The notes beneath the pieces were generated by a model, which worked only from the letters and a program-made list of their open reading frames with translations, ran no database searches and was not told where the DNA came from. The translations under genes and the position numbers were made by a program. A stretch of 63,947 nucleotides of DNA, counting the filler, from Pelomyxa schiedti (taxonomy: Eukaryota; Protista; Evosea), in the NCBI GenBank assembly GCA_020536535.1. It is 5 parts of 5 records of this genome, joined end to end, with 100 filler letters (N's around TTAATTAATTAA, not from the genome) between each part and the next. Parts side by side here need not be neighbours in the genome. Positions count along the whole stretch, not along the records: positions 1 to 30,107 come from JAHLWZ010001004.1; 4 more parts are not named here. The stretch is one strand, 5' to 3'. Each line of letters opens with the position of its first letter. The first letter of the stretch is position 1. Of this stretch, positions 1 to 63,947 are shown one piece after another.

Positions 1-1
1 G

Positions 2-148
2 TTTGAGGGGGTGGTTGAAAAAGCTGAGATGAAGTTTGAGTGCATTGTGGTTGCACTTGGTTTGCAGGGTTTTCAGGGCATCGTGTCTTATTGTGCTCAA
101 GAGAACGACAGATACTACATCAACCCCTTTGGGTACGAGAACGCTTAG
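2..148 (+). CDS. 3' end of a gene entering from the left edge (hypothetical protein)
   Basis: Open frame from nt 2 (FEGVVEKAEMKFECIVVALGLQGFQGIVSYCAQENDRYYINPFGYENA) ending at TAG 146-148. No family recognised. Confidence 0.45.
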   Translation, partial: FEGVVEKAEMKFECIVVALGLQGFQGIVSYCAQENDRYYINPFGYENA

Positions 149-416
149 CAGGGCTGCCTGACTTCCCCCTAATATTAAATCAATAAACAACACAACTGTC
201 AGTCACCACTTTGTTGATGGCATCCACGGCACCGTAAGCGATTTTTTAAAAAGGAAAAAAAAAAGAGCAGATTTCTGATAACCTCCAATCTCTGGAGGGT
301 CAGCGCTTAGCGCACTACTCAAGAGTAGGTTGGTTGTTTGAGACTGCGCAGGTACCCATTGGATATTTAAGAAGAACATTTAGAAAACATGGTCATGCCC
401 TCACTCAAAGGGGGAT

Positions 417-3400
417 TTAGGCCTTGGACTGGTTATTAGGTGTCTTGCTCCAATATCCTGTGCCATACCTGTTGCTTAAAATTAGGGGCGAAGAATTAAT
501 TTGTCAAGTACTTGTCGTTTAAAACGGGGAATCTTTCATTCAGTTCCTGGCCACAGTCTTTTCCCAGGGTACATACTACCAATCCATTGATAATCACACT
601 GTGGTCTTGTACCTTTTTTGAATACAAGTCAATGTGCGTAGAGTAATGAATACTGACCTTACTACCACCGACAAGTTCGAAGTTGTACAGTTTGGTTACG
701 AAGAGCCTAGTTGGTGTTGTGATTTCAGTTGGATGCATCCACTTGCCATTAACAAGCACCGGGTGCCCAGTGGTGAGGCCCAGTCCATTTAAAATAACCA
801 AGTTATAGTCCCTGTTGACATCCCTTGTTACAACTCGGGATACTTCCCTCGCATTCAGTGATTCTGAGAGTATAAAGTCCCCTGGAACTATCTCAGACAC
901 ATACCTGTTGGAGTCATTTGCTGCAACCAAGGACAAGAACATAGCTCACTTTGTCGTGCAGTTTGCCAAATGGACAATGCCATTTCCAAGAAAACATCCC
1001 CATCCACCAGAGGGAACGCTCTGCGGTGTTTCAATGAGAATGGATGTATCTACACTTTTTGGTGTAGGGTTCCGCCACAGTGCCTTTCTTACATATAGCT
1101 CAACATCTATCCGCATCTCAGGATGTTGAATTGATTAGGGGTCCGCACATTTATTTTTTAAATTGGGCCCTGTTTGGAGCTCAGGTGGAAGCAGTACTCG
1201 CCATATCTCATCTCCATTGCACAATGCATACAACCCCTTGCAGCACTAAAAATTACTTGGTTAAGAAACGTGGTAAAAAGACACGAAAAAGGGAAAGCTA
1301 CCATGCCTAGACGGGCAATTGATTCAGGTGGTAAAAATGAACAAATATGCGCCCAGCAGTAGGCAGAGAGTGTCAAAGTCGGAGTACTTGGGGATTGGAC
1401 TACGGGAATACTTGGGGATTGGACTACGGGAATACTTGGGGATTGGACTACGGGAATACTTGGGGACTGGACTGTTGGAATACTCAATATGAAGGCATCT
1501 CCGAGCAGGTCAGAACTGACTTGCCGTAGTAACCCACCAAAAACGATAATTTTGCCATCGTAATAAGTTGCTGCATGAAACTAAGAATATATGTAGGTAA
1601 CCAGTGAAAAAATAATTCAACCTCTCTTGCACTTGGCGCGGTCCCAGTTGGAGATAGTCTTGTCCAATTAAGGGAGTCAAAATCAAGCCTTGAAGGAGGT
1701 AATGGGACTTGAAGATAGAATATCAAACTTACTGTGATATCTCACAATTTGGATTGTCGTTGGAGGAACCAAACATCAGAAAAGAATTATCAGCAACACA
1801 GCCAACATGTCCACGTTGAGGAGTAGGGCTAGTCCCTGAGGTAGTGTGTTGCTTCCACGTCAGAGGAGAAGTTGGGCACAGCTCCCATAGGTCTGAAAGC
1901 TTCGCTCGAGCTTCAGACAAACCCCCAAATAGATAGAAAATGGCCTCTTTATTTCTCACTTAAAGTTAGCGTGAGGAAAGACTTGTATGCACTCACCTTA
2001 TTTTAAATGCCGCATGGTGACAACGAGGAGGAGGGATAAGTGAGGATTCTGCTGGGAGACTGGGTTCCCATTTTTTGGAATTTAAATTAAACTCTAATAG
2101 AGATTAAGCATGTACAAAATACAAGAAGAAATTAACTCTTTATGTCATTAAAATAAGCATCGCCAGAGCTGCCTCCAAAAATATATAGGGTATCCCAATG
2201 CCTATGAAAGATATAGTTCTTACAAACTAGATTGTGTGGATTCGCTATACTTGATAATTGATGCGCCATAACGAGGACTAGGGGCATTCGTACGGGAACC
2301 TTCTTCAGTTGGGAAGAGTTTGGTCCATTCTTGTGCCTCAAAGTTGAAGTGGAAGAGATCATTAGTCGGAATTCCTCCAATTTCACCGCCAAACAAGTAC
2401 AGATTATACATCTCCTTCACCATTGCTGGAAATTTTCCAATAGTGGGACATTGCAGTGGAGCTAACCACTTAGCAGATTTCAGGTCAAATCTCATCGTTG
2501 TCGTAAGATTTATATCCCCCGCTCCCCCAAAAATATATAGAATACCCCGGTGTTCTTCACAAACATGCCCATAACTAGATATAAAAAGAAATTAACAGAG
2601 TAAAATTTTTTTTTTTTTGAAGAACCGTAGGTGTGCTGCTGGCCTAGATTCCTGCCCAAATAACCCTTGCCAAGATGGACATTTTGCACCAGATTGAGTA
2701 CTTGCGGCCGAGTTACAATTTAAAGCTACTGTAGATTTTGGCGAATAAACTAATGACAAAAGAGATGCAAAAAACCCTGGCCAATTTTCCTATTAGATCA
2801 TTGGGAAATCTATAAACTATGAAAACCTGGTTTTGTGGGTGCTGTCACTTGGGCTGCAGTGGCGAGAGCCGCACTCGTTGAAAGTTGTGGATACATTTTT
2901 GGGAGAACCATATTTGCTGCCTCTACGAGAAGATTAAGGAAGCATTCGTGGTTCTGTCCTGTGGCATTGCTAAGTTCCACATACCCAAGTGCCCCAATAG
3001 ATTTGGCCATCTGTGATGTGATTGGTAAGTCCAAAGTGTCATAACTCAAAAAATATCAAAAAGGATACCTGAACAGCCTTTTGATAGGGAACACATCGTG
3101 CATTGGGTGTTGTGCAAGGTCCACGTTGGCCAATAAGATCAAGTTTTGTCCCTACCAAAATAACTTGGGCATACGGCGTAGCCCGGCGGTACATCTCAGA
3201 GAAGTACTATGGTGTACCAAATAAGGGCTTTCAGACTCCACTCCCTTCGGTAGTGACTCACCTCAGGCACTGTGTCCAGAGCCAGAGGATCGTCTAATGC
3301 AAACACAAGGATTCCAATGGCAGCCCCTCGATAGTACATTGGCATAAGGTTCCGGGTGCGATTCCTTCCCGCTGGATCTGAAGTGCGATTGGACAACTTA

Positions 3401-3813
3401 AAAAGAAAGGAGAGAGCAATGTCACATTACCCCACGTCTCAAACTTGATTTCACCTTTAAAAAAGTGCTAGTTAGATTAATAGCCCCAAATAAACTTGTT
3501 CAAGTTAACAATTAGAGAATACTAATACCCATTGGGCCCATAATCCTCGTGATACGGAAAGCAGCTCCAATAGTACTCTGCGGGTCCAACAAAGGCTTTC
3601 TAAAATGGAAAAAGTGCTCCAAGCTTGTCTATACAAATCCAAAAAACAAAAAAGAAAAGCTAATGTAAAAACCAATCAAGGCATTGACTTCCCATAAGTC
3701 TTTTTTTTTTTTGTGTTGTTTCATGCCTTGCCACTTTGTTCAGATCCAGCAAGAACGGCTTTGAGGGAATACTGCGTTACTGGTGGCTCAACCGACGACG
3801 TTTGATTGCTCAT
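417..3813 (-). CDS. Multi-exon protein: Ras-superfamily GTPase + Kelch repeats + F-box + C-terminal Hint (Vint/Hog-like) domain
   Basis: Spliced by hand. GTPase motifs GSEQSGKT, STIGAAF, WDPAGR, PMYYRG, VGTKLD, YVELSNATG. Kelch blades RYGHVC..LYIFGG, LYLFGG, PSPRYG..LYIFGG, PRCHHA..FYLFGG, SAREFHAA..IVFGG. The last Kelch exon runs in frame (GDAFILSIPTVQSP) into an F-box (LSAYCWAHICSFLPPESIARLGMCCKGLYALCNGDEIW). Then GGWG/CFLGNGIVHLANCTTK...LTTGHPVLVNGKW...HSVIINGLVVCTLG; stop TAA at 419-417. Confidence 0.78.
1381..1484 (-). repeat. 24-nt coding tandem repeat, about 4 copies (SIPVVQSP linker between Kelch and F-box)
   Basis: Unit GGAATACTTGGGGATTGGACTACG repeated head to tail with no spacers; in frame in the gene at 417-3813. 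Confidence 0.9.
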
Positions 3814-4073
3814 ATTTTTCAACTTAAGTGTTCGTGATGTTAGGCGAAATTCTCTTTTTGTTCTTCTCCTTTTCTCTTGGGGCTTCATTGGTTTGTTGTT
3901 GTGGGAAAGAGGTCGCGAATGGTGTGAGAACAAAGTCCTTTTTTGTGTTTAGGGTTTTCTTGGGAATTGACACAAAAGGGATGGGATTCTTGACTGCAGC
4001 AAACAGTTAGTATTTAGCACAAAAGGGATAAACAACTCCATGCATACACACCCGCAGTAGAAGCGGAAGGTTC

Positions 4074-5120
4074 TCAACTTTGATTTCCACCCAGTTGTGG
4101 TGTGGATGATGGTTGGTCCTCACGCACACGATCGGCACCACCCAGTGTCTTCTCACCCCAGTCAATTGGAACGAGGTTGAGGAGGGGAGCTTGTGGTTGT
4201 TGCGCGGTTTTGGGTGGCATGGTGCTATATATCAAATTTAGTGCACACAGAACCTGCCCGTGCTGCCAGGCACACTGCTGCTGAATGGTTTGCATCAGTT
4301 CCTTCATTTCTCTCATTTCTCCTCGCAGTTGCTGCACTTCGTTGTGAATATTGCTTACTTCTTTGTGCAGAGCCAAGTTGGCGGTCCTTGTAGTTGTTGC
4401 CGATGATTCAAGCAGTCTGTTAGAGTGATACTGGCAGAACCTACTGGTAGCACTACATGCAAGGAACCATGAATACGAGGGTGGGTTGCATGTCTCCTCA
4501 CACAGAGGCAGGAACCACACCTTAAACAACAAACGATAACAAAATTATACCTTTGTTATTGCCGCACATATCATAGTAACTAGAGTTAATTCCCTTAATA
4601 GCATACATAACATAATTCCACTAAAAACTCATATTACTTTCAAAAAAAAAAAAAACTATCTCCTCTACCTTAAATCGAGGGAAAAAAACAAACATACCAA
4701 AGTATCGGCAGATTTCTCAACAGATTGATTGTCACCAGTCGAGCTAGCAACGTGCTTTATTTTGCCCTCCTTTACACACCAACTGGGGGCCAAAGTAGAC
4801 AGCATTGCGGCCAGCTGAGGGCTGAAGTACGGCCTGATCTGGTCGATCATCTTGTCTCCGAGGCACACGACCTTGCGGCAGCCCGCCTGGTACATGAACC
4901 TCAGGCGCTGGTCCGAGTCGCCGGGGGCCGGCTGGGCCAGCGCGAATATGCGGGCCTCGCGGCGGTCGTCGTCCCACGCGAAGATGCTGCCCGTGCTCAT
5001 CTTGATGGGGCTGAGCGCCGGCTGCGACTGAGCGCGGCCCGTGCGGTCGTTGGGCTCGCATCGGATGACCCACGCGCCGTTCGGGGGCGGCGCGGGCGGC
5101 GGAGTCACAACGCTGCACAT
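4074..5120 (-). CDS. Hypothetical protein with a C-terminal coiled coil (at least 2 exons)
   Basis: ATG at 5120 opens a GC-rich first exon (ORF 4665-5120). A T-rich intron follows at about 4530-4700, then ORF 4074-4532 with heptads (EVSNIHNEVQQLRGEMREMKELMQTIQQQ). Confidence 0.55.
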
Positions 5121-5319
5121 TTTTCTTCCCTCTGGTGTTTCGCGTTACGGGAACAGTTTTTGGGTATTTTTGATCGAATCTCTCGGTACGATAAAAAAAA
5201 CACGAACGGGAAAAATGAGAGCCTTAGGTGGTCCATGATAGGGATGATGTTACATATCCAACAATTAAATATGAGTGCATGTAGCTAACCATTACGGGCA
5301 CAACACTGCAGGTGCCCAA

Positions 5320-7472
5320 TCATTTCTCGTTTTGTTGGTCTAGGGAATTCCAGGGCTTCCGTAGGAGGGGGTAGCAAAGCAGAATTACTGCATGGAGAAG
5401 AAGCCATAGTCCACCAAAGAATGTCCCAAATACCAGGTCAGTAATCTGTTTTTTGTTTGTTTGTTTGTACAATAGCCCACGGAAGAGGCTTACTTTGAGG
5501 TAGGCCATTCTGCCGTTGCTGGCAAAAGGGATGGCTATCACATGTCCAACGATAAGTCCAAATGATGTGAGCAGAGCCGCAAGGATGTAAATATCGAGAT
5601 AATTGAGCCTCTGTGATGGAGTTAATGAACTTGTTTGATAGTATTGGAATGCAACTTGTGTCCTCATCACAACACCGGTTGTAAACCTTTGGCTAAGTAA
5701 GGCTTCGAATAAATGTGAAGTTTTACTTGAAAAATACAAGAGTAGATATAAGTCCCGTTGAAAGCATAAGTCTTTTGTACACAACATCCTCATCTTGATA
5801 GCAATAAGCAGTAAACCCCAGGCTAAAAGCAAAAGGATGCAGGTATATGTAAGAAATGTGCCTCATGTGTGAAATACCCACCCAACAATCAGAAAAATGG
5901 GCAGAAGACTATTTAAGGCATAGTAACCAGCATTTCGCTGGGCAGCTGCCACAATATAAAATGTGTTATCATACAATTCTATTCGGAAAAAGCGTTTTAG
6001 CTTCCATTCATCGCAAATTTGTATCAGCTTCTCACACTGTGTCCCAGGGGCAACACGTAGGAGGCGCACCACTTCGCACTCCTCTAAGTCTGTTTTCCTG
6101 TCATCTTCAGCGTGTTCATCCCTTGATACAAGCTTCATATTTATGTGGAGTTGGTGCCGATCCAAAGGAAAACGCCGCAGCTTAAACACTTGCCGCCAAT
6201 CGCCTTGAATGTCTACAGTGTATTTCAGAAACTCCCTGTCGGTCTTCGCAGCTAAAATCTCTTCATGTATAATGGTTACACTTTCTGGCTGAGTTTTGTT
6301 TGGAAACATCAATCTGCAATTGCTGAGATGGTGAATAAGTGTGCACTAACATACGTAGGTCTCCAGACAGATCCTAGCACTAGAAGCCCCGGTTCAAACT
6401 TGAGTATGTGCCTTGGTTTGTTCCACGTCATACAGAGGTGCAATTTGGCACGAAACTGGATTACATTTCCTCATTATAGGCTATACCAGTATGCAAGTAT
6501 GGCCGCGACATCAATAAATCACTCACAACCCACAGACAGAGAGGTAGAGGACATACTTGGTTGGTTTTCTCTGAAATACTGTGAAGTTCAAAGTGAACTC
6601 TATAAAGCTCAATGTCAACCGTGTATCCTCGGGCGACCCTAATTCCAGAGAGGGTGCGAGGGATATAGAGATCTCGTGCCTTTTGCACAAGTGAAAGGGA
6701 TTCGACTATGGAAAGCTGCATTTCCATACACTCCTCAACTTGTAGCTTCTTTATGTCGTCCAGTGCCACCTGAATTACAGTTGGTAACGTAATTTGGTAG
6801 CTGCACCATCTCACTTTATTTTTTATACATAACCTATCCACACATAAGGCTAAACCATTGGCACGTAGCCATTGCTCTGATTCAGTCACCTCTAGCTCTA
6901 GAATTATGCGGAATAACTTCTCATATACTTCTTCAACTCTCTGCAGTGGAGCTCCAGGAACCGCATTCTCTTTTCTACCATCAAGTAAATTTAATGGTAC
7001 CATAGAAGAAATTACAATTCTTCCAGAATGAATTCTTGCTTTGTGGTTCTTATCATCAACTCCCTGAATGTCTTGGAAGTTTTTTTTAGTTTTTTTTTTT
7101 TTTGCAAGTCAGAAAGCGTGCCGCCCATAAGTTTTACACCACGAATAACAAAAAAAACCGCGGCAGCACTCCACGCCACGCACTTACGACTTTGTTGCAC
7201 CACTCCTCATTCATCACACCCATTCCCATTATTTCCCCGTGCGTAGCAATGACCGCGTCCAGTGCCATGACGGGCTCCGCCACTTTCACCGCCTCGTGGT
7301 GCCCCCCTCTCTCCGGCTCCTTATCCTTCTCGTGCTCATGACGGTGCCTGTGCTCGTGCCCGTGGCCGTGGCCGTGCTCGTGCTCGTGCCCGTGCCCCCG
7401 AGGATGCTGCACAGGACTACGTGCGGCTGCCACGCTGCTGTGGTGGAGCTGTTTGGTTCCACCAGTGGACAT
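5320..7472 (-). CDS. Cys-less (Pro-loop) pentameric ligand-gated ion channel family protein with a long His-rich N-terminal extension
   Basis: Spliced extracellular-domain motifs FRAKLHLCMTWN, VWRP.LMFPN, LRRFPLDRHQLHI and pre-M1 RNAGYYALNSLLPIFLI. M2-M3 region VAFQYYQTSSLTPSQRLNYLDIY, followed by further hydrophobic helices. N-terminal exons join in frame (WCNKV/TFRELM..EEL/KENAVP). Confidence 0.8.
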
Positions 7473-7558
7473 TGTTTTAACGAAGAAAGTCGAATTCGAC
7501 GAAGCGATTTAGTGAGACTTCCACTGGCTATAAACACATTCATAAAATATCAGGTACA

Positions 7559-10500
7559 TCACAGGTACCAGAAGCCCAAAACAGAGGGGTCGGTGGCGTC
7601 CGCCCACGTGGCGGCTATCAGGGTGTTTTTGTGAGAAGGAGTGCACGTGCTCGCAACCGCTCTCAGTGTGAGTATTCTGTTGGCGATGGTTTTTGTAGCG
7701 GGGGTGGGTTCATTGGTAAGCGGCATTCTACAGAGGTTGTTGTGTGATTGGGCATCCCAAAGGAGGACAACTCCATCACAGGATGCTGATAACGTGATGT
7801 GGTGGTGGTTGCGGGATGTGTCTGGTGGTGGGCAACAGGTGGTGGAAATGCACCATATTGGGGATTCGTGGTGCAAGTGACTCTGGATTGGCGGCCCTGC
7901 TGTGAAGTGTATCATCTTGTCATCGGCTGAAATATCCCATGCGGCAAGCTTGCCGGAAGACGTTCCTGCCCAGATTGTTGCTTGAGGAAGTGAAGGGGCA
8001 GTGTTTATTTCGCATATGGCTATAGAGCTCAACGAAAGCGTCGTGAAGTCCAGTGACGGGTGCATAATGATGTGAAGTGGAGCTCTTGAGGGTGCATCGA
8101 ATACAACCAAGGGCCCCCGATGACAGCACACAAATACCAGAGTGTGGCGAGGACTTGTTATAGAGAGTGACTGCATTGCCACAACCATACCATCAGGTTG
8201 TATGGAGCATGCAGATGTTGTTGCACCATCACGAAACAGCTTGGAGACGTTGAAATTGTCAAAGGGAATGAGTCCCGTACTTGAAAGTGTCCACACAGTG
8301 ATGTCACCGGTCTCATGGCCTCCCCATAGATGACAGTTGTCACTTTCCTGGCAGACACATATGAGACTAGTAATTCCTGAATTTGTGGTGCATGATAAAG
8401 TTTCAATTGGTGCATCCAGTGAAGACCATATTTTCATATCCCCAGAAGAGGTGGCAGTAATAGCACACTGCGAGACACCATGTTGGATTGGATGGTGAAT
8501 ACAGTGGCTTCCATCTTTAAAGTCTTCAATCCATAGCATCGCGGTTATCTGGCTGTGATGCGGCCTCCATTTTACAACATGTTGGCACTCAAATGAGCCC
8601 TCTCTTGACTGTTCGAACTTAAGAATGGAGATAGTTCCATCCTGATATCCACACCAAAGCCAAGTGCCAACCCACAATAACTTCCGAATATGCGCGTTCT
8701 GGTTCAGGTCTGGAGAAGTTTCGGGCTTATTGTGAGAGCAGATGCAGGGAGGGCAAATGAGTGCAACAAGCGGGTCAAGGTCCCAGGGACTGCACTGAGT
8801 TAATGGGGGAAAAAACTTTAGAACGGGCTCACTTGTTCAACCAATAAGCAATTTGACCGCATGACGGCCTTATTGACGGTATCAATTCCCAACACCAAGA
8901 AAGCATTTTGTATAGCCATTTCCATCTTCCATCTAAAAATGTTAAATTAAGTTCCACTGTGGTTACCAACCTTCTAGAAGGTAGTGAGGGGGAAGTGGAC
9001 TAATCTTCTTAGCAACTAGCTGATTCTTAACCTCTATATCGTTAAGGACTCTTATCCTCTTCCCGTTGCTTTCAACAACTTGACAAAACTGCGGTTGATG
9101 TTTAAGATGACTGAATGGTGACGAAAACATATCCAACATCCTGGTTGTAATCATACCTATATTACATTAGAAAGGGCCCTACAAGCACATTAAAGTCACC
9201 GAAACACCAGATGTCAGATTGTGGTGTATATTTGCCGCCTCCCAACACTTCAGGCGGGAGGTACAGAACTTCTGAAGAGGCGACTCCAATATTTCGCGGT
9301 GATACCAAGTCTGTGATTCCGAAATCGGCAATCTTTTCAAGTGAGATGAAATTGCAGGAAAAGAGAGATGCCTTGGCCCAAGGTCCGGTTCCATTTGGGT
9401 CAAGTGAGCAAATCATAATATTCCCTGCTAGAGGTGAACCTTACAGAGCAGAAAGAAAAATGAACCTGCATTTAAATCGCCGTGTGCCATAGGTGGGTTT
9501 TGATTATGAAGATGGTGAACACCACTGAGGATGTCGAACAGTATTTTTTCAATCAACGATAGAGGGAAATATTTATAGGCGTATTTATACTTGGCATTCA
9601 GGTTTTTTATATCTGAGACTTCGTGCTTTGAATGTGATGCCATGGTACGCACATATAAGTCAGCAGCATTGCCCAAATAACAAAGAATACTATGTAGATC
9701 TGGTCGAGATGCTAGTTTTCCCATTGAAGCTAGCTCAGTGTGTGGATTGAGTGGAATGACCAATTCAGAAGCAACGCTCAGCGTGGTGGTGATGCACGCC
9801 CCAAATATTTGCACCAGATTCGAGTGAATAGGGATTGAGTGTGCACAAGCTATTTTATAAATGAATGCAAGTGAGTCTCCCCCACTACTCTCACATGAAA
9901 ATCTTTCTATGGCCACAGATGTCTCCCTCAAAATTCCGGTATAAATCTCCCGGCTTCTGTTCGAGGTAATAATCTCCCCAACTTCTAGCTCACTGTGATG
10001 GATAATAGGTACTTGGTTCAAGGTCAAATCAGGAGCCACAATGGATAGGAACGCACCGGCCTCCATATGAGAACTCATGCATGCTTTACATTTCAAGACT
10101 CTCACCCTATTTCTTATAGCCAGTTCAATTTCTTTTTTTGTGAACCACATCACTTCAACACTGTCCTCACTTGAGTGAGAGGCATTGCAATCTTGACATA
10201 ACTGGAAATGGGAATATCCAATACAGCTTTGACAAGCAAATTGCTCGTTTAGGGTTTCATAGAGCCGTTTGTAATGGCACTTTGTTTCTGACATAATAGA
10301 TTCCACTAGGCTTATGAAAATACTTGCCCCAAGTCTCTCAAATAATGCTTTCTGATTTTCGGTTGTTCTTCGGCACTGTGGTACTGTTGTGGCTGCATTA
10401 CTGCAAACGTGCACATAAATCCATACAGAAATACTAGTAACTTCTTCAGTGATAAAAGAGGTCACTCTACACAATGTCAGAGGTTGGACAACTGATACAA

Positions 10501-13500
10501 CTAAGCCATGTTTCCACCAGCTTAGGAGTCTAATACCAGGAGTGGAAAGTATCCGGCATATACATAATGGAAATAGTCCAGGTGGTAGAAAAGAGAACTC
10601 AATAACACGACCTGTTGCCACGCAGTTGTCAGGGTGAGTTATTCTACTCCTACTAGAACATGAGCAACCCTCTATTTCAATTGGACACCAGAAGGGGATA
10701 GGATATTTCGTCTTTAGCATGGAAGTGACTGGGCTGGATGTAGCTATTGCACATGTGGGATGCTCTGGAGCCTGATGAGGTATCAGATAGTTTCCACCAG
10801 TTTTGTGAATTAAATTACAAAGCTCCAGAGTCGTTAAGGCTTCGTTCAATGTTGCAGGGCTGAATATTCTGGGACAATCTATGTACCTTATTTCACTATT
10901 TAGCAGCCACTGTGCCTTGATTGTAACTGTACAGTTAATCACTTGAAAAAGCCATTCAGGGTTAAGGATGACCAATTCCTTAAGCCTATGTTCAGAAACC
11001 TCCATAAACCACGATTTGTATTTTAAGGGATTGTGGAAGTGAATTATAAGTCCAGCATCAGCCAGAAAATCGGCGCACCTACAAAGAAAGTTAAAAAAAA
11101 AGAAGAGAAGCAAGGTGCATGCATTTCTAATTCTACTAGATCAAACTGGTCTCCTTTGCAACTACCCATGACAGTTGAAGCCTTCTTCGTGAAGTCAGTC
11201 CAACTGATAGTATTTCCTAGCCCTTGTTGCATTATTGCATGGTGTAATGTCACCCACCTAGTAGAAACCAAAATTTTATTCTTTTGGTAGATATCATCCA
11301 AAGCTCGGACGATTGCTTGAATGGAGGTCTTTTTATTGAACTGGATATCTGCAGTTGGTTCAGGAAACTGATAGCCGTCACCAGTTGAACAATTGACTGA
11401 AAATGTAGCTACGAAATGCAAACTCTCTGTAGCCACTTTCCCAATCTCTGTGAGTATAGTGCCGAGAGCAGAACGGCTCACAGATATAGTATCTCCTGCT
11501 ATCTCATCCATGTGAGTACCAACCAGCAGACATTGGACCAGCTTGTTGGATTGGTGTGATGCTTGGATCTGCTTGATCCAATCCAATAGAATTTTGATGG
11601 ATGGACAAAGCTCACAGCTACTATGTGCTGTTGTTTCCAACCATTTGGCAATCTTGGCAATATTAAGTACAACCACAACAATGGAGTCACTTCGAAGAAA
11701 AAATTGATGCAAAGGATTTCCAGGATTACCTCCTGATTGGGGGTTACTAGGTAACAATGGGGTAATATCTTACCAAAATCCCAAGCGACCCAGTTCTGTG
11801 AACTGAGTATATTGAAGTGCGAGTGAAAAGTTATTCCTCCTGTTGGTGTATAATGGTGGGTTCGGCAACGCTTTCCACCAGCTTTGAGGCACTTAAGGAG
11901 AGTTGTTTTCCCCGCTTGTGCTTCTCCAACGATGATAATCTTCTTATAATTCCACTCTTCACTGGAACCTTTATACTGAAGAAATTCTCTCAGTCTTGTC
12001 CAGTCGTTGCATGCCTTGATCATATCTGGCACGCTGGAGAGAGGATTTTCTTCAAATACCAGGTTTGGAACTTTGTGCATACAGTGTGGGAGAACCTGTA
12101 ATTTGTTTCCTTTTAAATCCAGTGTTGTGATTTGAACAGGAATGGCTTCTGCTACCCGAACCGGAAAATCAGTCAATGACAAATAAGACAAGTCTAAGAA
12201 AGCAAAGAGAAGTGGGTACTCTGAAAGCAGCATATGTACGGTGTCCCAGTCCCTAGCTTCAGTATATTGTCTGATAATGTGCAGTGCAAACATTTTCCCT
12301 GTGTCCCTGACCCCCAAGGCTGTGGAGTGGAGTAAAACTTGCATCACATTATGTACATCACTCAGCGTAAGGCATGTAGTGTGAAGAGATTTTCTAAACA
12401 AAAGTACAGCAGCAACTCTGGTTGATGTGCAGTGTTCAATAATATACATAACTGTAGTATAGCCCCTGAAAATGCAAGAACCAGATATAGCTTTGCACTT
12501 TCTGCAAAATACGGCAGGTTGCAGTGTGAGAAGATAATTCAAAGGAGCAGGTGCAGATTCTCGAATATATTTTCTTGCACAGCGCAATAATCCTTTGTTT
12601 GTGAAGGCAGCTTGGACCTTAGCTCGAAAGAGGTTGTTTCGGGTGAGTATACTTTTGATTGATTCCGGTTCGTGTGGCTGTCCTATGTAAACTTATTGAA
12701 TTTACTGTGTGCTTCTGTAATACCCTCAATCTGTAGCTGTGTCAAGGAAAAGTTGGATCTCAATGCATCTAGAATTGCTTCTGGTTGCACTTGACACCCT
12801 GGCTACTTTAACATAGACTATAAGTCAATACAGTTACCTTTAATATTAAAAGTGGAGAGGCACGAGTTAGTTGCCAGCATGGTACTAATGTAGTTGATAT
12901 CTTCCTCTTTCATGATATTTCCTGAACAAAACGTAAGTCAGCTTAGAAAGTGCAGGAAAACCTTGGAGATCAATTGTGGTAAGAGTACAATTTTTTGCAA
13001 TAGCTTCACAAAGAATTGGGTAAGCTGCTCCTTCGATATGACACCCTGGAAAGATTTTAGATTTGACAATTAATCTCATTCTTACAAGAAAGGTCTAACC
13101 GGGTAAGAGTTGCATTCAGACTTATTACATCTGCTAACAATTTGGACCTGTCATGGTCGAGGTGGTTCCCTTGTGAAGAAGTTAGGAGTATAAGTTAACT
13201 TTATGGATGTACCCACCTCCCAGCTTGAGCTCCAATAAAGTCGAGTTATTTATCAGAGCCACCCTAATTAGCTGGAAGGCGCCGGAGCAAAGATTGCAAG
13301 CTTTTCAAAAACTTCGGTTATTCACCATTTCAAAAGTTGGGTGTATAACAAAATATTTTAAAGGAGAGAAGAAAACATTGGAGGCCAAGAGATGTCAATG
13401 ACAAGTTTGAGGTGAGAGAATCACAAAGGGGCCGCAGTCCGTCCTTGTCAAACACACTCCCTGGTAGTCATAAAATTGCAACAAGGGGAAAATTATGATA

Positions 13501-14766
13501 CTTTGCATTTCTAATCTCTTGAGAAAGGGGGAACCCAGTAAATCTGATATGCTTTGCAATCCATCAGTTCCTAGCCGACAATCTAGTTGTGAGTGATTGG
13601 AAGTTGGAAACGTGTTTAGAGTTTCTTTCTACCACCTTCTATTACAAGTGAAACTATTGGGTGTCCAGGGAAATGTACAGTACAGGGGGATACAGGTGGG
13701 ATAAGTGCATCGTGCAGGTATTTTGCTCCTTGAGAGTCCAAGCCACACACTAGTTTGGTTCAAGTGAGAAATTGAGGCATCATTTTATCATGTTCACCTA
13801 GTGATGTTATTGTTTGTACACACATGTCAAAGCTGTAATTGTTTTGTTAGTCTTCAATAAAGCTGTAATGAGTTGAACACCATCATGATTTAGAGGATTG
13901 CCTAATGAACATTAGGAAAAGGATGAGGAAGGGGGATCTCACCACCCAAATTTAATTTAGTGAGAGAGGAATTATTTTTGATTCCAATGCAGAGCTGGTG
14001 TAAGCCGTGGTTGTCTAGAGAGCAATCTGGTTGCAAGTGAGTATATGAATATACGTGCTGAACAACTTTGCAGATAGAGGCGTTTAATAGAGTTATTTGT
14101 GCTAAGTACTGTTGCAATGGCTTCTGCCGATTTAGCGTGTATAAAACAACCTTGCATTTTTTCACTTTAGGGTGGTGGGAAAACGGGACCCATACCTGAA
14201 ATATCTATCCAAGAGATAGTAGAATTTCTCCTCAGTCCGGCACATAGAGTGAGAAGGCCAGGGGTTCCCCCAATCCAACAATCTACAAGAGTTAAAAAAA
14301 TAATAGGGGAAAAAAAAAGGAGATGTTAAGGTACTCACTTTTCAAAGTAAGGGATTTGAGTGATTTATTTATGGTCAACGCATCTGCAATTAGTGATATT
14401 CCCTCTGAGCCAAGGTCATTTCCTGCACACACACAAGGAAAGTTGCTTGTTATTTTCGCAGCATACAAAAAAGAAAAACGAGTACCCCCAAAATCTAAGT
14501 CACGCAAAGCACAGGGGGAAATGCACAACGCACTCCCAATAGCCATAATGCAAGCATGTGAGATCTTAGTCGTTTTTTCTGCATCAAAAAAAAAAAAAAA
14601 AAAAAAAAAGCCCTAAGTTTGTAGCCGATCTTGCGTGTGGCATGATACTAGCGGGCAGAGGTACGACGACGGATCTCTCAGTGCAAAACAAATGCCGGAA
14701 GTAAAACGTGCATTCTTCCAGTGACGAAGATCCAGACACATAAGTCGCGTCAGCACACCTCGCCAT
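7559..14766 (-). CDS. Roco family protein with LRRK2-like order: LRR - ROC - COR - kinase - WD40
   Basis: RI-like LRR exons at 12600-14550 (LTINKSLKSLTL, LTKLNLGG). ROC motifs KKIIIVGEAQAGKTTLL, WDFG, HQFFL, VGTHMD. COR motifs IILNPEWL and LPPGLFPLCICRIL. Kinase motifs HGDLN, KIADFG, YLPPEVL, SDIWCFG. WD40-like C-terminal ORF at 7559-8677. Confidence 0.87.
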
Positions 14767-14927
14767 CGTTCTTGTTTGTTTGATAGAGCGTGCCGTTAGA
14801 CTATCTTTGTTTCCAAGGTGGTACGAAAGCGCTGAGCAACAACGAAAAATAGACGAAGACAAAGACAAACAAAAGCGGGGATCTAGTATCTACGGAGATT
14901 ACGCAAGAAAAAAAAAAACTGGAGCCA
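14767..14927. promoter_or_regulatory. Probable bidirectional promoter (Roco / aminopeptidase)
   Basis: 161 nt between divergent start codons; CpG-rich. Inferred from gene geometry only. Confidence 0.45.
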
Positions 14928-17900
14928 ATGCACCATCGTGGGAAGGTGTCACGGAAGAACAAGAGGCAGGATGGAAGTGAGACTGAGGAGGGTGCTGTGC
15001 GGAAGTACGACTGCGGATCTTGTTGTTCTTCTTGTTGTTGTTGCCGCGGGATCTTCTCGAGCCGTGGCGCACTGTCAGTTCTGTGCCTTGCCGTGAGTCT
15101 CGTGGCGTTTTGCGTCTCGCTGAGAGTTGCTATGGTTTTCACTGTTCCAGCGATTTCGTGCGGTTCACTGTGTGGCGCGCAGTCGCAACTCACGAGGGGA
15201 TTTGGAGGCGAGAGGAGTAGGGTACTGTTACCCAAGGATGCAGTGCCGGTGCATTACGACTTGAGGCTCAGTCCTTCCCTTGATGAGTCTGTTACCACAG
15301 GTTTACAGTTGGGCGAAATCTGCTTTCGTCACATCAATATTTCAGGAGAGGTGGACATTCAACTCCTTGTGATGAATTCTACAAGGCAAATAACATTGCA
15401 TTCTGTTGACACAACAATCAGCCGTGCTGTGGTCGCAGGGGCAGGCATGGAATTGAATGTGAAACACCCGATATTTTTCTATCGTTGAAGACAAATAGGC
15501 GAAAATTGTGATGGATAAAGAAAAGCAAATGGTACTTCTGAAATTTGATGATCTTTTGCCAGCTGGTGATGCAATTTTACACATGTCATTTATATCGAAA
15601 TTGAACAGAAAAATGACTGGATTTTACACTTCTACTTATACCATAAACTCCGAGTCACGGTAATACTACTACAACGCAAATGAAATTATAATAAAAACCA
15701 GAACCATGGCAGTTACCCAATTTGAGCCTTCAGGTTTCTTTTCTTCGATTTTATTCTTCAAAATAAACCACGGTATAGATGCGAGGCAAGCGTTTCCCTG
15801 TTGGGATGAACCTGCTTTGAAATCCACGTTCTCTATCACACTGATTGTGCCAGTTAGCTTAACCGCACTTTCAAATATGCCAGTAGAAAGTGAGACAGTT
15901 CACCCAAATGGTGCACTTTTTTCTTTTTCTGTTTGGTGTAATGAACACATTAAATAGGGCTAAAGGAAGTTAAATTTATGAAATCCCCAAAGATGTCAAC
16001 CTATCTTGTATTTCCTTTCCACTTTATGTAACTAATTTTTCTAGATAGCATTTGTAGTGGGAGAGCTTGATTACCTCGAAGCAGCAACGAAAAGTGGTAT
16101 TAAGGTAGTGGGAAGTCTCCAAAAATGACAACTAAGTGTTCTCCCAGGTGAGAGTTTATACTACACCAGGGAAAAATCACCAAGGGCGATTTGCTCTGGA
16201 TGTTGCTGGTTGGCATTCCTTCTAATTGGCATCATATAGCTGACTGTAAAAGTTAGGACACTTGATTATTATAACGATTACTTCAGAATTCCATATCCAC
16301 TTCCGAAATGGTACTTATGTCCTCCGTTGAACAGGTGTTCACATTATGTGCAGTGATATGGTGGCAATTCCTGATTTTGCCCCTGGAGCAATGGAGTTGA
16401 GTGCAAGGAAATCCTGTGTTCATAACTTACGATGACGTTTCCCCTCCCTAAAAAAAGGAACTGGGGACTTGTAACATACCGCGAGACTGCTTTATTGCTA
16501 CAAGAAGGCAGTGTTACCTTGTTTACCAAGCTTATCGGACTCATCAAGTACCACAGGGTCAAGTTCAGTATCATCCAAGCAAAGAGTGGCTTACATAGTT
16601 GGGCATGAACGTAAGTGCGAACTGGAACCATGATATTATTAACATTTTTTTAGTAGCGCACCAATGGTTTTTTTCCATTTATCCCCTCCCATATAACTTA
16701 ACCTCAAGGTTCGGTAACCTTGTCACAATGGAGTGGTGGTCCAACCTATGGTTAAATGAGGGATTTGCAACTTATGTTGGATACCAAATGGTGGATATCC
16801 TGTTTCCTCAATGGTATTTTTTTTTTTGTTTACCCTTGCCCACTTTCTTCTTTCCCAATCAAAGGCACATATGGATCACATTTACATCAACGGAGTTTTC
16901 TACTGTATTGTCTCTCGATAACACACACGGTCTAAATTGCCCTTTCAGGCCTTGAAGCTAGACGCACTTACAAATACTCATGCAATTGAAGTTGAAGTTT
17001 ATGAGTCACATGATGTCACAGAAATATTTGATCCCATTTCTTACGCCAAAGGTTAGCAATATTTCTAGTGGTGAGACTGAAAATTGGTCGTAGGAGCCTC
17101 TGTTATAAGAATGCTCTCTTCCTACCTTGGTGAAGCACCTTTCAAGGCAGGACTTAATATTTATTTGAACAAATTTCTGTATTCAAACGCAATAACAGAG
17201 GTACAATCAAATAAAACATTTGTAAATGAAAACTGCACTTAAGGATTTGTGGGATGCCCTGACTGAAGCTTCTGGAATTGACATTGCCAAAGGAATGAGT
17301 GCATGGACTAAGACTATGGGATATCCAGTAGTTTCGATATATGCCAATGCATCTACTATCACCTTCAAACAGACTCGGATGATGTTTTGCACCTCTAATA
17401 AGGCCACTGGTATTACAAATCTTAGCAACACCGTTAAAAAACCAATACAGATCAACAATGGTGGATACCCATCATTCTCTCCTCAAACAACAAGCACCTT
17501 CCAAATAAAATTGAACTTTCCGCAACTTCTCTTTCCTTCCCACATGATGGCTCGGATATCTGGCTAAAGGTAAAACTCTCCACGTTTTCTGCTTCCACTG
17601 CCACAACTTGCTTCCATAGGCCAATTACGGCCAAACTGGGCTCTATAGAGTTCAATATGGAGAAAACTTATTGGAAAATCTAAAGTAAGTCCTTCCTTTC
17701 GATTCAGTACCCATGTCTCCAGGATGAAAATCAAGGATCAAACTCTTGGTGCTATCGACAGACTCGGCGTACTGAGTGACTATTTTTCACTGGCCGTTTC
17801 TGGACTTACACCAACCTCTTCAGCCTTGTCACTTGCAATGGCGTCAATTAATGAAGTGGAATATGCCGTGTGGGCAAATATAGTCTCATCTCTTGGTAAC

Positions 17901-19003
17901 TAATTTTGTATTGTATTGCCTGCACTAATACACAGCAGCTCACTTCGCAAGTGTTTGGAGTAATCAAGAAAATTTGAAAACAATACACAATTTTCAAAGA
18001 ACCTTGTACACACCAATCGCAGAAAAACTTGGTTGGACACCCTCTCCATCAGACGGTAACCTGCATCAACTCCTTTATCTCCCCTGTTTAAAAACAAGCA
18101 TAAATAACACTTACATGAAGCCATATCCAATAGATGACCTTACGAAACGCCTTAGAGGTCTAGTGCGGAGTGCACTTGTTGAAGCTCAAGACCCTCGAAC
18201 CTTGGCTTTATGTCTTGATTCATTATCCTCATTTTTGGTGGATCCTGCATCAATGTCCCCAGATCTCCGACTAGCAGTTTTTTCTGCTGTAATGATTGTG
18301 AATGAAACAGATGGATTCAACATATTACATGCACTCTATAAACAGGTACATTCCATCATTGTTCCAGCTTATGGTTATGAAAGTAGGATAGCACACCGGA
18401 GCAACAAGTGATAATTCTATTCAGCATGGGTTGTACCCGTAGCTCTGATGTTGCTGAACAACTCCTTGTATCTTTTTTTTTCCTTCTTGCTATTTCAAAA
18501 ATTCATGTACAATAGAACTGGGGATCCAGGTCTGGAGAAGTCCGGCATCAAGACTTTCCATCACTGTTTCATTCTGTTGCTGACCACCATCCAGGTATCA
18601 TTTCTTCAACTCTTTTACTTCTAACACCCATAGAAATTGCATGGGATTGGCTCACTTCGAATTGGGAATGGGTGGATGAAACCTTCCAGGGGACCATTTC
18701 TCTGCTACAGTCTATCAGTATCACCCTCTTCACTCCCAATCAATCCTTACCATTTCAGTTTCCTCAGTTGTGACTCTTTTCAAGACGGAGGAGCAAATTA
18801 AAGCTGCAGACAGTTTCTTCAAACAAACAGGAACACTCAAGGGTTCCTCCCTTTTCTTATCCCAAAGTTATGAAACTGTCTGTGAGTATCCCACACTTCC
18901 ACCCTCTTTTCTCTTTCTTCCTCACTCTTTCCAAGGTGTACAATCAAGATGGCTCGCAAGAGACCACACAGACGTGAAAAATTGGCTACAGCAATTTTCA
19001 TAG
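14928..19003 (+). CDS. M1 family zinc aminopeptidase (puromycin-sensitive/aminopeptidase N-like) with an N-terminal signal anchor
   Basis: Motifs [30 protein letters not shown] and GAMENWGL (spliced). HELAHQWFGNLVT...WLNEGFA (HEXXH+E) spans two introns. Also [10 protein letters not shown], and an N-terminal hydrophobic stretch [18 protein letters not shown]. Confidence 0.93.
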
Positions 19004-19109
19004 ACAAGTGGAAAAAAAAGGTGATTCGTTCCCTCTCTTGCAAGGGGGGGAAAACCGACAAAAAAAGGGGGTGTGATTTTTAAACAGGTGGTCCAACAAA
19101 ACATGTGCA

Positions 19110-19813
19110 TCAGTCTTGCCAGCTTCTTTCAACAATCTCTGTAACTCTGCGGTCATACTCGGACTTGTTCTCTGTATACAACTTTGCTGCCTCACTGTTG
19201 GCAGGGGAGTTTGGGTTGGGGTCAGCCAACAAAGACTAGTATCGAAGAAAAAAGGGAGAGGTGTGTTTGGGTTAGCTAGTGCTTCTTTACTAAGTGTGAT
19301 ACAAATAAAAAAATAAGAGCGGAAAACTACCTGAATTGAAGTGAGTATGGCAGCAATATCGTAAATTGGACTCCATTGGTTTTGCAAAATATCAAGACAA
19401 ATCGAGCCGTCTGCATATACTAAAGAAAGTTACAAGGAGGATGGATGTATAAAAAGAAACGATACCATTTGGGTGGAAAATCTTTGAAACAAATCTTACT
19501 TTTGGTGCTTTAGTTGGATAGTCTTCGGTAAACACCATCTGAAGCTTGAATGTCCCTGCAAAAAAATGAGAAAAGAACGAGGAGGAACACATGTAGTACC
19601 TCCCTCCCAAGGTGTTTCCTCGGGTCCAAAAATTACACAGTTCCATCGCATTATATCGTTTTCCAAAGGTGCCCCGCTTATACCGCTAGGAGGGTCGGTT
19701 TGTAATTGCCGGAAGTCCCGCATCAGCCTATTTGTTTACACGTACGCATTAACACCATGAGGGAAGAAAATGTTTGTCGCTTTTACGCACCTCCTTCTCG
19801 ATGGTGTCGACAT
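19110..19813 (-). CDS. UBC2: Ubiquitin-conjugating enzyme E2, Rad6/UBE2A family
   Basis: Spliced: [13 protein letters not shown]...[14 protein letters not shown]...[25 protein letters not shown]...[17 protein letters not shown]...EESWQD*. Catalytic Cys present. Confidence 0.96.
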
Positions 19814-19967
19814 ATCCGCAACTTCTAGTTGTTTGTTTAAAATAATAAATGGGTTGCGGCTTTAAATTGCTGATTGATTGAAGCAAATTCCCGGACAACT
19901 TGTCTTTGGTTCACCAGAAGCGAATTTTCCTCAGAACCTTGAGATAAAAAGAAAAAAAAAAGCGTCT
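19814..19967. promoter_or_regulatory. Probable bidirectional promoter (UBC2 / GTF3C3)
   Basis: 154 nt between divergent ATGs; inferred from geometry. Confidence 0.45.
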
Positions 19968-22900
19968 ATGTCGGCGTCGGCATCCGACGATGAAGAATCG
20001 GCCGAGTTGCCGTCTTCGAGCGAGTACGAAGAAGATAGTGCGAGTGGAAGTGAGAGCGAAGAGAGCGGCGAGAGCGACTGCGGAAGCGAAAACGCGAGCG
20101 AAAGCGAAAGCGAGAGCGATGGCGGAAAAGAAACCGTGAACGCAGTAAAACCTGAGAACAAACAGCAACAGCAACAACGGCAGCAGCAGCAACGCGCTGT
20201 GGGGAAACAAACTCGAGCAAATAAGATCAATGCTTTGGTATTTTCAGTGAAGGCAGCTGCGTCTCTGACAGAGGCGAGAGGGAGAAACGTTGATGGCGAA
20301 TCGAACTCCACCACTAACAGTATGGCACTGGGCACATCTCTGGGGGACTTGAATGCACAGTCAGCGGCTTTGCAAGCTGTTGGTTCAAATGAGGACTCAT
20401 TTGATGGAACTCTTCCATTGGTGGAAGTTGATGAAGCTGCCATGGCTGCCAAATATGCACCAAAGCTCTCTGGCACTGGAGTTTTGACAACTCCTAAAAA
20501 ACTGCCTTCTTTGAATAGAATGTCAACCACTCCCACTCAAAAATCACAATCACCAAGTTGCCGCCCATCCTCTGCAAAAACTTGTGGGACTGTCTCTGCA
20601 AAAAACTCTTCTCAAAGTGATAGTGAGGAGGATGCTACTATGTGTGATCCCGAGGACGACCCCGAGGCACACAAGAAGCGACAAGTACAATTTATTTAAC
20701 TTAATTGCACTATTGGTATTAACTGGAAACAGAAAATAAAGCTCCCCCATGCTGTAAGACAACTTGTTGGAGAAGCCCATCTACTTTTTATAGACGGCAA
20801 ACATGAAAAAGTTTGTCTTCCGTCCCCATCGTAATAGCAACGGCATTACACTGCAAGTCTTCTCTGACTAGCTCTCATGTTTCTTAGGCACTGGAACTGC
20901 TCCATGAAGCTGTGAGACTTGCTCCAACTTGTCCCCAGCTATACAATACCATGGGTTGCATTTTCGAAAAGATGAAGATTCCACAAAAGGCTCTGGATGC
21001 TTTTATGATTGCTGCTCATATGATGCCTAAGGATATAGAACTGTGGAAGAGGCTAATGGAGATGGCACGGTACATACAAAACTGATGACGTTGAACGCAA
21101 ACATTAACAGGGATTTGGGAAACAAACCTCTCCTGCTTTACTGCATGACAAAGGCAGTGGCAGCTAAACCTCAAGACTTTCAAATGGTGTATGATAGAGC
21201 ACGACTGTTGCTGGAATCTGGTAACCACAATTAGAGCATGCAAGTACCAATTTTCTTCATTCTATAGGTTTAACTGACAAAGCAATATCGGGGTTTCGAG
21301 ATGCACTTGCCTTGGATCCCACCAAGTCTGAGGTTGCAATCAGGCTTGCCCAAGTTGCTTCCCTTTCTCTTTCAGCTCTTTGTTGACAACCAAACAGGTA
21401 TTCCACAAGGAGAAAAGAATTCCCGACGCAATTGCCACGCTATCTAAGCACTTACAAACACCAGAGGACTCTAACAAAGAATTAAACATGCTAAATATGC
21501 TCAGTGAGTTGTACATGGCACAAGGCGAGTACGAGAAGGCTTACAATATGATACATCAGCGCTAGTACCCTTTCCTTTTACTTTTTGGATTCAGATTGGC
21601 TTACATCAACTCAGTATTAAAGTTGGAGCTGAGCTGCCCATACAACTACTGGTAAATCTGGGCCTCTGTAAGATATATATGGGAAGCATCACTGAAGCAG
21701 TGGTAGGTACAGGCTCTTGGTTCTATTTGACCAACTTGGTAGGCCATTTTGGATTCTTTACACAGATATTCTGTGACAGAAAATTCTGACTTATATTACT
21801 GTATTGCTGAAGCATTCATGGTACCTTCTGATGCAGTGAGTACCTTTTTCTCAGTTTCAGTAGAAAATTGGTGAGCCGGAGCATGCCTTGGGCTGGTATC
21901 ATGCTCTGGAAAGAAACCCTAATTTGCCAAAGAATATTCTGTGGGTGAAACAGGCACAGTGCCTCACAGCTGCATCTAGGCGGCAAGAGGCAATAACTCT
22001 ATACGAAAAAGGTAGTGAGCCACATGGTAGAACTCACCATAACCCAGTTCAGTTGTGGAACAATATCCATTACTTCCAGAGCCAGTGTTAGCACTTGCCC
22101 AACAGCACATTGAGAACGGAAATTTTACTGCCGCTATAGAGGTTTTTGACAATTTTTTGCGTAATGGTAGTACTATCCCCCCATTTTTAAACTAATTTTG
22201 AAAAAGCTAGCAAGAGTCCAAATGAAGGAGACATTATTCGGTATTATAAATTGGGAAATACATTAGGCTCTTAAATGAAAAGAGTTCAGGTTCATAAAGG
22301 TTTGGCACTTTTTGAGAACAAGCAATACCAGGAATTCGTGCAAATCTGCCTTCCACTTTTGAGGAACTCCTTAGAGATTCTTAATCATGAAGTGGCACTG
22401 GTTAGAGACCCATACCCAATAAACAAGATTTAATACTGTACAGGAAAAACGTAAAAAGAGGCGTACTCTTGTGCGTACCAGACGAGGTCAACGCAGCCGA
22501 CGGGAGAAAACAAAGACAGAGCCATCTGAATCCTTTCTGTTTGTCTTACACAAGAAAAAAAAGAGTAAAAAAGTCAAAGCCCCTTCATCAGTACCATCGC
22601 AACAAGTTTTCGATTCTCCAGTTCCACCACCACCTCTGACAACGTTGCCAACAAAGGCAATTACACTTGGGCCAGGTACACCACTCCCAACCTCTTCCTT
22701 GATAGAGGCCACATCTCTTACAAATGCACAGTAGTATTGTCTGTTTCTTCTCTTTAGACTTACACTACTTAGGCCTGAGATTCCAAAACAAGTTAGCACA
22801 TCTACAATAGCAAGTGTTACTTTGAGTGCTGCTAACACTACAACAACCTCTACTATGGAGTCTAAACCCACTCGCCGGAAAAGGTGTAAAGGGACTAAAA

Positions 22901-24009
22901 TCATGCAACACAATCTCTTCCTTGAAGAAGTTGGAAAGGACGCATTCTTTGACATCGCTCTAAAGGCATGCTGGCCAGTTGAAACAAAGTTTAATTCTCT
23001 CAGTTAGCCAAAGTGCTTGTGATACTGGAAGAGTCTCATCAAGCTATCAAACTATTGTCTGACGTGTTGAAAGTTGCTTTGCTTAGTAGAGCAGAAGTGT
23101 ATGAAATGAGGCTTCTTCTTGTTGGTAGGAATGAACCTCATGTGTGTAAACTCAGAATTTTAGGTATAAGGTACAACTTGGGTGATAACAAGGGTGCGTT
23201 GAAGTCACTGCGCCCTGTGTGCCTTGCGAACCCAAATAACAAGTCTGTGTGGAACTTATATACCAAAATTGTTGCCGAGTATGCCCTTCATCAGAAATTA
23301 ATAACTTATCTAAACCTTAGGGGTGGCCCAGAAGGTTGGAAAGAAGTTAATCGGTTTATAGTTCGTTCTGCAATACTCCATCCTACCTCTGTGCCCTTAA
23401 TGCTGCTTGTGGGTCATTTGTGTTTATCTACTGCCTTCTACGGGTGTGTCAAAGAAAAGAAATTTGCTTGGGCATAACCAAAAACTAAGTCTCGCACTTG
23501 CGGAATACCTGACTGCGTACAAATTTTTCTCTGAGGAACCAATTATCAATTTATGCATTGGTATTACTCTTTTTCTATGGAAGCGAGTCTTACATGTTTC
23601 TAGGGGTAACACTTCTACATCGAGTAATGAACAGGTGCAATCCCAATCGGCACTACATGTGCATCCAAGCTTTTAGTTTTTTGTACCAGTATTACCGGTA
23701 TCACTCCTCTCTGGCAACTCAACCACTAACACCGAAAAGTTTGAAAAAAGGGAACCAAGAGGCATGCTATAATCTGGGCAGAGCACACCACCATCTCGGG
23801 ATCCACCACCTAGCACTTCATTTCTATGAGAAAGCTTTGGAACAGTCATCAGATGATCCAGGTCACTCTGTCTATTTAATGTAGTTTCCTCACTGTCCAC
23901 AGACAATGACCTGACAAAAGAAATAGCGTTCAACATTGTTAGGATTTTGAAAGACACCGGGAACCATCACCTTGCACGACTCTATACACAAAATTACCTT
24001 TCCTTCTGA
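19968..24009 (+). CDS. GTF3C3: General transcription factor IIIC subunit 3 (Tfc4-like TPR protein)
   Basis: Acidic N-terminus and many TPR exons (AFMIAAHM, KPQDFQMVYDRARL). C-terminus has the characteristic PIINLCIG, QAFSFLYQY, QEACYNLGRAHHHLGIHHLALHFYEKAL and DLTKEIAFNIVRI motifs; TGA at 24007-24009. Confidence 0.88.
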
Positions 24010-24488
24010 ATCATCACCAACATATTTCTTGTGCTAGAGAAGACAAATAGCGGTATGCGGGTTTTTCCAGTGTTGGCCGGGAAAGACTTGTTTTTGCTTC
24101 CCGGGTATTCCCGGGCAATAGAGGCCGTCTTCCCAGGTTTCCGGGCACTGTCATATGCCTCATCATAGGATCTGGAAAACCCATGGCCAAGACAGGGGGA
24201 ACCGAACCTAGGACTGGCGCCGTACCAGGCAACAGGTTCGACATTTAAGCAAAGACCTTAAAAAAAAGAGAAATGTGAAAACAAAAAAAAAGAGTGCAGT
24301 TGTACTGTCTTGTCCAAAAAAACTGGTAGTTTTGGGGATTTGGGGGTGTCCATTGGCTCGAAACCAACCAAGTTGGGAACTGTTCTGCGAAGGCGGCTAC
24401 TAGTGGATTGTCAAAACAACCGCAAGTGCTAGTCGCCACTTTTCGCGGCGCAATTGAAAAGGAAAAGCAATAGCCCCTTGTTTTCTTT

Positions 24489-27322
24489 ATGGACGAAGCA
24501 AGCCCATTTCGTTGTACTGTTCGTCGCTTACCCGGCAGCGATGATGGTTTGCCCGTCGCTCAGCAGCAAGTGTCGGTCGTCACATTCACGGACAAGACAA
24601 CAGCGGAGCTGGCGGCCGAGGTCGCGCCGGGCACAGGAACCACCCGGATCCTGTCACTGCTCAGCCCCGTGGACGACTGCGACCAAGCGTCGGGCGCTAC
24701 GTCCACACATTCGTCGACGTCTTCGTCTTATGCTGAATACGGCTCTGGCGCGTCGAATCCCTCCTCGGGCGGCGAGGGCGCGAGGGGCGCTGGGGCACCC
24801 ATAAGTAGGAACATTGTGGCGGTGCTCAGGGCGTTCGTGGCTGGGATACGCAAGCCGTCGACGGTGCAAGAAAAGAAGCTGGCCGACATCAAGAAGCTGC
24901 TACACGAGTGCCTTGGGGCTTATCTGGAGCACTATCCTGAAACAACTCGTATCTGGGAGGCCAGAATTGTGCACTTCTCAAAAAAGTCTGGTGACAATAC
25001 ACTGGCATCCACCGAGGCTGACATCATGGTAATGAAACAACCCTTTTTTTTTTTTTTTTTCTTTTCTATACTTCCCTTTCCCCTGCTTTCATAAATGTTT
25101 CTTTTATTGTTTCCTCTAACAATTTCCTTTTTTGTGTTTTTTTTTTCTTTCCCAAGTAGCTGCAAGGTTGAAACTAACTTGCCTATGTACTCAAGGTATG
25201 GTACCTCCCATTTGGCTTGGCGACAAAGGCCCACCATTACTCTTGGTGGCTTAGCTGCACTCTGATCAAAAGGGACACACCGTGTCCGCTGCACTACGGG
25301 CGGTTACTTCCCTGCGCCACGAAAACCTCCAAGTCCGCCAAACACACCAGCTCCTCGCATCCTGCACACCCTGAGATATCGAGCCTCATAGGCACCAATG
25401 TCTATACGCAGAGCAAAGCAGCAAGTCACCCAAATATCGAGTCCCTGAACCTATTTCTCTTCGAGGAAAAGTTGCGCATCCTGAAGAACAAATTTGACGA
25501 GCAAAAAAAAGCGGCAGATGGACTGAACCTTCCGAAGATTTCCGACCCTGAAACCCCGACCACAAATCAACCAGCACTAACTTCTGCATGGGTGGAGCAA
25601 CAAAGAAAAAAGATGCAGAAACAGCTAAGCGATGTGAGAGCAAAGAGGGACCGGATCAACATGCCGAAGGGGGGGCAGAGCCCCGTCTCTCTTGCACCCG
25701 GCGCTACCACCCCTACAAGTAACCGTGGCAACTCAGTTGAACCACTTCGCCCTCTCACTATCGCAGCTGCCGCCACCGCAGCAGCAACGGCTTCAGCCTC
25801 AACTTCACTTAGCATTATCCCCCCAATGAGTGACAACGAAGGCATCCCCATGAACCCTCTTCAACACCCGGAAAGTAAATGGAAGCAGTTCATCCCCTTG
25901 ATTTTCCAGATAATGGAGCTAAGTACCTTTAAAACTTGGAAAACTTGGCTTATTTGCAGAGAATGCGATGGGCTGCTCCGGGCTTTGGGGCCAGATGCAC
26001 CAGTCAAGGCTACTGCTTTCGCACTAAAAACGATGTTAAACTATTCAGCAGAGACCAGAACAATGGAAATCAGTGATACTTCTGATGAGTGCACACTGTT
26101 TTACTCCCACTGGTGTATAGCAAATATTTTCCACACGTTCGTTAGCGGTCCGAGGGCTTGGTTGGCTGGAGGCACAATAGGTGAAACTATACCCGTTGCA
26201 AGACGCACATCGTACCTCGTAGAGGAACGCGGCAAGCGCAACCTGAGGACCATCCCCCTAGGAAGGAGCAGAAAACTACCAGACGAGTTTGGCCACAGCC
26301 CGCTCCAGGTGGATACCCTTGCCTTTTGCCTTTTGTGTGCATGTGACAACTTGAATTCTCACGGGTGGTACCACAATGACATCAGCCCCGACAACATCCT
26401 CTTGATCCATCGTACAACTACTACGGAAATTTCTCACATCCTCCGTGGGGATATATGGGCCCTGTGTGACTTGGGAACCTCTCAGCACTACCCAACTGGA
26501 GAGGTCAGTGTCAAACGCTTCGTGGGCAATCCTATCAACAAGTCCCCAGAGGTAACCAGCGCCAGAAGCGATGTGCTCCTTATCTCAAAGAACGACCTGT
26601 GGGGTATAGGGGTCGTTCTGTACGAGGTCATCGTGGGTAAACATCCCTACCACAGGAACGGTGTAATTGACCAATATATGCTCCTCACCTCGCCAGATCC
26701 GTTCCTCATACCCAATGAATTCGTAGATGGCAGCACACGAGTCGCGGCACTTGTGCCCTATCTCCTGGAGCGAGACTGTCTCGTCAGACCCACTGCCAAA
26801 GAAGCTCTGCTCATATGCGGGGCCCTCATGTTCCTGTCTCCCCTCCCTGGCACAAGATGGAGAAGAAGTGGGGAGGACGCGAGAGGCGGCGGGGCTTGTT
26901 CGCCGCCCCAGCTGTGGCAACTCCCACCCAAAGCGATGTGCGATTTGCAACACACCAGCGAAATCATCGACCTATCATCCACGCAACCGGAGCACATCGT
27001 GAAGTCCATACAGTTCTTCACCGACAACTCAGCGCTGGTTGAAACAACACTGATACAGCTGCTCTGTGGCACCCTCGAATCCATGCAGCCTGAACCGTCG
27101 GCACTGGAGCCAACGCCGACTGTTGAACAAGTGTGTTTGTTGCTGTTTGCAAACGAAGCTCTGTCTGACGTTGATGCATTCTGTGCCGTCATGCTTGCCT
27201 TCTGCCAGCGCAGGGCTGTATATTACCATGTAGTTGCCACGAACCCTACTCTGAGCATTCCTGTACAGCAAGTGTCTACCGAATCCTTCCCACCCTCCAG
27301 CACTATTGTTAACTGTTCTTAA
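24489..27322 (+). CDS. Divergent protein kinase-like protein (recognisable C-lobe) with a long N-terminal region
   Basis: Exons join in frame (EADIM/VETNLPMYS/SCTLIKR). Kinase motifs WYHNDISPDNILL, WALCDLGTS, NKSPEV and KNDLWGIGVVLYE. No Gly-rich loop or VAIK motif recognisable. Confidence 0.72.
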
Positions 27323-27415
27323 GAAAAGACTTCGTTTTCTTGTTTTCTTTGCACTTGTTAACCAACAATAAAAAACCTTATTTTATAAATGTTTTTGAAA
27401 ACTAAAGTACAAGGC

Positions 27416-29669
27416 TCAGCAAGAACTTGGCTTCCTATTTGGAGACAGGAGAGGGGTTTGTGTAGTGGCCCTAGTAATTGCTGGAGTGCCGCTGGGCACT
27501 GTGGATGAGGAAGAGGTCCTGAGGAATAATGAGTATGGTATACAAACGAGGGACACCTTACCACGACTCCACTGTGTCACTGGGTGAAGCGTCCCCATCT
27601 GCATTGAAATCTCCATCACTGTCCGTGTCACTGTCTTCTTCGCCGTTGCGTTGATAGACGAAAATATTCATTGTTTTGCTCTCCTCTGCTTCCCGCAGTA
27701 GACGCTCTTTCTTCTCGATTGCTGCTTGTTGTATACCAATTCGAGCTTGTATTACATCATTCCAAGTTTTAGCGTCATCGAAAAAGTGGAGTGTCCTACG
27801 CCACTTGCGCACCTGACCGTCCCAACTCCGCTACATAAATTGTTACAATTTCAATTTCAGATTCTGGATGTAATACCTTGGAACAGAGTTGGAATTTGTT
27901 TGGGACAATAGGATCGCCTCTCCGCGTTTTAGAGCCAACAAGCTTCATGAAATTCTGGTACCCTATTGTTACAATGCCATAGTCAATTTGCTTCTGGCGA
28001 GCTTCAAGCCTTGCCGGACTTAACTCTGAATAGTGCGTTACGGCACAATTTGGTCAAGTAACAGGAAGATACCAACATCTGCACAGCGGAGCAAAGCCTT
28101 TCGAAGCAGCCAAACATCAGAGGGACCTGGAATCTGCCCAGGCAGTAGACTTGCATGTACACTTGGAGTTCGAGGAGCTGTGAGCTGAACGCCCAGTGAA
28201 GTAATAGGAGCTGATGGCTTCTCAAGGGAGACAGGCGGACGTGATGCAGTGGAAATAAAGGGACTAGGAGCCGCAAAGCCACTCAAACTTCCTTGAGGGT
28301 GCCCGGTGCTATATCCTGGTGAAAAATGGGTTGCCTTACTGAAACCCGGAGTAAATGGGCTTGACGGATTTGCGCCACTGTGATCCGGGATATGGTCACG
28401 AGTATTTGGCGTCATGGTAACTGCCGGAGAACAAGGAGTGTTCTGAGGTGTAGGCGATTCCCCATCTGAAGGGGGAATTGCCTCATTGGAAGGTTTCCGG
28501 ACCATAACAACCTTTGGAGAATCTTGTCCATGTGGTAGACCAAAAAATGAGCTCACCAGAGTTTGGGCAAGACCGCGGGGCACTTCGTGGCATTTCTGCA
28601 GTCAGGTTATTCCCGAGTGAAAACAAAACCGGTTACATACATCTTTAAAAGAGAGAAGGAACTCCCGTGAATATTCTATTCTAGAAAGTGGTGGCTCTCC
28701 CACGGGCACCTCAACTCTCACGTTACAATTTACGCAGGGCTGGAACTGTGACTGAGGTTTCACTGGGATAAAAGGAACAGCAGCAGGATCGAATAGTAAA
28801 TCAGGATCCTCGTCAACTCCGTTACATGAAGCAAATGTGCCATGTTGGGGAATAGATGGAGTCGGAATCGGTATTGGCATACTTGGAGGAGGTGGAGGAA
28901 CTCTGGGTCTGCAAGCGAACTCGGAAAATGAAAGCCACTTGGAAGAAGGGGATGGAGGGGTAGTATGAGATCTTGAAGGCACCAGAACAGGGACATTGAC
29001 AAAAGTTGGTGTCTCATGTCGTGAAGTAGGAGATGGCGGAAGCGCGGGAGAAGCACTAGACACAGTGGAACGCGGAGAAGAGCTAAACTGAGGGAAAAAT
29101 GGAGAGTCTTGTGAAAATAGTGTATCAAATTCATCTTGGGGCTCTCTTCGTAATTGCGATCTCAGTGGGGTGGAATCGATTGCAGGTCTATCTAAACTCG
29201 AAAATACATTGCTGGACTCCATCACAGAAAGTGGGGTGCCCATAGGAGAATAGGGGGTATCCTGCATTTTAGTCTCAGAATTTGCCAGAGAATTCGATTT
29301 GAAACAGATATTCGAGTATTTTGAATCTTTCCCAACCCGTGCATTCTCATCACATATTCTCTTGGATGCTGTGCTGATAGCAGTGGAGTTCTTCCCTCCC
29401 TTCCGCGTGATAGAAACTGTAATAGGACTAGGTGGTTGTAGGATTCTAGCTGAATCACTAGTTGGTGATACTACCACCCTAGTAGTATCTGCGTGACTGG
29501 GAACTCTAGGAACGTAATTTACAGAAGCTGACGCGGTACTGCCACCGCTTTTGGCCACACAATCACGAAGCGCGTTTGCGCGGTCCCCGTATGTGTCACA
29601 ATTTCTGGGTAAATTCATTGGTAGAGCGCCTAATACAACTCTTCGTAGCGCGAAATGTACATCGTCCAT
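27416..29669 (-). CDS. SLBP: Histone mRNA stem-loop binding protein (SLBP) with a long disordered N-terminus containing a YxxxxL-phi motif
   Basis: Spliced RNA-binding domain RLEARQKQIDYGIVTIGYQNFMKLVGSKTRRGDPIVPNKFQLCSKRSWDGQVRKWRRTLHFFDD matches the SLBP signature. An acidic tail (EEDSDTDSDGD) follows. Exon joins FKD/KCHEV and ADV/ELSPAR are in phase. Confidence 0.88.
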
Positions 29670-30107
29670 CGTGTGGCGCTGTTTTTGTGTTGGTAAAACG
29701 GCATAATAACAGCGGAGGAGTTTTTTTAGAGGGGTCCGGCGAGGTGTCTATTGGACACCAATTCGCGCATTTACGCTCCTACGGCGTGTGGTGATCTCGT
29801 GTGATTAATTATTTACGAAATCCGGGTGGTGAAAGGTAGATCACGCATGTGGTTCGTGATGGGGGAAGAAATTAACCTTTCTATGTACGAAGATTGAGCT
29901 CTAATCCTCACAGCTGTTGTTTTGCGTGAACGTACGTTTTGTTTTTATTAAAAAAAATGGGAAACCCATAAAAAAACTTCTTAAGAGAACGCAAAATTAT
30001 CTCGTGATGGGAAGACCCGGCGATGAGACCCGTGGTCAGAAATCGGGAGCAGGGAATTGCTGTAATCTCGAAGCTAATTTTGAATACTGGTGAGGACTCG
30101 AAATGGG

Positions 30108-30207
30108 NNNNNNNNNNNNNNNNNNNNNNNNNNNNNNNNNNNNNNNNNNNNTTAATTAATTAANNNNNNNNNNNNNNNNNNNNNNNNNNNNNNNNNNNNN
30201 NNNNNNN
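30108..30207. other. Scaffold gap (N run with TTAATTAATTAA six-frame stop linker)
   Basis: 100 nt: Ns flanking TTAATTAATTAA. Identical structures at 41279-41378, 60873-60972 and 62626-62725. Confidence 0.97.
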
Positions 30208-30402
30208 TGATTGAATCATACACACTTTGCGACACTCAGGAGGGAGACCGTCGAGCTCGTCAGCAAGGGCACTCGTCGACGCGCAGTTCTCGGCCCCTGG
30301 CGTCCCATTCTTTACGGTATCGATCGGTCTGTCAGTCCACATCACAAAGTATGATGTTGACGACGAGTTGGAAACAAACCCAACCCCATTCACCTTCACC
30401 AT
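30208..30402 (-). CDS. First exon of an FVSNSSS-motif protein (paralogue of 30456-31920), truncated by the gap
   Basis: MVKVNGVGFVSNSSSTSYFVMWTDRPIDTVKNGTPGAENCASTSALADELDGLPPECRKV, then donor GTATGA. Strongly similar to the exon at about 31740-31920. Confidence 0.65.
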
Positions 30403-30455
30403 TAATTTTTGGGACTCACCCAAACGTACGTTTATTTTTAATATAAGTTGATTCC

Positions 30456-31920
30456 TCAGGATTGGCCAAGCATTTTTGCATTCTTGCTCCAGTATTCAAG
30501 GGACGTGTTGCGGCCACCAATGACACACTGGCTCTCTGCAATGATGGTTCCAGTCTTGCACCCCTTGATGAATTCGATGACCTCGTCCTTGCATCCCATG
30601 TACTGCAGTACTTCACAATAATTTGGAGCCCACTTTCTCACAGGGAGAATTCCACGAGCAACGGTTTGTCTGCTGACCCTCATCGCCAGCTCCCTGCACG
30701 TGGTCACATGTGCCAGTGAAATCGCTTGTTCCCATGGCATGTGACCGGTTGTTGGTTCTGCTGGTGGTTGTGTGGAACTGTAGAAAAAAGTTAATGTTCC
30801 AACAGTCAAGCAGGGAGATAATATAACTCAAATAATAAATAAATGTAGGGTGTAGGCAACACGTGAATTAAAGTTCAAAATGAAACGGGGGTACAAACCT
30901 TCCAGGGATGAAAGCTCGCACAGAGGACTCTTTCACAACATCCAACCACACAGGATCATCCAGAGCAGCTTCTCTCCAGCTGAAGAATATATTGTAAAGT
31001 GTTAGCAGGTTGGAATTTTGAATATTAAGTCAGAATCACCTCTTGCACACTGTTGACAGAGAAAGCAGAGTCCTCGTGGCTTCAAGGATCTCCGCATCGG
31101 ACGTTGGTGTTCGTGATTTTATCGGAAGGTAGTGTTCCGGCCGAAGCTCAATTTCATGCAATCCCTTTTCCAATCTTGCAATCCGAATGTCAAACGAGGT
31201 TCGATTCACACAGTCGTAGTATGCCTGTGAATAATGTTGCTCCCAAATGAGAATCACACGTTTGAATATCCATCCCAGCAAGTCCTTCCCAAGAACCGGC
31301 AGAGAGGTAGTAGGACTAAAACAATCCTCTGGCCTTGCAAGAGGTTTAGAGGAGCCAATCCCATTCTAAGATTATTTAGTCGATTGAGTCAGTCAATACT
31401 GTCTGTTACATTAGAGAGATAGATACCAGGAAAGATTTTACAAGTCTGGAAGCCCCACTTGAGGAAGCTAGAGAGGATGCTGCAGCGATCGCCTTTGCTC
31501 TCTTAGCCCTCACCCAATGAATCACAGAATCCAGCCAAGTGTCACACCTTGTCATGCACTCATTGCACAGGAAGACTTCTCCCTCTGGCCTTGGTGGAAT
31601 TATGGCGTCGAGTGATGGCATGCCAAACATCATCCCATCGTCGTGCCTGGCATGTGCTACACATAGTGTTGGTGGCTAAAAAGTGAAAGACCTTAGATAT
31701 AGGTTGTGTATACATAGAATTTATTATCGTATAAAGTACGGACGTTGCGGCATTCAGGGGGGAACCCATCGAGCTCCTCAGCCAGTACGTCGGTTGCAAC
31801 ACAATTGTGGGCCGGATTTCTGCCGCCCTTCACGGCGTTGACTGGTTTTTCCGTCCACATCACGAAATATGATGTTGACGACGAGTTGGACACAAACCCA
31901 CCCCAATTCACCTTCACCAT
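30456..31920 (-). CDS. FVSNSSS-motif protein with a Cys-rich segment and an interrupted F-box-like motif
   Basis: Exon 1 is MVKVNWGGFVSNSSSTSYFVMW...PPECRNV. Later exons give FLCNECMTRCDTW, LPVLGKDLLGWIFKRV, LLSLSTVCKSWREAALDDPVW and ...YWSKNAKMLGQS*. One internal join (about 31370-31440) is uncertain. Confidence 0.58.
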
Positions 31921-32080
31921 TTCTTTTACCTTCGTCGGTTTCTTTCCGGTAAGACTGTTGTTTGATCGGTTCTGAGACGGTGATTTGCCAGTGCTCCCCT
32001 CTGGAAAGTGCCCTCCACGCCTCAATGCCAAAAATCAAATAAACATTTTGTTTCCTCTTTCTCACAACTTTGTAGCTGCT

Positions 32081-33391
32081 TCAGAGGACCGATTCGCGGG
32101 CAATTCCAAGAAGCCTCTTAGGGGGGAAGGTGATTGTGAGGACTACGAAGCCAGAGAGAGGCTCCAACACTTGAATGTGGTCAGCAGTCACAATAAACAA
32201 GAACCCTGAGCTAGCGATGGCCTGTCTGCACCCTGGAACACTCACTGTTTTGAGCGGCCTTGTTGTGTTGTTGCAGTCCCAAAGTTCACACAGTGAGTTG
32301 GGGTGGTCTGGCATACAGTGAGCACAAAAAACAGACTGGCTCAGCTGTGTGACACTGAGTGCCGAGGCAGTCATCACAGTGCATCTCATATGTGTGATTT
32401 GACCTGTTGGGGAATCCACCTGCACGAGGTCGGACAGTGGGAGTGACAAAATAAAGGCAGCAGAACCGTCTCGCTTCTTCAACAACAGTGGAGGCCAAGC
32501 TCTCTCTCTGTTGAATGTGTAGTTGGTCTCCTGGTCAGTGACAATGGCTGAGGTGGCAACGCACATGCTCTCTGTTTGGAAGGACCTCTGCAAGTCCACA
32601 ACAACGAACGCCATCCCCAAAAGCTCCTTTCTACCCTCCGATGCCTGATACCCAATAAGAACCAACTCATCTTTGAAGCAGCTTGGAAACACAAGAGCCG
32701 ACAAGGTGAAACAGGGGTCCAGAGGAACTCGAACCCTCCTTGATGCAGCAGTACCAGTGCAACCATCACCCAGCCTCACAATCACCAGGCTTGCTTTTGT
32801 TCTTAGATCCGCAGCCACAGCCCAGTCCATCCACTTGCTCACAGCCACCGTGCAGAATGATTCCTCCTCGACACCCTCGTCACTGAACCCAATGAACCTC
32901 CCCCTCACAGGGCCCGGAACCCCAAGCGGTGCCACGCTGTACTTCTTCGTAGCCGCGTCGAATACCAGCAGGTGGGTGGTTGCACACGGACTCCTAAAGG
33001 TGGCCAAGTCCAGGCGGCTGTAGTGCCTGGTGGTCACGCTCTGGTACCCCCGCCCCCCGCCCGGGCCCGCGACCTCGCTGACCGGCCCCAGCAGCGCGCG
33101 CGAGAGCGAGAACGAGAGTACAGTCTCCGGGTGCCTGTACGTGTTGTCGGCTTCGTTCAGGACGAGGGCGAACGAGGCGGCGTCGAGGAAGCTGTGGAGG
33201 AAGGATCGGGTCGGCGATAGGAAGGGCGACCCTGGAAGCCAGAGGGTGCGGGCTGGGCTGTGTGCCCCGCACCGCGCGTGTGACGACGTGGCCAGGGCCA
33301 CTAGCTGACTACGGGCATCAACTGCTGCTACGAATCTCGGCGTGGAAGATTGTGAGGAGCGCCCACCATCCCCCATCAAAGACTGTCCCAT
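32081..33391 (-). CDS. Intronless hypothetical protein (about 436 aa), beta-rich C-terminal part
   Basis: Single uninterrupted ORF with first ATG at 33391; GC-rich. No catalytic motif recognised. Confidence 0.75.
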   Translation of the reverse strand: MGQSLMGDGGRSSQSSTPRFVAAVDARSQLVALATSSHARCGAHSPARTLWLPGSPFLSPTRSFLHSFLDAASFALVLNEADNTYRHPETVLSFSLSRALLGPVSEVAGPGGGRGYQSVTTRHYSRLDLATFRSPCATTHLLVFDAATKKYSVAPLGVPGPVRGRFIGFSDEGVEEESFCTVAVSKWMDWAVAADLRTKASLVIVRLGDGCTGTAASRRVRVPLDPCFTLSALVFPSCFKDELVLIGYQASEGRKELLGMAFVVVDLQRSFQTESMCVATSAIVTDQETNYTFNRERAWPPLLLKKRDGSAAFILSLPLSDLVQVDSPTGQITHMRCTVMTASALSVTQLSQSVFCAHCMPDHPNSLCELWDCNNTTRPLKTVSVPGCRQAIASSGFLFIVTADHIQVLEPLSGFVVLTITFPPKRLLGIARESVL

Positions 33392-33541
33392 CACTCTCCA
33401 ACCAATGGAAATCAAGTTCGCATAAATCTTGGTTGTTGGGGAGATAACCCCCAACCTCTTGTAAGCTGCCTGCGATGACAGACCGTGGGAATCAATGTAT
33501 ATTTAAACAAAGGGATGTATGGGTTTAACACCAGGTGGTGA

Positions 33542-36500
33542 TCAAAGCATTCCTACTTCTTTCTTGGCGTTCTGTTGCTTCCACAACGGCAACTTGAGGA
33601 ATTCTTCACGGGTCATCTTGAACACCTCCACAAAGTCTTCATCTGTGAGGTAGGTCTGTGTGTAGTGGAATGTGAGAAATCAATATGACCAGAAAATTTG
33701 TGTACCTCGAGTTTTGTTGGGTCTAGTGCCGCGGAACCTCCTGGCGTGGTAAGTTCCTCATAGGAGAATGTTCTCTTGAAAAACCGGAGTGCCTCTTCGA
33801 CGGTAATTACATCACTTGGTGGTACCTGTGGTGGGAATGAGGATGGAACCAAAAAGTATTATTTGGGGAATTAAAAGCACACAGTTTTTCTTGTCCAGGT
33901 AGGGAAAAGGCTTGTAAACATGTGCGGTTCTTTGCCGGATGAAATACATACAGCAAGAGTAGTTACACTACGAGCGTCACCTTTGGTGGATTGTGCTTTT
34001 ACGTAATCCTTTGTCTGGTAAGAATTGTGTAAAATGAGTGTGGATGATAACCATTGTGATTTCATAGACCCATCGGCTGATGGCCGGGTCTGATGCTGCG
34101 CCTATCCACACAAAAACTACATTGTACATATCCACGATCATGTAGTGGTATTCGTCAAGATCATCTTGTGTGCAGTCGTATACTTCAAGGAGCTAGAAGA
34201 GAGGTTAGTAAGAGAAGCTAGCACAAAAATTCATTCTTCTTGCCTTTCCCCCATGTGCGTGGAACATCCTCGGCTTCCATCCTGACCGAATCAACTTGTT
34301 CAATACGTCAGAATGCCTAAATATGACTTCAAGGGCTCGGGGAATTGGGGGCGGTGTGAATGATAGCATGGCAGGTGGCAAAGGTGCTGATTCATCACTT
34401 TCATCCACAATAACAGGTTCGCCAAACAACTACATTAGTGAGTGTCTTCTTTTGTTTGTGGTATTTCAACCTTCTGTGTGAGTTCTTGGGCGTTGGACTT
34501 CTCTTCCGCAAGAAGGAGACTTCCACACCATAGATGAGGTCTTCCACTTTTCAAAGGCGTCATAATACATTTAACATTCAGTTGCCTTACGCGTTGAAGA
34601 AAAGGAAGGCACCCCTGGAAGTAAGTGACAGGGGCGTACACTCCACTTGCACAATATGTGGCACTGCACCTGGTGCGCCAGAACAGTCCAGTACCTTGTA
34701 AAGAGTGTTTTGTGTGGATGGCGCTGTATACAAATCATCATGTACACCCTGAAGTGTGTTATTCCGAAGGCTTGAAGCCACGGAACGGGTACCTTGTGTG
34801 TGAAGTACTTATCTTTGAACAGCATTTTGAAATGATATGGCTCCTTATGCTGTTGGACAACTTTCAGTCCCACCAGGTTTCCTCCTCTTTTGTTAATTTC
34901 GTCTGCAAAATCTCTGCTAGCTTGCAAGGCAGCACAACCTCTTTCATATTTTTGTGATTCTTGTCCTGGATACCTATTAGCTTTCTTGAAAAATAGTCGG
35001 GGGATACCAAGCCAATAATATACAAGGTATTTTGCTGCTCCTACTTTTCCATACGGACCAGGTTGGTTGTCCCACACCCAAGTAATGATATAGCAGTTCT
35101 CAGTCCAGAAGTGCCTTCACAATCACCATTAGAAAAAAAAGGTGAAAATAAGAGTACAAACCCAAGAAGATTGCGAGGAACGGGAACATGTTCAGTTGCC
35201 ACAATTCGGTAGACAGTTATATCCCCCGTTGTAAACTCTAAGACATTTTTCAATTGGTCTTGCAGTGCTTTGTGATAGAAAGGAAGAACGGAATTGATGT
35301 CAAATACTTCAACGGGGGCTTCTACAACAAATTAGAACAATCTTAACGTACTGAAATGCTAAGTACGAGGAACAGTAGGTGTAGTTGAGGTTGTTGGAGC
35401 TGCAGGGCAAGAAAACTTTTCCATGAATATTAGTGTTTCAGTTCCTTCTGTGAGTTTCGCTATTTTGAGCCAGTTTTTTAATGGGGAGTTCTCCAAAATT
35501 TTCTTTTTTCAGTGACAAAAATGAGCCAGAAATATTAAGGAGGAGAGGTGTCACCTCAGCTGCCTTGCTTGCCGCATTCTTTTTTTCTTTGGAGGCTTTG
35601 TTCCCGAACCAGGTGTACAATTCAGTGCCACAATTATATACATAGGCATTATCTGATTGAAGCAACTCAAATGGAGGCAACACTGATGTATTTGGCCTCA
35701 CTTCAGCAAGTTGAATTTCACCTTCAGCAGTTTCTTGAGTCCTGAATATGTGTAAGTGAGTGACTTGCTCATCGACTGACTTGTAACCCAAGAAGTTCGT
35801 AGGAACCACGAATTCTCTTTTCATATGTTGCAGTATCCTCAATTGGCCCATTCATTGGAACAGTTGGTGTTGGTTCTTTGCCTATGTCTATCAAGAAATC
35901 CCGTGTGTGTCTTTCACTGTCCTCACGACCTGGAAAAAATCAACAAACGTATCCAGTAAGAGTGGAAATACCTAAGGTATAATGTCGTGTGTCGAAGTTT
36001 CCTTGTTTGTGCTTCATTTTCGTTGCAAGATCAACTAATGGCGCTGAGTCAAAAGTTAAACTGAGTCAACATACTTGCTTTCTGATTTTCAAACTTGTTT
36101 GAAGCAGGTCCGTGAAGGACGAGATACTGGTTTAATTTTTTGGACCAGAGAATATAGCTGGCATCTGGAGAGAGATTTAGAGAGTATATTCGGGTTGCAT
36201 AGTAAACCTGGGCTCATAGGCTCTTCTATGGGTACTTCAATGGCAAAAACTATGAAAAAACAATTGGTCAACCCTCCGTTATAAAGGAACAATACCATGC
36301 TTTCTTCCCTTTATTTTATACAAATGGGAAGAGTTATCAACTTCAACATGTCGTTTTATTGTAGTAAGCCACATCTGAATGAAAAATAAGAATAGCTCTT
36401 GACAGTGGAAAAACTTACTGAAGCCCTCTTTTTCTCCTCTTCTTCTTTAGTCTTTTTGATGACATCCCATCCTTTGGAGTATAAATTGTCATACATATCA

Positions 36501-39500
36501 GAAGTCATTTCAGCTTGAGTAAGAGTAGTGAGTGTCCTCCTGTGTGATGGAATTTTTTCTCCCTTTAGGTCCACTCCAACAGAGTTGGATATGTCTCTCT
36601 TCTCCCGCAATTCCTTGACTCTTTCTTGGAGCCTGTTTATAGCTTCCTTTTTTTTCCTTTCTTCGACTGCTGCCCAGAAAGAATCAGCGGCAGTAGTTGT
36701 GGACGTGGCTGTGGCTGTGAGGAAGTAAGTTGGAAGAGGAGTGACGGATTTCATAAAAACCTGTGGATGAAGGTGTGGGTTCTGGCGTGCCACTTGTGGG
36801 TTCTGGGGTACCACTTGTATTTGCCTTATCCGCCAGTTGGGCCTTGATTCCGCCAGCAACAACACTTGTTAATGAAGGCCGATGCAATCTTGGCTTTCGG
36901 TGGATCTTTCTGACTCTATCTTTGGTGAGTGACACAAGTTTTTCATCCACTTTTACTTCAAGTGTTGGAGAAATGGCTGGTAAGGTCTCATCAATTGAAG
37001 GAGAGTTAGAAGGAGAAAGCAGGGAGGGTGATTGAGCTGGTGACGGTGGAGCAGTGGTTGACGCTTTTTCAACTATAGGTGCCGGCAAAAGTGTCATTGA
37101 AGAAGCGGACTTCCTGGCCCCAAGGCGAGTGAAACCACTAGATATTTTAGTGGGTGCTGCAAGTGTTCCATTGAGAGGTGCCGGGGGATCACTGGTTCTC
37201 CTCGATCGCGTTTGTTCCGCTGTGGTGATGGAAATAGCAGGAGATTGTTGGGAGTTTGCGGTTGTATCCACAGGTTTCTTAAGTGTGCCAGAGGTACCAA
37301 AGGTATGGATAATGCGTGTTGGTTGACCTGCAGTTGTGGAGATGGCTTGCGGGGGAGGCAACCCTGATTTCTTTGTGGACTTAGGAGCTAGCACTATGGG
37401 GAAAAAACTTACTTCGTTCTCCAAACAAGTTTCGTGACATTTGGGGCAGTACGGTTTATCCATATAGGCCATAAATTGAACCACAGGAACAACCTTCAGA
37501 CATGCTGCACACTAATTGTAAGGGTCAGTATAACAGTATCATTAGCTTTAGTACCTTAAGGCAGGACTGGTGGTAGAATGCTTCTCCAATCTTCACATTG
37601 TTGAATTTAAAAACCAGCTTAGAACAAGAGGGGCACTGCCCTAAACCAGACTTTTTCTGAGTGGAATCACATATGGGGGGAGACTTGGAGATCTGAGGTG
37701 AAATGCTGCCCTCACTAATGGGCTCCTTTAAAAGTGCTCCTGTAACACCTGTAAATGCTTCACCACCAGCAATGTTCACAATTTCATCTTTGACAGATTT
37801 TGTGATGTCATCAGGCATTTTAATTTCAATTGGTGTGGAAGTTTCAGCAACGCTTGTTATTCCACTTTCAGACACTGGAGCCGTGGCTGTCACCTGTTCA
37901 GGTTCCGCCACTGGTGTAGCCTTCAAGTCAGGAGTAACTATCGTTGGCTCAACAGTCTGCACCTCCACTTTGACACTCCACAGTTTTCGGAAATGAAGAA
38001 GGTAGAGAACCAGACAAATAATAAAGGAGGCTGCGAAATGAATGGCCCACCACCTGTAGCTGGCACCATACCCAATAGTCACAATTAAAGATTTGAAGAA
38101 ATCTGGGGTATGTGTAAACATTGGAGAAAGTTTTCCTATTGACATACGATTATTGTCATCAATCTGATTCCGGGTGAAAAATGAAAAAAATATTCCAGAT
38201 AGTCCTGAAAGTACTCCCGCAATGAAACATACCCACATAGCCCAAATGACGAACCACCATGCAACAACTTTAACACCTTCCCAGAAAGCTTCCACAGTGT
38301 CTTTCGCTCGCCGGAAAGTTTTCTGTATGCCGTTGTGTGTGCTTTGTAAAGTTTTTCGCATTCGGCTCGTAATTGTATACATCAGTCCCCTCTTACTACT
38401 TGAAATCTCAGTTTCCTGAGGTGTGGGAACTTCAGCAGCCGTGGATATTGTTTCAGTAGGAATTCTGTGTGCATTCCTCCTCCGGTGGAACAGGTTGCGT
38501 GACGCTACGATTATAAACGCAGCAACAATATGGGTGCACCACCAGTCACGTCCACCTCCATACCCCATAATTTCTAGCAGTGTGAAAACGCTGATAGGCA
38601 CAGAATTGCTTGTGATTTCACCAGATTCCGAACCTGCATAAAGATTACAACTCTCTTTTTCCCTGGGAACTGTACCAATCGAGTCATATTGGCTGGATGT
38701 AACTGTAACAGGAATAAACGTAGGTACGGTGTGGACGATTTTAGCCAAGCCAAAATGTAGAAGTAAGCCGGTGGCACATGAAGATAATATAGAAGTCACA
38801 ACTGCAAAAATGGCGTGTACCAGCATCCACCAAAGGAAGCAAGCAATACTATAGCATCCCAATCTCACACAGTAATCTACAGTAGCACAGAAGCGTCTCA
38901 CGTGATAGACTAACCCTGCAAATAGCCGAGTTGCAGTTTGGTGCATCCAGTGGAGCCCATGAATCACCTTCATCTTGATTTTGTGGTACGTGTTCTGGAG
39001 TGCTTGTTTGACATCGTTAAAGAATCTAAAAACTCGTTCTTTTGCCTGGATAAATGACCTTTTGATGAATGCTTTCAAACGGGTTCCAGCTCTCCTCCGT
39101 CGTCCAACACCAAGTGTCATCACCAATACGGCGGCAACTACTGTTTGGGAACTACACCACACGTGGCCAGAGGATAGTCCCATACTCGCAACGATAATAG
39201 AGGGCTCAAACGGAAACTTGTGAAGTGTGAGGATAGTTGGGATCTCAGAGGAGAGTTCTGGAAGAACTTCAGAACAAAATACAATTAAATAAGGAGATAC
39301 CCTGCTTGAAGAGACGGGGAATAATAATATGGTAATACAAAGTCCGTGATAAGGTAGAGAGTAGTACTGCGGAAGTACAAACAATCAATGTCCACACAGT
39401 GGAGAATCTGAGTGCCTGTAGTGCTGTCTGGAACGCTCGCTTTACAATTGAACCACGCTTTGTATTTGATGTATGGTTTATTCCCCTTCCTACTATCTCT

Positions 39501-40090
39501 TCCACTTTGGTGGGTACTGTATTTTCCTTTCCAAAGGTCTCAGCAATCCATTCCCCAATCTGATCCCGGATCCTGCGGTGCTCCTCGAGAATTTCCTTCT
39601 GAGACCCAGTAGCCTGCTGCGGATCGCTGAAGCCGTGATGTATCGTTTTATCAGAGCAGAAAACAACAGGGCACATCTCGTGAGCATGATCACAAAGTGT
39701 AACGGCGATATCGAAGTGCTTAACTGGTAGTGCTTCCATACACTTAGATTGATTGCTAGATATGTCAATTCCAATCTCCTTCAAGACCGCCACAGCATTT
39801 CCGCTGATATCCGACGATCCAGAGCACTTGGAACCAGCACTGTAAGCCTCGTATTTATCGCCGTATCTATGGTTGAGTATTCCCTCAGCCATCTGTGATC
39901 TACATACATTAGCCGTGCATATGAACAGCACCCTGGTCTTTTGCTTCTCCGAAGCAGCCGCGTTGCCGGTCGTCACACCCTCAGGCCCACCCATTGACAC
40001 AGCTGTACTACTAGTAACCCTTGTTGCACCACTAGTACTACTACTAGTTGTTGTGGTTGTACATGTTTGCTCGGTGGTTTGATTTTTCAT
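33542..40090 (-). CDS. Predicted fusion: ArsC/LMW-PTP fold + repeated TM modules + LIM + gelsolin repeats + villin headpiece
   Basis: ArsC motifs [28 protein letters not shown] and FSDP. A 34-nt intron at 39267-39300 joins FKQ/VLPELSS. LIM domain CPSC..HQSCLK/CAAC..YCPKCH. Gelsolin motifs [26 protein letters not shown] and [11 protein letters not shown]. Headpiece [44 protein letters not shown]. The villin part is certain; the ArsC join is less so. Confidence 0.75.
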
Positions 40091-40567
40091 TGGGTTTCCG
40101 CACTCGGTGCAAAACTTTTGTCCTGGGCAATGTGCCCCGCACGTGGTGCAATACTAGGACCAAAACTCAGAGTTATCGACAGAAGTCACATGACACGTGC
40201 GAATGGGAATACGAAAAAAAAAGTGTGTTGGTGTCGCGTCGTTTCGTGACACGTACCATTTTGGGGTCCCTTTTTTTCTTCTTTTGTTGGTCCAATTTCT
40301 TTTCTCGAACTCCGGTGTTGCTGAACCGGAGGAAAAAGAAATGCAAAAATCAACCACACGCTAATCACCCACTTGTCCGCAGAGCACCCCCAAGTCCAGT
40401 GTTTTTCTTTGCCTCCTGTTCAGCAACACCGGAGTTCATCCCTCCATTAGAACAACCTCAGAAACAGACTGTGGAGTACCCAAGGCCTCCTTTCCCTTCA
40501 GGTTCCCAGAAGGATGTTCCGAACAATTTTGAGAAGAAACAAAAGCAAACAAAGATATCGGTGGAAA

Positions 40568-41278
40568 ATGGCGGGGCGGTCGTCACTTGTGTTGTCGTTG
40601 GTGATTGTTGTTGGTTGTATTATGGGAGCGTGTTCAGGCAAGTACATACTTGGTATTGAGGGGTACTGCCTCAACGCGTGTGCACAGCTGAGGCTCGATT
40701 TGGTCAAACTCAATCTACCGGATCCAATCCCCCCTGAGCACCTATTCCAAGTAATTATCTAAATTAGTTTGGCTTTGAACTCAGTATTTGTAAATAAACC
40801 ATGTAATAAGAATTTGGGCAGGTTGTGGCACCTAGACCAGATACAGTGCAGATGGGCCTTGGCAGATTTTCCGCATATGATGCTGCGAATCAGATATACT
40901 ACTTCCTGACTGTCGAACAACTGTCTGACTCGGATCTATATGTGCTTTACATTGCTGATGTATGGCCCATCCTCCTTTCCTGCCCTTCTTTATTGAATCG
41001 CTCTGAAGGTCACCCAACAAAACACGGTAAATGTTACCCTTGAATTATGGGACACAGCCGTTCTTTCTTCAATCCAGTGGGACCCCACATCGCTGCAGCT
41101 TTACGCTGGTACACTCTCCTGGTGTAATTAGATATTCGTTTTTTTGACCTTTAACACAGTTGTTGACAACCTTATGTGCACAATCAACACAAAGAATGGC
41201 ACATTTACTGTGATTGGCCATATAGCTGAGCTCAAGTACCTTCCACAGCTACCCTCCTCCTTTGATTCCACTACTGGA
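40568..41278 (+). CDS. Secreted protein, probably beta-propeller-like; truncated by the gap
   Basis: Signal peptide MAGRSSLVLSLVIVVGCIMGACSG. Exons include SAYDAANQIYYF, IQWDPTSLQLY and CTINTKNGTFTVIG. Confidence 0.6.
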
Positions 41279-41378
41279 NNNNNNNNNNNNNNNNNNNNNN
41301 NNNNNNNNNNNNNNNNNNNNNNTTAATTAATTAANNNNNNNNNNNNNNNNNNNNNNNNNNNNNNNNNNNNNNNNNNNN
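41279..41378. other. Scaffold gap with linker
   Basis: N run with TTAATTAATTAA. Confidence 0.97.
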
Positions 41379-41605
41379 CCAGTAGTACCCCCTCCAGCTC
41401 TCACTGATATTCATGCACCAACCCCACAATCCACTGAACTATTCACTCCCCCGCCTCCAGTTGAACCCGTGGATCAGAGGTCCCCGGCGTGCTTATTTCC
41501 TTTTGGAGGTGACATCACTTTTCTAGATGGCGGGGAGTGAATAGTTCAGTGGATTGTGGGGTTGGTGCATGAATATCAGTGAGAGCTGGAGGGGGTACTA
41601 CTGGT
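41379..41605. repeat. About 77-nt inverted repeat next to the gap (41379-41455 vs 41529-41605)
   Basis: CCAGTAGTACCCCCTCCAGCTC...TTCACTCCCCCGCC is the reverse complement of 41529-41605, differing by one C. Confidence 0.9.
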
Positions 41606-42988
41606 GCATCTACAGGAGGAACTGGGTCAACAGGTGGGGGAAGTGAGGTATCAATGGGAGGATGTGTAGATTCAGTGGTCATCAAAATTGGTGGGGTTAG
41701 GACGGCTGATGCCTGCACTGTTGATGGAGGTAAGATACCAAGTTCTGTGGTAGTATCAACTCTTGAGGGAGGAGGTGGTGGCTCCACAGATGCTTCAGGT
41801 GCCTGAAGCCTTGGAGGCGGAGGTGGAGGCAAGTCAGCTTCTCCGTGTTTGCTGGAATGGTGGTCACTTTTATGTTTAGAAGGCGTTTTTGAGGATGATG
41901 GTGTTGTGGGAGTGCGATGGAGTGTGTGGTGTTTGCGTTTCCCAGAAGCCAGAGTCTCCTCAGTAGGTCTCTCTGCCAGAGAAGACCGCCTTGAAGAAGT
42001 AGAACCAGAGCTAGAAGTAGAATGGTGATGGTGTGCAGAGGGCGTTTTCGGTGAGCCTCGCGGCCGAAGTGAAGGCGAAGAAGGCGATGATGGGTCGTCT
42101 TCTGGCAGCGGAGGGGGTGCTAAAGGGTCCTCTGGGGGTGGCGGCGGCGGCAGAGGTTCGTCGTCACTACTTCCAGAATCGGGAGGCGGAGGAGGCGGCG
42201 AGTAAGCCCTAATAAGGTCGTTTGGGGCGTTGAGTGGGGACGATGACTGTCTTGGAGGCGGCGGCGGCGCCAGGAAGCTGGTCAGAGAGGGAGACGAATA
42301 CGAAGCACTCAGCGTCTGCCTTGGTGGCCGCGGGGGAGGGGAGTCTGCAATTGCTTGCGGATTCGAAAGTGTCTGCCTGGAAGGCAGGGGCGGCGCTGCT
42401 GTCGCTGCCACGTTTGCCGACTTTGCTGGGGAGGGGGGAGGGATTACACTGATGCACGTTGGTTGGTCCCTTACTGGGGGTGGTGGAAGAATGTCCTTTT
42501 GGCTCTGAGCAACTACTGGTTCAGAAGTCCACGCAAAGCAATCCTCTTCCTCTTCATCTTGTGGAATCTCAGGCAGAGGCTCGTCATCCTGGTAGGTTTT
42601 TTTTTTATTTTTTTTTTTAAAATTAATACTAAAAAAAAAAAAAGTACTCGTGTGGAGCACATGTATGGGTTGGTGTGTCGGTGAGGGAAAAAAAAAAAAA
42701 AGAAAGGGGGAAAAAAAAAGGAGAAGCAAGAAGGGGTGAGGAGTGCGTTCTAGACAACACCGTAGTTGTTGTATTGGGTATTGTTTTGGCATGTGTTACG
42801 GCACATCGGGAATACCTCACTGCTGGACCACACTGACATCTTTTTTCTTGCCTTCTTTTTTTGTACTTCCAGTAAGAGTAACAAGCTTGTCCGTTCTAAA
42901 AAAAAAAAAAGAAAAAACCCGTGGATCAGAGGTCCCCGGCGTGCTTATTTCCTTTTGGAGGTGACATCACTTTTCTAGATGGCGGGGA
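41464..42988 (+). repeat. 73-nt exact direct repeat at 41464-41536 and 42916-42988
   Basis: AACCCGTGGATCAGAGGTCCCCGGCGTGCTTATTTCCTTTTGGAGGTGACATCACTTTTCTAGATGGCGGGGA occurs at both positions. Confidence 0.92.
41515..42588 (-). CDS. Large exon of a proline-rich, low-complexity protein; start and true 3' end uncertain
   Basis: Acceptor at 42589, then DDEPLPEIPQDEEEED followed by many poly-Pro tracts. The 3' end falls inside the repeat/fold-back structure. Confidence 0.55.
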   Translation of the reverse strand, partial: DDEPLPEIPQDEEEEDCFAWTSEPVVAQSQKDILPPPPVRDQPTCISVIPPPSPAKSANVAATAAPPLPSRQTLSNPQAIADSPPPRPPRQTLSASYSSPSLTSFLAPPPPPRQSSSPLNAPNDLIRAYSPPPPPPDSGSSDDEPLPPPPPPEDPLAPPPLPEDDPSSPSSPSLRPRGSPKTPSAHHHHSTSSSGSTSSRRSSLAERPTEETLASGKRKHHTLHRTPTTPSSSKTPSKHKSDHHSSKHGEADLPPPPPPRLQAPEASVEPPPPPSRVDTTTELGILPPSTVQASAVLTPPILMTTESTHPPIDTSLPPPVDPVPPVDAPVVPPPALTDIHAPTPQSTELFTPRHLEK

Positions 42989-43013
42989 ATTCTCGTGATT
43001 CATTTATGTCCTC

Positions 43014-46000
43014 TCAAAGGGTACATTGGGCGAAGGATGCGCACTGGGCACAATCGGATATGCAAGAGTGAGAGGGTGCTGATGAGGAGGAGGTGGAAGC
43101 AGCGCCAGAGGACGAGGAGAGTAATGAGGGAGATAGTGATGGCGAGGAACCTGTGGTAGAGGTGGGAGGCGGAGGTGGTGTGGTGGTTTTGGAGTATGGA
43201 ATGGCATCTTCTATGTCACTTGGCTTGCAGATTGGGTGCAGTTGGAGGTCGGGCTTGGCATCCTTGGCGCAGCCGAGCATCAACTTTATTTATGGGGTAT
43301 AAGTTTGCTGTTGGGGTTTGGGTTTGAGGGTTCGTACCTTGATTCGGTTCAATTGGTTCACAAAACTTGCGGAGGGGTCATAATCTTTAGTTCGGGAAAA
43401 GTTTTAGGGAATGGTTTCCAAGAAGTTGGAATTCATGCGCACCAATAACACACAGGTTTGCATTTGGGTAGTGTTGCCTTATGACTTTGAGCATTCCTCT
43501 ACCACCAACGTGAATAGGAAGGCAACCAAATCTGGGTTCAGTGGTTAGAGGGAACTGTATTTTTGAGGGGTCGGCAGCATACGGTGATGTTAAAATAATG
43601 TTATTTATACCGTTCTCGAGGTGTTGCAGTATCTGTGCCACTATAACCCATCCTTCACCTGCTTGGTGCAGAGTTGATGTAAACTTGGAAACAAGTTGTG
43701 CCAGTTGGTCAAATGGCAAAGGGTGGATGAACCGCTTACTCTCTGTGAGTGCTTTTATCATAGGATTTCGGAAAAGCCTTATGATTTTCCTGGAAGAGTT
43801 GGGTTAATATTCGTTCTCATCGTGCGAAACGACTTACTGTGCTGCTTTTCCGCCAAACCATTTGCCTCGGTCGGGTGCTAAAAGTTGGTGATTGGCTAAA
43901 TTGTTGTATCCTGCAAGTTCACTATATTCTGTGAAGAAAAATACAGATACTTCACAGAGTTCCTGCTCTTCTAAAAACTTGAGCAACCAGTTGTATTTAA
44001 TAGGATCAGCCTACTTTTTGGGTGAAAAAAACCATAATAGAGAGCCCAATTACCTTGCACATGAGGCCAACTAATCCCACACGTGGTTTATCGTGAGTTT
44101 CAGTTTTTAGAGGTATGGAATCGAAATCAGCAACCATTTGGGTCACCATACGGCTGAAAGATAATGGATTGCCGGATGCAACATGTTCCTTAGCTCTTTG
44201 AACCCAAGAAGTGTAGAGGTTATTGACTGATCCTGGGGTGGCTTCATATGGACGAGTTCGGTATAAGACCTAAATTTGAGGGTAATTTTGACATGAGCAC
44301 TAGGAGGAAATACCTGAGATAGAGCATCACCCCAAGCCAGTGACATATTTAGACGTAGTGTTTGGCCGACTGTGTATCCAGGATTGACTGTGGCTGTAGG
44401 AAAAAACCTCAGGCTGGCAGCTTCGGTGAAAAGGGAAAGTACCAGAACAATCAATAGAGTATAAACTCACTTTAGAAAACCCAGCTTTATCCAAAGCGTC
44501 TCGAACAAACCACATCATACGATGTGCAGTGCAAGACCCACCCATGTGGATCCACCTGGGAAGTGTTTACATTCCAATTTTCACGAATTGCCAGGCATAC
44601 ATGAAATCTGTTGTATCAGGGTCGAACATGCCATGGAATAGTACGTACAGGTACGTCCCAACTATTATCGTTGCGCCATAGCAGGCGTCAGGGTGAACAT
44701 ACTTGAGGCCAACTTCATTTCGGGCATCCTCAGATATATCTGGGCAAGGTATCGCCTTGCAGCCAGTGACGTTGAAAGCAGCTGAGTATAGCTCTGTGTG
44801 TTCCCTGGAGAAGTTCTGGGTTTGTAATGAGTCCATTTTCTACCTTTTCATAGAATATTTACCATGTAAACAAGTGACCTTGGAGCCTTTGGACAACAGT
44901 TCGCTGTTGTAAAAATGGGTCTGAGCATAGGCAAAGGAGCAGGATAAATAAGGGCGCGAGATCGGTCCCGGTGTTCATCAAGGGCAGCAAGTAGAGACCT
45001 AACTCGAACTCTAAGGGTTCCTGCGTTTGTATTCTGATCAAGTTTGATACAGCAATGTGGTCGTTGATGATGGTGGAACAGTGCCTGTCAAATGTGAAAA
45101 GGCATGACATATTAATGGTGCGCACTTTGATTTCGTCATCGGTCTCAGGAGCAATGCTACAGCCAAAGGAAACTAGGTGAATTAAGGCAAGATCTGGGGC
45201 CCGTGATACAAATTTTGCAGCAGCTAGAATACGGGAATCATTTGCAAACAGGTTTAATAATCTCCACCTTCCGCCACCCCCACCCACCTCTGCCTGCTTT
45301 GCCCCAAGATGTGCAACAGAATCACTAGAAAACACAGCATACCCGTGGGCAGTGAGTATATTTGGAATTGTGGATGAGCCTGTCCAAGGATCCAGTTGAT
45401 ATGGCCTGCACGCAACTACAACTCCTTGCATTCTACGCTGTCGCATCAGTGAAAGAGCATTCTCTCCCGCTTTCTCTAGTTCTGCTCTATACTGCTTTTG
45501 AGCAGCGTACCCAGCTTGGAAGGCAAGCTCGACATCCCGCTTGGTTATTTCTTGGTAAATAAACACAGGGCGAAGATAATCAAGTTAGTTCACGTGCAAG
45601 GGAAGAATTTAATTACTTGGAAACTTTGGTGCTAGCTGCTCATATAATCTTTCCACAGCTGACTGTGGATTGAATAATGGAGCAACAACATGGAGAAAGG
45701 CGGAGTCGGACCCAAACTCCATATTGTTCTTTATGACGTCATGGTACCCAGATAAAAGTGGGCACTGATAATATACCAGTTTTCCTCCATACTCAAATGT
45801 AAATTCTGTGGTTGTTGTAGCGGGGTACTGGTTCTCACTGAGTGGTTCACATGGGAAAACAATCAGAGGAACCCGTCTTTGTATGAGATCAGTTATGTGA
45901 CCATGGAGGATTTTAACTGGAGAGCAGCAAGATTCAATCTTCATCCAGTTAGAATTGCAGTGTAAAAGGCTAAATTACTGGCATAGAGCTCATTCCCATT

Positions 46001-48778
46001 CTAAACAAATTATCTGAACTCTCACGTGACAGAATAACTTGAAAGCCTAAAGTACGAAAAACAGCCTCCCACATGGGAAATTCATCATAGAACTGCAGTG
46101 CACGTGGAATTCCGATTTGCCCATAAGGGGCCGGTGTTGAAAGTGGGACATGGGTGAAAACACGTTTTCTCTGCCATTCAAAGAGATTTGGGATGCATTG
46201 CTGTTGTAGTTGGTGGCGTTCTTCTTCTCCCAGACCATTGACACAGCGGTTTCCAGATACATGCTCGTTGTGGAGACCAGGCAGATCAAAACGGTGTATT
46301 GTCAACAAACTTTTTTGTTTTGTGCAAAGGGTAATGAGAGGGAAGGACTAAAAATAGAAGAAACCAGTTGTTGTGACATTTCCCACAGCGTTTATTGATA
46401 GACTCCCAAGTTAAAGACTTCAAGTCACTCAATGATAACATAGATGACTTCCTGGAAGATGACTCCACTGAAGACGATTTCTGCCACCCATTCCGTGCCA
46501 CCAATGCTGCTCCAAATGCCCCCATGATAGGGGCGATGTCTGGACGCACCACATTACATTGCAGTATCATCTCCAGTGCTCGTAAAATGGCATCATTGAG
46601 AAATGTGCCACCTTGGACAACAACATGTCGGCCTAGATCTTGAGCAGAATTAATTCGCATGACCTGTAGCCTTTTAGAATAGAGCAAACACAAGTAATGA
46701 GACCTTGAAAAGAGCATTTTTGATTACAGATATTGCGACTCCAGCCGACATATCTTCAATGGAGGCCCCATCTCTTTGAGCCTGTTTGATTCTATAGTCG
46801 TCAGCGGACAACTAAAGAGGGTGTATAGTTGACCTTGAGTTCATGAATACAGTACATTTGTTTCCCAAATCCAGGGGTGATCTACTTTTAAGTCCATAAT
46901 CCACGAACTTTTCTATGTCTGTTTGTAGAGACCCTGCCAGTGTTTGGATAAAGGAACCACAGCCAGAGGAACATGCCTCATTAAGAAGTACCTCAGAAAT
47001 GACTCCATCTGGACCAATGCGCATGCATTTCATATCTTGTCCTGAAAGGGTTGATGAATACAAGATGTTACAACTTGAAATAGAAAGAAGGGTACCTCCA
47101 ATATCCAGGAGAACATCTGTTTCAGGTTGGAAGAACTGAGCTGCCCGAAGATGGGCAATAGTTTCCACCACCCCAACATCAGCTCGGAATGCCGCCTTCA
47201 ACAAGTTTTCCCCATAACCAGTCACACCACACCCAGCAATAAAGGTAGTTTTATGGGGTTCCAGCATCATAAGCATATCCGTGAGAGCATTGATCGCATG
47301 TTGGAGATTGTGTCCCCGATGGACGTCGTAGTAGGAGTGCACCAGTTTTCCTTCTGGAGTTATAAGAGCAAGCTTGAGTGTAGTGGAGCCGGAGTCTATG
47401 CCAAGGAACAATGGCCCTGTAACTTCATTGATATCGATGCGTTGAACTACGTGCTGCGAATGACGGGCTCTGAATTCATTGAGGTCTTCTGGAGTTTGGA
47501 ATAGAGGCCCAAGAGTGGCCACTGGAGATAGTGTAGTATGCATGAAGTCACGCGACTTCAGAAGACGTAGAACTCGGCGGCATATGAATGACAGCGGAGT
47601 TGGATGCATACGGGAGCGTGAGTATGCAGCTGCACCACCGCATACAACCTGGTGTGCTTGAGTTGGAAATAGAACTTGCACAGCTCCTCCTTCAAAAAGT
47701 GTGTGCGCAAATCTCTCTCTTAGACAATGAAGAAAATTCATTGGTCCACCTAGAAGTAAAATCCTTCCGGAGAGAGCCTTCCCACAAGCTAGTCCACTGA
47801 TCGTTTGGACAACAACAGCATTAAGAATAGACATGGCTATGTCTTCCCTTGCCACACCTTCACTAAGAAGTGGCTGCACGTCAGCTTTCGCAAAGACTCC
47901 GCATCTAGGAGCGATGGAATAGATTGTTTTGTGTGCAGAGGCGAGTTTGTTCAATCCAGCAGCATCCGTCTCTAATAATGTTGCCATTTGGTCAATGAAT
48001 GCTCCAGTTCCTATTGGAGGTAGCACCTTAAATAACTGGAATCAGCACGTGGGCTGTTAACATACCCGCAGCGCAAGTACTATTCATCTGTGCATCTAAA
48101 GTTGAACCAGAGAATCTCAAAATTTTTGCATCCTCACCACCCAACTCTATTGCCACATCTATGTTCATGTTTTTGAGGAGTACCTGAACCGCCTCTGCGC
48201 AAGCAACAACTTCTTGCACGTAAAGAAAATCAAGGGCTGTTGCAAGAGGCGTTCCAGCAGACCCGGTAATGCAGACCGTCGCAAAAGCAGGACCGTTAAT
48301 CCCGCGGTTTTCAACCTCACTTCCAGTGTCACCAGTTGACAAAATCGATGACGAAGTAGAGGTACTAGTTGCAGTGGTTGAAGCCGTGCTAGAGTCGCCA
48401 CTATCTGCCGGAGTCAAAATGGCACTAGACAATGCCTCAAATGCGGCCACAACAGCCCCGCGAACATCGAAAAAATGGCGTTTGTATACGGAAAATACTA
48501 TCTCGTATTCTTGTTCTGCATCGCGAGACGCGGCGTTACTGTTAACGAAAAGCAAAGGGAGAAGAAAAAAAAAAAATACCAAAAGTGAACGAAGAAAGGG
48601 ACTTCGGAGGAGCAGCAGGGGTTGTCGCGGATGCATCGTCAACAGGCGGAGGTACTGCGGTGGACAGAGGATCTTCATCGGATCTCGCCTTCTTCCTAAT
48701 GACCACCAGTTTCACGGTTGTGCTTCCGACATCCAGGCCGACGTGCAACACAGGAGTAGCGCAGGCACTGGCTGTCAT
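43014..48778 (-). CDS. Bacterial-type multidomain 2-hydroxyacyl-CoA dehydratase activase (2x BadF/BcrAD ATPase + DUF2229-like + dehydratase-like domains), with introns
   Basis: First ATPase unit: [37 protein letters not shown]. Second unit: [39 protein letters not shown]. Further motifs [44 protein letters not shown] and [20 protein letters not shown]. More than 10 spliceosomal introns. Confidence 0.9.
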
Positions 48779-49230
48779 TCCTGCTGATTTGTGCCGAAAT
48801 TCGAACGAAACTTGGATGGCTGAACCTTTTGTGCACTTCTCCTTCGCCTGGCGTTGTTCCAGGAAAACGGCTTTCATCACAATCAACTGTAGTGGGTGTT
48901 GCCGTTGGAACTTGTCGCTAACGACGGGGTGTGAGGACTCTCGATGATGTGTCACGGACACAGGTTTCCCAATGCGTTGTTCACCGACGCACTTGCCCAG
49001 AATATTTTGGATTTGAGATTGGCAGCTCAGAGATTGAGCCATGTGCAATTTTTAAAACACTCAAGTCTTAAAATTGTGTGTCTGGATCGTCAACGTCTAG
49101 CCGGTTATTGTCGTAGTTGTCGTAGGATATGTCCGAAGTGAAGTATGCATAGCACTGATCTATTTGTTGTTTCTCGTTCTGTGACTGTTGAGATCTCACT
49201 CATCCTTGAAGCTTGTCGTTGGAGAGAGCG

Positions 49231-52200
49231 ATGTTTTCTGATACTACACGCACAACTCAATCTCAATCACAATCACACTCTGCCGCGGCGTCTGCCCTTC
49301 GCGAGTCAGAGTCGATTCCACTTCATACTGCTATATTGCCGCAAAGTTCCCCGTTGCCAATACCTTCGCCAGCGAAACTTAGTGGAGCTGGAGCTTCGCC
49401 GTGCCCTATTCCGCCTTGTACTCCAGAAGGGAAGCCCCGCAGGCCGCGGCGACCTTCAAGTGATTATTTCCTTACCTTCTGGTTTTTCTTGTGATCTTAA
49501 TGAATTGTTAGGGACTAGTAGCATTGAGAGTGTGCAAGTTTCAGAGGAGCAGAGACAGATGCTTTTGTGGACATTTTTCGCCTCAGTTATCCCAACTGGT
49601 ACTTCATGAACTTCTGAACCCTTGTAACCTGTGAGCCAGATTTGGATACCCTACAAAAAGAATTTGTGCGACATGCTGAGTATACATGTGCTTTGACACG
49701 TTCACAATTGACAAATTTCAGTGCATTCCAATCTTTGGCATATTGGTAGGGCAACCGTTACATTTGTTTCTACTCACAGTTGTTGCACGCTAGTCTAAGG
49801 GACAGATTGATAGAGAGGTGGAAGGACACAGAGACATTTTTCTCGCAAAATGATGTGAAGCAGGTATTCCTGCAAGGTCGAGTTCGTTTCTCATCCTATT
49901 TTTAGATCAATTATATGTCACTTGAGTACTTAATGGGAAGATCCCTTCAGGTGTGCAAGTAACGTCTTCATTACTTTTCACTTTTATGTAGAATTGCCTG
50001 ACAAACCTCAAACTCCGAAAGAAGTACAGTCAAGCACTTTTGCATCTAGGAGTGCACCTTGAAGATCTTTATGACCAAGAAATGGATGCTGGGTTGGGGA
50101 ATGGTGGCCTTGGGAGACTGGCTGCATGTACGTAGTACTTTCATATTTCAATTTCTTACCTTAGAAGGTTTCTTGGATTCTTTAGCCACATGTGACTTCC
50201 CAGGTTGGGGCTATGGTCTACGTTATACGTAAGCAATTCCACACAGATACATTGGGGTAAAAATTTTTAGTTATGGAATGTTCCATCAATCTTTTGATCC
50301 AAAGACTGGAGAACAGGTGGAAACCCCCGATTACTGGCTCAATTTTGGTTCTTCTTTTTAAATTTTTGTCTTCCTTTTTACATAATTTAGGTAATCCCTG
50401 GGAAATCCAGCGGTTGGATGTCACTTATCCAGTCAGGTTTGGTGGCAGTTTGCGTGAGATTGCTCGTAGTGGAACAGGTGCTGCGGACTATCCCTGTCGT
50501 GTACGCACTCACATTCTGGGGCTAAAAACTTAATCTTTCCAGTGTTCCTGGGAAGGTGGAGATTTCGCCATTGCAGTTGCCTATGATTTTCCCGTACCAG
50601 GATACAGCACTTTCAATTGCTTGAATTTACGGTTATGGAGTTCAAAACCAAGCTCTGAGTTTGATTTGAGTTCTTTCAATTTGGGGGATTATTTTAAAGG
50701 TTTCTCCCGTCTTTCTTGGAAACAAAAATAAAAATTTCTTCAGCCATTGAAAACAAGCAGATGTGTGAAAATATTACCAATGTACGTGAGGGTGATGTTA
50801 TTTCGTTTTTCTTAAGCTGTGTAGGTGCTCTACCCTAATGACAATACTTCAAGTAGTTTTCATCTCGGTCCAATCTTTAATTTATTCACATTTCAATAGT
50901 GGGAAAGGCTCTAAGACTCAAGCAACAACATTTATTTGTTGCTGCAACACTTGCCGATGTTTTAACGCGTTTTAAGAAGAGATGCAAGCCGCTCACAGAA
51001 CTTCCTGCTTATGTAGAGTTTCTTCTAGTGATTGTGTCGTAACAAAAACCAAAAGGTTGCAATACAACTTAATGACACGCACCCTTCATTGGCAATTTGT
51101 GAGATGATGCGCATATTGTTTGACTGTGAAGGTTTATCTTGGGTGGAATCTTGGAACTTAACAAACAAGATATTCTCTTACACAAACCATACCGTAAGTT
51201 TCGTTCTGTAATAGTTCATCGCCAATAAGTCTCAATCAGGTACTCCCTGAAGCTCTTGAAAGGTGGCCTGTGCACATGATGCAGGTCTCGTTGTACCTAT
51301 TTTTGCATAGCTTTAATCTTACGTTTCTGTCAGAAAACACTACCCAGACACATGAAGCTCGTTTATGATATAAACCACTTCTTCCTTCGCTATGTTGAAA
51401 CTGTGTGGCCTGACAATGTTGAAGCGTTAGGAAAGATGTCCATAATTGAGGAAAACCCTCGGATGGTACAAATTCTCGGGCTATCAAGCATTCTAATTAT
51501 CACCAGGTAAGAATGGCCAACTTAGCACTCATTGGGTCCCATGCCAGTATGCTTCATCTTTCTCTTTTATATCACACTTACTGATTGTAGTAAATGGAGT
51601 GGCCCAAATACACACTGGATTGTTGAAGGATTCTGTATTTGCTGAATTCCACCGCCTGTGGCCTCAGAAGTTTTTCAATATTGTATTATTCACTGCTGGT
51701 AAATGAGGACTCAGTAGTTATACAGACAAATGGAGTCACACCGCGTCGCTGGCTACTTTTAGCAAATCCACCCCTGGCTGAATTTATTTCTACAACTCTG
51801 GTTATCACATTCCATATTTCAATTTATCTGATGGACACAGGACACACGTGATTGGTTAACCGATATGTCCCTCCTGAAAGATTTAGAGTTATTTGCTGAA
51901 GATGAAGACTTTTGCAATCAATGGCTGGAGATCAAACAATGGGCTAAGGTTCCTTCCCACACACCTCGCATATCCCCCAATTATATTCCAGAAAAGAGTC
52001 GCCAAGTACCTCACTGAGCACTTCGGTATCCCAGTTGACCCTAATGCACTCTTTGATGTTCAGGCAAAGCGCGTACATGAATACAAGCGACAGGTCAGGC
52101 CAATGCCCTACTGCTACTTGATGTGACTTGTTATTCATTGTAGTTAATGAATGTGTACGGAATAATTCAAAGATGGGATTGGATAAAGTCTCTCTCTGTG

Positions 52201-53407
52201 GAAGAAAGGGCACGCCAAGTTGTTCCTCGTGTAGTGATGATATGCGGCAAAGCTGCTCCAGGGTACCACACAGCAAAACTCATTCTAAGGCTCGCTAACA
52301 AAGTTGCTGCTGTTGTTAACAAGTATCCTTATTTCCACCTTTCCCTCCTTCACGACTTTTCTTTTTTCCTTAGGGATCGAGATACCCTGGACTACCTTAA
52401 AGGTCTTCTTCACACAACCCCTTTTCTCCTTTCATTGATTTCCTTTAGTTTTTGTCGTTCCGAATTACTGTGTTAGCCTAGCTGAGCTGATAATGCCAGC
52501 CGCTGACATATCACAGCACATTTCCACGGCTGGCATGGAGGCATCTGGGACTGGGTATGAATAACCATTGCCAACTTTGTCATTAACTCCCACAGGAATA
52601 TGAAGTTTGCTCTCAATGGAGGACTGATCCTTGGCACCCTAGATGGAGCCAACATCGAGATAAGAGATGAAATTGGACATGAGAACATGTTTGTGTTTGG
52701 TGCACTGGCACAGCAGGTCAAAGATCTCAGGTTCGTCATTTCACGTAATTAATACAGAACCTGACTTCCACAAGGTTGGAGCAAATATCGAAGCCTTGTA
52801 CACAAGACAGTCCCGCTTTGAGGAAAGTGTATGAGCATATAGTCAGCCGTAGCTCATTTGGCGAGTCACCTGTATTTGAGGAGCTTGTGCACGGAACAAC
52901 CCCTCCCAATGATCACTACCTTATCACCCACGACTTTGATGGTTATCTTGAGGTTACATCAATTATATTTTCTCATCTTTGTCTCATATCAACATCCCAG
53001 GCCAACAGACAAGTAGACGCACTATTTAAGAATAAGAAGGCCTGGGCTTCCAAAAGTATTCTGTCTACAGCTCGCATGGGTTACTTCAGCTCAGATAGGT
53101 CTATAAAGGAATATGCCTCGTTGATCTGGAACCTCTCTGTAAGTCTACCTCCGATCTTGAAACGAGGTGGCTAACTCCCACTCTATAGCCATGCCGTCGT
53201 GCCGGTCCTGTTAGGGTGTCACTAGAGCGTCTTGCCACTTCATCCGCAGCGTCCCCAACAACACCAACAACAGCACCAATTCCAATACCAATACCAGTAC
53301 CAACAACCCCAATGTCCCCAATGACCCCACCGACCCCACCTACTCCCATGAAGCTTCATGATTCTGAAACGACACCCAGGTCACAAAGCCTCCCTTCAAA
53401 TGAGTAG
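49231..53407 (+). CDS. glgP: Glycogen phosphorylase with Pro/Ser/Thr-rich N- and C-terminal extensions
   Basis: Motifs [84 protein letters not shown] (PLP lysine) and [11 protein letters not shown]. The exact start is uncertain (49231 preferred). Confidence 0.96.
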
Positions 53408-53494
53408 TGTTGTTGTGTGAGTAGAAGTCCAAAAAACTAAGAAAGTTTTTGGGAACCACATGTTCTTAGCTACAAGTTCAATGAATGTAAAAAC

Positions 53495-56400
53495 CTATGA
53501 CGCTGTGGTCATGGTGCAAATGTGGCCATTTTCGCAAATGAAGGAGTTTGTGGCCAGTTGTTGGTTTTTGAGGTGTGCGTAAGAGTGGCGGCTTGTGCTG
53601 GGTTGGGCAATGAGGGCCTGTGCGGGTCTGAGCCGGGTGCTGCTGCAGTAGAAGCATGGCTTGGCTGCCATCAGTGGTGCCGGTGCTGCTTTGGCCAGAA
53701 TGGCATTGGCTTTTTCAAGGCCGGCCGGGGTCAGGTGGGCCCAGCAAACGAGCCCGGCTCTCCCATACTGGGACCTGCCGTTTATCCAGTTCTCGGATGT
53801 GCACTCGCAGCACCAGATTATGCTTTCATCCCTCAGGTCGTGGTGCAAGCTGAAATGGAAGAACGGCTCAGTGCCCGTATTGGAACAATTGGTATCAACA
53901 AACTAAGCGTAAATAAGAGCAGAGAAGGAGATATGGCAACCAGGAACCTTTTGAAAATCCATCAAGTGAAGGATAGACCAGCAACGTTCATATGCCGCCA
54001 GCAGTGATGAGTCTAATTCCCGTCTTGAATGATTACATTGAAAGCATTCTGTACTGCAGGACGCGAATCTCTCGATGGCGTAGGATCGCCTTTGCAAATG
54101 ATTACTTCTGATCAAAAATATATTTTACCGTACTTGTACAGCTCAATGGGAGACAACAAAGGAAGCTTGGATATATCAGTTTCTGTTGTTGTGTATAAAT
54201 GCCTTGTGTACCTAAGGTGAAACAGACTTGAGATTCGGAAAATACCCAGGGAATAACCTGTGGGGTATCGGGATCCATTTCTTTGAATCCAAGGCTGGTG
54301 TAAACCCCCTTTTTGCACACAGACGAGACACGAAGGCATCGTTGTGTAGAAGAAGAAATGCAGAACGGCATGTAAGAGCATATCTGCACAAATCCCCTGG
54401 GCTAAATCGGGAAAAAATCTGTACAAGGGTGCTGGTAGGGAGGTTGAGATCAAATGCTGGAAGAGTTTCAAGGAGGTGCCGAGATGTCTGTTTAAGAAGA
54501 TGTGAAATGGGTTGAGATACAAGAAATGAGGGTGATGGTATTGGCTCTGAAAGTGAAAGAGATTGTGATAGGTCTGTGAACACGGGAAGTGCCGAGTCGA
54601 GTATATCACTTAAACAGTTCTAAGTTAAGTTAGAACACACACTGACACAAAAGTTACCTTCGGCAGGATTTCCTTAAGTAAGTGCTGAGTGGCATGGGGA
54701 TCCACAATCTTTCCATGGGAAAGTATTTGCTGAGCGAACATTAGGAGTCTCACGGAATGAACAAGTCTTTTTTTGCCAATAAGCCGCTGTTGAGTATGTG
54801 GTTGTTGACCCCCCCTGAAACTTAACTCCAACAACGTCCTATCAAGGGTAGGTTTGTTATCTTCAAAGTTTAGGTCTAGAACCTTGCTGTTTCCCACAGA
54901 CGCCGGGCAACGAATAGAAATGACGATTTGAATTTTGTAGTGTCAACTACAGAGAACCTTTGTCTTGTGCCCTTGTTTCCGTTAAGGTGAGATCCATAAA
55001 AAAAGGTTCACACCATCCATATTTGAGTGCAAGGTAGACATGCAGCCTCGACAGCGAAAGGAACATAGGAACTGAGAAGTACAGAAAATGCGGCCTCAGA
55101 GAACACCCAACATTGAGCGTCATTGTACTTCAATTGCTTGGCACACATGCAAAAGGGATGTGAAAACGAAACGAGCTCACCCCAGGGTGGTAACCACCCC
55201 CTGCTGAAAAGCCAATCAAAGTTCTGTTCCCATGCAATTTCACTTGGAGGATATCTGTATTACATTATTATATCATTGCGAAATCTTATTCCTAGAACAC
55301 CGATAACTTATGACAAAATCGTAGTCTGACGAATCATCAGGAAGAGGGTCATAGGCTCGGGACCCAAATAAAACTCTATAAAGGTTAAGAATAGGCAAAC
55401 GATAGTTAAGCTTACACGTTAGCAATATTAAGGGGCAAGGACGTTTCCCAAGAGATGTCTCTCAGCTTAGAGTTCTTGTAATCTAGCCAGTGTTTTCTAG
55501 CTATTTTCTTTTCCCTCTAGGAGCTTGTTTATTAACAGATTTACGAACATGGGAGCTGACCAGATCCTTAACTCGTGTGTCCCACACAGAGTTTATTTCC
55601 TGATATTGAGAGATTGCATTCAAAGCAGAAATAACAAGAATTTCAGTGATGCCTTTACCAGTAATGGCGGAGCATTCCATATAGCTGAATTTTATTCTAT
55701 TCAGAGTGGGAAGCCTGATCAAGGATTACCCTACTGCGCCATTTTCAATTGCTGTAGCTATGCACTTATCCCTTCTCACATTGTCAGAATATGTGTCAGT
55801 TTCACCAGTTTCCATTCCCACCACCAAAAAGGGCACTTTCTGGAAGCAGGGATCAGCTCCTAGGGGAGGTTTGCATGCCCTATAGATTGAGTATTGGCGT
55901 TGCACGATGATACTGCTTACTCAATTATTCGAGGTTCAAGTTGGTCGAATTGTGTAGAAAGGGGTATGCATCTCCAAGAAAAATTGGAGTGTGCATAACG
56001 TCCTACCGAGCAACCGTAATTCTCATCTTCATTGCAAGTATTATCACTATCTTCAGGGGTGCCAGATACAGCATTTGTTGGCTTCTCACACACAAGAGAG
56101 CAAAGGAATACGCCAGTGTGCACTAGTTTCCCGGGATCCGAGGGTGGCACCTCAGGCACCTTCGGAACTTCCTTTGCAGGGGTCACAGGCACACCAAAAC
56201 GCTTCCGATATGAAGGCGGAGGTGGGGGCGGGGCGGAAGGAGGGACCAGGCGTGCCGCATTCTCAGGATTCAGTAGCACGTAATGTGAGAACCCTGGTAG
56301 AGAGCCGTCATGAGCCAATTGTGCAATGGTGGCCTCAACAGTGGTGTTGCCTTGAGCAAGTGGACTTTATTTAGCAATCCAGCAACCAAACCCCCTCGAT

Positions 56401-56696
56401 TACAGACACACCATTTTCAACTTTCAAAGGGAAGTGCTGGTCAGCAACCCACTGGAGCAACGATTCTGTTCCAACACCGCGAGTCTGTCACTGTCATAAA
56501 AAAAACCCAACACCAAAGGAAACTAATCAAGAACCTGGGACAGAACATCGACACGCAGTCCTCTGCACAGTAGTTCTTCAAAAAAAAAAAAAAAAAACAG
56601 AAAGCTGTTGCGAACAATGTACCTTACAGCGGCGTCAGAAACAGTAGACGGTTGTATAGCCGAGAACGTCCGTTCCAGGGCAGTTAAATCGTCCAT
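53495..56696 (-). CDS. Predicted fusion: degenerate small-GTPase-like segment + Pol-beta-superfamily nucleotidyltransferase + F-box + Cys-rich C-terminus
   Basis: GTPase-like motifs VPFLVVG and SYMECSAITGKGITE. NTase motif LFGSRAYDPLPDDSSDYDFVI and helical region GKKRLVHSVRLLMFAQQILSHGKIVD. In-phase join ILPK/NCLSDIL leads to F-box LPTSTLVQIFSRFSPGDLCRYALTCRSAF. C-terminus WCCEC..PCFYC..FICENGH. The GTPase-to-NTase join is the weakest. Confidence 0.62.
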
Positions 56697-56758
56697 CTAA
56701 CGGCTGGCCTTCTTTTTTAGGTTTTTTTTTACACACAAGACCGATTTCGTGTAAAACG
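56697..56758. promoter_or_regulatory. 62-nt interval between divergent ATGs (candidate minimal bidirectional promoter)
   Basis: ATG(-) at 56696 and ATG(+) at 56759; the interval contains T-rich tracts. Confidence 0.35.
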
Positions 56759-58968
56759 ATGGGGGCCACGGCCTCGTCCAGTGAAGCGTCAGCAAGTGGC
56801 GACCTCGTTTGTGGCTGCTGCGGTGCAATTGTGGCCTCATCGTTGACCAATTGGGAGTGTTTGACATGCAGATTGGTTTGCCGGTCGTGGAACGCGTTCC
56901 TCTTGGCAAACCCAACGACGATTTGGTCGGGCAGAAAAGTACGTGAAGACTCGTTTTCGCTATGTCGTTTAACTCTTTTTAATCCTTCCTCGTTTACACC
57001 ATCAAGGTAGATATTTACATGTCAGACCCACAAGTCGCGTCAAAAGTCCAGGCGGCGGCACACTATTTACGTGCGAGTACCGACCTAACACTTCACGAAA
57101 CAACCCGATTTGGGCGCATCTGGGCCTCAGTCCTGAGTTGCTTCCCCAATCTCAAGCGCGTCTCTATTTCACCATTTGCCTACCGGTGGGAGTCTCCCAC
57201 CCAGTTCAACGAAATTTTTTCGGATGCAACTGTGGACCGTGAGGAGGCAATTGGGGCCCTGGCTGCAATGTCATCACAGCCGTCACTGTTAGATTTAGAT
57301 GTGGGGTTCTATTCTGGTGTAATTGAAGAGGTGATGGGGCCTCTGATTGGGGCAATGTCCTCAGGCATAACTTCACTTACAGTTGGGGCAGAGTTAATGG
57401 ATCTCTTTGAATGCCAGCGGCTTCCAAAACTACACACTCTATCTTTAGACTCTGGCCTTGCATATGAGTTGAGAATGTTATTGCGCTCTAATATGCCGAA
57501 TATAAGGGAACTCTACTGTTATGACTTGAAAGTTCAAGCACTACCGGATTTATGGCCTATTCTTGGTATTCCCTCGCTGAGGAAATTTGTGGCAACACTC
57601 AGAATTCCAAGTAACAATTCACTGACAGTGAAAGGGAGGAAACGTCACGTGATCCCTAATTCTGTTGATAAAAGTCACCTCCAGGAAATCGTAATAACCT
57701 CAGGGAGCAACATCAAGGGATGGTTGGGCTTCTGCTCCTTGTTGCTTTCCTTTTGCCCAAGTGTATCTACATTTGTGTGCAACACCAAATTCAATTCGTT
57801 GCCAACAATGCCCAACAGTCTCAAAGTGGTTGACTTCAGTGACTCCAATGCTTCCGATGTAGATGTAACAAGGATTGCCACTGCGTGCAATCAATTAGCA
57901 AGTATTAAGCTGACAAACTGCAAAAGAGTCACCGCCAAAGGCATTCAAGTACTTATTTCACATTGTACTCTGATTAAGTGCATGCACCTTTCCGGAACTT
58001 CCCTACAGGCCCAAGATTTGCCTTGCCTCACCCACGTTGATGACCTACAAGAGCTTCAGTTGTCGCTAAGTCAATTATGGTTTGCTCCCCAGACACACCC
58101 AGAGCTTGCTTGCACACTCCCATCATTGGGCAGCTTATTTTTAGTCGAGGCTATTAATCACCCCCCCACAATGAAAGTTATGTGCATAAACCTCCCAGGG
58201 CTGAACACTCTGAAGGTGACCTTCTCTGCAGAGAATACGGGGCCATCACATGAATGTGTGATGGAAATCGTCTCCCAATTGAAGTTCTGTCCCACATCGC
58301 TCTGTATAGAGAATGCAGTCATTACTTCAGGCTTGGTCAGTCAACTCAAAGACCTTTTCCCTGAAGTGATACTGTCTTTCCCACACCCAACAATGCTAAA
58401 TATTGAAAGTTCAGCACCCCTGACTACAATCAATTCCACTACTATTTCTTGCTCCATCCCAGTGTGTCTCTCTCTATCCCTTATTGGAGACAGCAGATAT
58501 TTCCTCTTAACAACTGTGGTAGACTGGAATGGCCACCTCTTTCATGCAGCACTAACTGAAGGGCTTGACAATCCAGTGCAAAACACGTTCCCATCACAAG
58601 AGTGGTGGGAATGGCTATACCCTCATCTCAAGTTCAAAGCGGATGTTTCCCAGCAACTTTCGCCTGAGGAACTGCAGAACCTGGCCAGGCCTCTTGGAAA
58701 AGAAGTTTTGATGAGAAAACACAAAACGACGTCACTGGGAAGTTCAACAGTGTATTTCTTTAAGTACCCCACTTCTGTCATGATTGATAGAGGCAGCACC
58801 AACTCAACACGGTCTGTTCCACAACTGCCCCCTTGTGAAGTCTTCCCTCTCTACTTTTCTTCTACAGAAAGTCTATTAGTTCCTGTGGTACCAAGGGCAT
58901 CACGTCTCTGGGAAATACTGAAAAACGTCACTGTTATACTTCCAACAGGCAAGAAATCTTCCCCCTAA
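56759..58968 (+). CDS. F-box/LRR (FBXL-type) protein
   Basis: Exon 1 has F-box end CLTCRLVCRSWNAFL and joins GRK/VDIYMSDP. AMN1-like LRRs include DVTRIATACNQLASIKLTNCKRVTAKGI. Further 3' exons up to about 59451 are possible. Confidence 0.78.
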
Positions 58969-59479
58969 GGGAAGTGAAACATTTCCAAATTGTAATGTAT
59001 TGCTGATAACATTATTGGTAATCACAAAGGAGTTCTTCTGCTTTAGCAGTACAAGAGTGTAGGAGACATGTGAAACACTGATGACACCTACCTCTGTCAT
59101 TGTCACATCCTTTCCATCTAACACTCTGGAGCCATATGAATCCAGGTGGAACACAAAAGAACCCGAGAAATTTGTATAAGTACTGTGCCAGTGGCACACA
59201 TGGATCAGACTTGTGAGACACAGAGCGTGTCTTTGTTGTTCCCGGTCACCAATAGACCGAACATCCCGGTAGTCTGTGACAATCTTCCCTGTTTGTGCCT
59301 GGACCAATCTCGCCACATAGGCCCACCACAGCCTCAGGATCAGTGTCACAATCAGAAACTGCTGTGCGTGATACCCAAGTATTTGGTGCTCCACGCCCTG
59401 GGCACCAAATCCCAAGTCCACAACCGTTCGTTTTTTATTCTTAACTGTTAAAAGTTCTTTGAAACGTGGGAGTCGTTGA

Positions 59480-60872
59480 ATGGGGAGCAGCAGTACCAAG
59501 AGCTCGTGTGAGGACACGTCGACAGCAGCAACTGCGCCGACAGGTGTCGAAGCAGCACCGCTGGTCAGGACAACGCACCCATCATTCCCTTTGTCGTCGC
59601 CCCCTCGTGGTAGTGGTGGCGGCGGCGTAGGAGGAGTCGGTCCTGCAATCCATCTGCTGCGCGTGGCGGTGGTCGGCTACTCGTGGCGGTTCATCAGCGA
59701 ACCGGCGTGGGTGGATCGGCTGCGCACCTCCCCGCGGTGCCACGGCTCGTCGCAACCTTTCAATGCCGAAGGGGTGTCGCCGTTGGTTGGGAGGATGTAC
59801 GACTACATCCCTGGGGGCTTTGAGGGCCCCACTATGACTTACGAGTCTTTTAAATTGCCATCGCCGGTCCCGGGGGACAATGACTACGTCCTGGTTTGGG
59901 ACTATTGCCGTATGATTGTGCTGTGTTTTTAGATATTTGTGGCATCTAACTGGCCTGCCGATTCAAGTGGGCCAATAATTGTTGATATTGGTTGTCACTG
60001 ACTTTTTTTTTTTTTTTCCCCCTCACCTACTTCATGGATCACCTTGATAGTTGATGAAATGCAAGGAAGAGTTACAAGGCTTCTTAAACTTCCTACGACA
60101 GAGCCTAATGCAAACACATACTTGAGTAAGATTGATACTTTAAACCACGAGGCTTTCATTTTCTGGTATGAACAAGGAAATTCCAAAAGCTGGGCATTTC
60201 TTAAAAACACACTGCAGTGCACAATACTGCGCCAGAGACAAACGGTGCTGTATTCTCCTTCTCTGTCACAAGCAAACCTTTGTCCTCCAATAGGATACTG
60301 TTCGGAACGAGCATAAGTTTAGCTATGGCGATATCTCCATCATAGATGAAGGCTATGAGGATGCCTGCCATGTTAGCATCTCCAAAGTACCGCTTATTAT
60401 TGCGTGCATAAGGTGTGCGAATGTAACCGACGACGATACCTACACATGCTCCAAGCCCAAGGTAACTTCTGTTGAAAACGAAGCTATGAAATGTGCTGCC
60501 AGTCTTGATTGCCCATTCTTTAAGGCGTGGAAAATCCTCTTTCAACCAGTAATTAGCAAAGCTTACTTAGATAGGTTGATATTGCCGACAAGGCTCAGGT
60601 TACTGCATGCTTTCAAGCACTGTTTTCTGAGGCCAAGAGGCTTGGTTTCACAAAATCGGGAACTTTGGCAGACCATCATGTATGGTGGGAAATTGAGTAA
60701 CAAATCTTTCTGTAAACACTTTCTTTTTTTTTTTCTTTGTGGGTCATGTGTTGTTGAAGCAACTTGAGAATCAAAAGATCAGGTCATCTGATTCCTCAGT
60801 CATGTCTAGATACAACCACCCATTTGGTTCCTGATGCACTGCCTGCGATACACGAAGAGTTGTGTTAGGAGT
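59480..60872 (+). CDS. N-myristoylated protein with a degenerate Ras/Rho-like fold; runs into the gap and may continue into the SPRY exon at 60973-61374
   Basis: MGSSSTKS myristoylation motif. GTPase-like strand order LRVAVVGY, YDYIP..PT, VLVWDY, AFIFWY, VPLIIAC, without a GxxxxGK P-loop. Exon structure only partly resolved. Confidence 0.45.
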
Positions 60873-60972
60873 NNNNNNNNNNNNNNNNNNNNNNNNNNNN
60901 NNNNNNNNNNNNNNNNTTAATTAATTAANNNNNNNNNNNNNNNNNNNNNNNNNNNNNNNNNNNNNNNNNNNN
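60873..60972. other. Scaffold gap with linker
   Basis: N run with TTAATTAATTAA. Confidence 0.97.
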
Positions 60973-61374
60973 AAACCAGGAAGGGATTGGTGCAAGTTCC
61001 TCCATTTCTAATGTTGAAGTTGGTACCTTTGCGTATGGTGGCTGTTACCCAATCACAGGTCACGTTCGCTCTGTTTATTCCTTTGGGCTGAACCCTCACT
61101 GATTGGGAGAATTCAAGCACAACAGGCATCATATCAAGTATTGACGTTGAGTGATACAAGACCACCAATTGTTGGAGACCAGTTCTCGTTCCTGATCGAC
61201 TTTGATGGCACAGACACAAACCACGGTAGGGTGAGTGTGTTCAAGAACCTCAAACCACTTGGCACATTCGAGCACGTGGAGACAAAGCTGCCCATGTTTC
61301 CAACAGTGCACATGTGTTGCAGGGATGCCAAGTACAGGTTCATCAGGAACCCTCTTCCCTCTCTGTTTGAGTGA
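60973..61374 (+). CDS. C-terminal SPRY/B30.2-like exon (paralogue 1)
   Basis: VGDQFSFLIDFDGTDTNHGRVSVFKNLKPLGTFEHVETKLPMFPTVHMCC, typical of SPRY ends; stop at 61372-61374. Confidence 0.6.
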
Positions 61375-61516
61375 TTTTGTGTTGAGCCCACGAAATTTAC
61401 TCCCAAAGAGAAATGACCACCAGCAACTGCAACCAGCGGTGGGAGAATGGGGTTCAGTAGAACCTTGATTGTTTAATGAACCACTACCATCAGCAATCCC
61501 AATCAATTCTAAGAAA

Positions 61517-62625
61517 ATGTTGTCTTGGTGGAGGAGGAAAACGAGGCGGTTGGAACTCGAGCCACCCCCGACAACATCATCAACTGCGCCAACAACAACT
61601 CCCACAATTGAAACACACAAGGTCAACAGGGTCGCCGACACAGACTCACAACCACAACCACAAGAACAAGAACAAGAACAAGAGCAACAGCACGTTTCCA
61701 CCCGAAGACGTGGTCACTTCCACGACTGCGCGGTTGTGTTTATGAGTGGGTGGCACACGAGGGCGGGAGCCAACAGCGTGATGTCCACTCTCAATGTCCC
61801 TCACTCCATCGGCGTGTCAATCGCGCACATCCTCGCCCGCGGTATGTGCATTGTGCCGCACACTTCTAACCCTCCTACAAGTAGTGATTGATCAAAAACA
61901 AAAGGGAGTGTTTCGGTGTATTCGACAACAACAGAAGGGACACAGTGGATGACAAGGGGACGCGGTGTTGTGGTGGATGGTGACACTGATACAATTGTGT
62001 GGGTTATGCCTCCCGATGTCACACAGATGTGTGGGAGTTCATCTGATGGGAGAATAGCGTGGGTGGAACCATCACTGCAAAGCCTCTCATGTGGTGGAAC
62101 TTACCTTGTTTATTGGGCATTTGAACTGCTATCATGTTCCACGAACACACCTTGTCAGGTTGGCTTTTCTTTCTCTCTTTAAATCATCACTCACTGACAA
62201 ACCACCAGGAAGGGATTGGTGCATGTTCCTCCATAACATGTGTTTTTGGTGGTTCTCACTATGAAAATGGAGACTGTTACCCAATCACATTCTACTCTGC
62301 GGCATCCAAGGGAACTTACTCCTTTGGGTTGAACATGGGCACATCAACGCTTCTCGGGGAAATACAGGGAAAACAAGCCCTTCAGTCATCACCTCGACCG
62401 TTGGTGTTGAATGACACAAGACCACCAGTTGTTGGAGACAAGTTCTCGTTCCTGATTGAATTTAATGGCACAGACACGAATCACGGGAGGGTGAGTGTGT
62501 TCAGGAACCTCAAACCACTCGGCACATTCGAGCACGTGGAGACAAAGCTGCCCATGTTTCCAACAGTGCACATGTGTTGCAGGGATGCAAAGTACAGGTT
62601 CATCAGGAACCCTCCTCTCCCTCCT
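61517..62625 (+). CDS. SPRY/B30.2-like protein (paralogue 2), truncated by the gap
   Basis: ATG 61517, QEQEQE tract and two short introns. The C-terminal 200 nt or so are nearly identical to 61153-61360. Confidence 0.62.
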
Positions 62626-62725
62626 NNNNNNNNNNNNNNNNNNNNNNNNNNNNNNNNNNNNNNNNNNNNTTAATTAATTAANNNNNNNNNNNNNNNNNNN
62701 NNNNNNNNNNNNNNNNNNNNNNNNN
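62626..62725. other. Scaffold gap with linker
   Basis: N run with TTAATTAATTAA. Confidence 0.97.
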
Positions 62726-63947
62726 GACTCCCGAACCACTGGCTACACCCGAGTCGGAGCTGAGACAGCGGAAAATTGTTCCCCGAGTACTAACAGCTGA
62801 GGAACGAGGTGCAAGGCTGTTCCGTGCCGCTGCCGAAAAGTATCATATTTATCCAATAGTAAATTTGTGTATCTACAATGTTGTTCAAAGCATTAACTTG
62901 TTTCCAAAGGCTTCCACCATCTTTGGCTAAGTATGCCCAGATTGCGGAGAAAATTTTCTTACAGGCCGCTACTATTCTCGCTGTCGTACTACCGTTTGTC
63001 ACATCTTTCTACGGAAGACTCGTTAGCATATACAAGCGCCTCCCACCCCATGTAGATCAGATGATTTTCGGTTTGTGCGTCTGCTTGTTTGGTGGGCACT
63101 TTGCTGCTACGCTTGCTGTGGTTGAGGCATTCAAGCAAAGCGGTGCCGGCACCAAACTCTGGGCCTGTGTGATTGATCTTTACGAGGCAGCCCAGAAGGT
63201 CAAGAAAGCAAGTGACGCAGACGACAAGAAGGACGACGACGGCAACGGCATTCCTGATGTAGATGAGATACCCGCTGGGCAGCTACTGATAAGGAAGACA
63301 ACACTGGCGCTAAGGAATGTTGATCCAATTAAGTTCAACACTGCTATGCAGGGGATGTACCAAGGTTTTATTGCTGCTGTAGTCGTCGTCCAGTTCAAGT
63401 TCGCCAAGACTGTTGCTCTTGGCAACAGTTTGGGAGACTTCCTTAACAGAAGTGTTGGATCGCACGTAGCACCCGTCATTAACAAGTATGTTCCTGCTGA
63501 CTACCAAGGCTGGGTCAAGTTGGTTGTTGCATACCTGTGCAAGTTTATCGGCATCTCTATTGCGTGGACTCTGCAGTTCTACCAGGTATTTATTTTGTAA
63601 ATCCCGTATTTCGAATAACCCAATTGTACAGAGTGTGGTCCAAAGTGCCATCAACGGCTCCCGAATATTCTCGCGGGCATTGCTCAAGTACCTCGATCCA
63701 AAGCCGGCAGCACCAGCAACCAAACCCGAGACAAAATCGACCGCATCAACAACAGGCACAGACATGCCCACTTTTGCCACACCGATCATCCCAATACCGA
63801 CTGCCAGCGCCGCATACAACGCCACCAACATGTTCCAGCCACCGCGCGAGGATGACAGCAAAATCGGGGAGGCCATTGCGTGGGTCATGGCGTTCTTTGG
63901 AATCCTGTTCCAGTACAAGCTTGGGTTCCGCATCCCATTCCCGATCA
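62726..63947 (+). CDS. Uncharacterised multi-pass membrane protein with a DxDxNG Ca-binding-like loop; partial at both ends
   Basis: Motifs LFGGHFAATLAVVEAF, DDKKDDDGNGIPDVDEI, RKTTLALRNVDP and QFKFAKTVALG. After the intron at about 63585-63630 the frame continues to GILFQYKLGFRIPFPI at the window edge. Confidence 0.7.

What the first reader, a model, noticed from the sequence alone, without database searches (positions are those of the whole stretch)
417..3813. One gene encoding small GTPase + Kelch propeller + F-box + self-cleaving Hint domain
Seen in sequence: after removing short introns, fragments that the ORF track lists separately form one frame. The 'MSIPTVQ' ORF begins at an internal TTG that continues the last Kelch exon. 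The Hint domain keeps its N-terminal catalytic Cys (GGWG/CFLGNG, codon 996-994) and the block-B TxxH motif (TTGH). It ends HSVIINGLVVCTLG, Vint/Hog-like, without the intein terminal Asn. Established: Hedgehog-type Hint domains cleave at G/C through a thioester and can attach a nucleophile to the upstream fragment, and F-box+Kelch proteins are SCF substrate receptors. Inference: this could be a GTPase-bearing ubiquitin-ligase adaptor whose C-terminus is autocatalytically cleaved or adducted just after the F-box. I know of no described protein with this architecture.
Basis: partly seen in the sequence, partly recalled or inferred. Interest (0 to 1): 0.88.

Follow-up and report, generated by a model that had tools for sequence, protein, structure and literature searches.

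The report
GTPase–Kelch–F-box protein with self-cleaving Vint domain
One real, expressed 18-exon gene of the anaerobic amoeba Pelomyxa schiedti encodes a small GTPase, a Kelch propeller and an F-box (the parts of a ubiquitin-ligase substrate receptor) followed by a Hedgehog/intein-type self-cleaving domain, a combination that is multiplied in this amoeba's lineage and that I could not find discussed in the literature.

Summary
The minus strand 3813..417 holds one 18-exon gene for an 835-aa protein. Spliced RNA contigs confirm 14 of its 17 introns. My model is identical to a GenBank protein of Pelomyxa schiedti that carries only the automatic name "Kelch-type beta propeller".

All four domains pass Pfam's curated cut-offs:
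- Ras-family GTPase, nearest Rab5
- six-blade Kelch propeller
- F-box
- Vint-type Hint domain

The Hint nucleophile Cys688 (codon 996-994), Thr747 and His750 are conserved in essentially all 61 related Vint domains. The predicted fold matches the crystal structure of the Tetrahymena Vint domain (Z 16.5). Vint is the most conserved part of the protein among paralogs.

At least 11 P. schiedti paralogs share Kelch–F-box–Vint. Other members of this amoeba's family, Pelomyxidae, carry WWE–F-box–Vint or WD40–F-box–Vint. The canonical Vint family is U-box–VWA–Vwaint–Vint, so Vint repeatedly accompanies ubiquitin-ligase modules.

The likely mechanism is inferred, not shown: a precursor cuts itself at Gly687|Cys688 through a thioester and releases a GTPase–Kelch–F-box receptor.

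The result is a new variant of a known kind, of moderate interest.

The parts
417..3813 (-). Whole coding region: 18 exons, 17 introns of 41-98 nt, 835 codons plus TAA
   Evidence: Model built. It is identical to GenBank protein P0092. It aligns collinearly with paralog P0001 at 69% identity.
3727..3813 (-). Exon 1 (aa 1-29, up to P-loop GSEQSGK), followed by a GC-AG intron at 3629-3726
   Evidence: No RNA cover. Supported. GC-AG introns make up 1.59% of introns in this genome (PMC8887013).
3529..3628 (-). Exon 2 (P-loop Thr, switch I STIG)
   Evidence: No RNA cover.
3431..3454 (-). Exon 3, a 24-nt micro-exon (GEIKFETW)
   Evidence: X1 contig 4 reads through 3262-3481 unspliced, which is a retained-intron form.
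3262..3377 (-). Exon 4 (DPAG, switch II)
   Evidence: The 3' junction 3262|3206 is confirmed by X1.
3069..3206 (-). Exon 5 (TKLD G4 motif)
   Evidence: Junctions 3206|3262 and 3010|3069 are confirmed.
2827..3010 (-). Exon 6 (end of GTPase, linker)
   Evidence: Junctions are confirmed.
2626..2776 (-). Exon 7 (linker, start of Kelch blade 1)
   Evidence: Junctions 2776|2827 (X1) and 2574|2626 (X2) are confirmed.
2251..2574 (-). Exon 8 (Kelch blades 1-3)
   Evidence: Pfam Kelch hits on this piece.
2137..2201 (-). Exon 9 (Kelch)
   Evidence: Junctions are confirmed by X1.
1997..2093 (-). Exon 10 (Kelch)
   Evidence: Junctions are confirmed by X1.
1733..1954 (-). Exon 11 (Kelch blades 4-5)
   Evidence: Junction 1688|1733 is seen in X1, X2 and X3.
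1622..1688 (-). Exon 12 (Kelch)
1302..1580 (-). Exon 13 (Kelch blade 6, SPSIPVVQ repeat, first half of F-box)
   Evidence: Junctions 1580|1622 and 1245|1302 are confirmed.
1381..1484 (-). 24-nt tandem repeat x4.3 coding SPSIPVVQ, a variable linker between Kelch and F-box
   Evidence: Tandem Repeats Finder. The DNA run X4 holds a form 48 nt shorter. The repeat is absent from paralog P0001.
1149..1245 (-). Exon 14 (second half of F-box)
   Evidence: X3 contig 10.
1180..1379 (-). F-box, aa 593-640, split by intron 1246-1301
   Evidence: On the whole protein, Pfam gives F-box-like 25.3 bits and F-box 21.9 bits, both above their cut-offs. AlphaFold predicts a helical bundle here.
950..1106 (-). Exon 15 (linker, cleavage site, first Hint strands)
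   Evidence: X3 contig 10.
994..999 (-). Predicted scissile bond Gly687|Cys688 (codons 999-997 and 996-994)
   Evidence: Cys is present in 59 of the 59 sequences that cover this column. It aligns to residue 1 of inteins and to Cys258 of Hedgehog.
658..904 (-). Exon 16 (Hint core with TTGH)
   Evidence: Junctions 904|950 and 612|658 are seen in X1, X2 and X3.
763..774 (-). Block B Thr747-Thr-Gly-His750
   Evidence: Thr in 57 of 61 (Ser in the other 4), His in 61 of 61, and the following Pro in 61 of 61.
512..612 (-). Exon 17 (DHSVIINGLVVCTLGKDCG...)
417..468 (-). Exon 18 (YGTGYW tail and TAA stop)
   Evidence: Junction 468|512 in X3 contig 9.
444..996 (-). Vint-type Hint domain, aa 688-827
   Evidence: Pfam Vint E 7.3e-19. 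Family profile against PDB chain 8r2c E 2.8e-27. Foldseek E 3e-9 and VIA-align Z 16.5 over 140 residues.
2924..3762 (-). Rab-like small GTPase domain, aa 18-184
   Evidence: Pfam Ras E 3.4e-23. Nearest solved structure is Rab5, E 2e-17.
1521..2663 (-). Six-blade Kelch propeller, aa 255-545
   Evidence: Pfam Kelch families, E down to 3e-57.

Best explanation
This is one cytosolic protein of Pelomyxa schiedti. From N- to C-terminus it has:
- a Rab-like GTPase
- a six-blade Kelch propeller
- a short variable Ser/Pro repeat
- an F-box
- a 47-residue conserved linker
- a Vint-type Hint domain that ends the protein

The first three functional parts look like an SCF-type substrate receptor. Kelch would bind the target, the F-box would bind Skp1, and the GTPase would act as a nucleotide-dependent switch or localiser.

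The protein is most likely made as a precursor. Cys688 attacks the Gly687 carbonyl in an N-to-S acyl shift, helped by Thr747 and His750. The thioester is then resolved by water or by a nucleophile not yet known. This separates a 687-residue GTPase–Kelch–F-box fragment from a Vint fragment of about 17 kDa.

Shown here: gene structure, transcription and splicing, domain identities, Hint fold, residue conservation and family expansion. Inferred: cleavage, the nucleophile, Skp1 binding and GTP binding.
For: - **One spliced transcript.** The model equals the deposited protein.
- **Domains.** All four pass Pfam cut-offs.
- **Catalytic residues across 61 Vint domains.** Cys1 in 59 of 59, Thr in 57 plus Ser in 4, His, Pro and Trp each in 61 of 61.
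- **Constraint.** Vint is the best conserved segment among paralogs, at 85-87% to close and 42-55% to distant ones. The GTPase is at 44-56% and 22-25%.
- **Fold.** The Hint part of the model has pLDDT above 90. The top structural match is the Vint crystal structure 8R2C at Z 16.5, followed by BIL2, inteins and Hedgehog HhC at Z about 11, with Cys688 on their residue 1.
- **Architecture recurs.** The same order of domains is found in at least 10 paralogs.
- **Link to ubiquitin ligases.** Vint sits after F-box, WWE or WD40 in other Pelomyxidae proteins and after U-box–VWA in the canonical family (PMC2362128).
- **GTPase motifs.** GSEQSGKT, STIG, DPAG, TKLD and SNA are all present (sequence).
Against: - No biochemical data exist for this protein. 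I found no published cleavage assay for any Vint domain.
- The residue before Cys1 varies among G, S, A, K, P and E.
- Cys799, the position matching Hedgehog's branched-intermediate Cys143, is conserved in only 35 of 61 Vint domains.
- The F-box scores are only just above the Pfam cut-offs, and LP is LS in this copy.
- The GTPase has Arg in place of the catalytic Gln. In most paralogs the GTPase domain has lost its P-loop Ser/Thr or its DxxG motif, so nucleotide switching may not be essential to the family.
- The first three introns have no RNA cover.
Confidence: 0.62

Rival explanations
1. The Vint thioester is not simply hydrolysed. It is used to join the new C-terminus of the F-box receptor covalently to a nucleophile. 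That could be a lysine of a partner or substrate protein, an E1/E2-independent ligation like that of the Tetrahymena BUBL/BIL2 Hint domain, or a lipid that anchors the GTPase-bearing receptor to a membrane, as cholesterol does for Hedgehog.
For: - BIL2 is the second-best structural match. It is reported to conjugate a ubiquitin-like domain to substrates, including a Ras GTPase, without ATP (PMC8616854).
- Vint repeatedly accompanies E3 modules: U-box, F-box and WWE.
- The linker before the cut site carries a conserved motif, LW(R/K)NPTP.VV.
- The GTPase lacks its own C-terminal prenylation site because it is N-terminal in a multidomain protein (sequence).
Against: - No acceptor is known.
- The position I matched by eye to Hedgehog's cholesterol-activating Asp46 (Asp731 here) is not conserved.
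- There is no sterol-recognition region. The conserved C-terminal tail is part of the Vint fold itself, since 140 residues align to 8R2C.
- There is no ubiquitin-like domain upstream of the cut site.
Confidence: 0.15
2. The Vint domain no longer cleaves. It serves as a folded C-terminal module for binding, dimerisation or stability of the F-box protein.
For: - Non-cleaving Hint-fold domains exist.
- The residue at position -1 is variable, and Cys799 is not universal.
- No experiment shows cleavage.
Against: The exact catalytic set is kept in essentially every one of 61 diverged copies: Cys1, Thr/Ser-x-x-His and the following Pro. The domain is the most constrained part of the protein. That pattern is what selection on chemistry produces, not selection on a scaffold alone.
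Confidence: 0.2
3. The four-domain protein is an artefact: adjacent genes fused by gene prediction, or a chimeric contig from single-cell whole-genome amplification.
For: - The genome comes from amplified single cells (PMC8887013).
- RNA contigs break at 1414/1415, inside the tandem repeat.
- There is no RNA cover over 3494-3850.
Against: - Spliced contigs bridge every domain boundary.
- Depth is continuous across the repeat in X1 and X3.
- The frame stays open through 18 exons.
- At least 10 paralogs on other contigs have the same domain order.
Confidence: 0.02

Closest known systems
VWA–Vwaint–Vint proteins, often with an N-terminal U-box (Bürglin 2008, PMC2362128; Pfam PF14623; crystal structure 8R2C from Tetrahymena thermophila)
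   Same: Both have a Vint-type Hint domain at the very C-terminus of an intracellular protein. Both have Cys1, block A and block B TxxH(P). Neither has an intein C-terminal Asn or a Hedgehog sterol region. In both, the domain sits downstream of a ubiquitin-ligase module.
   Different: This protein has no VWA and no Vwaint domain. The upstream part is GTPase–Kelch–F-box instead. The Pfam Vint model matches only positions 1-119 of 166. The tail has a subfamily-specific motif, CTLGKDCG...YGTG(Y/F)W.
Hedgehog/Hog autoprocessing domains (HhC; PDB 1AT0, 6TYY)
   Same: Both have the Hint fold (Z about 11). Both have a Gly|Cys-Phe junction and the Thr-x-x-His block. Both have a Cys near the end of the fold, Cys799 here and Cys143 in HhC, which forms a branched thioester.
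   Different: This protein has no signal peptide and no sterol-recognition region. The Asp46 equivalent, matched by eye, is not conserved. Pfam Hint (PF01079) is not matched at E 0.01 or better. It is cytosolic, and its N-terminal cargo is a ligase adaptor rather than a secreted signal.
BUBL/BIL2 of Tetrahymena (Hint domain between ubiquitin-like domains)
   Same: Both are Hint domains embedded in the ubiquitin system. BIL2 is the second-best structural match, Z 12.6 (PMC8616854).
   Different: BIL2 has a C-terminal Asn and a downstream Ubl domain, and it forms an isopeptide bond. Here nothing follows the Hint domain, and the upstream partner is an F-box receptor rather than ubiquitin.
F-box/Kelch substrate receptors (for example human FBXO42/JFK and plant F-box–Kelch proteins), and GTPase-bearing cullin adaptors such as RhoBTB (from my own knowledge)
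   Same: F-box plus Kelch propeller is a standard SCF receptor layout. RhoBTB shows that a small GTPase can be built into a cullin-RING adaptor.
   Different: The domain order is reversed here, with Kelch before F-box. A GTPase is added at the N-terminus and a Hint domain at the C-terminus.
Naegleria lovaniensis F-box protein P0226 (Kelch–F-box–Ras)
   Same: It contains the same three non-Hint domain types in one protein.
   Different: The order is different, with the GTPase last. It has no Hint domain. Identity is only 23%, so it is probably an independent assembly.

Membership tests
Vint-type Hint domain (PF14623) | Profile match above the curated cut-off | tested here: met
   68.6 bits against a cut-off of 27, E 7.3e-19, aa 687-807. 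The family profile against the Vint crystal sequence 8r2c gives E 2.8e-27.
Vint-type Hint domain (PF14623) | Hint fold | tested here: met
   The AlphaFold model has pLDDT above 90 over the domain. 8R2C matches with Foldseek E 3e-9 and VIA-align Z 16.5 over 140 residues. Inteins and HhC match at Z about 11. This is a predicted model, not a solved structure.
Vint-type Hint domain (PF14623) | N-terminal Cys nucleophile and block B Thr-x-x-His | tested here: met
   Cys688, Thr747 and His750 are present and conserved in 59/59, 57/61 (plus 4 Ser) and 61/61 sequences.
Vint-type Hint domain (PF14623) | Canonical upstream VWA and Vwaint domains | tested here: not met
   There is no VWA or Vwaint hit on P0092. 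Canonical members P0036, P0037, P0038 and P0078 have them.
Vint-type Hint domain (PF14623) | Autocatalytic cleavage at the residue before Cys1 | not testable with these tools
   This needs recombinant protein or proteomics.
Intein | C-terminal Asn (or Gln/Asp) followed by a Cys/Ser/Thr of a C-extein that is ligated to the N-extein | tested here: not met
   The fold ends in ...NGLVVCTLG plus a helical tail, and the protein stops 8 residues after the domain. There is no extein.
Hedgehog/Hog domain | Secreted precursor with a sterol-recognition region after Hint, and a Pfam Hint (PF01079) match | tested here: not met
   PF01079 does not hit P0092 at E 0.01 or better. The N-terminus is a GTPase, not a signal peptide. 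The C-terminal tail aligns within the Vint fold.
F-box protein (SCF substrate receptor) | F-box profile match | tested here: met
   F-box-like scores 25.3 bits (cut-off 24.3) and F-box 21.9 bits (cut-off 20.5), so the match is marginal. Paralogs score up to 50 bits. The region is predicted to be a helical bundle.
F-box protein (SCF substrate receptor) | Binds Skp1 and assembles with a cullin | not testable with these tools
   This needs a pull-down assay.
Kelch beta-propeller | Repeated Kelch motifs forming a propeller | tested here: met
   Several Kelch families match at E 1e-16 to 3e-57 over aa 260-543. Six GG...W blades can be read in the sequence.
Ras-superfamily small GTPase | Profile match and G1-G5 motifs | tested here: met
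   Pfam Ras E 3.4e-23. Rab5 structures match at E 2e-17. The motifs GSEQSGKT, T48, DPAG, TKLD and SNA are all present.
Ras-superfamily small GTPase | Catalytic Gln after DxxG (intrinsic GTP hydrolysis) | tested here: not met
   The sequence is DPAGRN, with Arg76 in place of Gln.

The most novel reading that the evidence does not exclude
In Pelomyxidae, and by extension in the U-box–VWA–Vint proteins of many protists, the Vint domain is a built-in single-turnover ligase. Its thioester would transfer the whole E3 receptor, through its new C-terminus, onto a protein lysine or a membrane lipid. That would be a Hint-driven, E1/E2-independent way of tethering or consuming ubiquitin-ligase adaptors.
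Probability: 0.12. Interest if true: 0.85.

Novelty: new variant of a known kind. Interest (0 to 1): 0.55.

Why it matters
**Why it matters**

- **An uncharacterised domain gets a context.** Vint domains were defined in 2008, and a crystal structure was released in 2024. I found no work on what they do.
- **The domain is under strong constraint here.** It sits at the end of a whole lineage-specific set of F-box substrate receptors (Kelch, WWE and WD40 types).
- **A recurrent pairing.** Together with the canonical U-box–VWA–Vint layout, this shows that Vint repeatedly joins ubiquitin-ligase modules.
- **A testable hypothesis follows.** Self-cleavage, or thioester transfer, may regulate or be part of E3 adaptor function. 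A short recombinant fragment would be enough to test it.
- **An unusual adaptor.** The protein is also a rare case of a small GTPase built into an F-box receptor.

Tried and rejected
- **Exon boundaries guessed wrongly.** My first hand model had four boundaries wrong: the acceptors of exons 5, 7 and 12 and the donor of exon 11. It also missed two introns in the last exon. RNA junctions corrected this.
- **Pfam on single exons.** This was too weak for Ras (E 0.0055) and F-box (E 0.2), because introns split both domains. The problem was solved only when the deposited full-length protein was retrieved.
- **Word-based homolog searches.** Outside Pelomyxa, searches with the N-terminal part and with the family profile returned only generic Kelch proteins. 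The one exception was a Naegleria Kelch–F-box–Ras protein.
- **Subfamily F-box HMM.** It did not detect F-boxes in the other Vint proteins. Profile tests of their 'LPxxxLxxI...CxCxCH...LVCKRF' region were only suggestive. PDB hits had E 0.4-0.9, though all six were F-box proteins. hhalign gave P 7e-4 and probability 26%.
- **Full-length AlphaFold run.** With 10 sequences it gave a poor model (pLDDT 61.6), and I drew no conclusion on domain packing.
- **ESM Atlas look-alikes.** These were short Vint-only clusters at low scores and gave no information on architecture.
- **Literature searches.** Searches for F-box+Hint, Vint biochemistry and 8R2C found no relevant study.
Full report
**Source**

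The window's real piece is a 30,107-bp contig. The word-index search returned an 835-aa GenBank protein of Pelomyxa schiedti whose longest contig is 30,107 bp (P0092, "Kelch-type beta propeller"). P. schiedti is a free-living anaerobic archamoeba. Its genome and Smart-seq2 single-cell transcriptomes were published in PMC8887013. That paper reports 7.4 introns per gene and 1.59% GC-AG introns. It does not mention Hint, F-box or Kelch.

**Gene structure**

- Reading the minus strand of 380-4100, I joined 16 exons by hand into one open frame.
- I then laid contigs of three RNA runs and one DNA run of the same study on 400-3950.
- Spliced contigs with CT..AC ends, which are GT..AG on the minus strand, confirm 14 introns: 3207-3261, 3011-3068, 2777-2826, 2575-2625, 2202-2250, 2094-2136, 1955-1996, 1689-1732, 1581-1621, 1246-1301, 1107-1148, 905-949, 613-657 and 469-511.
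- These junctions corrected four of my boundaries and added two small 3' introns.
- The corrected model has 18 exons and 835 codons, with the ATG at 3813 and TAA at 419-417. It is identical to P0092.
- Introns 1-3 have no RNA cover, because depth is zero over 3494-3850. They are 3629-3726 (GC-AG), 3455-3528 and 3378-3430, the last two flanking a 24-nt micro-exon.
- Those three introns are supported by the deposited model and by a gap-free alignment of that stretch with paralog P0001. In that alignment the P-loop, switch I and the 'GE(I/L)KFE(T/I)WD' strand line up.
- Some RNA contigs retain introns. X1 contig 4 reads through 3262-3481. X2 contig 7 retains 2777-2826 and 3011-3068 while splicing 2575-2625. 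Partly spliced RNA is therefore common in these libraries.

**One transcript**

- Contigs bridge 2328..3078 (Kelch to GTPase exons), 1415..2538 (linker to Kelch) and 656..1414 (Hint to F-box and repeat). Junctions continue to 402.
- The only break, at 1414/1415, lies inside a 24-nt x4.3 tandem repeat at 1381-1484. That repeat also differs by 48 nt in the DNA run.
- RNA depth is continuous on both sides of the break.

**Domains**

On the whole protein, Pfam gives the following:

| Domain | Residues | Score |
|---|---|---|
| Ras | 18-184 | E 3.4e-23 |
| Kelch families | 260-543 | E down to 3e-57 |
| F-box-like | 603-634 | 25.3 bits (cut-off 24.3) |
| F-box | 600-634 | 21.9 bits (cut-off 20.5) |
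| Vint | 687-807 | E 7.3e-19 |

- The GTPase is nearest to Rab5 structures, E 2e-17.
- It has GSEQSGKT, Thr48, DPAG, TKLD and SNA, but Arg76 where the catalytic Gln should be.
- Six Kelch blades can be read in the sequence.

**The Hint domain**

- A search of 1.84 billion cluster representatives with the last large exon found 90 relatives.
- In an alignment of 61 of their Vint domains, conservation is near total:
  - Cys688 is present in all 59 sequences that cover the column.
  - Thr747 is Thr in 57 and Ser in 4.
  - His750, Pro751 and Trp758 are each present in 61 of 61.
- Cys799 sits where Hedgehog has Cys143, which forms a branched thioester (PMC12054796). It is invariant in the Kelch subfamily but present in only 35 of 61 overall.
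- The residue before Cys1 varies.
- The position I matched by eye to Hedgehog Asp46 is not conserved.
- AlphaFold on aa 585-835 with this alignment gave mean pLDDT 82.7, and above 90 over the Hint part.
- Foldseek puts the crystal structure of the Tetrahymena Vint domain (8R2C) first, at E 3e-9. Next come BIL2 of the Tetrahymena BUBL locus, inteins and Hedgehog HhC.
- VIA-align gives Z 16.5 over 140 residues for 8R2C, including the C-terminal helices, and about 11 for inteins and HhC. Model residue 104 (Cys688) falls on their residue 1.
- The family profile hits the 8R2C sequence at E 2.8e-27.
- There is no terminal Asn and no C-extein, so this is neither an intein nor a Hedgehog-type Hog domain.

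**Family**

- The same GTPase-like–Kelch–F-box–Vint order occurs in P. schiedti paralogs P0001, P0093, P0094, P0011, P0006, P0028 and P0005.
  - P0005 is truncated at the N-terminus.
  - P0002 has Kelch–F-box–Vint behind a weak peptidase-M28-like stretch and has no GTPase.
  - P0031 is a shorter form.
  - P0091 has a Fic domain in front of a half GTPase.
- Only P0092 keeps all the G motifs. P0001 has lost DxxG, and most of the others have lost the P-loop Ser/Thr.
- Identity to P0092 by segment shows Vint as the most conserved part: 85-87% to close and 42-55% to distant paralogs. The GTPase is at 44-56% and 22-25%.
- Other relatives carry WWE–F-box–Vint (P0003; P0004 and P0055 of Mastigella eilhardi), WD40–F-box-like–Vint (P0025, Pelomyxa sp. 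JSP) or F-box–Vint (P0009).
- Exact look-ups name at least 23 Vint proteins of P. schiedti.
- Eight non-Kelch members share an 'LPxExLLxI...CxCxCH...LCTLELVCKRF' segment that looks like an F-box with an inserted Cys/His loop. Support for this is only suggestive.
- More distant hits are the canonical U-box–VWA–Vwaint–Vint proteins described by Bürglin in 2008. He judged them to be intracellular and noted U-boxes in some (PMC2362128).
- Outside Pelomyxidae I found no F-box–Vint protein. A Naegleria lovaniensis protein has Kelch–F-box–Ras without a Hint domain.

**Mechanism**

- The conserved catalytic set, the fold and the strong constraint on the domain argue that Vint is chemically active here.
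- The most economical reading is a precursor that undergoes an N-to-S acyl shift at Gly687|Cys688 and releases a 687-residue GTPase–Kelch–F-box receptor.
- The sequence cannot say whether the thioester is hydrolysed or passed to another nucleophile.
- The BUBL precedent shows that transfer is possible. There, a Hint domain conjugates a ubiquitin-like domain to substrates without ATP (PMC8616854). No acceptor, sterol region or ubiquitin-like domain is present in this protein.
- That the domain is a dead scaffold is less likely, given the conservation pattern.
- A fusion artefact is excluded in practice.

**Novelty**

- The protein and its paralogs are public, but with automatic names only.
- None of my literature searches found a discussion of F-box–Hint proteins or any biochemical study of a Vint domain.
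- The library lacks most subscription journals, so a paper tied to 8R2C may exist that I could not see.
- I rate this a new variant of a known kind.

Noticed in passing
window 1381-1484: A 24-nt tandem repeat x4.3 codes SPSIPVVQ between the last Kelch blade and the F-box. The DNA run X4 holds a contig that lacks 48 nt (1385-1432). Paralog P0001 has no such repeat. The repeat also breaks the RNA assemblies at 1414/1415.
   Followed up: partly
window 3629-3726 and 3431-3454: Intron 1 has GC-AG ends. Exon 3 is a 24-nt micro-exon that codes the strand before the DxxG motif. Neither is covered by spliced RNA here.
   Followed up: partly
window 2777-2826, 3011-3068, 3378-3481: RNA contigs retain these introns, while other contigs of the same libraries splice the first two. 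The 45-nt introns 613-657 and 905-949 are multiples of three. Intron 613-657 has no stop codon, yet it is spliced in all three runs.
   Followed up: partly
window 2597 and 2605 (inside intron 2575-2625): The DNA run X4 shows A>G at 2597 and an extra T after 2605, next to a poly-A/T run. This may be assembly or allelic variation in an intron.
   Followed up: no
paralog P0091 (P. schiedti, 1075 aa): It has a Fic domain (aa 218-301, E 1.7e-12) in front of a GTPase remnant, then Kelch–F-box–Vint. Fic enzymes commonly modify small GTPases. It could also be a gene-model fusion.
   Followed up: no
P0010, P0019, P0020, P0024, P0027, P0215, P0018 (P. schiedti) and P0017 (Mastigella): A second Vint subfamily has the junction ...K|CFTG(D/E)G. 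It carries a conserved region of about 120 residues before the Hint domain with no Pfam match ('LQREPP...AFGNF...AYALL...VEAGN(V/I)GNLKCYAFF.SGAYAHTPQ').
   Followed up: no
P0003, P0004, P0013, P0015, P0025, P0029, P0043, P0055: These proteins have an F-box-like segment interrupted by a CxCxCH loop, which could be a metal site, upstream of Vint. The profile evidence is weak (hhalign P 7e-4; PDB hits all F-box, but at E 0.4-0.9).
   Followed up: partly
P0226 (Naegleria lovaniensis, 764 aa) and P0166 (Logan contig, 607 aa): Small GTPases fused to Kelch propellers occur elsewhere: Kelch–F-box–Ras in Naegleria, and Kelch–Ras in an unnamed assembly.
   Followed up: partly
P0090 (688 aa) and P0026 (Trimastix marina): There is a methyltransferase–Vint fusion, and a Vint relative in a metamonad. 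The Vint subfamily therefore reaches beyond Archamoebae.
   Followed up: no
window 9428-12587 (-), about 15000-18400 (+), 25217-27322 (+), 7559-8677 (-): The neighbouring genes are unrelated to the finding. They are a Roco-like gene (weak COR-A match, P-loop 'GEAQAGKTTL'), an M1 aminopeptidase (Peptidase_M1, ERAP1_C), a protein kinase and a WD40-like ORF.
   Followed up: partly
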